Origin: a virus
Lineage: Duplodnaviria; Heunggongvirae; Uroviricota; Caudoviricetes
Length of the DNA stretch: 61,429 bases
Reading direction: 5' to 3' (one strand)
Virus record (IMG/VR): IMGVR_UViG_3300029305_004950
Coordinates: 1-61,429 of that record
Of this stretch, positions 1 through 61,429 are shown one piece after another (the stretch's first letter is position 1; every line of letters begins with the position of its first letter). The position numbers and the translations under genes were made by a program. The notes beneath the pieces are model-generated. The model saw only the letters and a list, made by a program, of their open reading frames with translations. It was not told where the DNA came from and did not search any database.

Positions 1-116
1 CTGGTAGAACATTTAGACAAGATTTTAATAAGTTCTTTATTCTATTAGCTAAATTAATAAAACGTTATAAGATAAACATCAAAATAACTTCTTCTAGACT
101 TCCAATAGAACCATAA
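1..116 (+). CDS. 3' end of a gene entering from the left edge (hypothetical)
   Basis: Frame open from nt 3 (GRTFRQDFNKFF...LPIEP) to TAA at 114-116, converging on the next gene. Confidence 0.4.
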   Translation, partial: GRTFRQDFNKFFILLAKLIKRYKINIKITSSRLPIEP

Positions 117-143
117 CAAAAAAAAAATGAATTTAGTGAATTT

Positions 144-461
144 CTATTCACTAAATTCATTTTTAATTCTATAAAACTTTTTTGCTAAATCTTCTTGACT
201 TTGATAGAATTCAAACCATGATATTCTTGTTCTAAATTCATATACAAAATCCTCATTCAAGTCACCATATTTTGATATAAAGTACCAGATTACATAATCT
301 TTAAATTCTCTAATGAATTCATCTGAAAGTCTATATTTTTTACTTATATTCCACCAATAATGCTTATTATACCACCATTCCATATTTGGATGTTGTGTAA
401 CATCTTTATAGTTATAAACAACTTGTAGATCGAATATCTGTTTTTTAGTTAACTTTTTCAT
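144..461 (-). CDS. Trp-repeat family protein, dispersed member of paralog family A
   Basis: N-terminus KKLTKKQIFDLQVVY and LSDEFIREFKDYVIW-type repeats match the 7.7-11.7 kb array; early-type promoter at about 496-507. Confidence 0.75.
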   Translation of the reverse strand: MKKLTKKQIFDLQVVYNYKDVTQHPNMEWWYNKHYWWNISKKYRLSDEFIREFKDYVIWYFISKYGDLNEDFVYEFRTRISWFEFYQSQEDLAKKFYRIKNEFSE

Positions 462-589
462 TAGCTATATCCCGCCCTTTTATTTTTTTCAAATATAGAA
501 TATATATTTGAAAATCTTATAAAATTCAAAAAAAAAACAATTACATAAGACATATGATTATTGATGATAATCAAATTTAATGAAAGAGA

Positions 590-2023
590 GTGATAAAAAT
601 GGTTTTAGATAATCTAGTTAATGAATCCTATGAATACTTATTAGAGTATCAAAATACTCTATATGAATTAGATATGAAGATGATCAAGTGTGAACATGCT
701 TGTATTGTTAATGAAGATAGTAATATGATGATGCTAGCTGAAGAAGAATATAAAAATAAAGTACAGGCCACTTTAAAAGCTATTTGGAATAAGATTGTAA
801 TTACTATTGAAAGATTTATTATTGAAATCAGAAAATTTATCAATAATATCAAAACAAAATTCCTACTTAAAAAAGATATTAAGGAAAAGTTACAGAAAAT
901 AACAAAGTTATACAATACTGATGGTACATCATTTGATGTTGAAACTAAATTTAAAAATAAGAAATATGAAGATGGTTATAGTGACGGTCACCAAGATGTT
1001 TCTAAACTAAATACTGGTAAGTTAAGACTTACTGAATGGGATATTGACGTTATTCTAAATAATAATGCTTATGATACAGAAATTAGAAAAGTATTTGGTG
1101 AATTAACCAGTGGTGATAATGAAGCTGCTAAAAAAGCTTTAGAAATGTTTGATTCATTTAAACCTAATAAAACACCTGATTCTGGAGATGCTATCTTCTA
1201 TCGTACTAAAGGTTTTTCTAAGCTAATCATTAATGCATATGAAACTATGCAAAAAGCTCCTGAATGGATTAGACTATTAGAAAAATGCAGAAATGATGCT
1301 AAACAAAAAGCTCGTTTAATTGGTAGTGAAGATGTTAAATCTACTGCAGATGCTACTTACTATCAACGTACCATCAATAAAGGTATTATGCATATTCAGA
1401 AAATTATGAATGCTAGCTTTAAGATTCTATATACTCTTGAAAAAATTGACTTTACTGATAATACAGAAAAAGTAAAGAGAGAAAAAGAAATGAAAGAATA
1501 TACTAGAAAACAAAAAGAAGCTATGGATAATTTAAGAAAAACAAAAGAAGATTTTAGTAAAAAAAGTCAGGCTAGACATGATGAATTAAATAAAGTATTA
1601 GAACGTTTAAAAGATGTTAATAATGAAGATATTAAGAAACAACAAGAAAAAAATAGTAAAGATTTAGATGATTTATTAGGAAAAATTAATAAGAAAAAAG
1701 GCAATGAAGATATTAAGAAACAACAAGAAAAAAATAGTAAAGATTTAGATGATTTATTAGGAGAACTTAATAAGAAAGAAGATAAAGAATCTAAAGGAAT
1801 TCAAAAGAAATTTAAAGAAAAATATGGATCATTTGAAAAATTTAAAAATAGCATTGTAAACACATATCTAGATGATGACATTGCAGCTGATTTAGATGAA
1901 GCAAAAGATGCAAAACGTAAAGCTATTAGAAGAGTAAATCTTTATAAAGAAGTATTAACTGATGAACAGTATAAAGAATTAATCGATATGGTTAAATCTT
2001 TTAAATACGCTGTAGAGGAATAA
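590..2023 (+). CDS. probable virion (internal head) protein, coiled-coil, with internal duplication
   Basis: 477 aa; AACA-N6-TA at 536-547; Glu-rich N-terminus with LxE-like sites. Confidence 0.5.
   Translation: MIKMVLDNLVNESYEYLLEYQNTLYELDMKMIKCEHACIVNEDSNMMMLAEEEYKNKVQATLKAIWNKIVITIERFIIEIRKFINNIKTKFLLKKDIKEKLQKITKLYNTDGTSFDVETKFKNKKYEDGYSDGHQDVSKLNTGKLRLTEWDIDVILNNNAYDTEIRKVFGELTSGDNEAAKKALEMFDSFKPNKTPDSGDAIFYRTKGFSKLIINAYETMQKAPEWIRLLEKCRNDAKQKARLIGSEDVKSTADATYYQRTINKGIMHIQKIMNASFKILYTLEKIDFTDNTEKVKREKEMKEYTRKQKEAMDNLRKTKEDFSKKSQARHDELNKVLERLKDVNNEDIKKQQEKNSKDLDDLLGKINKKKGNEDIKKQQEKNSKDLDDLLGELNKKEDKESKGIQKKFKEKYGSFEKFKNSIVNTYLDDDIAADLDEAKDAKRKAIRRVNLYKEVLTDEQYKELIDMVKSFKYAVEE
1622..1762 (+). 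repeat. 60-nt exact intragenic direct repeat (1622-1681 and 1703-1762)
   Basis: Encodes NEDIKKQQEKNSKDLDDLLG twice, period 81 nt. Confidence 0.9.
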
Positions 2024-2027
2024 TTTT

Positions 2028-2059
2028 TAGAGGAATATCCAATTAAGGATATTCCTCTA
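2028..2059. terminator. hairpin terminator between convergent genes
   Basis: tagaggaatatcc-aattaa-ggatattcctcta, perfect 13-bp stem. Confidence 0.7.
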
Positions 2060-2062
2060 CTT

Positions 2063-2452
2063 TCATTTATTCTTTTCCCATAGATCATGTCCTATAGAAC
2101 CAAATCTATCAATCTTATTCAATTCTTCTATTTGACTTAACATAGTATAAGTTCCTATTTTTCCACCACCATCTATTTTCTTTCTCAAGTCCAAATAAGC
2201 AGATTCTTCAATCATGTCATTAGCTAAACCATTATAGCTACTAGCTTTACTAGCTCTAACTCTAGCTGAATTAGTATTAGCTTCTTTTAAGTTATGAGCC
2301 ATTCTAACCATACTAGATTTTCTATCGGCTGGTGCTTTACCATTTACTGGCATCTGGAATCTAGATAAGTTAGTACCATAAGCTAATGCATATCTACCAA
2401 CTAAGTAAGAGAAGAGACTATCGTCATGTCCTCCAAGAGAGTGACCGATTTT
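2063..2452 (-). CDS. terL: terminase large subunit, exon 3
   Basis: Splicing gives ...LERDNKG|KIGHSLGGHDDSLFSY, with the HDD motif of the RNase H-like nuclease domain; in frame after intron removal. Confidence 0.85.
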   Translation of the reverse strand, partial: KIGHSLGGHDDSLFSYLVGRYALAYGTNLSRFQMPVNGKAPADRKSSMVRMAHNLKEANTNSARVRASKASSYNGLANDMIEESAYLDLRKKIDGGGKIGTYTMLSQIEELNKIDRFGSIGHDLWEKNK

Positions 2453-2704
2453 CTTTATCTTGTCTTGACATTTGTAAGATGTCATGCACTATGTAACCAT
2501 AGTGACCGAGACTATATCTTTGTTTATTACTTATGTAATAAACATTTTCTATTTCCATTATACTCATAATGTACTATTTTAGTCGTTGAACTATTAAAAA
2601 CGTATTTTTAAGCTTTTTATTTATATATTATAACTATAGTAAAGAAGATAAAGAGATTGAAATTATCTTCAAAAAATTTTAAACATAAAAAGGAGCTTGT
2701 TATT

Positions 2705-2974
2705 ATGATTACTGTTATCGCTGGTATTACTGCAAAGGTCGTTATTGGAACTATTCTCAAGACTGTTGGTACTGGTATCCTTTTCGGTGCTAGCACATAT
2801 GCTGGTGTCAAGGGATCTGACAAGGTTGTTAAGACCTTTAAGGCAAAGAAAGCTGCAAAGGAAACCGTTGAAACTGAGAATGTCGAAGATACTACCGAAT
2901 CCACCAAGGAAGATGAAGTAACTGAGAATACTGAAAATACTGCTGAAACTGCAAATAATGCAAAAGAAGCATAA
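2705..2974 (+). CDS. small protein (89 aa) with hydrophobic Gly-rich N-terminus and acidic tail, encoded antisense inside intron 2
   Basis: AAGGAG Shine-Dalgarno before ATG 2705; early-type promoter at 2622-2631; own terminator; codon usage like the highly expressed genes in this window. Confidence 0.75.
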   Translation: MITVIAGITAKVVIGTILKTVGTGILFGASTYAGVKGSDKVVKTFKAKKAAKETVETENVEDTTESTKEDEVTENTENTAETANNAKEA

Positions 2975-2982
2975 TCAATCAT

Positions 2983-3019
2983 AAAAAGAGACTTATTCTA
3001 TATGAGTCTCTTTTTTTTT
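2983..3019 (+). terminator. intrinsic terminator of the intron-borne antisense gene
   Basis: aaaaagagacttat/atgagtctc stem with a U.G pair on the + strand, followed by 9 T. Confidence 0.8.
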
Positions 3020-3108
3020 ACATACGTTTTTAATAGCTGCTGATTTTCTTATATAAGATATAAGAACTTCCAGCAATTAAGAAAATTTATAAAAGAGCAA
3101 AATTTTCT

Positions 3109-4117
3109 ACCCTTATTGTCTCGTTCTAATCCCTTTATATCTGAATAAAGGTTAGGAGTTGCTAATTTCTCAGGATTTTCATTAACCATATCATTCAAGA
3201 TTTCTAGCATTAAGTCACGAGAACCACTACCAGAAGAATTACTAGTAGTACTTACACCATAAATCTGAACTTTTTCTTTTTTACTAACATGAACTATTTC
3301 AGTTTTAGATTTTTCTATCTTAGTACCTTTACGATCCTTATACTCATAGTATAAGTTTCTAGCTATAGGTGTTTTCATTAAAGCTTGTAATATAGCAATA
3401 CCAATAGAGTTATTTTCTATTACTACCATAGAATTTCTGAAATAGAAACCAACTAATTTAACAAGTAGATTCTTAAAGTCATCAGTGTTTATCTTATTTT
3501 CTCTGAATTCACCTATAACTTCAAATGTCATAGGATGGAAAATAGTAATTGCTGATGCGTCTTGTGATAAACCAGTACCAACGTCACAGGATATTATCCA
3601 AGGTTTATCATAATCTATATCCGTAGTATAAAGATCGATTTTCCAGAATTTGTCTATAGGTATCATAGCTACTGGCTCTTTAAGGTGTTTTTCAATTGCA
3701 ACTAATTGTTCTTCTGAGAATACTGAAACATCAGATGCCTTAGTCCATTCTAGTAGAATCTCACGTTTAATTTTCAATAGGTCATTATTCAATGCACGAC
3801 AGTTTTCTCTGTACCATGCTTCATCTCTACCTAATTGTTTGTAAGAAAATTCTATATAGAGGAAGTCATTATCGGATTTCTTATCTAGACATTCCTGAAC
3901 TTCTTCTACAGTCCAGTCATACATACACTCATCAAAGCGACAAGCTTTTTCTACCATTTCAGACTTACACCAAGTTCCTTCAGCTTCAGGATTGTTATCT
4001 ATATTGTTAGGGGTTGTAATAATGGTAGCTCCATAGAAAGAACCATTTTTTCTAGCTTCAACTCTAGCCTGAGACTGTGCAGGTGCAGCTGCTTGGAAAA
4101 CTATTTTGTTGTACTTT
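3109..4117 (-). CDS. terL: terminase large subunit, exon 2
   Basis: KYNKIVFQAAAPA...IITTPN coupling motif and ISCDVGTG nuclease motif; continuous with ORF 3049-3957. Confidence 0.88.
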
Positions 4118-5333
4118 CATTCATATTTGTATAGATTCGTTACATCTATAATTAACTAGATATTTCTATCTAGATTAGACTATATCAAAACCATTATTAT
4201 AGGTTTTTCTTATTTCCATTACACTTGTAATGTACGTAATAGTCGTTAAACTAATTTTCTTTTAATTCTTCTTCCAATATCCTTTCTAAAGAATCAAATT
4301 CTGTATATGGAATTCGTATTAATCTAATTTCATTATTTCTACAATATTCATTCTTAATTTGATCATGTTTCTGAATAGTTTTAAATTTTTTCTCAACTTT
4401 TTCTTTATCTTTACAACCAAAATCTATTGGTTTATAATGTTGAATACCATCATATTCAATACAAATATTTAAATTTGGTAAAAAGAAATCAAATGGTAAA
4501 GTATGTTTATCTCTACAATCTTCAAATCTTTTTTCTGCTATGAAGTTAAATGAGTTTTCTGTTAACCAATTACGAATTTTATCTTCTGCTTTACTAGAAA
4601 ATAAACAGTTACATCTATCTCCATTAATGAATCTATTTGCTATAATAGGATATTCAGCTCCGCATAAAACATGTTTAACAGTTATAGGTTCTTTTATCTT
4701 TGTGTATTCTGATAAAAGTTCATATTCTCCTTTACTAATCTTTTCAAATTCTTTTCTAAATTCTTTAGGATCAGTAGTTTTATTTTTTCGTCTACTTATC
4801 TCGGAACATTTTGGACATCTAGTTCCTATAGTTCTGCCAGATGCAGGATATATAAAATTTGAAGGAGTACATTCAAATTCTTCACCACATGTATTATGTC
4901 TCATTTCAATATCTCTATGTTCATTAATGTAATCTCCGATAACAGTATATTCATCACCAGTTAATTCAAATACTTTATTTTCAAAATCTTCTTGTGTATT
5001 ACTTCTATTAATAATTCTGTTAATGGCTCCACATTTTGGACAATTAGCTTTATGGCGTTTAAAGTCATTAGCATCAGGAGCATCATATACATTACCACAA
5101 ATTTTATGTTTAACTTTTATTGATTCATGACATTTTGTATATTCACCAAGAACTTCATATTCCTCTTTAAGAGAATCATCAAGACTTGAAATATACCATT
5201 CAGTTGTATATTTTCCCATAGTTTAAAATGAAATTAGAATTAAAAGAAAAATTTAGCTGTTGATTATCTATATAGAATTTCCAACAATTAAAGAAATTTT
5301 GATACGATATTTCTACCGTAAAACCCTAAGCCA
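4118..5333 (-). ncRNA. group I intron 1 of terL (1216 nt) with a homing endonuclease ORF in P6a
   Basis: P1 CCU|UGGCUUAGGG; P AAUUGUUGGAAA and Q AAUCAACAGC (compensatory change relative to the other introns); R UUUAACGACUA; S UGAUAUAGUCUA; terminal G at 4118; splice gives WDEFAFL-KYN. Confidence 0.9.
4251..5219 (-). CDS. intron-encoded putative homing endonuclease (Zn-ribbon repeats plus Vsr/DUF559-like nuclease domain)
   Basis: Three H-x-x-CG...C repeats followed by LPFDF...IEYDGIQHY; lies within intron 1. Confidence 0.8.
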   Translation of the reverse strand: MGKYTTEWYISSLDDSLKEEYEVLGEYTKCHESIKVKHKICGNVYDAPDANDFKRHKANCPKCGAINRIINRSNTQEDFENKVFELTGDEYTVIGDYINEHRDIEMRHNTCGEEFECTPSNFIYPASGRTIGTRCPKCSEISRRKNKTTDPKEFRKEFEKISKGEYELLSEYTKIKEPITVKHVLCGAEYPIIANRFINGDRCNCLFSSKAEDKIRNWLTENSFNFIAEKRFEDCRDKHTLPFDFFLPNLNICIEYDGIQHYKPIDFGCKDKEKVEKKFKTIQKHDQIKNEYCRNNEIRLIRIPYTEFDSLERILEEELKEN

Positions 5334-6007
5334 AGGAATGCAAACTCGTCCCACATTACTAATGGTGCAGTGAGACCACGACCACGTTTATCTGACTCAC
5401 TAGCTGATGTAGCTGAAGATAATGCACGAATAGTATTACCAGTAGCAGTATTGGTTATATACTCTAGATTATCTACATCTCGTTTATCTCTAGTTTTTAA
5501 GTAAGATGGTAAGTTCTCATCTATAGACTTAATGATTTTTAGGTTATTCTTACTACCACCAAAGTCTTTATGCATGAATAGGATATTTGAGTTCAATGTA
5601 CCAAATCTATAAAACCATTCAAACATACATAAAGATGATACGGTTTTACCATGCTGACGAGGTAGTAGTGATATAGAGTTGAAGTTGTTAACCATACACC
5701 AAGTAATAGCAAGATTACCACGATGCAATTCGTATCTTTTTTTACCACCAGCGACATCAAGGATAACAACTTCTCTTAAGAAATACCAAGGGTTACGTCT
5801 AATTTCAGCTAAAATACGTATTTTCTGTTCTTTAGTTAAGTTAGCTTCATCTCTAGGATTTACACCTTGTAAGGTCTTATCATAAAGTTTTAGGAAGAAT
5901 TTGTTATTCTTTATACCTAAAGCTTTCAGGATTTTATACATTCGTTTAAAAGATTTGTTATCAGTTTGAGCATCTATGATATAGGAATTATTTGAAGTAG
6001 TATTCAT
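5334..6007 (-). CDS. terL: terminase large subunit, exon 1 (spliced product 690 aa)
   Basis: Walker A LPRQHGKT, Walker B VMWDEFAF; exons 674+1009+390 nt = 691 codons; late promoter at 6049-6060. Confidence 0.9.
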
Positions 6008-6187
6008 AAACGAAAAGATTTCCTCCTTTCCTTTAGTAATTATTGAATTAATTGAATGTTGTTTGGTAGTTTTACATATAAAACATTAAAGATTGTTTCA
6101 CTCAAAACAAAAAATTATAAAAATTGAATAATGTAAACATAATACTATTACTTATTTTTTATAATACGGAAGGAGTCTTATAAAGCT

Positions 6188-6904
6188 ATGGCAAAAAGAG
6201 ACTATTATAGAGAAGAGGATTTTAAGAAGAATCCTCCTAGTGATCTAAAGTACGATATTTTCTATGGACTAACTTTAGATGAAGAACAAACTGCATTTAG
6301 AGATGCTATTTGGAATCCTGAAAAGCTTATAATCTTTGTTGATGCAAAAGCAGGTACTGGCAAGACAATGATTGCTACTGCTACTGCTAATCTGTTAGTA
6401 AAATACGGATTATATAAAGGTATTGTCTATGTAGCTGCTCCTACCCAAGAAAGCAAAATAGGCTTCCTTCCTGGTGACATCGATCAAAAATCAGCACCTT
6501 ATTTTGAACCTTTCTTTCAAGCATTAAACAAGTTAAATGTAGATGTTAATACAACTGTTAATCAGATGGATATAATGAACCAAAAGAAAGGTACTGGGTA
6601 TATCGATGTATTAACACATAGTTATCTACGTGGTTGTAACTTTGAAAATAAGATTATAATAGTTGATGAAACACAGAATTTCTATGGTGATCAGTTAAAG
6701 AAAGTTTTAACTAGAATTCATGATGACTGTAAGGTTATTGTTATAGGACATAGTGGTCAGATTGACTTATATGAACATCCTGAACATAGTGGTTTTGTTA
6801 AATACATAGAACATTTTAAGGATGATCCTAGATCTGCAGTATGTAAACTAACTAAGAACTATCGTGGTTGGATTAGTAGCCATGCTGATGAACTAGAATT
6901 CTAA
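6188..6904 (+). CDS. phoH: PhoH-family ATPase
   Basis: AKAGTGKT, IGFLPGD, YLRG, IIVDETQN, GHSGQID motifs. Confidence 0.9.
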   Translation: MAKRDYYREEDFKKNPPSDLKYDIFYGLTLDEEQTAFRDAIWNPEKLIIFVDAKAGTGKTMIATATANLLVKYGLYKGIVYVAAPTQESKIGFLPGDIDQKSAPYFEPFFQALNKLNVDVNTTVNQMDIMNQKKGTGYIDVLTHSYLRGCNFENKIIIVDETQNFYGDQLKKVLTRIHDDCKVIVIGHSGQIDLYEHPEHSGFVKYIEHFKDDPRSAVCKLTKNYRGWISSHADELEF

Positions 6905-6912
6905 AAAAAAAT

Positions 6913-6950
6913 AAAGACTAAAGGGAGATTTAATTCCCTTTAGTCTTTTT
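6913..6950. terminator. bidirectional intrinsic terminator
   Basis: aaagactaaaggga...tccctttagtcttttt between convergent genes. Confidence 0.8.
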
Positions 6951-7459
6951 TATAATTCTGTTCTTATAGCTTCTACTATATCATACTTACACTTAACAGA
7001 TTCTAAGATTTCCTTTACTAGTTTACTCTCTTCTTTGCCTTTAGCAAAGATTTCAAGTTGTCCACCTTTTTTCATCTTACTATAGTAGATAGATCTATAA
7101 GTATAAGGGATATCTTTAGTATCTAAGATATCTACAACCTTATAAAGTACTTCAATATCCTTGATAGTTACTGATATTTTCCATAACTTATCTTTCTTAA
7201 ATCTATCAATCAACCAAAGTGCAAAGTATACACCTATTAGGTTTGTAAAGAAAGTAATTAAGGCAGCAATCCATACATCACATTCTGAAATTTGTTTGAT
7301 GATAACAGTATTGATGGTATAGTTTAGACAGTTGATAAATGTAGCTACTTGTTTACTAGCTTTAACAGTCAATACTGTTTTCATAGTAGAAATAACTACA
7401 TTGACTAAACTTGAACAGAAAAATACTAAAACTGACATTGTAAAAAGTTCTTTAATCAT
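6950..7459 (-). CDS. membrane protein, DUF5698/DUF2179 (UPF0316)-like
   Basis: Three hydrophobic segments (NVVISTMKTVLTVK...NLIGVYFALWL) plus a small soluble C-terminal domain. Confidence 0.55.
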   Translation of the reverse strand: MIKELFTMSVLVFFCSSLVNVVISTMKTVLTVKASKQVATFINCLNYTINTVIIKQISECDVWIAALITFFTNLIGVYFALWLIDRFKKDKLWKISVTIKDIEVLYKVVDILDTKDIPYTYRSIYYSKMKKGGQLEIFAKGKEESKLVKEILESVKCKYDIVEAIRTEL

Positions 7460-7507
7460 AAAATCTCATCTTTCTATTTTTTATTCTAATGGATTTTATT
7501 GTTCGTT

Positions 7508-7687
7508 TTAATCTACTAGAATAAAGTTTGCAGATGAGCCGTAACCCTCTATTTCTATATGATCATGTCCTTCTAGTAACATTCCAATTGCTATTTCCCA
7601 ACCAAATGGAGTCTTTATACCATTTGAATTAAGAATTTCTTCAGCTTCTTTCATAGTAGTACTTTTAGTTATAGTTTTGTAATCCAT
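7508..7687 (-). CDS. hypothetical protein (59 aa; not in the ORF track)
   Basis: MDYKTITKSTTMKEAEEILNSNG...FILVD* with GGAG Shine-Dalgarno; fills the gap in the operon. Confidence 0.65.
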   Translation of the reverse strand: MDYKTITKSTTMKEAEEILNSNGIKTPFGWEIAIGMLLEGHDHIEIEGYGSSANFILVD

Positions 7688-7702
7688 ATTTGTATCTCCA
7701 TT

Positions 7703-8152
7703 TTAGTACTTTATACTATCTATAATCATTTCCTTAACCTTATCTGAAATTTCCTTATTTCTAAATACATTGCACCAATTCAAATACCATTTGTATTTGA
7801 CTAAGAATTTTCTAGATAATTTTTGATAGTATGAAACCATATCCCAATCAATGTAATCAATAAACTCAATTATGAAACTTTGACTGAGAGTTTGTTTCAT
7901 ACATAAATCATGCCAATCTAGTTGATCGTAATGCTTTCTTATTGTATCTTCTGAAAGTACCTGTGTTGAAGATATGAGTTGAAAGTCTAAATACTCAGCA
8001 AATTCGTCTATGAATTTGCTGCTTAGTTTTTGATGTATTTGTATATCCTTCCAGTACTCTTTACGATTCCACCATGTTTCGTATTTAGTCTGATAGTTAC
8101 TTGTGTAATTATAGTTTTGTAGACTTTGTATTTCTGTTTCAGTTAGTCTCAT
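7703..8152 (-). CDS. Trp-repeat family protein (array A, gene 7)
   Basis: Regular LS-x-x-FI...(L/I)DW repeats. Confidence 0.8.
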   Translation of the reverse strand: MRLTETEIQSLQNYNYTSNYQTKYETWWNRKEYWKDIQIHQKLSSKFIDEFAEYLDFQLISSTQVLSEDTIRKHYDQLDWHDLCMKQTLSQSFIIEFIDYIDWDMVSYYQKLSRKFLVKYKWYLNWCNVFRNKEISDKVKEMIIDSIKY

Positions 8153-8720
8153 TTAACGCCTCCTCTATATGATTTTGTAGATATTTTATTAGCTTAAGTT
8201 TAGTTTTCTTACTAAAATTGGAATTATTAAAGCAGTTCTTCAGATCTATATAATCTTTCATTTCAATTAAAAAGTCCTCTGTAAATCTATATGTTTTGCA
8301 TAAACGTTTCCAATTTAGTTTATCTTTATAATTTCTAACAAAATCATCATTATTTCTTATTACATTTGATATTTGATCCCAACAATTTTTAGTCATATAT
8401 GACTCATATCGTTCAGCTATACTTACGATAGTTTCTCTAGACATCAAATGGCTAATACGATGATTATTACTTACTATATACATCCAAGCATTATTTGTCA
8501 AACAATCTTTATATAAATCTATAAACTCAAAGATTTTATCTAAATTATCTTTAAAGAAACAGTTCATTTCTATTGAAAATTCTTCCAGAAAGAGATGGTC
8601 ATCTTTTAAAATATCATCAATAGAAATATGGTTAATGACTTTTTTAAATTCTGAAGAAAACATTGGCTTATAAACCATCTCTAGATTAAACTTCTGTATT
8701 TTAGTTAGTTCTTTACTCAT
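8139..8720 (-). CDS. Trp-repeat family protein (array A, gene 6)
   Basis: LTKIQKFNLEMVYK N-terminus; YKDKLNW...EMKDYID. Confidence 0.8.
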   Translation of the reverse strand: MSKELTKIQKFNLEMVYKPMFSSEFKKVINHISIDDILKDDHLFLEEFSIEMNCFFKDNLDKIFEFIDLYKDCLTNNAWMYIVSNNHRISHLMSRETIVSIAERYESYMTKNCWDQISNVIRNNDDFVRNYKDKLNWKRLCKTYRFTEDFLIEMKDYIDLKNCFNNSNFSKKTKLKLIKYLQNHIEEALNETN

Positions 8721-9295
8721 AGTTTCTCTCCTAACTTATCATTTCTATAGTCATTAATAAAGTCATTTAGATGAGTTTCCATAAATGTCCTTATAAAGCT
8801 ATAAATCTTATGTCTTTTATCTATATTCTTTAGTATAACATCCATATCTATATAGTCTTTCATTTCATACAAGAATTCTGGTGTAAAGTCGTGATAACCA
8901 GAAATTAGAACCCAATCTAGTTTATCTTTGTATTTTCTAATAAATTCTTCATTACTATGGAAAAAGTAATTATGACAAAGCCTCTCCCAACATCTTGTTT
9001 CTAAATCAAATTGGTCGTGGAACATATCTGCAAAGCGTACAGGATCTTGATTAATAAAAGCATGAGCTACATTTGTTACACGATACCAATTTATAAAATC
9101 TTCATAATCAACTAAGAATGTATAAGTAGCATCTAAATCATTCTTATAGATTTCATCTATAAAATCTACAAACTTATTGATAAAAGCTTTATCATCTTTA
9201 AAACTAGATAATTCAATACTAGATACTGTAGAGAATAATGGTTTATAGATTAACTCTAAATCAAACTTTTCCTGTTTAGATAACTTCTTTTTCAT
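8717..9295 (-). CDS. Trp-repeat family protein (array A, gene 5)
   Basis: LSKQEKFDLELIYK; YKDKLDW...EMKDYID. Confidence 0.8.
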   Translation of the reverse strand: MKKKLSKQEKFDLELIYKPLFSTVSSIELSSFKDDKAFINKFVDFIDEIYKNDLDATYTFLVDYEDFINWYRVTNVAHAFINQDPVRFADMFHDQFDLETRCWERLCHNYFFHSNEEFIRKYKDKLDWVLISGYHDFTPEFLYEMKDYIDMDVILKNIDKRHKIYSFIRTFMETHLNDFINDYRNDKLGEKL

Positions 9296-9899
9296 GGTTA
9301 ACTATCTCCTCACTTTTACTAGAAGGATCATATGTAAGTACTTCTTCTTCATGATCAAAGAAATACTTAAGAATCTGATCACCTAGTTTTGATCTAATAC
9401 GAAACGTAGAATTTCTATTAAACACTTTAGTTTTAAGGATTTTTAGATTTATATAATCTTTCATCTCTAAATAGAACTCAGGAGAAAAGTCATGACATTC
9501 AGAAATAGAATCCCAGTTTATTTTATCTTTATACTTTCTAATAAGTTTCTCATTCCTACAAAAATATGGATGCTTGCTTAGACAATCCCAACATTTTTTG
9601 TCAAAGTATTTATTGTACTTATTAACAATTGTAGTTAGGTTATTATTCACGGTAGTATTCCAATAAGAAACACCAAATACTCTTTGCCAATTTATGACAT
9701 TTTTATAGTCACTTAAGAATTTCAATATAACAGTTCTATTACCATAAAAAACTCTATCTAAATTTTCTGTTATGACATCCAAAGCTTTAAAAGTTAGAGT
9801 ATTGATATTTGTAAAACTTGTCTCAGTACTAGGTATTTTACTCTTATAAATCATCTCCCAATCAAATAACTGTTTCTTAGTAAATTCTCTTTTAGCCAT
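9276..9899 (-). CDS. Trp-repeat family protein (array A, gene 4)
   Basis: FTKKQLFDWEMIYK; YKDKINW...EMKDYIN. Confidence 0.8.
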   Translation of the reverse strand: MAKREFTKKQLFDWEMIYKSKIPSTETSFTNINTLTFKALDVITENLDRVFYGNRTVILKFLSDYKNVINWQRVFGVSYWNTTVNNNLTTIVNKYNKYFDKKCWDCLSKHPYFCRNEKLIRKYKDKINWDSISECHDFSPEFYLEMKDYINLKILKTKVFNRNSTFRIRSKLGDQILKYFFDHEEEVLTYDPSSKSEEIVNHEKEVI

Positions 9900-10488
9900 T
9901 TACATTTTCCTCTCGTTTATACTTTATCACTGTTTCTAAATTTTCTTCAACATACGTTACCATTTGGCTTTTGAAATCACCATCATTTTCATATATCAGT
10001 TTATAGATATCTAAATAGTCTCTCATTTCTAAAATGAAATCTAAACTGAAATTAAAGAATGAATAATCAACAATTTGACTCCAATCTATAACATCTTTAT
10101 ATTTTTTAAGAAATCCTTCAACTTCATCTTGTTTAATACTATGATACCTACCAGAAACCAATAACTCATTTAAGATAAAACTCCAACATTCATTATCCAA
10201 GTATTTATTTGAAATTTCAATTGTTTTATCTAGATTTTTACAAACCCAATAAGTATTTTTCCTAAGAAATCTACGCCAGTTTATTAAGTCTTTATAATCC
10301 TCTAAAAATTCAGGTATATGAATAACATCTGTAAAAGCATATACTACATCATAAACTATATCGTTTATCATATGTACAGTTAATCCATCACCAAACATGT
10401 ATTCATTGGTTATGTATTCTTCTAATAGGTGTCTATACTTTAATTCAAAATTGAAAACATGTTGTTTAGTAACTTTCGTTTCATTCAT
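9892..10488 (-). CDS. Trp-repeat family protein (array A, gene 3)
   Basis: VTKQHVFNFELKYR; YKDVIDW...EMRDYLD. Confidence 0.8.
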   Translation of the reverse strand: MNETKVTKQHVFNFELKYRHLLEEYITNEYMFGDGLTVHMINDIVYDVVYAFTDVIHIPEFLEDYKDLINWRRFLRKNTYWVCKNLDKTIEISNKYLDNECWSFILNELLVSGRYHSIKQDEVEGFLKKYKDVIDWSQIVDYSFFNFSLDFILEMRDYLDIYKLIYENDGDFKSQMVTYVEENLETVIKYKREENVNG

Positions 10489-11056
10489 TATCAGTTTCCT
10501 CTTTATTTCCAGTATATGTTAACACTTCTTCTAAATGGTCTACAGTATACTTTAACATCTGCTGACTTATAACACTACCGTTATGATAACGTATTTTAGA
10601 AATTACTTCTTTTATCTGTCTTTTAGTCATTCTGTCTTTTAAAAAGAGTAATAATTTTGGAGAAAATTCATGTTTTGTTATAATCGTTTGAATATCTAGT
10701 CTATCAATATATTTCATGATAAATTTTTCATTGTTGTATACACTAAACATACCATGAATATGACTCCAACCCTTATCACCGATGTATTTTTCATACTTAT
10801 TGACAAATTTGTAAAGATGCTCATTTACAAAATACCAATTTTGATAGATAAATCTATCAAAATCTATAAGTTCCATGTAGTCATCTATAAATTCAGTAAC
10901 TAGGTTATAATCACTCTGAAAGCTATAATGAAGATTTTTATATATAAGAGTATCAAAATTTCTTAAAGTAAGTTTGTCAAATTTCTGTTCCTTTACTTTA
11001 TCTTTATATTTCATCTCCCAATCGAATAGATGTTTTTTAGTTAGAGTTCTCCTCAT
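10481..11056 (-). CDS. Trp-repeat family protein (array A, gene 2)
   Basis: LTKKHLFDWEMKYK; C-terminal HLEEVLTY. Confidence 0.8.
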   Translation of the reverse strand: MRRTLTKKHLFDWEMKYKDKVKEQKFDKLTLRNFDTLIYKNLHYSFQSDYNLVTEFIDDYMELIDFDRFIYQNWYFVNEHLYKFVNKYEKYIGDKGWSHIHGMFSVYNNEKFIMKYIDRLDIQTIITKHEFSPKLLLFLKDRMTKRQIKEVISKIRYHNGSVISQQMLKYTVDHLEEVLTYTGNKEETDNE

Positions 11057-11651
11057 TAGTGTTATCCTTTCTATTATAAGATAAAATTTCTTCTATATGA
11101 TTTAAACAATAGTTCTTTATATGTTTAGCAAACTTTTTAGGTTTTTCTTCATGTCTATCAATTCTATCTAACATAATATCAAATCTTATATAGTCTTTTA
11201 ATTCAAAAAGTAAATCTATATCAAAATCAATATCATTACGCTGTTGTGATATGTACCGCCAGTCTAAGTTATCCTTATATTTTTTATAAAATTCATCTGT
11301 AGTTTCATCGTTACAAAGAATAGATATACAATACCAATGGTATTCATCAAAGTTTTTATTGAATTTATCCACGAATAGTTCTAAATTTGTTTCGATAAAA
11401 GCTCTTTCTGAATATATTAGTTGCTTCCAATCTATAATGTCCTGATAATCTTCTATGAATTCTAAAATAGTAGATCCATTGTATTTGAAGTTATGTGATA
11501 GATCTCTTGTGATTAACTTAAAAATATCTTCATTCAATTTAGTACGTTCAGTTATTGTAAAAACATGATTATGACATCCTATTAATAAGTGTTTGTATTT
11601 CAACTCAAAATCAAACATATGTTTTTTTGTTAACTTTATCGTATTTTCCAT
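11037..11651 (-). CDS. Trp-repeat family protein (array A, gene 1)
   Basis: LTKKHMFDFELKYK; early-type promoter at about 11681-11692. Confidence 0.8.
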   Translation of the reverse strand: MENTIKLTKKHMFDFELKYKHLLIGCHNHVFTITERTKLNEDIFKLITRDLSHNFKYNGSTILEFIEDYQDIIDWKQLIYSERAFIETNLELFVDKFNKNFDEYHWYCISILCNDETTDEFYKKYKDNLDWRYISQQRNDIDFDIDLLFELKDYIRFDIMLDRIDRHEEKPKKFAKHIKNYCLNHIEEILSYNRKDNTNEENSN

Positions 11652-11754
11652 AGTGTTATCAAATCCCCTTTCTTACTTTTATTATATATATTCAAACAAT
11701 AAATTAAACATTTCCATATAAAACTAATATAGAAAAGTGGTGAAGATATAGTCT

Positions 11755-13107
11755 ATGGCAAGATTAGTAGAACAAAAGATAATCCATGAAAATATTCTAA
11801 GACATTTACAGAATACTTATTCTTATCAATCTAAGCGTTTACAAGGTACTCCTATCTTTGTAACTTACTATAACAAGAATGTTTCTGCTTCAGAGCAAGA
11901 TCAACCTCTAGAGACAGTTAAGGATTTATTAGGTTATGAAAGTCCAATTAAGTATAACAAAATCAATGATTTTCCTTTATACTTAGCTTCTGAGTCTAAT
12001 CCAACTATAGATATTGATGAAGCATTTGGTTTAAATACTGAATCAACTGGTGAAGCTGTTATTCTACCTAATACTATAAAACCTTATGTTGATGACTTTT
12101 TCCATATCGATTACATGGAAGAGCAGTTACTTTTCCATGTCACTAAAATTGAAATGGATAAACTAAATGGTCAAAAATTCTATAAAATTGAGTATGAGTT
12201 ATCTCATCATAGAACTGAAGATGCAGAAGAAAAAGTTGAGACTGAATATTCAGTTGAGTATGATAACATAGGTACTAAGAATAATCCAATTATAGAAGAA
12301 ACTAAGTTCCAGTTAATAGAAAACATTAACAACTACATTCAGAAACTTAGAAAGTTTTTCATTAATTCTTTCCTTAACAGAAAGTATAATGTGTTTACTT
12401 ATCGTTATAATGATAAAAACATCTATAATGAATTCTTAATTAGATTCTTAATCAACAACGGTATTCTAGATAATACTCAGAGAACATTTTTAGGTTCTTA
12501 TTACATTCAAGATATCTTTATTGATTCACCTGCATTCTATGAGCTTTATGATATGACTATCTATAAGGCATTAGAAGAAGATGATATCGACTATTTCAAA
12601 TTAGAAGATATGGTTACTATGGAAATCTTAAAGAATATTACGAATAATCCTTTTAGCTTAGATTACAATGAGTATTACAGAGTTTGCTATGTTCCTTCCG
12701 ATAGCCATAATGAAACTATTAAGGAATTAGACAGTACTTATGAGAATTACAAAGCTAAGAAAACTATTTCATTATCTTACGATGATGTATTTGGCAGATT
12801 AGGTAATACTAATTATGGATTTATAGATAAAGCTGATCCTGAACATTTAGTACGTCATGCATTTATCACACCACATCAATCAGAGTTTGTTATCAATTGT
12901 AATAGTAATATTCAATATGAGGATGGAAAAGAATATTTCTTAGAGAATATTCTTATCAAACATTTTAACAAAACATTAGTAATCGATAATGAGTTATTAG
13001 AGATTTTAAATAAACACAATTTCTTCCCAACATTTAGAGAGTACTTATTAGTACCTTGTCTTATTTTTATCTTAAAAAATGAGATTTTCCGATTAACAAA
13101 TTCATAA
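11755..13107 (+). CDS. probable virion structural protein
   Basis: 450 aa; AACA-N6-TA at 11707-11718; FVTYY...GEAVILPNTIKPYVDDFF resembles conserved jumbo-phage virion proteins (from memory). Confidence 0.5.
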   Translation: MARLVEQKIIHENILRHLQNTYSYQSKRLQGTPIFVTYYNKNVSASEQDQPLETVKDLLGYESPIKYNKINDFPLYLASESNPTIDIDEAFGLNTESTGEAVILPNTIKPYVDDFFHIDYMEEQLLFHVTKIEMDKLNGQKFYKIEYELSHHRTEDAEEKVETEYSVEYDNIGTKNNPIIEETKFQLIENINNYIQKLRKFFINSFLNRKYNVFTYRYNDKNIYNEFLIRFLINNGILDNTQRTFLGSYYIQDIFIDSPAFYELYDMTIYKALEEDDIDYFKLEDMVTMEILKNITNNPFSLDYNEYYRVCYVPSDSHNETIKELDSTYENYKAKKTISLSYDDVFGRLGNTNYGFIDKADPEHLVRHAFITPHQSEFVINCNSNIQYEDGKEYFLENILIKHFNKTLVIDNELLEILNKHNFFPTFREYLLVPCLIFILKNEIFRLTNS

Positions 13108-13143
13108 AAATATAAAAATCCGAAAGGAGGAAGTTTATCTCCT

Positions 13144-14013
13144 ATGTTAAATAATCTTTCCAAACAAATCAATACTGAACTTCAAAATGAGCAAGACAGT
13201 AAAGATTTTTATGAACTTATTCATGAAGATGTTGAATTTGAAAACTTTATTGATAACAAACTTTTAAATCTTAGTGAGAATGGAGTGAATAATGAAATGC
13301 TAAAGAATGAGATGCCTTTTTTATTCATTGAAGATACTGTAGTTGATGATGAATTAGTAACTAATCTTCAGAATGAAGTAGATTATGAGGATGACTTTGA
13401 GAAGAAGCCTATCTCTGATAATGACAATACTACTGATTTCCAAGAACCTAAAGATTTTACTGATGACTTCTCCGCTCAGTATGCTAGTGATGCAGAGGCT
13501 GATACTAAGCTAAACAAGGAAGTTGATTATGCTGATAATCAGAAGACTCCTGTAAATATTGACGAATTTAGTAACGAAGCAGTAGATTTCCTATTTGAAA
13601 TGGGTGATATTCTAGGTGCTATGGAACTAATGGAAAGTGAATGTGATGGTACTCTTCTAAAGGTTAGCTGCCCTGATGAGGGTGAGACCATTGAGCAGGC
13701 TGAAGAAGCTGATGTAAAGGATACTGAGCGTCCTGTTGGCGGTCTAGTTGAACCTGTTGCTGAAGCTGATGAAGAAATGACTGATGACTCCGACGATATG
13801 GAATCTTTAGATGAAGAATTTGCTGCTTTATTCGAATCTTCCAATGAAGACGAAGAAGATGAAGATGAGGATGAAGAAGAGGAAGAGGAAGATTCTGAAG
13901 AAGAAGACGATAAAGAGTCTGAGGAAGAAGAAAAAGAATGTGATGACGAAGAATGCGAAGATGATAAGAAAGAATTAAAGGAATCTTATAGCATTCTTGA
14001 TTGGTTTGCATAA
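13144..14013 (+). CDS. highly acidic protein, possible prohead scaffold/core
   Basis: D/E-rich tract; multiple LxE sites; downstream of a late gene. Confidence 0.45.
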   Translation: MLNNLSKQINTELQNEQDSKDFYELIHEDVEFENFIDNKLLNLSENGVNNEMLKNEMPFLFIEDTVVDDELVTNLQNEVDYEDDFEKKPISDNDNTTDFQEPKDFTDDFSAQYASDAEADTKLNKEVDYADNQKTPVNIDEFSNEAVDFLFEMGDILGAMELMESECDGTLLKVSCPDEGETIEQAEEADVKDTERPVGGLVEPVAEADEEMTDDSDDMESLDEEFAALFESSNEDEEDEDEDEEEEEEDSEEEDDKESEEEEKECDDEECEDDKKELKESYSILDWFA

Positions 14014-14134
14014 TTAAAAACTAGATTATTCATATCTAGAAAAATATAATAAAAATTTTTATATGATTAGTAGACGAATTATATGAAAACTTTTACTATA
14101 AAAATAAAAATGAATCATAAATCCGTAAAAGAAA

Positions 14135-14719
14135 GTGCAGGTGAAAAAGAACTTGGCTCGTGTTAAGGTAACTATAAACAAAAAGGGTTATATTCCTGGT
14201 TTAGGTCAAGGACCAATTAGAAATCCAATTCTTATTACTAAGGATCATTGCGATCAATTAATTAGACTTGGCTATCCAGTTAAAATCATTAATATTCCCT
14301 TAAAAAAAATTATAAAAGAAGAGATTGTTGCTCCTTTTACCCCTTATCTCAAAAAAGAAGAAGTAAAAGTTGCTAAACAAGAAGTTGTTCAGGAAACTAA
14401 ACAAGAAAAAATTGAAGAAATAGTTACTGAAAATACTGTAGAAGTTCAAGAAGAACCTGCAGTAAAAGAACTTGTTAGTGAAGATTCAGTAATAGAAAAT
14501 GAGGAAAAAGTTGTTACTGAAGAGGAAGAATCTATTTTAGTAGATGATCCTGATTTAAGTGCAGGTGCTTACTATAATGAAGCTTTCCTTACTTCTAAAG
14601 CATTATGTAAAAAGATTCTGTCCAATAGACAGATTCAATATGAAGACAGTGCTTCTTTCGTTCTATTAAAGAAATTAGTTTCTGATTCTAATCCTGAAGT
14701 AGAATTTGTAGAAGAATAA
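14135..14719 (+). CDS. hypothetical protein
   Basis: 194-aa ORF followed by a terminator. Confidence 0.6.
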   Translation: MQVKKNLARVKVTINKKGYIPGLGQGPIRNPILITKDHCDQLIRLGYPVKIINIPLKKIIKEEIVAPFTPYLKKEEVKVAKQEVVQETKQEKIEEIVTENTVEVQEEPAVKELVSEDSVIENEEKVVTEEEESILVDDPDLSAGAYYNEAFLTSKALCKKILSNRQIQYEDSASFVLLKKLVSDSNPEVEFVEE

Positions 14720-14728
14720 TTCATAAAA

Positions 14729-14766
14729 ATAAACTCATATACCTATATATAGGTATATGAGTTTAT
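14729..14766. terminator. bidirectional terminator
   Basis: ataaactcatatacct...aggtatatgagtttat between convergent genes. Confidence 0.75.
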
Positions 14767-14780
14767 TTATTTTAAAATAT

Positions 14781-15416
14781 TTAGATCCTGTCTTTTATAG
14801 TTAGATTAGGTTCAACATTTAAAATATTACACCAAATTTCAAAAGTTTTCCAAGTCATATTAGGTCTTGTTGAAAGTCCATAGAAAAGATTATAACCTAT
14901 ACTATCTGTTTCAACTGCTTCATAAATATCAGCCATTGTTAAAGAAATAGAATTAATCTTTTCTTTAATAATTCTTACCATAGGATCATCATCATTATAG
15001 ATAGCAAAATTTAATACTTCTTCTCTTTTGATTCTCTTTTTATTATCTAATTTTCTTTTTTCTTTAGATATAGAAGATTTCTTTACAGAAATTTTTCCAC
15101 TATTAGTACTAGTCTTTTTACTAACAGTTTCCATCTTTCTTATATTAGACAATATAGAATTCAAATTTGTTCCTTCATCTTTTTTAACTATATCATCTTC
15201 AGTAATTGTAGATTTACCTACTGTAATAAATCTTCCATCATCTTTTAGATAAAGTCCAACCAATTTTGGTTGTTGACTCTTAATATATTTTCCCCTATAA
15301 ATAAAAATCTGGTCATTTACAACGTATGCATCACCTTTAACGACTGAATATTCATCAAATTCATCGTGTAACTTTATAAATTTATCATCAACTTTTACAT
15401 GCTGTATTTGATTCAT
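14781..15416 (-). CDS. hypothetical protein with possible C-terminal HTH-like domain
   Basis: C-terminal LTMADIYE...TWKTFEIWCNILNV pattern. Confidence 0.5.
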   Translation of the reverse strand: MNQIQHVKVDDKFIKLHDEFDEYSVVKGDAYVVNDQIFIYRGKYIKSQQPKLVGLYLKDDGRFITVGKSTITEDDIVKKDEGTNLNSILSNIRKMETVSKKTSTNSGKISVKKSSISKEKRKLDNKKRIKREEVLNFAIYNDDDPMVRIIKEKINSISLTMADIYEAVETDSIGYNLFYGLSTRPNMTWKTFEIWCNILNVEPNLTIKDRI

Positions 15417-15433
15417 AATTACTTTCCTTCCCT

Positions 15434-16177
15434 TTATTCATCTTTATCGCTAGAAACTTTTTTAAAGTTTCGTTTCTTACCACTACTTATTTTTCCACCA
15501 GTACCATAACTATATTCTACTGGCATCATTTCCATATTTTCCAATTCTAATGCATGAGCAATCTGTTGCATATATGCCATTTGTTTTAAATGTTGAGAAG
15601 AAGATAAAAGATCAAAATTATTTATAAAATAAGTAATTCCGTATAAATCTTCATCCGTAATTGTAGTATATAGATTTTCATCATTAAAAAAGATAGTAAC
15701 ACCTTTAGTATATTTACTACTTATCTCATCTTCATTATTAATTACATCAAAAACTATACTTATAGAATGACCACCAACTAGATTATTAATCTTTATTACA
15801 TAATCTTCATACTCTGGTTTTAATACTATAACACCATCGTCAAATGTATCAAATGCATCATCTAAATCTTCAACTACAGTATTAAATGCATTTCGTATTT
15901 TCATTATGTGCTGATAAGAACTATAAATTTCTATACCTTTATTAGATTCATCATCTTTACATGAAAAGACTAAGAAATCAGAACTTTCCATGTAAAGACT
16001 TCCAACATAGTTATAATTAGTGTATTTGTTACTCTTATAGCAATTTTCTTTAAAACAATCTATCCTATTTCCATTTTTTGAATTTCGTCTTCCTAAAACA
16101 ACTGTATTCTTAATGGAAAAGTTTTTAGAAGGTCTTAGAATTAATTCTTCAATTTTTTCTAGATTACCGAAATTCAT
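15434..16177 (-). CDS. hypothetical protein
   Basis: 247-aa ORF with Shine-Dalgarno, in the helicase operon. Confidence 0.6.
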   Translation of the reverse strand: MNFGNLEKIEELILRPSKNFSIKNTVVLGRRNSKNGNRIDCFKENCYKSNKYTNYNYVGSLYMESSDFLVFSCKDDESNKGIEIYSSYQHIMKIRNAFNTVVEDLDDAFDTFDDGVIVLKPEYEDYVIKINNLVGGHSISIVFDVINNEDEISSKYTKGVTIFFNDENLYTTITDEDLYGITYFINNFDLLSSSQHLKQMAYMQQIAHALELENMEMMPVEYSYGTGGKISSGKKRNFKKVSSDKDE

Positions 16178-16219
16178 TAGTATTTCCTTTCTTTACATCA
16201 TAATTTGTAATCTTTTGTT

Positions 16220-18796
16220 TTATGTTTTGTCTGACAAAACATAACTCTTTTTTGCAACTTTTTGCATGAACCTATTACGAATTTTACTATGATTTCGGCA
16301 TTGTTTAAAACCATTATCTGTTAATTGAATGAAGTACTTTTTTACTCCTTCTTTATATCTAAGTCTACCAGAAAGTTGTTCCATTAATACTGCTGATGAA
16401 ACACTAACTGTATTGATCACTATACATAGATCATCTACATCTACGCCTTTACCAAAACCTTTTAAAGTAGTAAGGATTAATTGATTATCTAATTCTTTAT
16501 CTCTTTCAGATTTTGCAACTAAACCACAAAATCTTCCTACTTTAATCTTTCTCGCTTTTTTTGTTTCATTATTGATAAAGATAGATTTAGAAAAATCATC
16601 ATATAGTTTTTCAATCATGTTGTTACAATTTACAACTATAGCTATTTTCTGTTCAGGATCTTTATTCCATAAGTCATTTAAAAGTTGTTTTAACATTTTG
16701 AAGTACTTATCATATTTTTTATTTAGTAGATAGTCATTATAACGATTACTATCAAATCCATGTGCATTAGACATATTGAGTTCTTCATAGTCAGTAGGGT
16801 GTGTATTCCATAAATACTCAATATACCTAATATACTTTTCATTTCTAGATTCAGTTAAACCAAATGTAACAACACCATCGAATAAACGACTATATACTTC
16901 TTGTTCATTGTAATTACTTCTAGCAGGGGTTGCCGTTAGATAGATAGTATTTTTAACATCAGTATTGATATCAATGTAGAAAATGTTTCTCCATTCAACA
17001 TGTGCTTCGTCAAAAATCTTATCACCAATACCTATTTTCTGGAATAGGTCATTCAATAATTCCCAATTACCATCACAATAAGAATCTAATGTTCTATGAC
17101 TAGCTAGGTATACTTTATATGGATTATTAGTCTGTCTCATTAGTTTCTTTATAGTAGCACTGCCAGAAATTGTAAACATTTCATCATCTTCAATGTTTGT
17201 AAATTTCTTAAAAGATTCTTTCCATTGGTTTAAAATCTTATCATTATCAACTATAATAATTGGAATTCGTCCAGACTTAGTTACATAGTTTATGGCTGTA
17301 TAGGTATTATGAGTTACAATATAGTTAGAAGTAAGATATAGATGATCTGGATTATCTACTTTAATACAAAGCATTTCTTCTTGATTATCCATTTTTTCAA
17401 CAGAAGTAATAGCTATATAGTCATAATCTCTTCTTTTAATTTCATTTTTGTGTTTTTCAGCAATAGCCACTTTTCTTGGTATAGAAAAAAGTCTAGTCTT
17501 TTTATAATTTGGAATATTAACATGAATTACATAGCATTTATAATCTTTTCTATTTTTTCTAGTATCTTCAGAAATAGTAGCTGATAAACCCAATGAAATT
17601 AAAATTTCTTTTACATCTTCTGCTAATTTTTTAGATATAGTATAATACTTAACATGACATCTTTCATTATCTCCAATATATCCATCGGTATCAAATAATC
17701 CTTGAATTAATTGATAACGTTGTTCAATACTTGCAGTTTTATAGATATCTGGAATGTACTTATTATCAGATTTATATCCAATTAGGCTGAAGTTATCATT
17801 TTCAAAAACGTCTTTAGTTCTAATATATTTATAGTACGTATGACTATCTTCTGAAAATAGCTTTTCTTTCATTTCAAATTTATAACTATAATTAGAATCA
17901 TGGTATTTAAATGGTTTACAATCTAATATATTAGCTACTTTTTCTACAATAAATTCATCTTTTGCACTTAATGTTAATGCTTTTTCAGTAAGACATCCAT
18001 CACCAATAAAACAACCTAAAATATAAGGATCAACGGGTAGAGTTATTTCTGGATATTCAACTTCGCCATTCATAGGAATCCAATGATTATATCTACCTTG
18101 TTTATTAAGAATACCCTTTGACATAATTTCACTAAGAGGAATAGTTTTTTCTTTGATAACTCTTTTCTTAGTATCATTATCAATAGATGCATACTTAACA
18201 GTCCATAGATGATCATCATTACAATATGTTACTCGACCATCACTTAATTCAACCTTATAATTATTCAGTTTTCCTCTTCTAAAAATTCCAGTAACTTCTG
18301 TAGGTTTACCATTTCTATCAAATACATAATCACCTACATTTAAATCACCTAATTTTTTGAAACCATTAGGAGTAGGAATAATAGTGTTAATTGGTTGTGC
18401 TTTCCCATCGCCTGGTTTCAAACATAGGAATTTCTGAGTTTCATTCTTGAATTCAGAAAATTTACCCTTACCTAAGAGATATTCAATACTTTCTTTTTGT
18501 ATATCGCTTCTAGGTTGTACTGTTAGTTTTAGTTTCATGTATTTACAAGGTTTTCCACTTAAATCATATTCTAGTTCATGATTAGGAAAATAGTACATTA
18601 GCTGAGTTAACTTAATACCCTTGTGAATATACATGATTTCATTTTCTTCGTCTTCTTTATAAGCAAACCAACTTATATAGTTTCCACCATTTTTTGTCTT
18701 TTGCCATACAGATAGTTTCTTTTTGAAGTCAACATAATTACCTTTTTTATAATCATGTATTACTATACTAGATGTTAGTATCTGTATTTTATACAC
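16220..18796 (-). CDS. superfamily 2 (UvsW-like DExH) helicase containing an intein
   Basis: Walker A LKPGDGK|T split by the intein; DEAH, LTATP, GKGVDV, EQLSGRLR motifs. Confidence 0.88.
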   Translation of the reverse strand: MYKIQILTSSIVIHDYKKGNYVDFKKKLSVWQKTKNGGNYISWFAYKEDEENEIMYIHKGIKLTQLMYYFPNHELEYDLSGKPCKYMKLKLTVQPRSDIQKESIEYLLGKGKFSEFKNETQKFLCLKPGDGKAQPINTIIPTPNGFKKLGDLNVGDYVFDRNGKPTEVTGIFRRGKLNNYKVELSDGRVTYCNDDHLWTVKYASIDNDTKKRVIKEKTIPLSEIMSKGILNKQGRYNHWIPMNGEVEYPEITLPVDPYILGCFIGDGCLTEKALTLSAKDEFIVEKVANILDCKPFKYHDSNYSYKFEMKEKLFSEDSHTYYKYIRTKDVFENDNFSLIGYKSDNKYIPDIYKTASIEQRYQLIQGLFDTDGYIGDNERCHVKYYTISKKLAEDVKEILISLGLSATISEDTRKNRKDYKCYVIHVNIPNYKKTRLFSIPRKVAIAEKHKNEIKRRDYDYIAITSVEKMDNQEEMLCIKVDNPDHLYLTSNYIVTHNTYTAINYVTKSGRIPIIIVDNDKILNQWKESFKKFTNIEDDEMFTISGSATIKKLMRQTNNPYKVYLASHRTLDSYCDGNWELLNDLFQKIGIGDKIFDEAHVEWRNIFYIDINTDVKNTIYLTATPARSNYNEQEVYSRLFDGVVTFGLTESRNEKYIRYIEYLWNTHPTDYEELNMSNAHGFDSNRYNDYLLNKKYDKYFKMLKQLLNDLWNKDPEQKIAIVVNCNNMIEKLYDDFSKSIFINNETKKARKIKVGRFCGLVAKSERDKELDNQLILTTLKGFGKGVDVDDLCIVINTVSVSSAVLMEQLSGRLRYKEGVKKYFIQLTDNGFKQCRNHSKIRNRFMQKVAKKSYVLSDKT
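17306..18400 (-). mobile_element. class 3 intein (365 aa) with LAGLIDADG homing endonuclease
   Basis: Starts AQP, ends VTHN followed by T; WCT signature (DHLW, MLCIKV, VTHN); LGCFIGDG and IQGLFDTDG motifs. Confidence 0.88.
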
Positions 18797-18861
18797 AAAT
18801 GTTTACCTCCATTTCTATAGAATTTCTATCTTTATAATATATATTTCTAGTTTTTTTTAAT

Positions 18862-18905
18862 AAAAAAAAGAAATGAGAGTATGGAATAAAATCCATACTC
18901 TCATT
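18862..18905 (-). terminator. intrinsic terminator
   Basis: aatgagagtatgga/tccatactctcatt stem with a minus-strand U tract. Confidence 0.75.
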
Positions 18906-18918
18906 AGTTTGTAATAAC

Positions 18919-20139
18919 TTAGAAACCACCACAGAAGTATGTAGTAGTACCTAAAATTTCATCATAGTACTCGGCATAGGTATAAGTACCTTGTCTAGCA
19001 CCAGATTGGCCTAAGATATCTTTAGGAAGCATTCGATTACCATTAATTAAAAGATCTTTAGCAATTTCAATGCACCATTCAAAAGGTTCTGCGTATTCAC
19101 CCTTATAAGCCCAAGGATACTGATAAGGACCATTGTGAAGAACATCATATACTGTGTTGGGGTACAGATCACTATCTACTCGATTAAGAACAACACATCC
19201 AACATAGTTACGTGCATATTCAGGTATCCATTCGCAACCCATTTCTTTAGTAATAGCCATTGCCAACCAATAGATATCTTCTTCAGTATAGTTAACACTG
19301 TTACAATCAGCTAGATAATTACCATTAATCCAACCAATAGTATTATTTTTGCAAACTTTATACCAAACATCATTATTAACTTTAATAGCACCTAGATAGG
19401 TTACACTAGTTCCCTTGTTCAACTGAGTTACAATATCAGAAGAAACATCATGATCAGATCTCATATTTACATTGTCAGTTGTAAAATATTTTACATCTTT
19501 CTTCATAAAATAAGAATTCATATGGTCACTTTCAAATAGTTCTTTCCAAGAATTATAGTTAGTAAAGTAATACGTTCTACTATATGCACTATTACACATA
19601 GTTTCAATTTTCTGATTGCGACACTTTTCGTATTCTTTTGCTCCTTTGAAAGAATTATTCATAGGATCGAATAATGATTTTTCAATAAGTTCTGCATAGT
19701 TTATATCACTTTTAAAATATACATCTTCTTTTTTATCTATCTTGTTAGCATTGTCTTGTACATTATTTAAAAGCTTTCCATCTTCTTTCTTTTCATAGAA
19801 AGAAATTTCAAATAGCTTTTCCCAAGATGTATATTCCGTAAAATAGCTAGTTTTTGAATATTCGGTATTGTTACCAAGATATTCAATTTTTTGATTACGA
19901 AGTCTTTCATATTCCTTTGCTTGTTCAAATGATTCTGCAGTTTTTACTTTAGAACATTCAATAATCAAAGCAGCATAATCAGCCTTCATATCAAATTCCA
20001 TTTTTTTGCTAACATCAAAATTAGAATCATTACCATTAGCGGAAACAAAGCTACTTGTGATAATTACAATGAAGCAAACAACCATTGCAAAAGAGATTAC
20101 CTTTCTTAGAATAGTGTTTTGCTTTTTTTGCTTTTTCAT
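18919..20139 (-). CDS. secreted cell-wall hydrolase (signal peptide, SH3b domain, SleB/Hydrolase_2 domain)
   Basis: N-terminal signal/TM; two YA-x-LI...YE-x-x-RNQKI repeats; VNMRS...WYKV...GWING SH3; LAMAITKE...VVLNRVDS...YPNTVYDV. Confidence 0.8.
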   Translation of the reverse strand: MKKQKKQNTILRKVISFAMVVCFIVIITSSFVSANGNDSNFDVSKKMEFDMKADYAALIIECSKVKTAESFEQAKEYERLRNQKIEYLGNNTEYSKTSYFTEYTSWEKLFEISFYEKKEDGKLLNNVQDNANKIDKKEDVYFKSDINYAELIEKSLFDPMNNSFKGAKEYEKCRNQKIETMCNSAYSRTYYFTNYNSWKELFESDHMNSYFMKKDVKYFTTDNVNMRSDHDVSSDIVTQLNKGTSVTYLGAIKVNNDVWYKVCKNNTIGWINGNYLADCNSVNYTEEDIYWLAMAITKEMGCEWIPEYARNYVGCVVLNRVDSDLYPNTVYDVLHNGPYQYPWAYKGEYAEPFEWCIEIAKDLLINGNRMLPKDILGQSGARQGTYTYAEYYDEILGTTTYFCGGF

Positions 20140-20322
20140 AAGTTAAACTCCTTTTTCTTATTTAGTATAATCATAATTTTTTATTTAGTTGTATTTATAT
20201 AAAAGGAAACAAATTTTCCTGTATCTTCTAAATTTTGTAAAAATGGTGCATAAAGATTTGTTTGTTAAAAGTTAAAAGTAATGGAAGTATTAGAGAAATC
20301 TCTAATACTTCCATTATAAAAC

Positions 20323-21447
20323 TTACTTTCCTTCAGCTTCAGAAGTTACTACTTCTTCATTCTTAGCATTATTCTTATTGTTGAAAGAAATGAGAGTATC
20401 AACCTGATCTCTGCTAAGAGTTCTATTGACAAATGCATTAAATGCTTTCTCATTCAGTTCACAACCAGCTGCCTTGGGATGACCACCGCCACCAAAGTTT
20501 GCTGCAATTTTAGCGAGATTAGGACTATCAAAGATAGTTCTGAAATTAACACTATTATGAATCATGTCAATGATAACAATGAAAGACAGATTCTTATTCA
20601 TAATGTTAAGTCTGTTACCAATTTCACTAACATCTCTATCAGCATAGGTAATACCGATATCGTATACTTCACCATCAAAAGGATACTGAATGGTAGTCAG
20701 ATTAGCATTTCTGTCATAAATTGCCATTGTGAGATTTCTCTTAAGAAGTTTGAGATTAGAAATGTCAAAATTGCTAAACAACTTATCAAACTGTCCAGTA
20801 ATATAGTTATCAATCTTCCAGAGAGTTCTATCACGTCCAAATTCCTTGAAGTACATATTGAGTTCTCTAGCAGTATCGTTAATTACTTCAAATGTATTAG
20901 GATTCTGCCACTTATAGAGATCCCAAGAATCAATGAGATCAACAATTTCAGAAAGCTTAGCAGTATTAACTTCCTTATAGTCATACTCATCATTCTTTTT
21001 ATCGATCAACAACTTGATCTTGTTGTACTCATATTCATGGCTAGAGAAGTAGTTGAACATAAGCTTAGTGGCACAGATTTCCTTACTAAAGTTATATACG
21101 ATATTTCCTTTCTTAAAGAAATTAAACTGTGCTTCGGACTTAAAATGATGATCAAAGTACATAACAGGATAACCATCAATAGCAAGCTTGTTCAGTGCTT
21201 CCATATTGCTCATTTCGAGATTTAGGTCTGCTACAATCAGACAATCATGGTTCTTATAACCTTTCTTACAGAAACTTTCAATTTCCTTATTTACTTCATT
21301 ATAATTGACGTAATGTGCATCTGCCATATTCAGAAACACAGAAGCTACCTTTCCACAACCATAACCATCGAGGTCATTGTGGAACAGACCAAATACTCTA
21401 CCATTCTTCATCTTGTTGTTAATTTCATTCATAGTTGTCTGATTCAT
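20323..21447 (-). CDS. DHH/DHHA1 family phosphoesterase (nanoRNase-like)
   Basis: HNDLDG, ADL, FDHH, GGGHPKAAG motifs. Confidence 0.88.
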   Translation of the reverse strand: MNQTTMNEINNKMKNGRVFGLFHNDLDGYGCGKVASVFLNMADAHYVNYNEVNKEIESFCKKGYKNHDCLIVADLNLEMSNMEALNKLAIDGYPVMYFDHHFKSEAQFNFFKKGNIVYNFSKEICATKLMFNYFSSHEYEYNKIKLLIDKKNDEYDYKEVNTAKLSEIVDLIDSWDLYKWQNPNTFEVINDTARELNMYFKEFGRDRTLWKIDNYITGQFDKLFSNFDISNLKLLKRNLTMAIYDRNANLTTIQYPFDGEVYDIGITYADRDVSEIGNRLNIMNKNLSFIVIIDMIHNSVNFRTIFDSPNLAKIAANFGGGGHPKAAGCELNEKAFNAFVNRTLSRDQVDTLISFNNKNNAKNEEVVTSEAEGK

Positions 21448-21567
21448 AGTAATTAAATCTCCTTTAAAAATGTATTACTTATGATGTATATGTAGTATTA
21501 TAGAATTTACACATCATACAAAGTCATTATATATATTTAAAAAATACTTTATTACAATTTTTATCTA

Positions 21568-22206
21568 TTAGATATTGAGTAATCTGTTAAATGCAGCTCT
21601 CTTTACAATATTTAAGAAAGGTTCAGTATTTACATAAAACATATCTCTAAAGTGTAAGAATGTTTCTGGAAATAGATCATTTCTATTATTCAGAGAGAAT
21701 CTTGTATTGTTATCAAACTTGAAATTGATAGTTTCAATCATAGCATCTTTATCGAAACTAATATAGCATTCTTCTTTTTTAGTAGCCTGTTTTACATAGT
21801 TAGTTAAAAAATCTAAAAATTCACTTCTAGATAATTCTCTATCATACTTCATTGTATTTAGATACATCATCTTAAAGTAGTTTTCTAAAACTCCTAATTG
21901 ATCTCTCATTTCTTCTTTTTCATAGAAATTCAAAGATATTTCTTCAGCAGTAGCCCAATTACTATCTAATGTGGTCCAACTAATACCATTATTTACAACT
22001 AAACTACCACTTGATGTAGTTCCAATAGAACCTATTGTACAATTGCTTGAATCTACTGTTGTCGTATCAATATCACCAACATATGTCATTAATGCATTTA
22101 AAGAATTTAAAGAATCTACAGTACCACAGTTAGAACATCCTGTAGTGCTATCTAAATCATAAGTAGATAGATTATTAAAATTAGAATACACTTGATTTTC
22201 ATACAT
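21568..22206 (-). CDS. hypothetical protein
   Basis: 212-aa ORF with Shine-Dalgarno; S/T-rich N-terminal half. Confidence 0.6.
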   Translation of the reverse strand: MYENQVYSNFNNLSTYDLDSTTGCSNCGTVDSLNSLNALMTYVGDIDTTTVDSSNCTIGSIGTTSSGSLVVNNGISWTTLDSNWATAEEISLNFYEKEEMRDQLGVLENYFKMMYLNTMKYDRELSRSEFLDFLTNYVKQATKKEECYISFDKDAMIETINFKFDNNTRFSLNNRNDLFPETFLHFRDMFYVNTEPFLNIVKRAAFNRLLNI

Positions 22207-22227
22207 ATTTCTATTTCCTCACTTTCT

Positions 22228-22797
22228 TTAGTTTGCAGTCATTATTTTATCAAAGAATTTTTTCTTTAGAAAATTGATTAATTCTTTTTCATTAACACAG
22301 TATTTATAAGCAACTCCATATGGATTATTGTAATAATCATAGCATATGTCATTAAGATTAGGTATACGAATAAGAAAATCCTTTAGATCAAAAAATTTAT
22401 AGTCTAGAGTTGTTTTTGCTATTGAGAATCTATACTGGTTGCTATAATCCACAAACCAGAATTTAGTATCGTATTCACTACCAAATTTCTCTGCTAAAAA
22501 TCCACTTAATTCATCATCACTATAAAAAAATTTGTCATACTTTTCTTTGTTTTCTAGATAGTAAAGGTTAGTTGCTTGTTGAAAGTTTGACTTATTTAAT
22601 TCAAATTCTAAATTAGATATTCTTTCTAAATTAGCAGATATTGCACTTCTTAACTCGTTTATCTCATTTTTAATAGGATTATAACAATAATCATCTAAAT
22701 CACCAATATTTCTTTCTATTCTATCTGTAATTGTTTTTATATTGTATACTTCTGATTGTAAACTATAGAATTCACATTCTAAACGTTCAATACTCAT
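22228..22797 (-). CDS. hypothetical protein with N-terminal coiled coil
   Basis: 189-aa ORF with Shine-Dalgarno. Confidence 0.6.
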   Translation of the reverse strand: MSIERLECEFYSLQSEVYNIKTITDRIERNIGDLDDYCYNPIKNEINELRSAISANLERISNLEFELNKSNFQQATNLYYLENKEKYDKFFYSDDELSGFLAEKFGSEYDTKFWFVDYSNQYRFSIAKTTLDYKFFDLKDFLIRIPNLNDICYDYYNNPYGVAYKYCVNEKELINFLKKKFFDKIMTAN

Positions 22798-22873
22798 ATG
22801 TATTTTGCACCATCCTTATAAAAAAAATTTGTAGAATAAGTATGTTTTATATACTTATTCTACAAATTTTTAA

Positions 22874-24781
22874 TTAGTTAAAATATAACTCATCTAAAAT
22901 GGATACACCATTCTTAGCATAAAGATCAGGTGATTGAATCTGTTTTTTCAAGTGTTCAAAACTCAAAGATACAGCAGAAGAAGGAGACTGGAAAATACCA
23001 TCAGAAACTTTTAGAATCTGATAGTCTTCTTCATTATCAAATCTTTCAGGTTTCTTAGTTAGATCATTAACATCTCTACAAAGTTCTCTTAGAATTAGTT
23101 CTGCATGAACTGCATTTAGACCAATATCACCTTCATTGAGTAGTTCTAGGAACTTATTAACCATTTCATCAATGTTAGTAATACCTAGATGGTCAGAACT
23201 TTCAATCAAGTCAATGATAGCCTGTAGAGAAGTAGATAGCTCGTTATTTTCAAGATTGAATGTGAAAATAGCATCATTAATGTTGCATAGAGACTTAATA
23301 CTCATTGTAATCTTGTTATTAGAATCTCTTACAGGATTAGTTTCAATTAGTTCACCAATAGTTTTAGATAAGACTAACTTAATAGGAGGTTCTATAACAA
23401 TTTCATTACCCATACGATTTCTAATTGCAAACTTAGAAATAGTTAGATTGTTATCTTCATCTCTATCTAAGTCGTCATCATCAATTACAAAATAACCACC
23501 ATTTTTCTCTTTATCAGTATCAATATAGATAGAACCCTTATCTACAATACAATATTGTAACATTTCTTCAGGCCAATCTATAACGTCTGAGGCAGTAGTC
23601 TGCAAGTGCTTAGCTGATAATAATTTCTGAGTCAACTGTTCTGTAAGTTCTAGTTCTGCTACAATACCGATATGAATGTCACTGTTTACATTAGCTAGAT
23701 CGCCATAACAAGTACGACAGACATTACCATCCTTACATTTACACTTGATAGGACTACGGAACTTTAGAACTTGTCCAATTTTGTCCTGATGAATCTTAGT
23801 ATCAAATCTTTCTAGATATCCTTCATTTTCATTTAGGAAGTATCTTAGATTATAACGACTTGCAGTATCTTTGGAATCAATTAGGACTTCTGCATACTCA
23901 TCAGTATCACAATCTTCTTCTTCAGATAGAGTTGTATCAATAAGTAGTAGAGATAGCTTTCGTGTAAGATATCCTGATTCTTTTACTCGCTTATGACTAG
24001 TTATCAAGGCTTTTCTTGCTAGAATAGAGACAATGAAAAAGTCAGTGATGTTGTTTAAACCCTTTAGATAGTTAGCCTGAATTACATAAGGAATCAAGTT
24101 ACCATCTAAGTCAGCCTTTAGAGCAATTGTAGAGATTATTTCTTTAAACTGCTTTCTGTTAATACCTGTCTTAGCATTAAAATAAGGTTTAAAACAAGTT
24201 TCTTCAACTTCTAGAATATCCATCAATTCATCGAATTCCTTATTAACGAATTCTTCAATTTCAGAAAAGTCTAAACCACTTGGTACTTCTTCATCTACTA
24301 ATTCACTGAATCTCTTATTGGTACTATATAGATGAACTAGATCATGTAAACTAATAGTACTACCAGAATATACATTGAACTTACCAGATAAATCAGATAG
24401 ATGATTGATAGATTCCTTAATTGATAGATTTAGTTTGTTATAGTATTCCTTATCTGTGATTTCTAGTTCATTAATGACATGATTGATGATGTCGTTATAG
24501 TATCCAATTAGAGAATTTTTACTAAAATTCTTAATCTTGTCTAATACTATAAAGTCATTACTTGGCATTTCTCCTAGATTTACAAATGGGATGAGAAGAA
24601 TCATTTGTGTGATTAAGTTGGCTAAACTACATTCATACACTTCATTATTTAGTGAGAATGTAACCTTAATCTTTCTTCTTTTGTAAATCTCTAGTACTTT
24701 CTTTTCGTATAGTTCTAAGTGTGAGTAAAAACTATCTTTATCAGCTATTAGTTCATTTAGATTAATAGTTTTCTTTGCCAT
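22874..24781 (-). CDS. multisubunit RNA polymerase beta'-like subunit, C-terminal part (probably non-virion RNAP)
   Basis: Bridge helix SGYLTRKL, Zn site C...CRTCYG, trigger loop EQLTQKLLSAKH; start moved to ATG 24781 after GGAGG; early-type promoter at about 24842-24852. Confidence 0.88.
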   Translation of the reverse strand: MAKKTINLNELIADKDSFYSHLELYEKKVLEIYKRRKIKVTFSLNNEVYECSLANLITQMILLIPFVNLGEMPSNDFIVLDKIKNFSKNSLIGYYNDIINHVINELEITDKEYYNKLNLSIKESINHLSDLSGKFNVYSGSTISLHDLVHLYSTNKRFSELVDEEVPSGLDFSEIEEFVNKEFDELMDILEVEETCFKPYFNAKTGINRKQFKEIISTIALKADLDGNLIPYVIQANYLKGLNNITDFFIVSILARKALITSHKRVKESGYLTRKLSLLLIDTTLSEEEDCDTDEYAEVLIDSKDTASRYNLRYFLNENEGYLERFDTKIHQDKIGQVLKFRSPIKCKCKDGNVCRTCYGDLANVNSDIHIGIVAELELTEQLTQKLLSAKHLQTTASDVIDWPEEMLQYCIVDKGSIYIDTDKEKNGGYFVIDDDDLDRDEDNNLTISKFAIRNRMGNEIVIEPPIKLVLSKTIGELIETNPVRDSNNKITMSIKSLCNINDAIFTFNLENNELSTSLQAIIDLIESSDHLGITNIDEMVNKFLELLNEGDIGLNAVHAELILRELCRDVNDLTKKPERFDNEEDYQILKVSDGIFQSPSSAVSLSFEHLKKQIQSPDLYAKNGVSILDELYFN

Positions 24782-24946
24782 ATGCTTATTAGTAAACCTC
24801 CCTTTATGAATTAATAGATGTTTTATAATCCATCTTAGTATCATTATATATAAATGAAACTAAAGTAAAAAATCATACTAACTGGCATTAATAAACCAGT
24901 TAGTATGATAGTGTTTTTTGTATTATTTTTAAATAAAAGAAGTGAA

Positions 24947-25429
24947 TTACTTAGAAACCTTGGGTTTGTTAGGAGTACCCTTAGTACCGCCAACACCTTC
25001 TGCAGGAGTCTTAACAACAGTATTGCTGTTCTTTCTAGCATCTTTTAGAGCCTGCTTTGCAACTTTCTTAGCACCAGAAGCATACTGCTTGTTAATCTTA
25101 GCAATTAGCTTCTTACGTAGACGAGAAACTTGAACCAGTTTCTTATAGTCAGAACTACCAGCCTGTCTAGCAGCAGAAATAGCAGCCATAGACTGAACCA
25201 TGTTAGCATACTGTTTATCAGTTAGCTGTCTCTTCTTTCCCTTAAGGGTAGAACTCTTAGTAACAGAAACAGCTTCATCATAGATAGAGTAATCATCAGC
25301 GATTTCAGCATAACCACTTTCCTTTAGCCATTCAACAATAGCTTCATAGTCTTCCTGCATGATTAGCTGCTCTTCAACTTCCTCAGAAGTTAGCTTCTTA
25401 TTTACATTCTTGTAATCATCAAGTAACAT
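24947..25429 (-). CDS. probable virion protein
   Basis: AACA-N6-TA at 25497-25508; acidic N-terminus, basic C-terminus, high-expression codon usage. Confidence 0.5.
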   Translation of the reverse strand: MLLDDYKNVNKKLTSEEVEEQLIMQEDYEAIVEWLKESGYAEIADDYSIYDEAVSVTKSSTLKGKKRQLTDKQYANMVQSMAAISAARQAGSSDYKKLVQVSRLRKKLIAKINKQYASGAKKVAKQALKDARKNSNTVVKTPAEGVGGTKGTPNKPKVSK

Positions 25430-25571
25430 ATGTTTACACCTTTCTTTCTTTGAAAATTTGTAGTTTATAAAAACTATAAAGAATTCGTATAGACTTTATT
25501 AGATTGTTTTTATATTTTAAACCTTTATAGAATACTAGATTTTTGTTCTCAGGATCATAGAAAAAGTTTCA

Positions 25572-26006
25572 TTATTTACAAGTAAAGAACTTATAAAAAT
25601 CCATGAATTCCTTTAAAGGTTGTTTTTCATTTTTGATATCGTCTTTTTTAAGAGTTTCTTTAGCTTCATCAGATGATTTGTTATCAATAATGGAAGCATC
25701 CTCTTCTTCATCTAACATAGAAGAATCTTCTTGTGCTTTAGATGCATTAGCAGCAGCTTTTCTTTCAGCAATTTCAGATGCTTTTTTCTGTATATATTCA
25801 TCTTTAGCCATAGTTATTTCTTTTTTCATTTGACCAGCATGAAATCTAGCGTTTTGCATATGAGTTTGTTGAGAATTAGCTAGTTCTCTAGTAGTGTTAG
25901 CTTGTGCTTCAGGAGTAGTTTCACCTTTAGTTTCGCCAGCTTTAGCATCTAATTCAGTAGGAGCTTTATCTCCTGCTTCATCTAAGTAAATCCATTTTCT
26001 AGCCAT
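25572..26006 (-). CDS. probable virion/head protein
   Basis: AACA-N6-TA at 26056-26067; LDE and LKE sites. Confidence 0.45.
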   Translation of the reverse strand: MARKWIYLDEAGDKAPTELDAKAGETKGETTPEAQANTTRELANSQQTHMQNARFHAGQMKKEITMAKDEYIQKKASEIAERKAAANASKAQEDSSMLDEEEDASIIDNKSSDEAKETLKKDDIKNEKQPLKEFMDFYKFFTCK

Positions 26007-26105
26007 AACTTATATAGTCACCTACTTTCTGTAGAGTTAATTCAATTATCAAATATATATAATTGTTTGAAGAGATAATACTTTATTCAAGAAAGGAGAA
26101 TTGTT

Positions 26106-26456
26106 ATGACTAACAAAGAAATTATAAAACGATTTAAGTTTGAATTAGATATAGGAATCTTTAAAACAGTAGATAATCCTGTTGGAGATTGTTTAATATG
26201 GTTTTATCCTGAATTTGATAATAGAAATCTAGTAGATGTTTTAAGAAAATTGGGTTATACAATAAACGTTAGATATATAGATCACGTTATAATAGTTGTA
26301 AATACTAAAACTAAAATAGTTAATGAATTGAAACCATATAGTGATAAACGTTTTAACTATTATGGTAAACAACTAGAATTAGATAAAGATATTAATCCAT
26401 TACCAGATTACATCAATCAATATGATAGAAAGGGGAAATATGTTTCATATGACTAA
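26106..26456 (+). CDS. array B paralog 1 (MTNxxIxKRFxFDL family)
   Basis: MTNKEIIKRFKFELDIG...INPLPDYI. Confidence 0.8.
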   Translation: MTNKEIIKRFKFELDIGIFKTVDNPVGDCLIWFYPEFDNRNLVDVLRKLGYTINVRYIDHVIIVVNTKTKIVNELKPYSDKRFNYYGKQLELDKDINPLPDYINQYDRKGKYVSYD

Positions 26457-26892
26457 TAAACAAATTGAGAAACGATTTCTATTTGATTTAAATACTAGTG
26501 TAAAATATAAATCTAGTCCTATTTTTGAAAATGATAAAGAAAAACCATTTGCTATGGATATTATTGGATATGAAAAAGAGATTATTTTTGAAGTACCTAA
26601 ATACAAAAATAGGAAGAAATTAGTAACTTTATTAAGTCTGTTTAATTATAGTGGTTCTATAGACTATTTTGTAGATGAAGGAGATCAAGATTGCTATTGG
26701 TCTGATAAGGAATTTAATAATAATGACTTTAATAATGAACTTTTTATAAATGATGAGCTGTGTAAAACTATTAAAATCTATCCTGAAAGAGAAAAGTTTT
26801 ATATTCCCTCATGTACATATGGATATGAAAGTCCTTATTATAATCAGCTTCCAAACTATATAGAGGAGTATGAAATTAATAATGACCAATGA
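26449..26892 (+). CDS. array B paralog 2
   Basis: MTNKQIEKRFLFDLN...NQLPNYI; start reassigned to the family motif. Confidence 0.8.
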   Translation: MTNKQIEKRFLFDLNTSVKYKSSPIFENDKEKPFAMDIIGYEKEIIFEVPKYKNRKKLVTLLSLFNYSGSIDYFVDEGDQDCYWSDKEFNNNDFNNELFINDELCKTIKIYPEREKFYIPSCTYGYESPYYNQLPNYIEEYEINNDQ

Positions 26893-27235
26893 ACAGATTG
26901 AAAAACGATTTGAATTTGATTTAGCAATGGGAGTTTTTAAACCTGCATATGAAGGTGATCCTAATATAATAAGCTTTGAATGTAAGAATATACATAACTT
27001 TAAGAAAAGACTTAAGTTCTTTGTAGTATTAAAGAAATTAGGTTTTACTCTAATGAAAGGAAAAGGAATTCCTCGTGTATCAAATATCGTAATTCATATT
27101 TCTTTAGAAACTAAGCAAATTGATACACGTTATAGTTTTAGTTATTATCCATATAGTTATGAATGTATTAATGAAATTCCTAGTTACATAAAGGGATACT
27201 CTTTAGAGAATATAAAAACGAAAGGAATGTTCTAA
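26882..27235 (+). CDS. array B paralog 3
   Basis: MTNEQIEKRFEFDLAMG...INEIPSYI. Confidence 0.8.
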   Translation: MTNEQIEKRFEFDLAMGVFKPAYEGDPNIISFECKNIHNFKKRLKFFVVLKKLGFTLMKGKGIPRVSNIVIHISLETKQIDTRYSFSYYPYSYECINEIPSYIKGYSLENIKTKGMF

Positions 27236-27601
27236 GTGACTAATGAACAAATTGCAAAAAGATTTTTATTTGAATTAAATATGGGAATGTATAGAATTTG
27301 TCGTGATGGACTTATATGTTTTAAATCCAACTATAAAAATCCTAGAAAATACATAATCAAACTAACAAAATTACTAAAGGATTATTCAGAATATGTGGAA
27401 TTTTTACCACCAGAAATAGAAGAACATTATAAAACATATAGTAATTATATCGCTAGTAATAGAGTGCTTATAATCAATACTAATGTAAAAAAATTTCATC
27501 ATGAATCCTATGAACCTTGGTTTACAAGAAATAGAGATAATATAATCCCTGATTACATAGTAAAATACGATCATAGATTGGAGGTTAAAAATAATGACTA
27601 A
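27236..27601 (+). CDS. array B paralog 4
   Basis: GTG start; TNEQIAKRFLFELNMG...NIIPDYI. Confidence 0.8.
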   Translation: MTNEQIAKRFLFELNMGMYRICRDGLICFKSNYKNPRKYIIKLTKLLKDYSEYVEFLPPEIEEHYKTYSNYIASNRVLIINTNVKKFHHESYEPWFTRNRDNIIPDYIVKYDHRLEVKNND

Positions 27602-27929
27602 TCAAGAAATTGAGAAAAGATTTTTGTTTGATTTAGAAATGGGTAGATTTAAACAATATTCTAATTTTGTAATTTTTAGAAATATGTCTTTCTTAGATGA
27701 AGCTGTAATGACAAAATTGCTTAAAAATATTGGTTATAAAAAAGATTATAATCTTTTTATGTATTTTAATAATATGAGTCATCAAGTATCTAGAGGAAAA
27801 ACTACAATTACTATTAATAAGGAATCTAAAATATATCTTGCACCATATACTGTTATGGTTTCTTCTGATGAACATATGGGGTATATTAATGAAATACCTG
27901 ATTATATAATAATGGGGTATAAACTATGA
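27594..27929 (+). CDS. array B paralog 5
   Basis: MTNQEIEKRFLFDLEMG...INEIPDYI. Confidence 0.8.
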   Translation: MTNQEIEKRFLFDLEMGRFKQYSNFVIFRNMSFLDEAVMTKLLKNIGYKKDYNLFMYFNNMSHQVSRGKTTITINKESKIYLAPYTVMVSSDEHMGYINEIPDYIIMGYKL

Positions 27930-28264
27930 CTAATAAAGAAATAGAAAAAAGATTTCTATTTGATTTAGAGATGGGATTATTTAAATCACTTGCTCATGAG
28001 CATTATGGTACTACGTATAACAAAAAAACATACTCGTTTTATAGTAGTACTAATTTAAAGATTTATAACCTATGTGAGTTATTAGATAATATTGGCTATA
28101 AACATAAAAATCCTAGTATATATGAATTAGTACCTAATAAATGTATATCAATTACAGTTTATCCATGTAATAAACGTTATGAAATTGGTTATACTCATAA
28201 ACTCATTATGAATGAAATTCCTGAATATATAAGTAATTACCAATACTATCTTAATAAGGAATAA
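27926..28264 (+). CDS. array B paralog 6
   Basis: MTNKEIEKRFLFDLEMG...MNEIPEYI. Confidence 0.8.
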   Translation: MTNKEIEKRFLFDLEMGLFKSLAHEHYGTTYNKKTYSFYSSTNLKIYNLCELLDNIGYKHKNPSIYELVPNKCISITVYPCNKRYEIGYTHKLIMNEIPEYISNYQYYLNKE

Positions 28265-28270
28265 AGTACT

Positions 28271-28657
28271 ATGACTAATGAGTATATTGAAAAAAGATTT
28301 AACTTTGATCTAGAAATGGGAATGTTTAAAATCATTCAAAAAGAAAATTGTGCTTACTTTGAATGTAAATACAATAGCTATCATAAATGGATAAACAAGT
28401 TTACAAAAGTTCTATTAAAAAATGGATACAAAGAAATTGTAGCTGATGAAAACGAATACAAATGTTTTTATTATAAGTGTTATCAAGATTATAAAAGTTC
28501 ATGTAATATTATTAAGATCTTTATGGAAACTAAGGAATTTAAGCTATATCAAAAATGGAGAGTAAACATGTTTTATAGATATGAAGGAATGATTAATGAA
28601 ATTCCAGAATATGTAGGTTACTATAATCATAAGATTGAGGTTAATAGTAATGACTAA
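28271..28657 (+). CDS. array B paralog 7
   Basis: MTNEYIEKRFNFDLEMG...INEIPEYV. Confidence 0.8.
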   Translation: MTNEYIEKRFNFDLEMGMFKIIQKENCAYFECKYNSYHKWINKFTKVLLKNGYKEIVADENEYKCFYYKCYQDYKSSCNIIKIFMETKEFKLYQKWRVNMFYRYEGMINEIPEYVGYYNHKIEVNSND

Positions 28658-28964
28658 TGAAGAAATTGAAAAAAGATTTTTATTTGATTTAGAAATGGGA
28701 AGATTTGATATCTATACTAATACACAGGGTGTTAGAGAAATAAGATTTATTGTTTCTAGATATCTAATAAGAAAATTTATGACTCTATTAGAAAATCTTA
28801 ACTATTCTTATAAAGAATGGCATAAGTGTTTTATAGATGTTAATGATAGATTGATAAGAATATTTCTAAATTCAAAAAAGTTTTGGATTCAGGATGTAAA
28901 TACTCATGTTAGATATGAATGTCTTAATAGTACACCTAATTATATAAAGGAGTATATGATATGA
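28650..28964 (+). CDS. array B paralog 8
   Basis: MTNEEIEKRFLFDLEMG...LNSTPNYI. Confidence 0.8.
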   Translation: MTNEEIEKRFLFDLEMGRFDIYTNTQGVREIRFIVSRYLIRKFMTLLENLNYSYKEWHKCFIDVNDRLIRIFLNSKKFWIQDVNTHVRYECLNSTPNYIKEYMI

Positions 28965-29335
28965 CTAACGAACAAATTGAGAAAAGATTTCTATTTGATT
29001 TAGAAATGGGTAGATTTAAGAAATATATCTATAATGATTTTGAATCTTATTTATTTAATGGTAATGAAATAGTTAAAATGATAAGAATTTTAAAGAGAAA
29101 TAAATACAAATATAGAGGAGATAAAAAATATAAGAATAATGGTATTGCTAATGTTTTAAAATCTAATAATCTTCTCATACAGATTTATAATTCACGTAAA
29201 GAGTATTTTATTTATAGTATTAGTAGTGTTTTAAAATGTAATTTAGATGATTATATACAATCAATGCCAGATTATATTGAAAATTTTAAATTAACACATT
29301 GGTATGACATAAATCTATATAAATGGGTGCATTAA
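28961..29335 (+). CDS. array B paralog 9
   Basis: MTNEQIEKRFLFDLEMG...IQSMPDYI. Confidence 0.8.
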   Translation: MTNEQIEKRFLFDLEMGRFKKYIYNDFESYLFNGNEIVKMIRILKRNKYKYRGDKKYKNNGIANVLKSNNLLIQIYNSRKEYFIYSISSVLKCNLDDYIQSMPDYIENFKLTHWYDINLYKWVH

Positions 29336-29392
29336 TTCAAAAAAGTTCCATCTAAAAATTCATTACATAAAGAAAGGATGTGGTTTTTCTAT

Positions 29393-31324
29393 ATGGCTGA
29401 TATTGCTAATAGCACTTTCGTACAAAAGTATAAGCGAGATATGTTAGCTACTTTAACAAAACTAAAACCAGATACACCAATAGAAGAATTAGAAGCTTTA
29501 ATTGATGAACAAATAACAAATAATGAAAAACTAAACTCAGATGAGAATAACATAAAACTAGTTAACAACTATGAAAAAGTTGAGAATGAATGTACTCTAC
29601 TAGATATCTTAGATTTTTATGAGAATAAAAATCCTATTATGACTGGTTATGGAGTTATGTTCAAGCAGCATGAAAAAGCAATTAACTTAAATGCTGACTT
29701 TGTTAGTTGGTTGATGTCTGAACGTAAAGTAGCGAAGAAAGCACAGTTTGCAGCATTAAATGAGGGTGATATAGCGAGAGAATCATTCTATGAAATGATG
29801 CAGAAGACTTTTAAACTACTGAATAACTCGTACTATGGAGCCACGGGTGAGAAAAATAGTCAGTTCTATAATCCAGTGATACCCGCCTCGGTAACTTATA
29901 CTGGCTATGCTATTATTACTACTTCAATTCTAGCATTTGAATCTTTCTTAAGTAATAACGTTCATTATGACAATTTCAATGATCTATGTATTTACATTAA
30001 CAATTGTCTAGAGAATACAAATAAGAATATGAAAATTCTAAAGTATCTAGATAGTGATAAAGTAAAAAAGAAGCAGGATTTATTGAATAAACTAATGGAG
30101 GTTATTGATGTTCCATTAAGTAAAGATGAAAAATCTGCATTGAAAAATCTGATTAATGGATTAGATAGAGAGTCTGTAAATCGTGTTTACTATAAGAATA
30201 ACATCTATGAATTTTTAGAAAATGAAAAAGTTAAGTGTTATCTAGAGAATATTTTACAGTATGAGATTATTGATCCGAATGAGATTAATGATGACACTAA
30301 GAAAAATCTAGATAATCTATGGGACTTGCTAGAAGAATTTGTAGTATATGACTATCAGTATTGGAATAGAGCTGAAAGAGCTTTCAATATGGAAAGAAGT
30401 ACTATTCTGACAGTGGATACTGACTCTAATTTCCTTAATTTGGATCCATATGTAAAATGGGTACACAAGACTATACAGTTACCAGATTCAGATAAGTTAA
30501 TGTACAGTATTCCTAACTCAGCAATTCTATTCCTAGCTAAATTCATTCAGAAAGAATTGAATAGACTTACCGCTAACTGTAATGTAACTGAAGTTAAGCA
30601 GCCAATTATCAATATGAAGAGCGAATTCTTGTACTCCCGACTCATGCTTACACGAAACAAGAAGCAGTACGCAGGACAGTTAGAACTACAAGAAGGTAAT
30701 ATCAAACGTAAGATTGACATGAAAGGTATGTCGATTAAGAAAGCAAATGTCAATAACAGAACTAGAAAAGTATTTACTGATCTAATTGAGAAAAAGATTC
30801 TTAATGCAAAAGAAATCAATATCGCTGAAATTCTAGGTATCTTTAAAGCATTTGAAGATGAGATTAGAACTTCTCTACAGAATGGTGAGATTACTTTCTT
30901 AACTCCTGGTAAGTGTAATGATTTCGATTCTTATAAGAACGTATATCAAGTAGCAAGTGCTAGAGGAAGTATAATTTGGAATAAACTAAATCCAGATAAT
31001 ACAATTCAAACACCTGCAAAGGTAAATCTACTAAAACTATCTATCAACGATATTTCTGATTTAGAACCTATTTATGAAACAGAGATGTTTAATACAATTC
31101 AGACAGAAATTTTTGGTGATGAAAAGTTAGCTCATTATGGAATGACTGCTATTTGTATGCCTAAGTCTGTAACTAAGATTCCAGATTGGTTGATCCCATT
31201 TATCAACTATGAAGATATCATTGATGATAACATTCGTGTTGGTAATCTACTATTAGAGAGTTTAGGTATTAAGCTGATGCAGTATAACAACAAAGAGTAT
31301 TATTCAACTTTTGTTAGTTTCTAA
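29393..31324 (+). CDS. family B DNA polymerase, polymerase-domain subunit of a split enzyme
   Basis: KLLNNSYYG (motif B), VDTDS (motif C), KKQYAG; no exonuclease or motif A part visible; start taken at ATG 29393. Confidence 0.85.
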   Translation: MADIANSTFVQKYKRDMLATLTKLKPDTPIEELEALIDEQITNNEKLNSDENNIKLVNNYEKVENECTLLDILDFYENKNPIMTGYGVMFKQHEKAINLNADFVSWLMSERKVAKKAQFAALNEGDIARESFYEMMQKTFKLLNNSYYGATGEKNSQFYNPVIPASVTYTGYAIITTSILAFESFLSNNVHYDNFNDLCIYINNCLENTNKNMKILKYLDSDKVKKKQDLLNKLMEVIDVPLSKDEKSALKNLINGLDRESVNRVYYKNNIYEFLENEKVKCYLENILQYEIIDPNEINDDTKKNLDNLWDLLEEFVVYDYQYWNRAERAFNMERSTILTVDTDSNFLNLDPYVKWVHKTIQLPDSDKLMYSIPNSAILFLAKFIQKELNRLTANCNVTEVKQPIINMKSEFLYSRLMLTRNKKQYAGQLELQEGNIKRKIDMKGMSIKKANVNNRTRKVFTDLIEKKILNAKEINIAEILGIFKAFEDEIRTSLQNGEITFLTPGKCNDFDSYKNVYQVASARGSIIWNKLNPDNTIQTPAKVNLLKLSINDISDLEPIYETEMFNTIQTEIFGDEKLAHYGMTAICMPKSVTKIPDWLIPFINYEDIIDDNIRVGNLLLESLGIKLMQYNNKEYYSTFVSF

Positions 31325-31429
31325 AATGTTAAAACAGTTTCTAAACATATATAATACATTTAGAAACTGTTTTAATAATTCTTTATAAAAAACAGTTAAA
31401 AAACCAAAATCACAAGGAGGACAAAAACA

Positions 31430-32269
31430 ATGGCAGTAACTAGAGGTAGTAATAACAACAATAGAAACAATAATGATAGAGAAAAAGTAACATATGCTTG
31501 GGGTAATAGTGGTCCTAACTACTGGCAGAAGGAAAATGGTACTGTCCTACAGTCTTCTCTAAGAAAGGCAGAAAAGTCTAACAACTATGAACTAATTCTA
31601 AAGATTCAGCTTCTAGATGACGAAGGTAAGTTCATGAAGAATGAAGAAGGTAACTATGCAAATGGTTATTTTAACTTCTCTGCTAATGAAATTGCTAGAG
31701 TAAGATTTCAGCTAGAACAGATGTTCCCTGCTGAAGATATGGATACTGGCAGTATTGGTGGTATTATCATCAATCATATTTCTTCTCAGACTAACAATGG
31801 TTCTCAGTTTGAAATTGTTGCTGAAGAAGAAGGTGTATTTGTTTACATTTCCTATGTTCAGAATGGAGAAATTGTTGATGAGTATAAGCATCTTCTGTCT
31901 AATGATCAGACTCTAAGATACTATAATGCTGAAGGTGAAGAAGCTGAAGAAAATGTCAACATGGACATTGTTTGTATGAAGCAGCTGTTTGAAAGTGCTT
32001 ATGCTCTAGTATCTGGTCTAGTTGATTCCGCATTTGAAGCAAATGGTTTTAGTATCAATGGTAGAACTGAATCTAAGTCTGGTGGTAAGGTCACTGGTGG
32101 TCTAAATCGTAAGGTACGTAGTACTCTTGGTGCTAAGAGAGCTGAGACTATTTCTGAGGATGATGAAGAGGAAGCTACTCCTAAGAAGACTACTAAGAGA
32201 GCATCTTCTAATCTAACTAAGGCATCTAATATGAAAGCATTACTGGAAGATGATGAGGAGGATGAATAA
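31430..32269 (+). CDS. putative single-stranded DNA-binding protein
   Basis: Follows the DNA polymerase; high-expression codon usage; acidic tail LLEDDEEDE. Confidence 0.45.
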   Translation: MAVTRGSNNNNRNNNDREKVTYAWGNSGPNYWQKENGTVLQSSLRKAEKSNNYELILKIQLLDDEGKFMKNEEGNYANGYFNFSANEIARVRFQLEQMFPAEDMDTGSIGGIIINHISSQTNNGSQFEIVAEEEGVFVYISYVQNGEIVDEYKHLLSNDQTLRYYNAEGEEAEENVNMDIVCMKQLFESAYALVSGLVDSAFEANGFSINGRTESKSGGKVTGGLNRKVRSTLGAKRAETISEDDEEEATPKKTTKRASSNLTKASNMKALLEDDEEDE

Positions 32270-32384
32270 GAACTTCCTTTCTTTTTCAGTAGTGAAGACA
32301 ATCCTTATTAAAGAATAAATATATAAAGGACTATTTGTATTCAACAAATAGTCCTTTATTTTTTATATAAAGAAGGTATAAAGA

Positions 32385-33116
32385 ATGATTTTTAATGATA
32401 GAGAAATTAAACCCTATAAAATAATTGAAACTCCACAAGAAGTTGCAAATAGAACTGGTAAAGAACCTAAAGTATTAGTAACTGATTTTGATGATACGTT
32501 AGCTTTGTCAACATCTAGACAAATAAGATTAATACTAGATTCTAAGAATATTGAAACATATTCTAAGTATCTAGATTTACGTCAATTTTCTGATCGTTTC
32601 TTACTTGATAGAACTGAGTACTATACTTGTAATTGGTTAAAACGAAAAGATGTAGAAAAAGTTCCTGAAGAAATTATTCATGAAGTTACTGATTTCTTCA
32701 ATGTTCCAAATTTTTACGATGATGTAAAACCTACTAAGTTTGCAACTGCATTAAAGAGTTATCTAATGCAAGATTACTGTGATAAGATTTATATTGTATC
32801 ACATTGTTTATCAGAAACAGCTATTAATGGTAAGCTAAAATGGATTGCAGATTTTTATAAAGATTGTAGTCCAGAAAAGATAGAATTTATTCCTACGGAT
32901 GATACGAGAAAGTCTATTCCTATTAATGATTTAGGAATCAAATGGGATATCTTTGCTGATGATAGATTAGAGTGCATTTATGATATGGTACTTTACGCTC
33001 AAGGTTTTGGAAATGAAATTCTAATTCCTAGGTGTGGTTATAACAGACCTAATGAAAGATTTACCAATATGGTAGAAAAGTTTAATCTACAGACTTTTTA
33101 TATGGATATTCTATAA
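32385..33116 (+). CDS. HAD-superfamily 5'(3')-deoxyribonucleotidase-like phosphatase
   Basis: Motif I TDFDDTL, IVS, K-x-x-W, FADD motif IV, P-x-x-GYN. Confidence 0.7.
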   Translation: MIFNDREIKPYKIIETPQEVANRTGKEPKVLVTDFDDTLALSTSRQIRLILDSKNIETYSKYLDLRQFSDRFLLDRTEYYTCNWLKRKDVEKVPEEIIHEVTDFFNVPNFYDDVKPTKFATALKSYLMQDYCDKIYIVSHCLSETAINGKLKWIADFYKDCSPEKIEFIPTDDTRKSIPINDLGIKWDIFADDRLECIYDMVLYAQGFGNEILIPRCGYNRPNERFTNMVEKFNLQTFYMDIL

Positions 33117-33181
33117 AAACTAATAAAGATGATAGAGTAACTTAGCTCTATCATCTTTTTTTGTCAATTTTTATAAGCTAA

Positions 33182-33193
33182 AACAATCCATTA
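33182..33193 (+). promoter_or_regulatory. late promoter motif AACA-N6-TA (representative of 17 intergenic copies)
   Basis: AACAATCCATTA; other copies listed in findings. Confidence 0.65.
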
Positions 33194-33219
33194 TAAAAAA
33201 CATCATAAAAGAAAGGAGG

Positions 33220-34590
33220 ATGTTTTCTTTGAAGATAGATATTTGTAATCTTGAAAAATTCATAAAAGTAAACAATCTTCAAGAAGTAACTAATCCTATT
33301 AGATTTGACCAAGGTTGGTATCCTACCGATGATGGTTTACTATCATATAAGATTTTCGGACAAGTTGGCTCATATGATAGAAAGACTATTTTTGGTTATA
33401 TCGATTTAAAAGGACATTTTTTACATCCTTTATTCTATCAACGTTTATCTAAGATGAATCGAAATTTCATTAGAGTTATAGATGGTTCTGGGTATTTTTC
33501 TATCAATGAAAAAGGTGAACTAGTTGCTGATAATGAGAATGGTAATACTGGTATTGACTGGTTATATGACAATTTCAAGAAATTGAAATTCAAAAAGTCT
33601 GGTAGTGGTGAACGTGATAGAACTATAGACTTGCTTAACACAATGGATATAGATGAGATATTTGTTAAGTATTGGCTTGTAATTCCGGCATATCTAAGAG
33701 ATTCCAATATACAAAAACTAGATCATGGTAAAGTTTCTGAAGATGAGATTAACAAAATGTATGCTAATCTAATTTCTTTAGCTAGTTCTAATAGTGATTT
33801 TGATTTTATGGGTCATGTGACAGAATCAAGACTTCAAAAGCAGTTAGTTGAAATCTATGACTATCTAACTAGCTACATTAAAGGCAAGACTGGATTACTT
33901 AAGAATCACTTACTCGGAAAGACTGTAGACTACTCAACTCGCGGAGTTATATCAGCTGGTCGAGTCAATTCTAACAAACCTGCAGATCAGCTAGTAAAGT
34001 TCACATATACTGGTATTCCTCTATCACATCTATGCAACCTATTCTATCCTTTCTTCCAATATGAGATAGATAACTATATGAGAGAAACATTTGCTTCTGT
34101 AAATAGTATAAAAGCTAATGATGGTAATTACTATGATCTAGTAAATCCAATGTCAAAATTTACTACTGAAAAGATTAAGGGACTATTAAATCTCTACATT
34201 AAATCTCCTGATAATAGATTGGATCCTATAATGGTTCCTATTAGAACAGAAGAAGGAACTGTTAGAGAAATACCTTTAAATCTATTCCAAGATGATTTAA
34301 GAAGAAGATTTACTCTTTTGGATTTAATCTATATAGTTGCAGTTAGAGTATGTCATGATAAACATGTCTATGTAACTCGTTTCCCAATTGAAAATTACCA
34401 AAGTATTTATCCTAGTAGAATCAAGATAATGACTACTTATAAAACTCAACAGATAACAATTGGTAGTAAGTATTATGATGAATATCCTGTAATTACAAAG
34501 GATGTCGATAGTCCTTATATAGATGAAAATCCTAACTATATTGATACCATTATTCCTCATAATACAATGTTGGAAGCCTTGGGAGCGGAT
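33220..34590 (+). CDS. RNA polymerase beta'-like subunit, N-terminal/catalytic part (probably virion RNAP), exon 1
   Basis: DGLLSYKIFG, GYIDL, LLGKTVDYSTRGVI, TRFP, ends EALGAD; late promoter at 33182-33193. Confidence 0.88.
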
Positions 34591-34791
34591 TAACTATCAA
34601 AGTTCGCTATAAAATTCTTTAAATGCTGGAAAAAACCAATTATGGAAAATCAGCAGCTAGTATTAAATGCTAGTTCAACGACTAATTGCACTATATGTAT
34701 GGTGAAAATAAGAATGTAAAAGATATAGTCTCGTCTTTGTATTGAAATACAGAGTATTCTAGATTTAACAAATCTAGATTTAAGAAAATTG
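34591..34791 (+). ncRNA. ORF-less group I intron (201 nt) in the RNAP catalytic motif
   Basis: P1 GCGGAU/GUUCGC with U.G pair; P AAAUGCUGGAAA, Q AAUCAGCAGC, R GUUCAACGACUA, S AAGAUAUAGUCU; terminal G; splice restores GAD-FDGD. Confidence 0.92.
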
Positions 34792-34959
34792 TTTGATGGT
34801 GACACAGTTTCATTAAGATCTGTTTATTCACAAGAAGCTAATTTGGAATGTGAAAAACTAATCAATTCTTCTAAGTACTTACTAGACGTTACTGGTAAGA
34901 ATACTAGAGTTTTACGTAATGAAGGAATACAAACATTATATACACTTACTAGAGAATAA
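34792..34959 (+). CDS. RNA polymerase beta'-like subunit, exon 2 (spliced product 512 aa)
   Basis: FDGDTVSLRSVYSQEANLEC...TLTRE*. Confidence 0.88.
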   Translation, partial: FDGDTVSLRSVYSQEANLECEKLINSSKYLLDVTGKNTRVLRNEGIQTLYTLTRE

Positions 34960-34994
34960 ATGTATTAATCCACTTTATATCTATATATTCTAAA

Positions 34995-35361
34995 CTTGAA
35001 AGAGTAATAGAAAGAACTAAAAATATAATCTGTCTATATTCTGTTATTTCTTTCAGGGGGAGAATGTATTAAGATACAGATTTACCAAATTCTTACTAGT
35101 GTTAGTAAGAAGATAAAGAGAAAGATGCGTTAGAGGAGACGTATCTTTCTCTTTATTATAACTCTAATGACCTTACAATAAGGAAGGACGGAAAAGTTTA
35201 ATGACTGGAAAGAACACTACCTTATTTGTAAAACGAAAGAGGAGATACAAAATGATTACTAAGGATTATAATTCTATCACATCAATTAACAACAACAAAA
35301 ATAACAAACCCTAGCGAACCTTAAATAGATTTAGAGAAGAGGTTAACCCTCTTCTCTTTTT
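34995..35361 (+). ncRNA. putative structured non-coding RNA or leader (unclassified)
   Basis: Own early-type promoter (34982-34992), four long hairpins with G.U pairs, intrinsic terminator at 35332-35361. Confidence 0.45.
35252..35314 (+). CDS. possible 20-aa peptide MITKDYNSITSINNNKNNKP
   Basis: Strong GAGGAG Shine-Dalgarno 7 nt upstream; lies inside the structured transcript. Confidence 0.3.
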   Translation: MITKDYNSITSINNNKNNKP

Positions 35362-35446
35362 ATACTTTATACCAAAAAGTATAAGATTTTAACAATTCAA
35401 TAATTTTTTTTTATAAAATCCTATAAAAAGGAGGTATAATTCAGAT

Positions 35447-36238
35447 ATGAGTGAAGAAACTAAGGTAGAACAACAATCATCTTTATACAAACAAGATCTT
35501 TTTAAAGATGATATGGAATTGATAAATGAAGAATTAAATAATCTAGATGAGTTATATAATGAATTAAAAACTCATTTTGATGGAGTTAAGAATTCTCAAT
35601 CTAGAGGTAGTTTATCATTCATAAAAGATCAAACTAGTAACTTAATTTCTATAAAGACAACAAAACTTAATTACATTAAACAACGTGCTGACTTAAAGAA
35701 AAACATTACTGACTTTGCATTTAAAGAAAGATCTCTTTCTGTTAAGCAAGAGTCTTCTGATGTTGATACTATTACAGCTGAAATCGTTAAGAAACTTACT
35801 TCTGAGTTTAAGTACGTTTCAGATCAAAATGATCAATCTAATAATGAAGAAAACGATATCGATCAGATTCTAGATAATGAGCTAGATGATGAAGATATTG
35901 GTACTATTGTTGAAAATAGTACTAGTATAGAAACTATAAATGTAGATATTGAATATAGAAATGAAACTACTCCAATACAAGAAACAATTGATGAAGATAT
36001 TGATATACAAACAAACTTAGATGAAAATACTGAAGAAATAGAAGATAATACTATAGACGCAGTAGATTTAGATACTGGATTATTTTATAGATTAGATAAA
36101 GATTCATTTGAAATTGTAGAAGAATTAGGTTTCATTGAGAAAATAGTAGATGATACTGAAATTGATGATGAATCTTATGCAATAGGTGAAAGTGGTACTA
36201 TCTACTTAGCTATTACATTAGACGATGAAGATGAATAA
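35447..36238 (+). CDS. acidic hypothetical protein (late)
   Basis: AACA-N6-TA at 35391-35402; AGGAGG Shine-Dalgarno. Confidence 0.6.
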   Translation: MSEETKVEQQSSLYKQDLFKDDMELINEELNNLDELYNELKTHFDGVKNSQSRGSLSFIKDQTSNLISIKTTKLNYIKQRADLKKNITDFAFKERSLSVKQESSDVDTITAEIVKKLTSEFKYVSDQNDQSNNEENDIDQILDNELDDEDIGTIVENSTSIETINVDIEYRNETTPIQETIDEDIDIQTNLDENTEEIEDNTIDAVDLDTGLFYRLDKDSFEIVEELGFIEKIVDDTEIDDESYAIGESGTIYLAITLDDEDE

Positions 36239-36281
36239 AAAGAATTAGGATTAAGACTTTAATAAGTCTTAATCCTAATTT

Positions 36282-36761
36282 TTAAATCATTCTATGTTTT
36301 CTTAGTATAGATATAGTTTTGTTTATATGGTTGTCATCATAACGAATTCTATAAAGAGTTATATTGTGATCTCTACAGTACTGTTCCTTTATAGTATCAT
36401 TATGTTTAGTTCTATTATAATTTTCCATTTTTTGCTCTTCATTTAAACCAAAACAAGGTTCATAATGTTGTTTACCATCATATTCGATTAAGAAAAATCT
36501 ATTCTTTGTATAAATACAAAAATCGAATGGTAAACAACGTATATTTTTACAATCTGGAAATACTTTTTCTATATCATATTCGATTTCATATGTATCTAAA
36601 ACTTCCATAATATCTTTAACAGGTTGTGATAATCTAGGATTAGCTCTTTTTGGTAAAAACTCATTTAATACAGAATTTACAATAAAAAGATCTTCATGTA
36701 CAATTCTAGAAATCTTATTTACCTTATCTATGAACTTAGATGCTTTTTCTAGGAATCCCAT
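36282..36761 (-). CDS. free-standing Vsr/DUF559-like endonuclease
   Basis: LPFDF...IEYDGKQHY...LYRIRY, homologous to the C-terminal domain of the intron 1 endonuclease. Confidence 0.7.
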   Translation of the reverse strand: MGFLEKASKFIDKVNKISRIVHEDLFIVNSVLNEFLPKRANPRLSQPVKDIMEVLDTYEIEYDIEKVFPDCKNIRCLPFDFCIYTKNRFFLIEYDGKQHYEPCFGLNEEQKMENYNRTKHNDTIKEQYCRDHNITLYRIRYDDNHINKTISILRKHRMI

Positions 36762-36894
36762 AGTAATTTCAACTCCTTAGATTTTTTAAAAACTTGTTTT
36801 TTATACTTTTTCCATAAAAAATAATGAAAAATTCAAATATATATTCTAGTTTTAGTAAAAACTATACTAAAACTTTTATAAAGGAGAATTTACT

Positions 36895-37095
36895 ATGGAG
36901 AACAAAGTGTATAGTTACGATGGACCAGTTTTTCATTTTGAAAGAGCAATTACTAATCGATGGACAGGGTATACATCAGCACCTACTGAAAGAAAAGCAT
37001 TAGCAAATCTTTCATTTAAAGCAAAAACTAAATTTGGATACGATAAGGGAGCTAAGATTACATTGGATTCAAAGTTTCTAAAACTAGAACCTTAA
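36895..37095 (+). CDS. hypothetical protein
   Basis: 66 aa; AAGGAG Shine-Dalgarno; early-type promoter at about 36836-36848. Confidence 0.6.
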   Translation: MENKVYSYDGPVFHFERAITNRWTGYTSAPTERKALANLSFKAKTKFGYDKGAKITLDSKFLKLEP

Positions 37096-37114
37096 AGAGA
37101 AAGGTTGATGGAAA

Positions 37115-38599
37115 ATGACAAAATATTATGATATTGATGATCTTGATCCAAGTGTTTATAAAAAATTTTTAGATAAGTATTATTATGGTGAAGAAGCAAG
37201 ATTAGATTTTGTTAATAGATATAAGAATGAAGATTCATTAAGAAAAAAGATAAATTTAGATGCTCTTAGAAATTATAAACCTTATATTATTGAAAAGGAC
37301 AATGAAACTGGTGAAGAAAAAACCTTAAATTGTATGCAATATAATCTTTCAGACTTGTTAAAGTTTTCTGTAAGATATGAGATGTTTGGAATTAAAAGAA
37401 AAATTTCGTATGGTGAAATTATAATGAATCTTCCCATCATCAATATTTCAGAATTATTAAGTTGTATTGAAAATTCATCTTTAACAGAACTTTTTATAGA
37501 CACATTTAGAATTGATGAATATTACTCAACTGAGCTATCAGATCTTTTACTATTTAATATCAATAGTAAGTTAATTGAAAGATATGCACATAATCTTGAT
37601 TGGAACGTTATTATAAAGAATAACACAGCGATTAGTCTTGAAGATATAAAAAAGTATTATGTGTTTATTCGTAGATGTAAAAATTTCTATACTAATGAAT
37701 TTAGAAATTTTGATGATGATGCTTTAATAAAATTTTTAATTGAAGAAGAAAGTAAAGAAATAGATATTGATAGTCATTTCTGTCTTAGTTTTAAAATGAA
37801 ATTAGAAGATATCTTATCTAATCATAAACTTTCAGAAAAGACTTTACAAACTCTAATTGATTCAATTAAAAAGAATAAGGTTTTTAAAGAAAAAGCCAAT
37901 TTTTTACTAGATACTACTATTGACAAGATTTTTGAAACACAAGACTATACAGAAAATTTTATTCTAAAGAATAAAACAAAGTTTAAAAAGTTTACTAATG
38001 ATTTTTGTTGTACGGCTAACTTTAGTGAAGAATTTATAAGAGAAAATGCTGATAATAAACATTTTATAAATTGGATTTGTTTATCTATGAATCCACATCT
38101 TTATTGTGGAGAATATTCTTTAGATTTTTATAAAGATTTTTCTGATAGAATAGATTGGGATAGTTTTGATCTTTCAATTTTTCGTAAGATTATTAGAAGC
38201 AATAAAAACTATAAAGAGTATTTCTATACAATTAAAGAATTTATATCAAAAAAGAGTAGAATAACAGATTTCTTAAAAGACAATGAAAATAGTTTTACAA
38301 TTAATGAACTAGTACAACATTTCAAAGAAGAAATTTTAGCAGATAGAATTAAATCTTATTGGTGTTTAAATAAGCGTTATGTATATGCTCTTTATAAGCT
38401 AAATCATCCAAATTTTTCAATGTTAAAGTTCCTTGAAGAAAGAAATTTCAATAAAGAAACAGTCAAAACATATAAGAAAGCTATTTTTGAAGCTATGCTT
38501 AATAACGAGCTAAGTGGTCTTAAAGAAGAAAAGCTTAATAAACTAAATCAATACTTAGATGAAATAAGACAAGAAGGGAGTTCTAAAAATAATGGATGA
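37115..38599 (+). CDS. large Trp-repeat-containing protein
   Basis: LIERYAHNLDW, FSEEFIRE...INW, FSDRIDW repeats related to family A. Confidence 0.6.
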   Translation: MTKYYDIDDLDPSVYKKFLDKYYYGEEARLDFVNRYKNEDSLRKKINLDALRNYKPYIIEKDNETGEEKTLNCMQYNLSDLLKFSVRYEMFGIKRKISYGEIIMNLPIINISELLSCIENSSLTELFIDTFRIDEYYSTELSDLLLFNINSKLIERYAHNLDWNVIIKNNTAISLEDIKKYYVFIRRCKNFYTNEFRNFDDDALIKFLIEEESKEIDIDSHFCLSFKMKLEDILSNHKLSEKTLQTLIDSIKKNKVFKEKANFLLDTTIDKIFETQDYTENFILKNKTKFKKFTNDFCCTANFSEEFIRENADNKHFINWICLSMNPHLYCGEYSLDFYKDFSDRIDWDSFDLSIFRKIIRSNKNYKEYFYTIKEFISKKSRITDFLKDNENSFTINELVQHFKEEILADRIKSYWCLNKRYVYALYKLNHPNFSMLKFLEERNFNKETVKTYKKAIFEAMLNNELSGLKEEKLNKLNQYLDEIRQEGSSKNNG

Positions 38600-39227
38600 A
38601 GAATTGAAGGATAAACTAGACCAACTGAATGAAGAGTTTCAAAATGAAAAAGAAATTTTTGAGGGTAATAGACCTGTAGAAAATGGTGACTCAGTAATCT
38701 TTACTACTGATTTAAGAAATGAAGTTCTTTTAGGAAAATATGCAGCTGATTTTGACTGTGTTATCGCACAGGACGGTATTCCTTATAAACTAAGTCATGT
38801 AACTAATTGGTTTGTAATCCCTTTCAATTACATTCAGGAGAAATTGGATACTGAAGCTCTTAATGGTAGATATGAAGAACTGTGTAGTATCAATTCTGTG
38901 GAATACAAAAAGATTCAAATTGAGGACTATATTGAAGAAAATGTAGATTCAGTTATTGATTCTTTAGATGAAGATACAAAGTTCTTAGTCAATCTATTCA
39001 CTAGAAATGTTAGAAATGAAAAGATTGATTTTGAAAACTATAGGTTTATGATTGATGTTTTATTGAATAGGGATTACATTGAATGCAATGAAAATATTGA
39101 TCTAAGAAATCTAAAGACTATTTGCTATAACATGTATTCTATCATGAATAAGATTTCTAAGGAAACATATGATAAGATCTATGATATGTTAGCTAGTTGT
39201 GCTTCTGGTACTGGTGAAGCTATCTAA
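38592..39227 (+). CDS. hypothetical protein
   Basis: 211-aa ORF coupled to the upstream gene; terminator at 39231-39271. Confidence 0.6.
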   Translation: MDEELKDKLDQLNEEFQNEKEIFEGNRPVENGDSVIFTTDLRNEVLLGKYAADFDCVIAQDGIPYKLSHVTNWFVIPFNYIQEKLDTEALNGRYEELCSINSVEYKKIQIEDYIEENVDSVIDSLDEDTKFLVNLFTRNVRNEKIDFENYRFMIDVLLNRDYIECNENIDLRNLKTICYNMYSIMNKISKETYDKIYDMLASCASGTGEAI

Positions 39228-39269
39228 AGTAAAAGAGATATGGTTTGTTTAACCATATCTCTTTTTTTT

Positions 39270-40037
39270 TTAGTTTTCTTTATACTTTAGATCGAGTAAG
39301 TAGTTTAAGAAAATACTGTAATCTTTATCAACTACTTTGACATAGTTGTATTCTTTTTGTTTTTTCATGACATCGTCTTTTAACTTTTCTTTTACTTTAT
39401 CGACTTGTTGAATCTTGGGATGGTTGTTACTATTTTGACCACCATCCTTGATCTCAATTATCAGATTAAGACTAGCTATATAGAAGTCAGGTATATAGAA
39501 GTGATCTTTATTCTCATACTTGTAATAGAAGATTTGAGGAGCAGGGGAAAATACATCAGTAGGAGTCATATTCATAACTATGTCTAAGAATTCTAAGAAC
39601 TCTTTTTCATAACTACCAGTATACTTAGACTTAGATTTACCATCGCTCCAAGTATATTCACCAGAGATTTTACGATTAGCAAGCATTTTTTCTTGTTGAT
39701 TAGGATCGTCTAAGAGATGAGTTTTTCCATACTTCTTCATCATTCTTTCCTTAAACATTTCTCTATATGATTCTTTACATTTCTCAGAACAAAATCTTTC
39801 ATATCTCTCAGTAGCTTCATTCCATTTAGTCTCTTTATGACACATTACACAAGAGCCATGTGTTTTCTTATATCTAAAGTTGAAATAAGCCTGTGCTGGT
39901 GACATATCCTTTAGTTCATCCTTGTGAGTAGTTTCCATATGAGTATAAAGAGCTGATTTTGCTTTAGGTTGATCTTTTTTATCATTAGCTACATACTTGT
40001 TTTCGCAATAAGGACATTTGTAAATAGTTCTTGCCAT
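39270..40037 (-). CDS. zinc-finger plus PD-(D/E)XK nuclease (TnsA-N-like)
   Basis: CPYC...H...H, CVMC...CSEKC, GSYE, YIPDFY...IIEIKD. Confidence 0.65.
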   Translation of the reverse strand: MARTIYKCPYCENKYVANDKKDQPKAKSALYTHMETTHKDELKDMSPAQAYFNFRYKKTHGSCVMCHKETKWNEATERYERFCSEKCKESYREMFKERMMKKYGKTHLLDDPNQQEKMLANRKISGEYTWSDGKSKSKYTGSYEKEFLEFLDIVMNMTPTDVFSPAPQIFYYKYENKDHFYIPDFYIASLNLIIEIKDGGQNSNNHPKIQQVDKVKEKLKDDVMKKQKEYNYVKVVDKDYSIFLNYLLDLKYKEN

Positions 40038-40052
40038 AGCATTCTACCTCAT

Positions 40053-40634
40053 TTATTCTTTACTCTCAATTTCAATCCAAGCTTTTTTATGAGGATAATA
40101 ACACAAACGGAATATGAAATTACTATTAGACGCATCATAAATCTCATATTTTTCCATAGTTTTGTTATTGTATTGATGTAAAAGCTTGAAATTGCCAGCT
40201 AGAGACTTTATAATCTTTCTTCCATCAGCTAATACTTTTTCAAAGTTTAGTTGACTATACTGTTCGTATACACCATTTTTATAGTCAAATTCTGGATTTA
40301 TAAGAGTAAAAGTGAATTTTAATCTATCTGTATAGTTCATAGTATCTTTATATCTATCTACAAACCATCTCATCTGTCTTAACTTTTCCTCATGTAATTT
40401 AGATTCATTAGGTAAAGTTACTGAATAAAGATCTTTATAAAATGGTGAAACTTGCATCATTCTTTCAATTTTTTTGAAAGTAACAAATCTTAGATCATAG
40501 TTCATCTTATTCATTTCAGCAGCATTAAAGTTATTGATAAAGATGTTTTCAGGAATTTTAGGAAAAGCATCTTTTAAAAACATAGTATTAGCTTGTATTT
40601 TTAGTTGATTTTCATTCATCATAGAAATTATCAC
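40053..40634 (-). CDS. hypothetical protein (late)
   Basis: AACA-N6-TA at 40669-40680. Confidence 0.55.
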   Translation of the reverse strand: MIISMMNENQLKIQANTMFLKDAFPKIPENIFINNFNAAEMNKMNYDLRFVTFKKIERMMQVSPFYKDLYSVTLPNESKLHEEKLRQMRWFVDRYKDTMNYTDRLKFTFTLINPEFDYKNGVYEQYSQLNFEKVLADGRKIIKSLAGNFKLLHQYNNKTMEKYEIYDASNSNFIFRLCYYPHKKAWIEIESKE

Positions 40635-40739
40635 CTTACTTTACTATAAAATTTCTATATCGTTTTATTAATAGGTTGTTAAGAACAAGCTTTATTAAAG
40701 AAAAAAGGGAATTATCATATATGATAATTCCCTTTTTAA

Positions 40740-41435
40740 TTACTTTTTAGTAGCTAACTTTTCTAGTAAAGCTTCTGCATATTTATAAGAAGATAGATAA
40801 TTCATAGTGTTATTATCAAATCCAAAACGTTTTTGTACTTGATCGTGGTAAGATGGTTTATCATCTTCTTTTACTTTACCATTATAGCTAATATCTAGAT
40901 AATCTAGAATACCTTTTGCATATGCTACACCTAGTTTTTGCTGTTCTTTAATAGTGTCAAAATCAGCAACATCTTTAGCATTATCAACAAAAAATCCTTC
41001 TAGTATAACTGAAGGACAATAGACTGAACGTAAAAATCCAAAATAGTCAGTGCCATAACCATTTAATCTAGTCTTCATACCTCTACTATTTTGACCAATA
41101 GCAAGTACTTGCTTTTCTACACATTGACCTAGCTTCTTAGATTTTGATGCATAGGAATTAGTTTGAATTAAAGCTTCAAAACCATCACCACCACCAGCAT
41201 TATTATGAATGTCTAATGCAATATCAGGTTTAAAAGCATTTGCTTCTCTAATTTCTTCACTAATGTCATCATTCTCTTCTCTAATTCTAGAAATACCTAC
41301 GATAACACCATGTCGTTCTAACTCTTCTTTTACTTTAAGAGCAATTACTAGGTTTGCTTCAGATTCTTTAACATATTTTACAGCACCAGGATCACTACCA
41401 CCGTGACCTACACCAAGGAAAACTTTTTTAGCCAT
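40740..41435 (-). CDS. N-acetylmuramoyl-L-alanine amidase (Amidase_3), probable endolysin
   Basis: GHGGSDPGA, E, IHNNAGGGDGFE, VILEGFFVDN; late promoter at 41478-41489. Confidence 0.9.
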   Translation of the reverse strand: MAKKVFLGVGHGGSDPGAVKYVKESEANLVIALKVKEELERHGVIVGISRIREENDDISEEIREANAFKPDIALDIHNNAGGGDGFEALIQTNSYASKSKKLGQCVEKQVLAIGQNSRGMKTRLNGYGTDYFGFLRSVYCPSVILEGFFVDNAKDVADFDTIKEQQKLGVAYAKGILDYLDISYNGKVKEDDKPSYHDQVQKRFGFDNNTMNYLSSYKYAEALLEKLATKK

Positions 41436-41488
41436 TATAATGTCTCCTTTCTATAGAAATACAGTTTTTTAGTTACATACTTAATTGT

Positions 41489-42322
41489 TTAATAGGTTAT
41501 TTTTACATTAGATTTACTTAGTAACCAGAAACTATAACTACCATTTCTATTAGGAAATCTTGATAATGTTATATGAGTATCTTTTAAAATAGTTTCTTCT
41601 AAACTATAAGCCAGATTCATAGTAACAGACCAAGAAGAAAGTTTTGGAGTAATATGACTGAAATCCTTTTCTATAAATCCGTTATTCTCACTCTGTAAAC
41701 AATAGCAAATACCACTACCTGAAGCAGCTTGATATCTGAAAATTTCAGACTGATAGGACTTATCAAACTTTAAGGATTTACTTAAATGGTTTTTCTTAAT
41801 GTTAACAATGATATCGTCTTTCTTATCCTTGAATTCCTTTACCATATCAACAGCAGGTAAACTCATCTTAGGTTGTTTTTCACTAAGAATATTCTTTAAA
41901 CATTTTTTAAAATCCATATAGATAAAGAATCTATATGTGTCATTACCTTCATTGGTTCTTAAGAAAGTGATAGAAAAATCCTTATAAGCGTAGTTGAGTT
42001 CATCAAAAATAGCATTTAATTCATTAATGACTATGTTTTCAGTTAATCCAGATTCTCTAGCTAATTCAAAAATAGAAAAAGTTTCAGTTGCATACTGTTG
42101 CATAGTAGATCTGAAATCTTTTTTTGAAATTGCATAAATGTTAGGAAAAATAGTTTTTTCATCATAAGTTTTTATAGAATTACAAGCAGTAGTTTTCTTA
42201 ATAGCCTCTTTTAATTGCTTATACATTTTTCTAAACTGTTCTAAAGCATCTGTATAAGAAATTTCCTGTAAAGAACTTCCAAATAGTCCTTCATTAAGTA
42301 CTTTTTCATTTAAAAATTCCAT
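41489..42322 (-). CDS. probable virion protein
   Basis: FLNE/VLNE N-terminus; late promoter at 42366-42377. Confidence 0.45.
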   Translation of the reverse strand: MEFLNEKVLNEGLFGSSLQEISYTDALEQFRKMYKQLKEAIKKTTACNSIKTYDEKTIFPNIYAISKKDFRSTMQQYATETFSIFELARESGLTENIVINELNAIFDELNYAYKDFSITFLRTNEGNDTYRFFIYMDFKKCLKNILSEKQPKMSLPAVDMVKEFKDKKDDIIVNIKKNHLSKSLKFDKSYQSEIFRYQAASGSGICYCLQSENNGFIEKDFSHITPKLSSWSVTMNLAYSLEETILKDTHITLSRFPNRNGSYSFWLLSKSNVKITY

Positions 42323-42426
42323 AGAATTGTAACACCTACTTTCATAAAAATACTTTTTTTCTAATTATGTATTTGTTTAACAAGTAATTACAAACAAACC
42401 TTTTTAAAAAGGAGGATTTTATAAAG

Positions 42427-42864
42427 ATGCCTACAAATGAATTTGAAGAATGTTTAAAAAAAGAATGTTTTTTATCTATAGATGATTTTGGAAAAGTTTC
42501 TACATATGGAGATTTGCCAGCATTAGCAAGATTAGTACAGCGTCTTATAATAATGCAACCTATGAGTTATCCTGATGATCCTGATATGGGTGTAGGAATA
42601 GAAAATTATGAATTTGAATTTATGGATAGAGAAACTTTATCTGATTTAAATAGTAGAATAAATAATCAAATTAATAGATATATTCCTTCAATAAATATAG
42701 CAAATATTTTAGTAGATATAATAAATAATGATATGGATAGACATAAAAATAAAATTGGTGTACTTATTAATTTTGCAAAGACTAAAGAAGGACGAGAAAA
42801 TATGGTACTTACTTTTGAAAAAGTTGGTAAGACTGGTAAAATTGAAAGTAAGATTTATATCTAA
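42427..42864 (+). CDS. baseplate wedge protein, T4 gp25-like
   Basis: SYPDDPDMGVGIENYEFE motif; size; late promoter at 42379-42390. Confidence 0.65.
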   Translation: MPTNEFEECLKKECFLSIDDFGKVSTYGDLPALARLVQRLIIMQPMSYPDDPDMGVGIENYEFEFMDRETLSDLNSRINNQINRYIPSINIANILVDIINNDMDRHKNKIGVLINFAKTKEGRENMVLTFEKVGKTGKIESKIYI

Positions 42865-42937
42865 TTTTTTATAATAAAAAGTATTTTATAACACTAAAAT
42901 AATTCTCATTATTTTAGATAAGGAGGTCAAAAGAATA

Positions 42938-44443
42938 ATGGAAAACATTCCAGTTGAAATTAATGAAGTAATTGATTCTATTGAGGTTACAACTAATAAA
43001 GTAAATAATACATCTGATCTAGATGATTTATTAAAGAATAGTTCTAAAGAAGAAATTTTAGCTAAGTTTGCAAAAATACATGATGAAGAAAATTCAGATA
43101 AAGAAACTGTAGAAGTAGTTACAACTATTGATGGTGGCAATACTGATCACGCAGATGGAAAGATTGTAGCACATGTTTCTGGTGTCAATCTTGATATTTC
43201 TGATATCCCTATTGATGAAGACTCTGCATATGTTAGTTCTGTTTTAGGCAATCTAGATGATGAACCCGAACAAGCAGTAGAATCTGAAACTATGATTGAT
43301 GAAGTAAACTTTGGAATCGATTTTAATGATAGTGAAAATATCGATTTTACTAAGGAAGCTGACGGAGTAGATCAGTCTGTTGAAGGTGCATTAAAGGATG
43401 ATGTAGTTACTAATTTCCGAAATGAAGAAAAGTATGTCTATCATTCTTATGCTGATAATAAAGTGTCTACTAGAGGTAATAATCCCAAGTTAGCATTTAT
43501 GGATAAGATCAATGTTGACTTAAACAACATTACCATCACTAATAAGTCTCCTATTCAACAGGCAGAAGATATCAATCTAGTTTTCAATAGCAATGTAGCT
43601 ACATTTACTGTAACTTGCTGTCAGTCTGGTTATACTGCGGATATGTCTGGTTTAACTCTATCTGAAAAGAATGCTATCAATAATTCTGATGGTGGTGATT
43701 TATTCCAGTTCCGTCAGAGACTATATAAGACTGTCTATAATAAGATTCAGTCTATGTCTATTAAGAAGCCTGACTTTAATACTTGGTTAAAGATTACTTC
43801 TTTCAATGATCTATCCACTTTACTATTTGGTATCTATTGTCAGACTTTTATTGATAACAATGACTTTGATATTACTTGTGGTAAGTGTGGTAAGTCTACT
43901 TCTGTTACTGTTAACAATCAGTCTTTAATTGAAGTTAGAGATAGAAATGCTTTTAAGAAGTTAGATGAGATTCTAAACTCTACTAAGTCTGGAGAGGAAC
44001 TAATTGCTACTTCTGTCATTCATAAGGATGAAAGAATTATGCTCAATGATAGTAAGATTGTTGTAGATGTTGCTACTCCTTCTCTATATGATCATATGGT
44101 AATGCTTAAGATCTCTAAGCAAGAAACTCTACAAGAATATGCTGATGCATTTAGTGCTATGCTATTCATTTCTCATCTATATATGTTAGATGTTAAGGAA
44201 ACTTATAGTACTGGTCATGCTGTTTATTATGAAGTAACTGATAAGCCTAGACTACTTAACATTCTACTTAAGCTATCTAGTAGAGACGGTGAACAGCTAG
44301 AAAATGCTATTGAAGAGAAGTTAGGACAGTATAAGATTGACTACCAAATCCATAACGTAACCTGTTCTCATTGTAAAACTAAGCTTCCTGGAATTCCTGT
44401 AGATATTGAGACTATCCTTTTTACACGGATAAACAGGACGTAA
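42938..44443 (+). CDS. baseplate hub / tail assembly protein with Zn-binding motifs
   Basis: Follows the gp25-like gene; CGKC and CSHC pairs in a T4 gp26/gp51-like arrangement (inference). Confidence 0.5.
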   Translation: MENIPVEINEVIDSIEVTTNKVNNTSDLDDLLKNSSKEEILAKFAKIHDEENSDKETVEVVTTIDGGNTDHADGKIVAHVSGVNLDISDIPIDEDSAYVSSVLGNLDDEPEQAVESETMIDEVNFGIDFNDSENIDFTKEADGVDQSVEGALKDDVVTNFRNEEKYVYHSYADNKVSTRGNNPKLAFMDKINVDLNNITITNKSPIQQAEDINLVFNSNVATFTVTCCQSGYTADMSGLTLSEKNAINNSDGGDLFQFRQRLYKTVYNKIQSMSIKKPDFNTWLKITSFNDLSTLLFGIYCQTFIDNNDFDITCGKCGKSTSVTVNNQSLIEVRDRNAFKKLDEILNSTKSGEELIATSVIHKDERIMLNDSKIVVDVATPSLYDHMVMLKISKQETLQEYADAFSAMLFISHLYMLDVKETYSTGHAVYYEVTDKPRLLNILLKLSSRDGEQLENAIEEKLGQYKIDYQIHNVTCSHCKTKLPGIPVDIETILFTRINRT

Positions 44444-44691
44444 ATGGTAACGTAAGTTATAAAGTTTCAAGAGCAGCTGATAGTGATTTTATAGTCTCAG
44501 TTTTAGACCTGTTTGCAGGACAAATTTCACTTTCAGAAGTATTAAACTCTGAAATAGCTGTCTTAAAGGAACTATGTGAAGCAAGAAGTAAGCTATTAGA
44601 AGAAAAAGAAAAAGCCAAAGCTCAGGCAATGGCAAAAATCGAAAATGATAGAGCTTACGGTGATATCAATAAAATCTATAATCAACGTTAA
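44422..44691 (+). CDS. start-less -1 frame extension (89 codons) of the upstream gene, probable programmed frameshift product
   Basis: Open -1 frame overlapping the end of 42938-44443 at C CTT TTT A; no usable start codon or Shine-Dalgarno. Confidence 0.55.
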   Translation, partial: YTDKQDVNGNVSYKVSRAADSDFIVSVLDLFAGQISLSEVLNSEIAVLKELCEARSKLLEEKEKAKAQAMAKIENDRAYGDINKIYNQR

Positions 44692-44768
44692 AAATTTTCA
44701 TTATACTTTTCTGTAATTAAAAACTTATTGATGATTGATTTATTAATTACAGAAAGTGTGGTGATTCT

Positions 44769-45110
44769 ATGAATCCACGTTTAAAAAAGTTCAAGGATTT
44801 GACTACTTGGGTTGAATCTAATAGAGTTGAAAACCTATTAGAAGGAACTTTGTTTTTAAACAATGCTTTTAAATTCATTGATTTACTGGTATTTTTAGAT
44901 GAAAATTCTTTTGTATATACAGTAATAGAAGGATTTAAAGGAAAAACAGCTTTTGGAGAAAAGGAAAATCACTTTAAAGATGTCGTTTTACAAGTATCTA
45001 ATGAACGAATAGAAAATGTAGTTGAATTTTTTAATAAATCTGCAAAATGTAATGAAGATTTTAAAGTACAAGTTATAGATAATGATTTGATAAAAATTGA
45101 AATAAGATAA
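44769..45110 (+). CDS. hypothetical protein
   Basis: 113-aa ORF with Shine-Dalgarno. Confidence 0.6.
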   Translation: MNPRLKKFKDLTTWVESNRVENLLEGTLFLNNAFKFIDLLVFLDENSFVYTVIEGFKGKTAFGEKENHFKDVVLQVSNERIENVVEFFNKSAKCNEDFKVQVIDNDLIKIEIR

Positions 45111-45198
45111 AAACATAAAATAAGGAATCTTTTAAGTAAAAGATTCCTTATTCTTTTATAAAATCTAGATTAAGAAAAAAGAAAGGAGTCTTTATTAA

Positions 45199-46938
45199 AT
45201 GGCTCAAGCAACAATTGACAATTTGTTTCTTAATTCTAACATTATAGATGAGGCTGAAGCTAAAGAAAAGATACGTTCTACTCTAAGTAAGATAGCACAA
45301 GAAGTTAGTAGATCTTTAGGCCCTTATGGTAGTACTACTATTATTGAAGATAGACTTGGTGATCATTATATGACTAAGGATGGTTATACTATTCTTAAGG
45401 CTATGAACTATAACTATGATATTTCTCGTACTGTATTAGATATAGTTAAAAAGATTTCTAAGTCTCTAGTTAGAACTGTTGGTGATGGTTCTACTTCATC
45501 TGTTATTATAGCTAATGAACTATTTGGTTCTATCAATACTATTTCAGAAAAGCTAGAATTAGCACCTCAAGATATCTTAGAGATCTTTAATGTACTAGCT
45601 GAGAAATTTGAAGAGCTAATTCTGGAACATGCAACTCAGATTACAGATGAGAATTTTGATGAAACCATTACTAAGATAGCTACTATTTCTTGTAACAACA
45701 ATCAAGAAAGTGGCAAACTATTCTGTGATATTTTCAAGGCTATTGGTAGATACGGTTTTATCAATCTAGAAAATGGTAAATCTAGTAAGGACTATTTTGA
45801 AAAGGTACAAGGTATTGAAGTTCCTAGAGGTTGGATTAATGCGAGAATGGCCAACCAAAGTGATAGAATTTCAACTGAGTATGAAAATGCTTTAGTATTC
45901 ATGATGAATGACATGATGTCAGATGACGAAATAGATGTTATTGCTGGAATGATGGATACTATATGTATTAAACAGAATGTACCTCTAATTCTAATTGCTA
46001 CTAACTATACATCATCTGTTAAATCTTTCTTTGATGCAAATTTGCAGAAGAATAAGCATCTACCTGTAGTTGCTATAGATATCGACGCATCTACTAAGAG
46101 AGGTAGAGAAAGATTTGAAGATTTAGCATTAGCTCTTGGATGTCATTACTATGATAAGTTCAATGGAATGGAAAAGATTAAAGATTTCTCCATTAAAGAC
46201 TTAGGTAAATGTAAGCGTTTCAAAGGTGATGACCTAAAGTCTATCTTTATTGATGGCGATGGTTATACTTCTAATGCTGAAAAGCTACAAGAACACATAA
46301 AAAATCTAGAAGACGAATACCAGAGATTACAACATATGGATGAAATCCATGATAATCGTGAAACTGATCTGTTTCAGATTAAGAAGCGTATTGCTACTTT
46401 AACATCTAGTATGGCAACTCTTTATGTTGGTGGTAATTCTGAAATGGAAAGAACTACTAGAAAGTTCTTAATGGAAGATGCTGTCTACGCTTGCAGATCT
46501 TCAATAGAACATGGTTATGTTGTAGGTGGTAACTTAATCCTTCCTAAACTAATTGATAAGTATGAAACTGACATAATCACAAAAACTATCTCTGATAAAC
46601 GTCTAGAGTATCTATTCAATATCTATGAAACAGTATTATCATTTTCTAATGCAATAAAGTTTATACTAGATACTGTATTTTCAGCATTTAAGAAATCTTT
46701 CTTAACTGTGTTAGAAAATGCACACATCAATAAAGAGAAAGCAGAAGAAATCATAGATACATGTTTAATGGAAGATAAGATCTATAATGTAAAACTACGT
46801 AGATATGAGAATGATAATGAAACTAATGTAATCAATTCAGCTCAGACTGATATTGAGATTATTAAAGCTAGTTTCTCTATCATTGGTCTATTAGCTACTA
46901 GTAATCAGTTTATTACTACGAATCCTATGAATAGATAA
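45199..46938 (+). CDS. groEL: phage GroEL-like chaperonin
   Basis: SLGPYG, TKDGYTI, VGDGSTS, LYVGG, EDA, GYVVGG; no groES adjacent. Confidence 0.9.
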   Translation: MAQATIDNLFLNSNIIDEAEAKEKIRSTLSKIAQEVSRSLGPYGSTTIIEDRLGDHYMTKDGYTILKAMNYNYDISRTVLDIVKKISKSLVRTVGDGSTSSVIIANELFGSINTISEKLELAPQDILEIFNVLAEKFEELILEHATQITDENFDETITKIATISCNNNQESGKLFCDIFKAIGRYGFINLENGKSSKDYFEKVQGIEVPRGWINARMANQSDRISTEYENALVFMMNDMMSDDEIDVIAGMMDTICIKQNVPLILIATNYTSSVKSFFDANLQKNKHLPVVAIDIDASTKRGRERFEDLALALGCHYYDKFNGMEKIKDFSIKDLGKCKRFKGDDLKSIFIDGDGYTSNAEKLQEHIKNLEDEYQRLQHMDEIHDNRETDLFQIKKRIATLTSSMATLYVGGNSEMERTTRKFLMEDAVYACRSSIEHGYVVGGNLILPKLIDKYETDIITKTISDKRLEYLFNIYETVLSFSNAIKFILDTVFSAFKKSFLTVLENAHINKEKAEEIIDTCLMEDKIYNVKLRRYENDNETNVINSAQTDIEIIKASFSIIGLLATSNQFITTNPMNR

Positions 46939-47007
46939 AAGAAATTTTAGAGTATAATCCTTGTATTGGATTATACTCTAAAAATTTGTAATAAATCCAT
47001 TTTTATC

Positions 47008-47018
47008 TATATATTCTA
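47008..47018 (+). promoter_or_regulatory. early-type promoter motif TATATATTCTA (representative of about 14 copies)
   Basis: Recurs a short distance upstream of non-structural operons; copies listed in findings. Confidence 0.6.
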
Positions 47019-47067
47019 ACCTTAGTAAATACTTATAACATATTATACTAACTTTGGAGGACTAATT

Positions 47068-47790
47068 ATGTACAATGACAAAATTACAGATCTGGAATAT
47101 GATGTTCATAATAATTCAGATAATGATGAAGAAGAAGTAAAAGTATTTATTAAAGAAATTGAAAGAATTCCAAAACTTTCCTTTGAAGAAGAAACGCAAT
47201 TAATTCATAGATATATGAATGGAGATGAAACTGCTAAACAACGTCTTATTGAGGGAAATATTTATAGAGTAGTTAAAATCGCTAGAAACTATATTGGAAA
47301 CGGTATTCCTTTATCAGAACTTATTAGTGAAGGCAATATTGTTCTTATAAACTCCATTGATGGATATGATCCAACAAAAGGAATGACATTTAAGACTTAC
47401 ACAGGTGGTCGTATACATAGTTATTATATGTATATAACTGATAAGTATAAAAAACGAATTAATAAAAATAGATATATTTTACAATCAAGTTACACTATAG
47501 ATGATATTATTGATACAGATTTTGATATATCAGATGAAGATATTTTTGAAAACGTTAGTAATATGTTTCTTAAAGAAGATTTACTTAGTTTAATGAAAAC
47601 TATTACTAGTAGAGAAGAAGATATCTTATTACGTTATTATGGTTTAATTGATTCAGAAGAAACCTTTAAAGAAATTGCAAAGTCATATAATTTACATATG
47701 AATCGTATTAGTCAAATTCATAACAAAGCAATTAGAAAAATGCAACATCATTCTCGTTCTAGAAAAATTAGAGATTACTATTATTATTAA
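47068..47790 (+). CDS. sigma-70 family sigma factor (RpoD-like regions 1.2, 2 and 4)
   Basis: IKEIERIPKLSFEEE, LIEGNIYRVVKIARNY, ELISEGN, YDPTKG-x-x-F-x-TY, region 4 ending HSRSRKIRDY. Confidence 0.85.
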   Translation: MYNDKITDLEYDVHNNSDNDEEEVKVFIKEIERIPKLSFEEETQLIHRYMNGDETAKQRLIEGNIYRVVKIARNYIGNGIPLSELISEGNIVLINSIDGYDPTKGMTFKTYTGGRIHSYYMYITDKYKKRINKNRYILQSSYTIDDIIDTDFDISDEDIFENVSNMFLKEDLLSLMKTITSREEDILLRYYGLIDSEETFKEIAKSYNLHMNRISQIHNKAIRKMQHHSRSRKIRDYYYY

Positions 47791-47828
47791 AACTTATAAG
47801 ACACAATTGAAAGGAGTATTAAAAAATT

Positions 47829-48476
47829 ATGGGTTGGTGGGGTTCTCATCCTTTAGAGGGAGACGATGGTCTTGATGTTACAGGTAGTCTTGAATACTGT
47901 ATGATTGAAAATCTAATAGAACGTGTTAAGAATCCTATTGTTAAGCTCTTTGTAAATAAAGAGTTAGTAGATCTAGTAGTTAGAAACTATTTTGATAGAG
48001 AAGGTATTTGGGAGGAATGTCTTTGTAAATTTGAATTAAGACATAAACTCTATGACTATTACAAATACAAAATCCTAAGAGAAGAATTTGATCTAGATGT
48101 AAGATATGAGTATCTTTATGAACAATATGTAAGATGGTCTGTACTTATTCCATTTATTTTCATTAATGAAAACATCAGGGTAAAACATAAATATGTTGAG
48201 CAAATAACAAGTCATGTCAGAAACTTTATTGAGGATTATGAAGATGCTGCAATGATTACTTTTACTAATCCTGAAGGATATAAAACTGATAAAGAATGCC
48301 TTGAGTATTACCTTTACATAGCAGATAAGTATAAGTATCAGTTGTTTGATGAAGATAATAAAGAACTTACTAAGGAATTTGTAAAACAACATCCAGAAAT
48401 TGTAGATGTACATGGTCAAGGATTATTTGAAAAACATTTAGATAAAGTAGAAAACTGTATTGTTACAGTAGACTAA
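47829..48476 (+). CDS. hypothetical protein
   Basis: MGWWG...GDDGLD N-terminus; Shine-Dalgarno; terminator at 48481-48518. Confidence 0.6.
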   Translation: MGWWGSHPLEGDDGLDVTGSLEYCMIENLIERVKNPIVKLFVNKELVDLVVRNYFDREGIWEECLCKFELRHKLYDYYKYKILREEFDLDVRYEYLYEQYVRWSVLIPFIFINENIRVKHKYVEQITSHVRNFIEDYEDAAMITFTNPEGYKTDKECLEYYLYIADKYKYQLFDEDNKELTKEFVKQHPEIVDVHGQGLFEKHLDKVENCIVTVD

Positions 48477-48574
48477 AGACAAAAAGATTACCTATTCATT
48501 TAGGTAATCTTTTTTTTTCATTTCTTAATTACTCTTTAAACACTTCATTATAAAAGAAAGTAGGTGATTATATA

Positions 48575-49393
48575 ATGCCACTAAATTTTCCTATTTTTAA
48601 TGGACGTACTATTATAACATTAGATCAATTCCTTACCAATCCAACAGGCAAAGGCAGTAGTTTTATGTCAAAACGTCTTGAAGTCAAGAAAAATCTTGAT
48701 ATGAGATATTACAAACTACTTAAAGAATCTACTAAAAATGGAAATTTCACTTATAAGGTTTATATAGATAAAGATGTATATTTCTTTTGGTTTAAGATAC
48801 CTTCAGAAACTTATAAGGAAATCTACTATGATGTAGTATTAGAATTTGTACCAACTGAAAAGAAAATGGAAAAGTTTTCTACTATAAATGACTATTCTAT
48901 AAACTTCTTTAGTAACTCTCCTCATATGATGTTTACCTATACCTATGTGCTTAATCAAGAACGTCTATTAGTAGATATGTTAAAGTCAACTAAATACTCT
49001 AAACAAGCTTTAAAAGATAGACCTAAAGTAACTAATCCAGTAGAGATCTTTGGTTTTGAAAAATCATGCTACTATGCATGTAAATACATCAATGAAAAGA
49101 AACTATACACTAAAGCTGAAATAGAAAGAAATGCAACTCAAATTACTAAAACTACTAGAGTTGAGTTACTTAATTCTATAATGTCACAAGAATCTAAGTA
49201 TTTACAATATGAAGCTGTAAAAAAGAAATATGCTGATGAAAAACGAAAAGAAAGAGAAGCTAAAGCTAGAAAAGCTAATTCTCAATACAATCAAGCTGTA
49301 AAAGCAGCAACAGCTAAGAAACCTAGTACTAGTAAAACTGTTAATAGAAAGAAAGCAACTGGATTTAAATCTGTTTTTAGTAAAAGAAAGTAA
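48575..49393 (+). CDS. hypothetical protein (late) with basic tail
   Basis: AACA-N6-TA at 48539-48550; KIPSE...YDVVLEF...FSNSP. Confidence 0.6.
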   Translation: MPLNFPIFNGRTIITLDQFLTNPTGKGSSFMSKRLEVKKNLDMRYYKLLKESTKNGNFTYKVYIDKDVYFFWFKIPSETYKEIYYDVVLEFVPTEKKMEKFSTINDYSINFFSNSPHMMFTYTYVLNQERLLVDMLKSTKYSKQALKDRPKVTNPVEIFGFEKSCYYACKYINEKKLYTKAEIERNATQITKTTRVELLNSIMSQESKYLQYEAVKKKYADEKRKEREAKARKANSQYNQAVKAATAKKPSTSKTVNRKKATGFKSVFSKRK

Positions 49394-49491
49394 GTATGGA
49401 CTTAAATGTCCATACTTACTTTTAACTTTAAAAGTAGTTTTATCTATATATAATGAATTTGCTATCTTAATTAAAGGAGGTTAAATCATAG

Positions 49492-49911
49492 ATGTTAAAA
49501 GAACAGGATTTTATATGGAAAGAACATATGACAAACAATATACCAAGTAATCCATTAGAAGAATACTATTGTTTGGTAGATACTGGAAGTTGTATTAGAA
49601 AATATAGTATCCAACCACAGTATCCAGAAATAAGAAATGGCTACGTTGATCATTCTAAAGAACCTGAATTATACATTTTCTTTGAAGCAACTGGTAGAAA
49701 AGCAACAGATGAAGAAAAGAAAAGCATGTTTTATGAGTATACTAATTATGATGGTTGTGTATTTGATCATAAAACATTTATTAGAGCATATATATCAATG
49801 ATTGAAGCCAAACAAAGAGCATATTTCAATTATAAAGCTATTTATGGTTATGCACTATCTCATATTGTAGATAATGTAGAGGACTCTACAAAAGATCATG
49901 TTTTTATTTAG
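49492..49911 (+). CDS. hypothetical protein
   Basis: AGGAGG Shine-Dalgarno; early-type promoter at 49444-49454. Confidence 0.6.
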   Translation: MLKEQDFIWKEHMTNNIPSNPLEEYYCLVDTGSCIRKYSIQPQYPEIRNGYVDHSKEPELYIFFEATGRKATDEEKKSMFYEYTNYDGCVFDHKTFIRAYISMIEAKQRAYFNYKAIYGYALSHIVDNVEDSTKDHVFI

Positions 49912-49929
49912 ATTGAGGAGGAATTAATA

Positions 49930-50151
49930 ATGCAAATATTTTTTAAAACTAAAAACTTTGAAAATGACAGGGAAGAAGTTTATTCAGCCTGTAGTCTTAC
50001 TTTACAGCAATTTGTAAATGGTCTACAAGAACTATGTAATCAAGGTTATGGAGATAGAAAAGTTAGTTGTTGTGGAGTAACTGATTTCTATATTCATACA
50101 TTTGATAAAGATAGTAAATATATTACTATTGATGATGAAAGAGATATCTAA
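49930..50151 (+). CDS. hypothetical protein
   Basis: 73 aa; GAGGAG Shine-Dalgarno. Confidence 0.55.
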   Translation: MQIFFKTKNFENDREEVYSACSLTLQQFVNGLQELCNQGYGDRKVSCCGVTDFYIHTFDKDSKYITIDDERDI

Positions 50152-50173
50152 TAAGATTGGAGATTTAAACATC

Positions 50174-50428
50174 ATGGAAGAATCTAAGAATAAGTACCTT
50201 ACAGTAGGACAATTAAAGAAAATTTTAGATAATTGCGTAGATGAATCTAATAAAGATTGTTTAGTAGTTATAGATTCTAAACCGTTATCTAGTAGATCTT
50301 ATATTGGTGCAAGTCCTTCCACCTGTTGTATGCCATTTGCTGGTTTTGGTATTGATTGGGATTCTGAAAAGTTCCTTATCTTCCCTTCTGAAACATTGTA
50401 TTTTAATGATGTTGATAGAAATCTTTAA
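50174..50428 (+). CDS. hypothetical protein
   Basis: Likely start MEESKNKYLTVGQLK after GGAG. Confidence 0.55.
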   Translation: MEESKNKYLTVGQLKKILDNCVDESNKDCLVVIDSKPLSSRSYIGASPSTCCMPFAGFGIDWDSEKFLIFPSETLYFNDVDRNL

Positions 50429-50517
50429 AACATTAAAGATTTCTATAAAAATATATTATGAATAAGTGTAAACTAACTTATTCTTTCTAAAAGTGGAAGT
50501 TAACAAGGAAGGGTTGG

Positions 50518-52020
50518 GTGAACTTATTGAATTCACAAATTGCAAACATCTATAATGAATTTATACATGATAATGAAGACGGAAAATACGTTATTATAGA
50601 ATTTGATAAGATTCTTAAAGAAGAAGGTATATCCCATATAAATGATTTTTCTTTAAAGAAACGTTCATACTATACTATTAATGGTTTAATTACAGACTCT
50701 ATAAAACGTATTTTTAATGGTTGTCAGGATAAAGTTATACTTCCCTATTTAAATCTAGCTTATAAGATAAAGGATTTACAAAAGGAATATTCTAAAGAAG
50801 ATTTAATCAATGATATAGTTAATGAACTTAATTGCAAAACTGTAAAACGTTTTGTTAGTGAATTTATCAATAGTAACTATGTAGAAGAACTTGATGAACA
50901 AACAGAAGAAACTAAAAAGACAAAAAGGATCAATCAGGAATTACAGTTTACAGATCAACATGTAAAAATCTTATTAAAAGCAGCAGAAAGTATTCGTTTG
51001 TCTATTCCCTTAATTACTGAATTTTGCGAAAAAAGAAAATATGAAGTAAATGATACTCTATACGAAACTTTCGAAGCCATAATTAAAGCATATCAAGGTA
51101 AGATTGAAATGATGAATAAAATTCATCGTTTTGTTTATTCTCGTGTTGTATCTACACAGTATAGTGATAAAACTATTTGGACTTTATTAACTAATAAATC
51201 CAAAGATGTTAATGTAATTACTATAGAATTTTTAAAAGATATTGTTATTGGTATTTTACCTAAAACCGTCACTGAAAAAAACATCATTAATCTGTTTCAT
51301 GTTGTTATTAAACGAAAAATTTCATTTGAATTTTCTAAAAATCATAAAATTACATTTAAACCAGTAAACCTAAATCAGGTTGATGGAGAAGGTTTAACAA
51401 TGTTTGATAAATGGGAAGCCTCTATGAATAAGCGAGATGAGAGTAAGATTATTATTAATCAGCTTTCCATTCAATATCAGATTGAAAATATACAGAATGA
51501 TTTTAAAATCAAAATTTCAGCTGATGAATTCAAATATTACAAAGATCGTATTCATATCAATAAGTTCCAAACAAATTTACTGTTCCTATTCTTCGCCAAA
51601 TATATGGGTAGTTATAGTAATTTGTATAATTGCAACAGAGATGAATATATCTTCCTTGTTATTTTACTTTATAAATGGTTTAAGATAAATGGTTATGAAT
51701 GTTTAGCTGATTATATTATTGCTTTACCAGATCGTTTAAATGAAAAACGTATGACAACTAAGAATTCAAAGCTATTTGAAAAAATTACTGAATCTAGAAC
51801 TTATAAAGAATTAATTCGGAATAAATATTCTTATATTAGTCAAAATATAATCCAGTCTAAGATTATAATAAAGTTAGTTGGTAATATTAGTGTAAGTAAA
51901 TACAACTATCTTATCCCATATGATGAATATGATTCAACTAAAGAATATGAATCAGAAGAAATTATTTGTAAAGTAGATGACCTAGCTGATGAGATTTTGA
52001 ATTTTATTAAACTAATTTAA
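50518..52020 (+). CDS. non-virion RNAP promoter-specificity subunit (AR9 gp226-like)
   Basis: FDK...ISHINDFSLKKRSYY, INQELQFTD, YSRV...YSD-x-x-IW and terminal LADEIL match AR9 gp226 as recalled; close to the chaperonin gene as in AR9. Confidence 0.75.
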   Translation: MNLLNSQIANIYNEFIHDNEDGKYVIIEFDKILKEEGISHINDFSLKKRSYYTINGLITDSIKRIFNGCQDKVILPYLNLAYKIKDLQKEYSKEDLINDIVNELNCKTVKRFVSEFINSNYVEELDEQTEETKKTKRINQELQFTDQHVKILLKAAESIRLSIPLITEFCEKRKYEVNDTLYETFEAIIKAYQGKIEMMNKIHRFVYSRVVSTQYSDKTIWTLLTNKSKDVNVITIEFLKDIVIGILPKTVTEKNIINLFHVVIKRKISFEFSKNHKITFKPVNLNQVDGEGLTMFDKWEASMNKRDESKIIINQLSIQYQIENIQNDFKIKISADEFKYYKDRIHINKFQTNLLFLFFAKYMGSYSNLYNCNRDEYIFLVILLYKWFKINGYECLADYIIALPDRLNEKRMTTKNSKLFEKITESRTYKELIRNKYSYISQNIIQSKIIIKLVGNISVSKYNYLIPYDEYDSTKEYESEEIICKVDDLADEILNFIKLI

Positions 52021-52100
52021 AACTTTAATACCCTATAATTCTTAAAAACTAAGAATTATAGGGTAAAATTTTTTGATTAGAAAGGAGGGTTAATAATAGT

Positions 52101-53153
52101 TTGAATAGAAATGTAATTAGAGATGGACTTATAGAATCCATTCAACGAAATATAAGACCAGCTAATCTGAATTCATCTAAGAATGAGTTAATGATAAGAT
52201 GTCCATACTGTGGAGATTCACAAAAGTCAGAACTTCATACACATATGTATATTGGATTAGATAATGAATTCTGTTTTCCTTATTATTGTCAAAAATGTAC
52301 ATCATCTGGTATAGTTGATAGAGATTTCTTAAAAGATATAAACGTTTTGGATTATATCTTAATGGGAGAACTTGAAAAATTCAATAAGAAAAATGCTTAT
52401 AATCAAAAAAATAGAAAATCTGTAAATACTACTTATGATATCAAATCTTTAATGAAAAGAAAACCCTTGATAATTCCAGAGTTTAAAGGAACATCTAGAG
52501 AAGTAGCAAAACTAGACTATATTAACTCTCGTTATAGTTTTGATTTAGAACCAGAACAGTATATACAAGGTTATAAAGTCATCTTTTCATTTAAGAAATT
52601 TGTAGAAGAAAATGAATTAGAAGAGATTTATTTAAACGATTATATGTTGAAAAACATCATAAGAAACTATATAGGATTTTTGAGTTCCGATCAATCTTAT
52701 ATCATATTTCGAAATATAGATCCGAATTGTAGGAAGAATGAACGTTACTACATGTATAACATCTTTAACGATCAAACTGGTAAAAGATTTTATACATGTA
52801 ATTCTAAGATAGACTTACTAACTCCTAAGATTGAATTAGTAATGTCAGAAGGTCCATTTGATATACTTGGTATTAAAGAGTATTTTTATAAGGGAAATAC
52901 AGAGAATAAAATCTTTACTTCAGTTAATGGTAAGGGTTATGGATTGATTATCAATCATTTTGCTAGATTAGGATTCTTAAATATGGATATTTCTATATAT
53001 TCGGATGCCGATGTTGGTATAGGAATGTATCGTAATCTTAAAAGAAGTTATGAAATGATTTCTAATAACAAAACTAAAGTATTTTATAATACTTTAGATA
53101 AGGATTACGGAACTAAAATAAACAAGATAAAACTTAAATCTAATTTTATATAG
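52101..53153 (+). CDS. DNA primase
   Basis: Zn finger CPYCGDS...H...CQKC; TOPRIM EGPFD and DAD; KDYG. Confidence 0.85.
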   Translation: MNRNVIRDGLIESIQRNIRPANLNSSKNELMIRCPYCGDSQKSELHTHMYIGLDNEFCFPYYCQKCTSSGIVDRDFLKDINVLDYILMGELEKFNKKNAYNQKNRKSVNTTYDIKSLMKRKPLIIPEFKGTSREVAKLDYINSRYSFDLEPEQYIQGYKVIFSFKKFVEENELEEIYLNDYMLKNIIRNYIGFLSSDQSYIIFRNIDPNCRKNERYYMYNIFNDQTGKRFYTCNSKIDLLTPKIELVMSEGPFDILGIKEYFYKGNTENKIFTSVNGKGYGLIINHFARLGFLNMDISIYSDADVGIGMYRNLKRSYEMISNNKTKVFYNTLDKDYGTKINKIKLKSNFI

Positions 53154-53165
53154 GATGGTGGTTTA

Positions 53166-53447
53166 ATGAGTGGTAAATATTTAGCTCCAGTTCTTATACT
53201 ATATTTCTTCTTAGTTTCAGTAATTATCGTTTTTATTTGGGCGTGTTTCTATAATAAATCAGCAAATAATACAGTTAAAGCAAGATATTTAGGTGAAAGT
53301 ACTATTTTTGATCATAATGAAATCTATCAATTAAAAATCTACACTAAAGAAAACCATATAGTTGTTAGAAATTTCAAAAATAAGACAATGTATATTCCAT
53401 ATACATCTTTAGAAGAACTTAATAAAGATTGGAAGATAGTTTATTAA
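53166..53447 (+). CDS. small membrane-anchored protein
   Basis: N-terminal TM helix. Confidence 0.55.
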   Translation: MSGKYLAPVLILYFFLVSVIIVFIWACFYNKSANNTVKARYLGESTIFDHNEIYQLKIYTKENHIVVRNFKNKTMYIPYTSLEELNKDWKIVY

Positions 53448-53547
53448 GGATTTTTAATTCTTTACAAACAACATATTAATAAGACTAATCCATCGTTAGT
53501 TAAAAATTTTAAATAAAGAATTTTTCTTTGAAAGGAGATAAATTACT

Positions 53548-53817
53548 ATGGAAATTAAGAGAATTCTATCTAAGACTGTTGGTCTAGAAGATTGGATCGA
53601 AGTTGGCGGCAAGGTTCGCTTTGATGGCAAGATTTGCAAGGTCACTAAGATTGAAGAAGCTGGCGAAATGTACAAGGTTACTATGACCGATGCTGGTTTT
53701 ACTTCTTATGATGCACTAAATCAGGTTCGTCCTCTATTTGCTGTTAATGCTGTTCCTGTTGAGAGTGGCAAGATTTATGAGATGACTGTTGCTGCTGAAG
53801 CTGTTGAAAAAGAGTAA
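53548..53817 (+). CDS. small, probably abundant virion protein (short paralog)
   Basis: Late promoter at 53470-53481; high-expression codons; near-identical to the N-terminus of the next gene. Confidence 0.55.
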   Translation: MEIKRILSKTVGLEDWIEVGGKVRFDGKICKVTKIEEAGEMYKVTMTDAGFTSYDALNQVRPLFAVNAVPVESGKIYEMTVAAEAVEKE

Positions 53818-53835
53818 GCTTGCTAAGTAATTTTT

Positions 53836-53876
53836 AAAGTAGAAGGTCATTTAAGTAATGATCTTCTACTTTTTTT
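53836..53876 (+). terminator. intrinsic terminator between the two paralogs
   Basis: aaagtagaaggtcat/atgatcttctacttt stem plus T tract. Confidence 0.75.
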
Positions 53877-53909
53877 ATCATAAATACTTTATAATGAGGT
53901 GAAAAAATC

Positions 53910-54794
53910 ATGGCTATGGAAATTAAGAGAATCTTATCTAAATCCGTTGGTCTAGAGGATTGGGTTGAAGTTGGCGGCAAGGTTCGCTTTGATGGCAAGG
54001 TTTGCAAGGTCACTAAGATTGAAGAATCTGAAGGTAAGTATACTGCATATATGGTTGATGCTGGTTTTACTACTTATGATGCTTTAGGTCTAGTTCGTCC
54101 TCTATTTGCCCCTAATGCAATTCCCGTTCCTGCTGATAAGATTTATCAGATGACTTTATCCAATGTTACTGCTGTTGAAAAGGAAGAAGTTATTGTTCCC
54201 CTCACTGTAACAGTTGGTGGTGTAGAATATGCTACTGTTTCTGAAGCATTAGCAGCTGCTAAAGATGGTGATGTTGTAGCTATTAGTGGTGATGTTGTAT
54301 TTGAAGAAAAAGTCACTCTAGATAAGAAGGTTACTATTGATCTTGCTAGTGATGCTAGTTTAGTAATTCCTACTGTTGAGAACAACTATGGTATGATTGT
54401 TAAGGGTGATGTTACCATTGAGGGTGACGGATCTGCAACTACTGGTGAATTCGGTATCGGTGTTCCTGCTGTTGGTAAACTAACTATCAATGGTGGTGAC
54501 TATAAGACTGATGGTACCTATCTAATTGGTGCTTGGGGCGAAGTTACTATTAATGGTGGTAATTTTGAATCTCCTTATTGTTGTGCTAATGCATTCAATG
54601 GTGGTAAGGTTTATATCACTGGTGGTAACTTTGTATGTCCTGATGGCGAAACTATGATTCTAGGTGAAGATGCAAAATCTGTTATGAGAGTATCTGGTGG
54701 TATTTTCAATCATCCTGTTAAGGAAAAGTATTGTGCTGAAGGTTATGCACCTAAGGCTAATGCAGATGGTACTTATACTGTTGAAGCTATCTAA
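53910..54794 (+). CDS. virion protein: duplicated N-terminal domain plus beta-helix-like C-terminal extension
   Basis: MEIKRILSK-x-VGLEDW domain followed by YATVSEALAAA and repeated TINGG/ITGG/VSGG turns. Confidence 0.6.
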   Translation: MAMEIKRILSKSVGLEDWVEVGGKVRFDGKVCKVTKIEESEGKYTAYMVDAGFTTYDALGLVRPLFAPNAIPVPADKIYQMTLSNVTAVEKEEVIVPLTVTVGGVEYATVSEALAAAKDGDVVAISGDVVFEEKVTLDKKVTIDLASDASLVIPTVENNYGMIVKGDVTIEGDGSATTGEFGIGVPAVGKLTINGGDYKTDGTYLIGAWGEVTINGGNFESPYCCANAFNGGKVYITGGNFVCPDGETMILGEDAKSVMRVSGGIFNHPVKEKYCAEGYAPKANADGTYTVEAI

Positions 54795-54831
54795 TAAAAA
54801 ATGGAAAATCACTATATAGTGATTTTCCATT

Positions 54832-56100
54832 TTACTTTTTAGATTCTTCTATTCTTTTTAATTCTCTCCACTCATATAGAGTAGCTTGATTAGCGTAACA
54901 ACCAATATGATAGTTATAATTAAAGAAAGGATTTAAAAGTACAATTTTCTTTTCTCTCCAATCTATTACAAAATCTTTACCAAAATCTAGTTTTTTTCTA
55001 TCACGATATAAAACAAACATAAAAGTTTCTACTAGATATTCGTAATCTCTTTTCTGTAATTGCTCATTTATGAAATCAAGTGTCTCTATTGGTAAGAAAT
55101 CATCCATAGATATACTATCTAATGGTGTATTAACTTCTGTAACAAGTTCTTGCCATTTAATAAGAGTTTTATCACCAATTGTATTATTGGGTCTTAAAGG
55201 CACAGATCCATATATATAAACTTTTGATTCATCAAAAGTAGGCTCATAACGTCCTGAAGGTAGAGAATTACATTCAAACATGTAGTTTGAAGGAATCCAT
55301 AACTCCATTGTTAGTGTCATTTCTACAATTTCTTCACTTCCAGCCATATTATTCTTGGTAACAGTTTTAGTATCTGTATCAGGGGGAGTTTCTACAGTTA
55401 CTAGTATATTAGCTAGATACGTATGGACAAATGTATGATTACCACTACCAGTATATATAACAGGTTCTATATGACCTTGAGAATGATTTTTTAGATATCT
55501 AAAAAATTCTTCTCTTTCATAAGGATCTTTAATTTCTAAATCCTTACAACTTGATAACGCCTGTATTAAAGTATTTGGAATTTGAGCTTTTAGTAACTGA
55601 TTGTTCCAATATACTCTGTCATTATTATGGAATTTTTGTCTTAGCATATAGACAACATCCATTTTTTGTAAATGTGTTTCTACCTTGACTTTATAGTCAA
55701 AAGAAAACTTAACTCTATTAGGAATGGCAGAGATTATAAGATTATCCTCGTCATTATAAAAAATTTTTTTATAACCATATCTAGATGAATAATGATTAAA
55801 AGTATGAACTATTCCTCTTCTCCAAGTAGGATATGGACCACCATAAGTATCATCATAATCAGGTACAAATGAAGGTGTTATGGATAATTGAGGATATTGT
55901 TTAATTGGTATATCATCATCGTCTATTTCTGCTTGTTGTGAAGAAGCTAATGCAGTAGAAATATAAATGTCTTTAAAGTAATTTTCTGGAAAAAAATCTA
56001 AAATTAAATCTCTAGCAAATCCAGTCATAGAACTTAATAAAGAACAAATAGAATTTGAAACATTACAAGTGATTATAGTTTTTTTAGAATTGCTTTTCAT
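54832..56100 (-). CDS. probable virion structural protein
   Basis: 422 aa; last gene of a late operon. Confidence 0.45.
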   Translation of the reverse strand: MKSNSKKTIITCNVSNSICSLLSSMTGFARDLILDFFPENYFKDIYISTALASSQQAEIDDDDIPIKQYPQLSITPSFVPDYDDTYGGPYPTWRRGIVHTFNHYSSRYGYKKIFYNDEDNLIISAIPNRVKFSFDYKVKVETHLQKMDVVYMLRQKFHNNDRVYWNNQLLKAQIPNTLIQALSSCKDLEIKDPYEREEFFRYLKNHSQGHIEPVIYTGSGNHTFVHTYLANILVTVETPPDTDTKTVTKNNMAGSEEIVEMTLTMELWIPSNYMFECNSLPSGRYEPTFDESKVYIYGSVPLRPNNTIGDKTLIKWQELVTEVNTPLDSISMDDFLPIETLDFINEQLQKRDYEYLVETFMFVLYRDRKKLDFGKDFVIDWREKKIVLLNPFFNYNYHIGCYANQATLYEWRELKRIEESKK

Positions 56101-57221
56101 TCTTCATCACTTCTCTCATCAATCATATTGCTTATAACAATTTTACCATTATGCTCTTTAAGATTTATTAAAGTACCATCTTTTGTTTCTACTATTGGTA
56201 ACATAGGATCATCTGTATGCTTACGAACAATTCCCATTTCTCCATTAGATAAAATTACTTCTTCATCTATAGCAAAATAAGATATATGACGCATTATAAG
56301 ATCAGAAACTTCTTTAGAGAACATATATGATGAATTACGAACAAAGAATTTATTGATGTTTTTACCATTTCCTATAGATGGGAATTTATGTTTAAATCTC
56401 ATTAAGAACATATCAAAATAGTTAGCGGCTTGTACAATATTGACAGCTATATCTTTTTGCTCATTAGTAATTTTGTTTTCTTCATAGTATGTTGGATATG
56501 ACATATATCTTTTTTTAGTTTTATCATAAGATTTATCATAATTTTCCCAAACATTTTGAAGAAGAATAATTTTTTTACTAATTAAGGGAACTAATTTGTT
56601 ATTAAGAACTTCATTATATCCTAAAACTGGAACCATTTCAATTAAGTGATATTCTTCCATGTTATAGGCATGATTACTTTCAGCTAGAATTGGAAATTCT
56701 ATAAATAACTTATTTCTTCCAATTTCATGCAATATACTTCCTATTGCAATTCCTTTAATTAAATTATGACTTAAATTAGCTTTAATTGCAATAATAAGTG
56801 ATATAATAGTTACACGAATTGAATGATTAAATATTTTAGTATTTAAGATAAACAGATTTTCTAAATAGTTTTTAAAGTATTTTTCTTTTAAGATATCATT
56901 TAAAAAAATATCTATAATGTTTTTTAGCAAATCTATATCATCTGTACCTGAATATGAGTATCTATTAAAGATAAGGTCCATTTCAGATTTAATAATATCT
57001 AAGATATCATCAGTAATAATGTTTGTAATATCATTATTTAAAGTATCACTAGTATAAGTGAAAATATAGAAAATATGATCTTTTAATTCAGTTACTCTGT
57101 TTATAAAAGCATCATCAATTACAGAGTTACTCTGGAAGAGTAACTGTCCATTATAAAAAACGTCTCTAGCTAGAAACGCACCTTCATAATCAGCAATTTC
57201 ATTAACATTAACTTTTTTCAT
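56097..57221 (-). CDS. HD-GYP domain protein, catalytically degenerate
   Basis: HSIRV, LHEIG, SYP, AANYFD in place of HSxRV, LHDIG, GYP, ADxFD. Confidence 0.75.
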   Translation of the reverse strand: MKKVNVNEIADYEGAFLARDVFYNGQLLFQSNSVIDDAFINRVTELKDHIFYIFTYTSDTLNNDITNIITDDILDIIKSEMDLIFNRYSYSGTDDIDLLKNIIDIFLNDILKEKYFKNYLENLFILNTKIFNHSIRVTIISLIIAIKANLSHNLIKGIAIGSILHEIGRNKLFIEFPILAESNHAYNMEEYHLIEMVPVLGYNEVLNNKLVPLISKKIILLQNVWENYDKSYDKTKKRYMSYPTYYEENKITNEQKDIAVNIVQAANYFDMFLMRFKHKFPSIGNGKNINKFFVRNSSYMFSKEVSDLIMRHISYFAIDEEVILSNGEMGIVRKHTDDPMLPIVETKDGTLINLKEHNGKIVISNMIDERSDEE

Positions 57222-57230
57222 CTAAAACAG

Positions 57231-57983
57231 TTACTCTCCTTTCTCTTCTTTTTCTTTTTTCTTTTGTCTAGTTATGCATTGTAATGCTTCTTCTTTACTA
57301 ATTAAACGGTTATTTAATCTAATTAGATTTAGAATAGCTCTTGCTTCTTTTAATTCTTCAGTATCTAATACATACATCTCTAGTAATTTTTCAACTTGTT
57401 CATCAGGAGTTTCAAATAAAGATTGAGTTATCATTTTGAACTTCTGGTTAGGAGAAATATATCCATACATTTCTAGTATCATTATGATATTAAGCTGATT
57501 AAAAGAAGTTATATTTTCAGGTAATTTAAGGTCATTCGGATCATAGAAATTTGGCAGCAAATCATCTTCTGTATTATCCAAATTGTTATTAACAACAATA
57601 TTTACATTATTGTTATTTTCAACTGTTTTTTCTTTAGTAGATTCTTCTTTGTCATCTTTTTTCTTTTTGGATTTAAAAGCAGAAATCTTAGGCATAAAAT
57701 AAAGAGTAGCTAGTATACTAAACACAATAGAAACTAGGATATTTTCTATCAATAGTATACAACATATACTAATACCCATAGATACAATCAATTCTAATAG
57801 ATAATCAGATAGTCTATATCTCTTATCTTCTGCTAAATCTTCCTTCTTTACTAGTAAAAAATCCCTGATAGCAAAAAATACAGATAGTGCTATCAGAGTT
57901 ATTATATAGTAAATAAAGGATAAATCCTTCCCTTGCATATTACCAACAAGAATTTCAAAAAAAGATGTGATATTAAAATTCAT
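57231..57983 (-). CDS. membrane protein (about 3 TM) with cytoplasmic C-terminal domain; holin candidate
   Basis: Three hydrophobic segments followed by a basic tract; late promoter at 58035-58046. Confidence 0.5.
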   Translation of the reverse strand: MNFNITSFFEILVGNMQGKDLSFIYYIITLIALSVFFAIRDFLLVKKEDLAEDKRYRLSDYLLELIVSMGISICCILLIENILVSIVFSILATLYFMPKISAFKSKKKKDDKEESTKEKTVENNNNVNIVVNNNLDNTEDDLLPNFYDPNDLKLPENITSFNQLNIIMILEMYGYISPNQKFKMITQSLFETPDEQVEKLLEMYVLDTEELKEARAILNLIRLNNRLISKEEALQCITRQKKKEKEEKGE

Positions 57984-58100
57984 ATCATATCACCAACTTT
58001 CTTTCTTTATACAAAATTTTTATGTTTAAAATCTTAATATATTGTTAAAAAAAATAAAGAAAGATTGATAAAAATCAATATTTCTTTATTGTTTGTTTCT

Positions 58101-58511
58101 TTAAGGAAGACCTAGAATTTTCATATCAATAAGATTGTTAATTGTATCTAGTAAGAATTCTTGTGTTAATAAGTCATTTTCATTTTCAATTTCTTTGTAA
58201 TCAAAGAACTTTTTGAAATTATAACCACACATACCACCATAACTAGTACAACTAAATCTTATTTTCTTTTTATAAGCTTTAGCATCTTCATCATAGATAC
58301 CTAACCATACACCATTTTCAGTACCATATTTTAAATCTGCTGGTGTACCTATACCTTTAGAGATACACCAAGCATCTATTACGCTATTTCTCCAGAATAG
58401 AGGTTCTTTAATCTGAGTTCTATCTAAGACTATTAGTTTAGTAATGTCATTTGGCTTTAGATTGTACTTGTTTTTTACCTTTGGTTCTCTCATATAGTTA
58501 CTCCTTACCAC
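58101..58511 (-). CDS. hypothetical protein
   Basis: ORF in operon downstream of the RNAP gene. Confidence 0.6.
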   Translation of the reverse strand: MVRSNYMREPKVKNKYNLKPNDITKLIVLDRTQIKEPLFWRNSVIDAWCISKGIGTPADLKYGTENGVWLGIYDEDAKAYKKKIRFSCTSYGGMCGYNFKKFFDYKEIENENDLLTQEFLLDTINNLIDMKILGLP

Positions 58512-58534
58512 ATATCAGAAGTTTATCTCCAAAT

Positions 58535-58795
58535 TTATAAATTTTCATTAAAGAAACGATTAATATCAGTAATTTCAAATAAATCAGTTCTCCATCTACC
58601 TGCCCATGTTGCATATGCCTTTGCTTTTCCTTCTAATAGTTCATTAAAAAGCATTATATTTCTATTTATATTAGATTTATTTCTTCCAAACTGTTCAATT
58701 TCATTATTCTCTCTAATTATAAAATAACAATTTAGCGAATTACTTTTGATATTATATGGAAATGTATCAACTTCAATATCTTTTCTCATTTGCAT
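58535..58795 (-). CDS. hypothetical protein
   Basis: 86 aa; Shine-Dalgarno; WAGRWRTDLFEI. Confidence 0.6.
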   Translation of the reverse strand: MQMRKDIEVDTFPYNIKSNSLNCYFIIRENNEIEQFGRNKSNINRNIMLFNELLEGKAKAYATWAGRWRTDLFEITDINRFFNENL

Positions 58796-58866
58796 TATTT
58801 CCTTTCATAAAATTTTAGTCTAGATGACTCTTAATGAATCATCTAGACTATTATTAATGTTTTTAC

Positions 58867-60249
58867 TTATAAATTGAATTGGTGAATACCAATTACTTGA
58901 TCACGATCAATAGAAAGTTTGTTATTGAATCTACCAGTATTATTACTAATGAACATTTTGTTAGGACTAAATGCTCTATAGAATTCAGTCTTGTATTCAT
59001 TATCCATAATTGGGAAGAAATTAAGAACATCTCCATCATAATCGGCACCCAGTAATTCTAGGATACAGTTATGAATAGAAGTTGTTAGGTCTGAAATGTC
59101 ATCTTTTACGTGGGCAATTCGAAGTACCTGTATAGATCCCCTCGCAATTGTTGGATTTCTATTAGCTAATACTAACAATCCATGTTTAGTCTTCTTAACT
59201 AATTCAAGACACAGATTGTAAATCTCTGGATTAAAGTTAGCCTGTGCTTCATATACAATTCTCTGTGCCTCTAACATTGAAATTTTCTTTAGTTTACTTA
59301 GCATATTGATTAGATGGAATGAATAAAGTTCAACAAATGCTAAATAAGGAAATATAATATCAGTTACGTCATATCCAGCTTCCATAGGAGTAATAACACT
59401 TCTGCAAGAGAAGTTTAGACGACTTCCAAGTACACTTGATCTAATAAAGCCAGACTTACCAGCTAAATTTTCAATGATCTTATTAAATACCAGAATAGCT
59501 TTATTCTGAATATTGAATAAGTTAGGTAGTACAATTAGATCAAAATCTTTAGATTCTTTATTGATCATATTTGATAGCTTGATAATGAAGTTATAAGAAT
59601 TGTTAATCTCATCAAACTTAAATACAGGTTTATCCTTATAGGTAACACTAGCAGGCCTTAATAAAGTATCATACACAGGAATGTGTTGTAAAAATACTTT
59701 TTCCTGATGTTCCATTAGTAAGTTATAAACAGCTTCTTTATTCTTATACTTAGAATTATCATAAAGATAGTCTAGAATTTTCTCGCCTTCAAAGAAATTT
59801 TCCTTAAAATATACTAGACCAGAGTTATCAAATTTACCCTTTTCTTCTTCAATAACAATTCCATCTTTGTCAATTTTCTTATCATAAGAAATGATCTTGT
59901 TTAGTTTCTGTACACCTGAAGTTAACTTAGCAATCTCATAATAGAATACAGGATTGATAATCCAATACTTTCCTAAACTAATCCATGCTAGTTTTTCTAA
60001 CATTGGTTCTTGATACTTTACTTCAGATTTACATTCTTCACATATATATCCTCTTAGGAACTTACCTTTATATTTTCCACATTCACAAGAATAAGATAGC
60101 ATTTCATTATCACTATTGTTTTTACCAAATAGCTTTTCTGAAAATAGACCATCATCAGAGAAAGATTTTTCTTTAGTTAAAGGTTGTGGATTTGTAATCA
60201 ATCTACTAGGATCATACAAACTTTCTAAATCTACAAATTCAGTTCTCAT
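58867..60249 (-). CDS. RNA polymerase beta'-like subunit, N-terminal/catalytic part (probably non-virion RNAP)
   Basis: DGLFSEKLFG, Zn ribbon CECGK...CEEC, LGSRLNFSCRSVI, NRNPT, intact GADYDGD; in an early-type operon. Confidence 0.92.
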   Translation of the reverse strand: MRTEFVDLESLYDPSRLITNPQPLTKEKSFSDDGLFSEKLFGKNNSDNEMLSYSCECGKYKGKFLRGYICEECKSEVKYQEPMLEKLAWISLGKYWIINPVFYYEIAKLTSGVQKLNKIISYDKKIDKDGIVIEEEKGKFDNSGLVYFKENFFEGEKILDYLYDNSKYKNKEAVYNLLMEHQEKVFLQHIPVYDTLLRPASVTYKDKPVFKFDEINNSYNFIIKLSNMINKESKDFDLIVLPNLFNIQNKAILVFNKIIENLAGKSGFIRSSVLGSRLNFSCRSVITPMEAGYDVTDIIFPYLAFVELYSFHLINMLSKLKKISMLEAQRIVYEAQANFNPEIYNLCLELVKKTKHGLLVLANRNPTIARGSIQVLRIAHVKDDISDLTTSIHNCILELLGADYDGDVLNFFPIMDNEYKTEFYRAFSPNKMFISNNTGRFNNKLSIDRDQVIGIHQFNL

Positions 60250-60515
60250 AAAGTAAGACTCCCCTTTTTTACAATATTTTCACTATCTCCTAAAACCCAT
60301 TCTAGACCATCAATAAGACCCTTGATATAATGATAATTGTATCCATTGTAATACATTATCTTTAATCTATCTAGATTATCTCTAATAGTTTCATAATCTT
60401 TCATGTTTCTCTTTTCTCTAATTACAGTTAGATTTTCAGGATCACTCATAGCTTCTGGGTTAATCTTGATTGTATTAGGATTTCTATTACTAATCTTAGT
60501 AACCTTAACCTTCAT
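60246..60515 (-). CDS. hypothetical protein
   Basis: 89 aa; overlaps the RNAP start; early-type promoter at 60550-60561. Confidence 0.6.
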   Translation of the reverse strand: MKVKVTKISNRNPNTIKINPEAMSDPENLTVIREKRNMKDYETIRDNLDRLKIMYYNGYNYHYIKGLIDGLEWVLGDSENIVKKGSLTL

Positions 60516-60549
60516 TATACATTTTCCTTTCTTTGTGTTAATACAATGT

Positions 60550-60596
60550 TAGAATATATATTTAAAAGAAAAATTCAGATTTAAATATATATTCTA
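60550..60596. promoter_or_regulatory. divergent pair of early-type promoters forming a 17-bp inverted repeat
   Basis: tagaatatatatttaaa...tttaaatatatattcta. Confidence 0.6.
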
Positions 60597-60632
60597 CTTA
60601 AAGAAGATCTTAAGGAAAGGAATTTTGTAATT

Positions 60633-61088
60633 ATGTATAATCTAAAAAAGCTAGCATTTGATATGAAAATTAATAATTGTATACATTGTGAACTTGCAGA
60701 TTGTTTTGCTAAAACTAATGATGAACTATGTGATTTTATAAGAAATGTTTGGAAATTAGAAACTAATCCTGATTTAATAAAGAAGTATTTTGAGTATAAT
60801 GAAAACACTCAGGTTGTATTTTCTGAATATATTACTCAACATTTAACACCTTATACATTAACAAGTAAAGATTACTTTCCTACTAGTATAAAGTTTCCTT
60901 TATGTATAGAGTTTATGTATTATAAATGCTCTAATACATTATATGTTAATGTACGTCGTAAATCTAGTTTATTTGAAAGTTATAGTTTAGGATATGGTCA
61001 CGAATATTTTATAAGTACATATCCTGATCCAAAAGGAAACATGTTCTCTATTCCTTATTACAATTTTTCATTTGAAGATTTAGGCTAA
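60633..61088 (+). CDS. hypothetical protein
   Basis: 151 aa; N-terminal LKKLAFDMKI; terminator at 61093-61126. Confidence 0.6.
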   Translation: MYNLKKLAFDMKINNCIHCELADCFAKTNDELCDFIRNVWKLETNPDLIKKYFEYNENTQVVFSEYITQHLTPYTLTSKDYFPTSIKFPLCIEFMYYKCSNTLYVNVRRKSSLFESYSLGYGHEYFISTYPDPKGNMFSIPYYNFSFEDLG

Positions 61089-61136
61089 ATAATCCCTATA
61101 TCAACTAAAAGTGTTGATATAGGGATATTTGTTTTG

Positions 61137-61429
61137 TTAGTTATAGTTACCGATTAGATAAGCATCTTCTAATTCACTTTGTAAAGTAGGTGTAAAGGTA
61201 GTGACTAAATCACCATTTTCATCTTTAGTAACATTTTCAATGCCATCTTTAATGGTAAACTGAATACCAAAGATAGAATCTAAAGTACAAACGAAAGATA
61301 ATGCGTATACAGGGTTCTCCTTATTAGTAGAATTAGGATGAATAATGTAAGCTTTTAGTAATTCATTTGCAGTATCGACTTCTATTTTAGGATAACGAGA
61401 AGTCATTATCTTGGTATTTTCAGCAGTAA
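61137..61429 (-). CDS. 3' part of a gene entering from the right edge
   Basis: Frame stays open upstream of ATG 61406 to the window end. Confidence 0.55.
   Translation of the reverse strand, partial: TAENTKIMTSRYPKIEVDTANELLKAYIIHPNSTNKENPVYALSFVCTLDSIFGIQFTIKDGIENVTKDENGDLVTTFTPTLQSELEDAYLIGNYN

Follow-up and report, generated by a model that had tools for sequence, protein, structure and literature searches.

This work describes a group I intron in the large terminase subunit gene (terL) of a jumbo phage, in which the P6a loop holds the elements of a complete accessory transcription unit on the strand opposite to terL. In the reading that we consider probable, the unit is likely transcribed on its own and spliced out with the intron, and the loop would serve as a swappable gene slot. 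The DNA analyzed (referred to here as the window; 61,429 nucleotides) forms the first part of a virus record that measures 319,626 bases (jumbo phage, ~320 kb; 28.6% G+C). Its terminase is ~40% identical to those of the Bacillus phages BpSp, AR9, and PBS1 and 35% identical to that of phiR1-37, and the genome encodes AR9-like virion and non-virion RNA polymerase (RNAP) subunits. Judged by these genes, the source is an uncultured AR9-like jumbo phage. The genome under study is labeled G000, G001 and G002 are relatives, and the L-numbered loci come from relatives or pattern scans (L054 belongs to G001); positions are those of the window unless a genome or locus is named.

Intron anatomy and the restored terL frame

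The terL gene occupies the minus strand as three exons separated by two introns (Table 1). In silico removal of 5333-4118 and 3108-2453 restores the host frame, as removal of a group I intron should, giving 2,073 nt and 690 aa with zero internal stops. The second junction, DNKG|KIGH, aligns without gaps to L004, a relative with no intron at that site. When this junction was shifted in frame, three positions shared the best score, of which 3109/2452 alone combines a U at the exon end with a G at the intron end. In L002, the 3′ splice site probably lies near 5505 and adds one proline (DNKG-P-KIGH) relative to G000 and L004.

Intron 2 shows the group I hallmarks: an exon-final U opposite a guide G in P1, a P10 pairing, an intron-final G, and the core helices P3, P4, P6, P7, and P8 with the P, Q, R, and S sequences in order. 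The first-pass annotation, made from the sequence alone, had credited the intron with all core elements, and P1, P10, P3, P4, P5, P7, P7.1, P8, P9, and P9.1 indeed all pair as written. Introns of subgroup IA are recognized by one or more extra hairpins between P7 and P3′; here, P7.1 (2571-2556) occupies that place with a pair probability of 0.94. Plain folding returned pair probabilities of 0.00 for P3 and 0.20 for P7, as would be expected for a pseudoknot, which such folding cannot draw. In L002, P5 and P8 are kept despite sequence change.

The check with Infernal group I models that had been suggested alongside that annotation came out in part. Rfam searches of the whole intron, the whole window, and 2000-5600 gave no group I match and missed the RF00028 gathering score, whereas each half of the intron alone matched Intron_gpI (halves 26 and 23 bits, below the gathering score). 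The half-matches are cut exactly at the insert, and an insert-free sister intron scores 34 bits in the group I model; we attribute the whole-element miss to limits of the model together with the insert. An STnc240 match (E 0.007) covered only the terminator hairpin and was dropped.

The two ribozyme halves are joined by a perfect 15-bp inverted repeat (mean pair probability, 0.99) that closes a loop of 416 nt (2606-3021), as first described. It was also correctly noted that intron 1 carries its nuclease at the corresponding position, with the ORF located between Q and R and matching PHROG 559 (E 7e-77). Repeats of 15 bp at a spacing of 300 to 600 nt are not rare (3 in the genome and 0 to 3 in 10 shuffles), but the chance of such a stem in a fixed register between the Q and R elements is about 1e-8. 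Cognate stems measure 11 to 18 bp in 10/10 cassette introns, whereas 90 mismatched arm pairs average 3.1; the 4 mismatched pairs that reach 11 bp are all orthologs.

Table 1. Coordinates of terL, its introns, and the loop unit in the window and of related units elsewhere.
Feature	Position	Strand	Basis or remark
terL exon 1	5334..6007	-	PHROG terminase large subunit, E 4e-65; splice test
terL group I intron 1, 1216 nt	4118..5333	-	P/Q/R/S motifs; ends by splice test
322-aa homing-endonuclease-like ORF on the terL strand, in the intron 1 P6a loop	4251..5219	-	PHROG 559, 9084, 7140
terL exon 2, final base is U of P1 U-G pair	3109..4117	-	40% identity to AR9/BpSp terL
terL group I intron 2 (IA-type; 656 nt), with hairpin P7.1 separating P7 from P3′	2453..3108	-	
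Ribozyme 5′ half	3037..3108	-	Rfam Intron_gpI, E 2e-4
Parts of 5′ half (P10 and P1 form the guide sequence)	P10 3103-3099; P1 3098-3093; P3 5′ 3086-3080; P4/P5 3075-3038	-	
5′ arm of 15-bp P6/P6a stem	3022..3036	-	two bases from cassette terminator U-run
Intrinsic-terminator-like hairpin (2988-3010) and U9 run (3011-3019)	2988..3019	+	
89-aa passenger ORF	2705..2974	+	
Shine-Dalgarno AAGGAG, 9 nt before ATG	2690..2695	+	sequence; kept in L002
Phage promoter motif CGTA-N17-TATATATTAT	2601..2639 (motif 2601-2631)	+	offset count; AR9 analogy
3′ arm of 15-bp stem	2591..2605	-	includes CGTA element of promoter
Ribozyme 3′ half	2453..2590	-	Rfam Intron_gpI, E 4e-5
Parts of 3′ half	P7 2584-2580/2514-2510; P7.1; P3′ 2550-2544; P8; P9; P9.1; terminal G	-	
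terL exon 3	2063..2452	-	splice test
Five-gene opposite-strand operon, virion RNAP beta intron	G000 279,826-281,822		2.0 kb
397-aa Myb-repeat ORF, virion RNAP beta intron	G000 282,372-283,565		
348-aa Myb-repeat ORF, prohead protease intron	G000 238,466-239,512		
ORF-less 236-nt opposite-strand unit, prohead protease intron	G000 240,047-240,291		
Same-strand promoter and U9 terminator, no ORF, loop just before P7	G000 173,812-174,020; also L056 near 4576		
Opposite-strand units without an ORF of at least 40 aa	L001 1825-2136; L134 2657-3034; L014 3047-3257; G000 240 kb		
BpSp introns	L195 3178-3634; L196 5408-5870 and 2255-3720		unannotated
phiR1-37 (AJ972879.2) terL group I-like intron	L192 1852-3809		unannotated; carries g144

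Elsewhere in the window, we observed a short group I intron in an RNA polymerase beta′-like gene (34,559-34,753, plus strand; Rfam E 4e-7) and, on the minus strand, a helicase-like ORF with an apparent intein that has a LAGLIDADG-like region (16,220-18,634; translation read by eye). Two tandem arrays of short paralogous ORFs also lie on the minus strand, one of about nine members starting MTNxEIEKRFLFDLEMG (26,106-29,335) and one of about six with KKQxFDxE starts (7,703-11,651).

The opposite-strand unit in the loop

The loop contains a moron-like unit with its own promoter, ribosome site, ORF, and terminator, whose presence or absence varies among relatives. The promoter motif, the Shine-Dalgarno sequence, the ORF, and the terminator all agree with their first description. 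No IS605-family transposase, which would mark an IStron, was present among the ORFs where the intron has its 3′ end.

The promoter belongs to a CGTA-N17-TATATATT motif, and its upstream CGTA (2601-2604) sits within the helix arm. Across the genome, CGT occurs at offset 21 in 12 of 94 TATATATT sites (0.31 expected), mostly upstream of genes, and the 20-mer that begins at 2622 has identical copies at two intergenic sites. A narrower promoter pattern (10 matches versus 3.6 in shuffles) was judged not to rise above shuffles and was replaced by this offset count. As given in the AR9 transcription data, the early consensus is AAATATATATTAT-(6N)-G, and the AR9 enzyme is strict at upstream positions (PMC5312081). 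The promoter in the loop matches that consensus at 11/13 positions, with A then G at the start position, and by analogy to AR9 transcription is predicted to start at 2638-2639. The two mismatches fall where the AR9 enzyme is reportedly strict (PMC5312081), and the phage has an extended motif of its own, so the early timing implied by the initial designation as an early-type promoter appears likely at most.

The terminator has the polarity that had been claimed for it, with a U9 run and −9.8 kcal/mol on the plus strand compared with U5 and −5.2 on the minus strand. Of the 12 cassette terminators that were folded, 11 have their longer U-run on the cassette strand, and one has runs of equal length.

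The 89-aa passenger protein

The protein consists of a hydrophobic, Gly-rich N-terminal helix, a Lys-rich stretch, and an acidic low-complexity tail, and contains neither Cys nor His. In three members of its family, the 19-residue hydropathy peak lies at the N terminus (1.8 to 2.4) and is followed by a basic stretch and a tail with a net charge of −10 to −16. The family comprises four close members, including a 96-aa ortholog (56%) in the same intron of L002/L003 and two context-free homologs (P0002 and P0004), plus a distant 94-aa look-alike located in another terL intron of L004-L006. Apart from the two without context, every member lies in an intron. A further candidate, P0005, was a low-complexity match and was dropped. 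No paralog is present in the genome, and no relative was found in the bacterial genomes searched. The protein has no Pfam or PHROG family, and all of its atlas matches are at 0.80 or lower.

Compared with the L002 ortholog, codons 2-40 give a dN of 0.21 and a dS of 0.72 (dN/dS of about 0.3), and the whole ORF gives a dN of 0.45 and a dS of 0.94, with the tail alignment unsure; terL exon 2, used as a control, gives a dN of 0.08 and a dS of 0.97. Identity over codons 2-40 is 29/39 in the plus frame versus 19/39 in the antiparallel frame. The overlapping 121-aa minus-strand frame (2982-2617), which has no Shine-Dalgarno sequence and is less conserved, was rejected as a shadow. By these comparisons, the ORF is under purifying selection as a protein, and the gene is a real, lineage-restricted one. 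Its use of AAG for Lys (9/11) is matched or exceeded by 14/323 genes and its GC3 of 0.28 by 13/323; genes matching those values include capsid and HU-like genes, and abundant phage proteins show a similar choice of codons.

The absence of a nuclease motif, noted at the outset, extends beyond the lack of Pfam and PHROG matches: six phage intron nucleases compared to the loop in six frames gave nothing at an E value of <1, and the same nucleases match the intron 1 control. Intron 2 thus contains no ORF with a nuclease domain, the mark of a mobile intron. An AlphaFold model has low confidence (pLDDT 49). The product would most likely be an abundant small host-membrane protein anchored by the N-terminal helix, with a disordered acidic tail. 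A membrane-active or superinfection-exclusion function had been proposed initially. The hydropathy is compatible with a membrane-associated product, and no homology to a superinfection-exclusion family was found in Pfam, PHROG, or the atlas; a role in host-membrane remodelling or phage exclusion is conceivable but on balance unlikely.

The same design in other introns of the genome

Motif scans retrieved 16 group I-like introns in G000, 5 of which carry opposite-strand P6a units. The other 11 comprise one with a same-strand ORF-less unit, two with same-strand P6a nucleases, and eight with short loops. In 5/16 G000 introns, the promoter sits inside the 3′ arm at a distance of 29 to 36 nt, and the 5′ arm has a U6-U11 run on its inner side; the same layout occurs in L001, L002, L022, L054, and L055. 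Cassettes are present in 5/12 introns of virion/morphogenesis genes versus 0/4 of the others, an enrichment that is not significant (P = 0.18) and in which the portal, gyrase, and one RNAP host-gene label are assigned from sequence.

Passengers range from single genes to a five-gene operon (Table 1). Two Myb-like tandem-repeat passengers, located in different genes, are 49% identical; in homologs, the Myb-repeat module is fused to LAGLIDADG in 6/49, and fusions to helicase domains are also seen elsewhere. Units without an ORF of at least 40 aa account for 4/13 of those examined, so protein cargo is not the sole thing kept, and these opposite-strand units are candidate small RNA genes. The same-strand ORF-less unit may likewise represent a small RNA. 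Same-strand units would imply that the late polymerase reads through the terminator or that the intron halves are trans-spliced.

Orthologous sites in relatives

We surveyed P6a contents at orthologous sites, as had been proposed, and found loops that are empty, ORF-less, or occupied by 1, 5, or 11 genes. At the terL DNKG site, G000 and L002 carry the 89/96-aa gene, L001 has its loop empty and a nuclease-like ORF placed in P8, and L004 has no intron. The L001 ORF (3513-4685), which runs through the S element and the 3′ splice site, could mobilize the DNKG site. At the terL KRGR site, there is an ORF-less unit in L001, the 94-aa gene in L004-L006, and no intron in G000. The virion RNAP site (AR9 g264 ortholog) is empty in G000 and G001 and holds a unit in G002. 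The RNAP-beta NSNGG site contains five genes in G000, eleven genes in 5.3 kb in G001 (L054 5922-11223), with one gene in common, and a single gene, gp247, in BpSp. The protease GEAG site holds an ORF-less unit in G000, an empty loop in G001, and gp190 in BpSp.

Free-standing homologs in G000 were found for 2/11 of the G001 passengers. The two Myb-bearing introns are mutual best matches in their 3′ halves (90%; bootstrap, 99) but not in their 5′ halves, and a G001 terminator is nearly identical to that of a neighboring, different G000 intron; we regard the shared 3′ halves and the terminator match as indications that introns have exchanged parts. Resolution in the intron trees is too low to give the number of gains or to choose between one origin and many.

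More distant uncultured phages with the same design in terL are represented by L014, L041, L042, and L134. In a metagenome pattern scan, 5/23 matches were introns with a promoter (L030, L034, L038, L041, and L042); the other 18 lacked an S element or an intron context. L008 and L013, from a separate scan, have short loops and no cassette. In a further scan, 19/127 loci held an intron; most of these were on contigs found before, and a single cassette type (L134/L143) was new.

Cultured relatives

An antisense pattern search of cultured genomes gave no match in AR9, Machias, MarsHill, or phiR1-37 and 2 in BpSp. In the regions of BpSp (KT895374.1) that were read, three introns carry the opposite-strand genes gp190, gp249, and gp247, none of a nuclease family. 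Two of these introns share sites with the G000 protease and RNAP introns, and the gp190 unit has no terminator. An additional opposite-strand gene, gp246, lies between P7 and the S element of the intron that carries gp247.

The terL gene of phiR1-37 is divided into g143 and g145 by a group I-like intron, and the loop of this intron carries the same promoter motif, g144, and a terminator, all on the terL strand. The g144 product (526 aa) has no known family, and a 10-bp stem closes the loop. The g144 promoter is listed as verified by RNA-seq (PMC4848604 Table S2). Its 171,000 to 196,000 reads, compared with 700 to 2,300 for the terL pieces (not length-corrected; PMC4848604), are the highest count among g129-g283 in the supplement, where g144 is classed as constitutive (unregulated in time) rather than early (PMC4848604). 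The word "intron" is absent from the main text of that paper, and neither the BpSp nor the phiR1-37 introns are annotated as such in their records or the papers examined. These passengers resemble the terL unit of G000 in occupying the same loop, with a stem-adjacent promoter motif and non-nuclease products, but they are unrelated to the 89-aa protein, and that of phiR1-37 is on the same strand.

Proposed mechanism and alternative explanations

The first-pass annotation regarded the intron as a neutral landing pad for cargo. This idea is well supported by comparative evidence, namely, the units in 5/16 G000 introns, the variable contents of orthologous sites, and the cultured relatives with the same design. 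In the mechanism that we propose, virion RNA polymerase would make a short, separate RNA from the unit, probably as soon as infection starts, and the late polymerase would later read backwards through it as part of terL. The ribozyme would loop the unit out, and splicing would remove the passenger from the terminase mRNA. The stem would be formed by the upstream flank of the promoter and the downstream flank of the terminator. Loops would tolerate 0.2 to 5.3 kb because they are spliced away and closed by a long stem, and we infer from this tolerance a cost-free slot for ordinary accessory genes. Recombination within the promoter, the terminator, and the intron core, all conserved, likely underlies the swapping of passengers, and with the unit facing backward, the terL pre-mRNA likely escapes both the terminator's strong face and the ribosome sites of the passenger. 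A broader version is tentative and less likely than not: AR9-like jumbo phages may have a genome-wide P6a cassette system in which promoter and terminator flanks coevolve to form the sealing stem; recombination at these flanks captures accessory operons (up to 5 kb), moves them between introns, and flips them; homing of the intron spreads them; and essential late genes provide protected storage for early anti-host genes.

It had also been suggested that the antisense transcript could repress premature terminase expression or splicing. As a timing device, early opposite-strand transcription or an RNase III-cut duplex would restrain terL, and the passenger would be secondary. The host genes fit this idea, in that all five G000 and three BpSp units lie in terminase, prohead-protease, or virion-RNAP genes, and AR9 terL and g189 are reported as late genes (PMC5312081); likewise, the ORF-less units (G000 240 kb, L001, L134, and L014) keep a promoter and terminator. 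The predicted transcript (about 2638-3019) is, however, limited to the loop interior: with its start on the inner side of the 3′ arm and its end short of the 5′ arm, it could not base-pair with exons, splice sites, or the ribozyme core. Same-strand units (G000 174 kb; phiR1-37 g144), the absence of the unit from L001 and of the intron at this site from L004, selection on the ORF as a protein, and a late-gene bias of P = 0.18 add to making a timing role improbable.

A second alternative is that the passengers derive from homing endonucleases once encoded on the opposite strand, or took their place, with a promoter and terminator built for a nuclease gene. Opposite-strand intron nucleases are documented (LittleE gp14; PMC3706429), the intron gene AR9 g190 is served by an early promoter of its own (PMC5312081), and the Myb-repeat module of two sister cassettes has the LAGLIDADG-fused homologs described above, so nuclease ancestry is possible for the Myb passengers. 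It does not apply to the 89-aa ORF, given its lack of Cys, His, and family matches and of any six-frame nuclease trace, and multigene operons with free-standing homologs are not nuclease remnants; as a general explanation, we give it only a slim chance. A nuclease may nonetheless have been the ancestral, first occupant of the loop. A third notion, that of an intron that does not splice and an insert in decay with a silent ORF, could draw on the low-confidence AlphaFold model and the slightly shifted 3′ junction of L002, but would leave the packaging motor encoded in pieces. Given the intact core helices (with P5 and P8 kept through sequence change in L002), a dN below a dS of 0.7 to 0.9, and the retention of ribosome site, promoter, and terminator, we find it very hard to credit. 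Our preferred reading remains the spliced accessory unit in an exchangeable slot. Introns carrying accessory genes and whole operons point to a possible benefit to the phage of keeping introns, and the loops would offer a concealed way to acquire genes within the very genes that it conserves most. For annotation, opposite-strand "hypothetical" genes between terminase, protease, or RNA-polymerase fragments can be intron passengers. With the design present in the cultured phages BpSp and phiR1-37, the size limit of the loop, read-through of the terminator by the late polymerase, and the fitness value of the intron are directly testable.

Comparison with known systems

To our knowledge, phage group I introns have been described as either empty or homing-endonuclease bearing. 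In the T4 td intron, for instance, I-TevI resides in P6a. In group I introns generally, homing endonuclease ORFs are looped out of peripheral helices (PMC3984707). Such introns share the ribozyme class and the loop with the case described here, and terL intron 1 is an example; the passenger of intron 2 differs in having no known mobility and, as predicted from its strand, in not being translated from the intron RNA. Against the premise that intron ORFs are normally sense-strand endonucleases, there is an antisense precedent in mycobacteriophage LittleE, where gp14, a predicted homing endonuclease, lies on the opposite strand in a spliced capsid intron (PMC3706429). LittleE gp14 thus matches our case as an opposite-strand ORF in a late-gene phage group I intron but, as reported there, is a predicted nuclease and a single case with no cassette series. 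The closest parallel in promoter use, from the nearest cultured group, is AR9 g190, an HNH homing endonuclease gene with its own early virion-RNAP promoter in a group I intron of the late gene g189 (PMC5312081; KU878088.1). That gene, as recorded, is a same-strand nuclease, whereas the passenger here is an opposite-strand, exchangeable non-nuclease with its own terminator.

A full-text literature search, together with PMC12880540, PMC10914365, PMC12908238, PMC2504315, PMC11878797, PMC4870245, and bioRxiv 2020.12.14.422802, as far as these sources were covered, did not turn up any phage group I intron described as carrying an opposite-strand transcription unit without a nuclease; single cases may be mentioned in the genome papers of AR9 and phiR1-37, which, like most subscription journals, lie outside this scope, or in those journals. 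Partial parallels exist beyond phage introns. The hexacoral mitochondrial ND5-717 intron also contains unrelated functional genes in a peripheral segment, but it is mitochondrial, uses P8, holds fixed essential genes, and is back-spliced, as described in PMC6545197, whereas the present introns are from phages, use P6a, and hold variable accessory genes. IStrons similarly rely on group I splicing to make extra DNA harmless, but their IS605-family transposon cargo at the 3′ end mobilizes the element (PMC3984707), and none is present here. Finally, morons and the units described for phiKZ share with the terL unit a promoter-gene-terminator arrangement directed against the late cluster and a distinct base composition (PMC10914365); those units are intergenic, whereas the unit here lies inside an intron of an essential gene.
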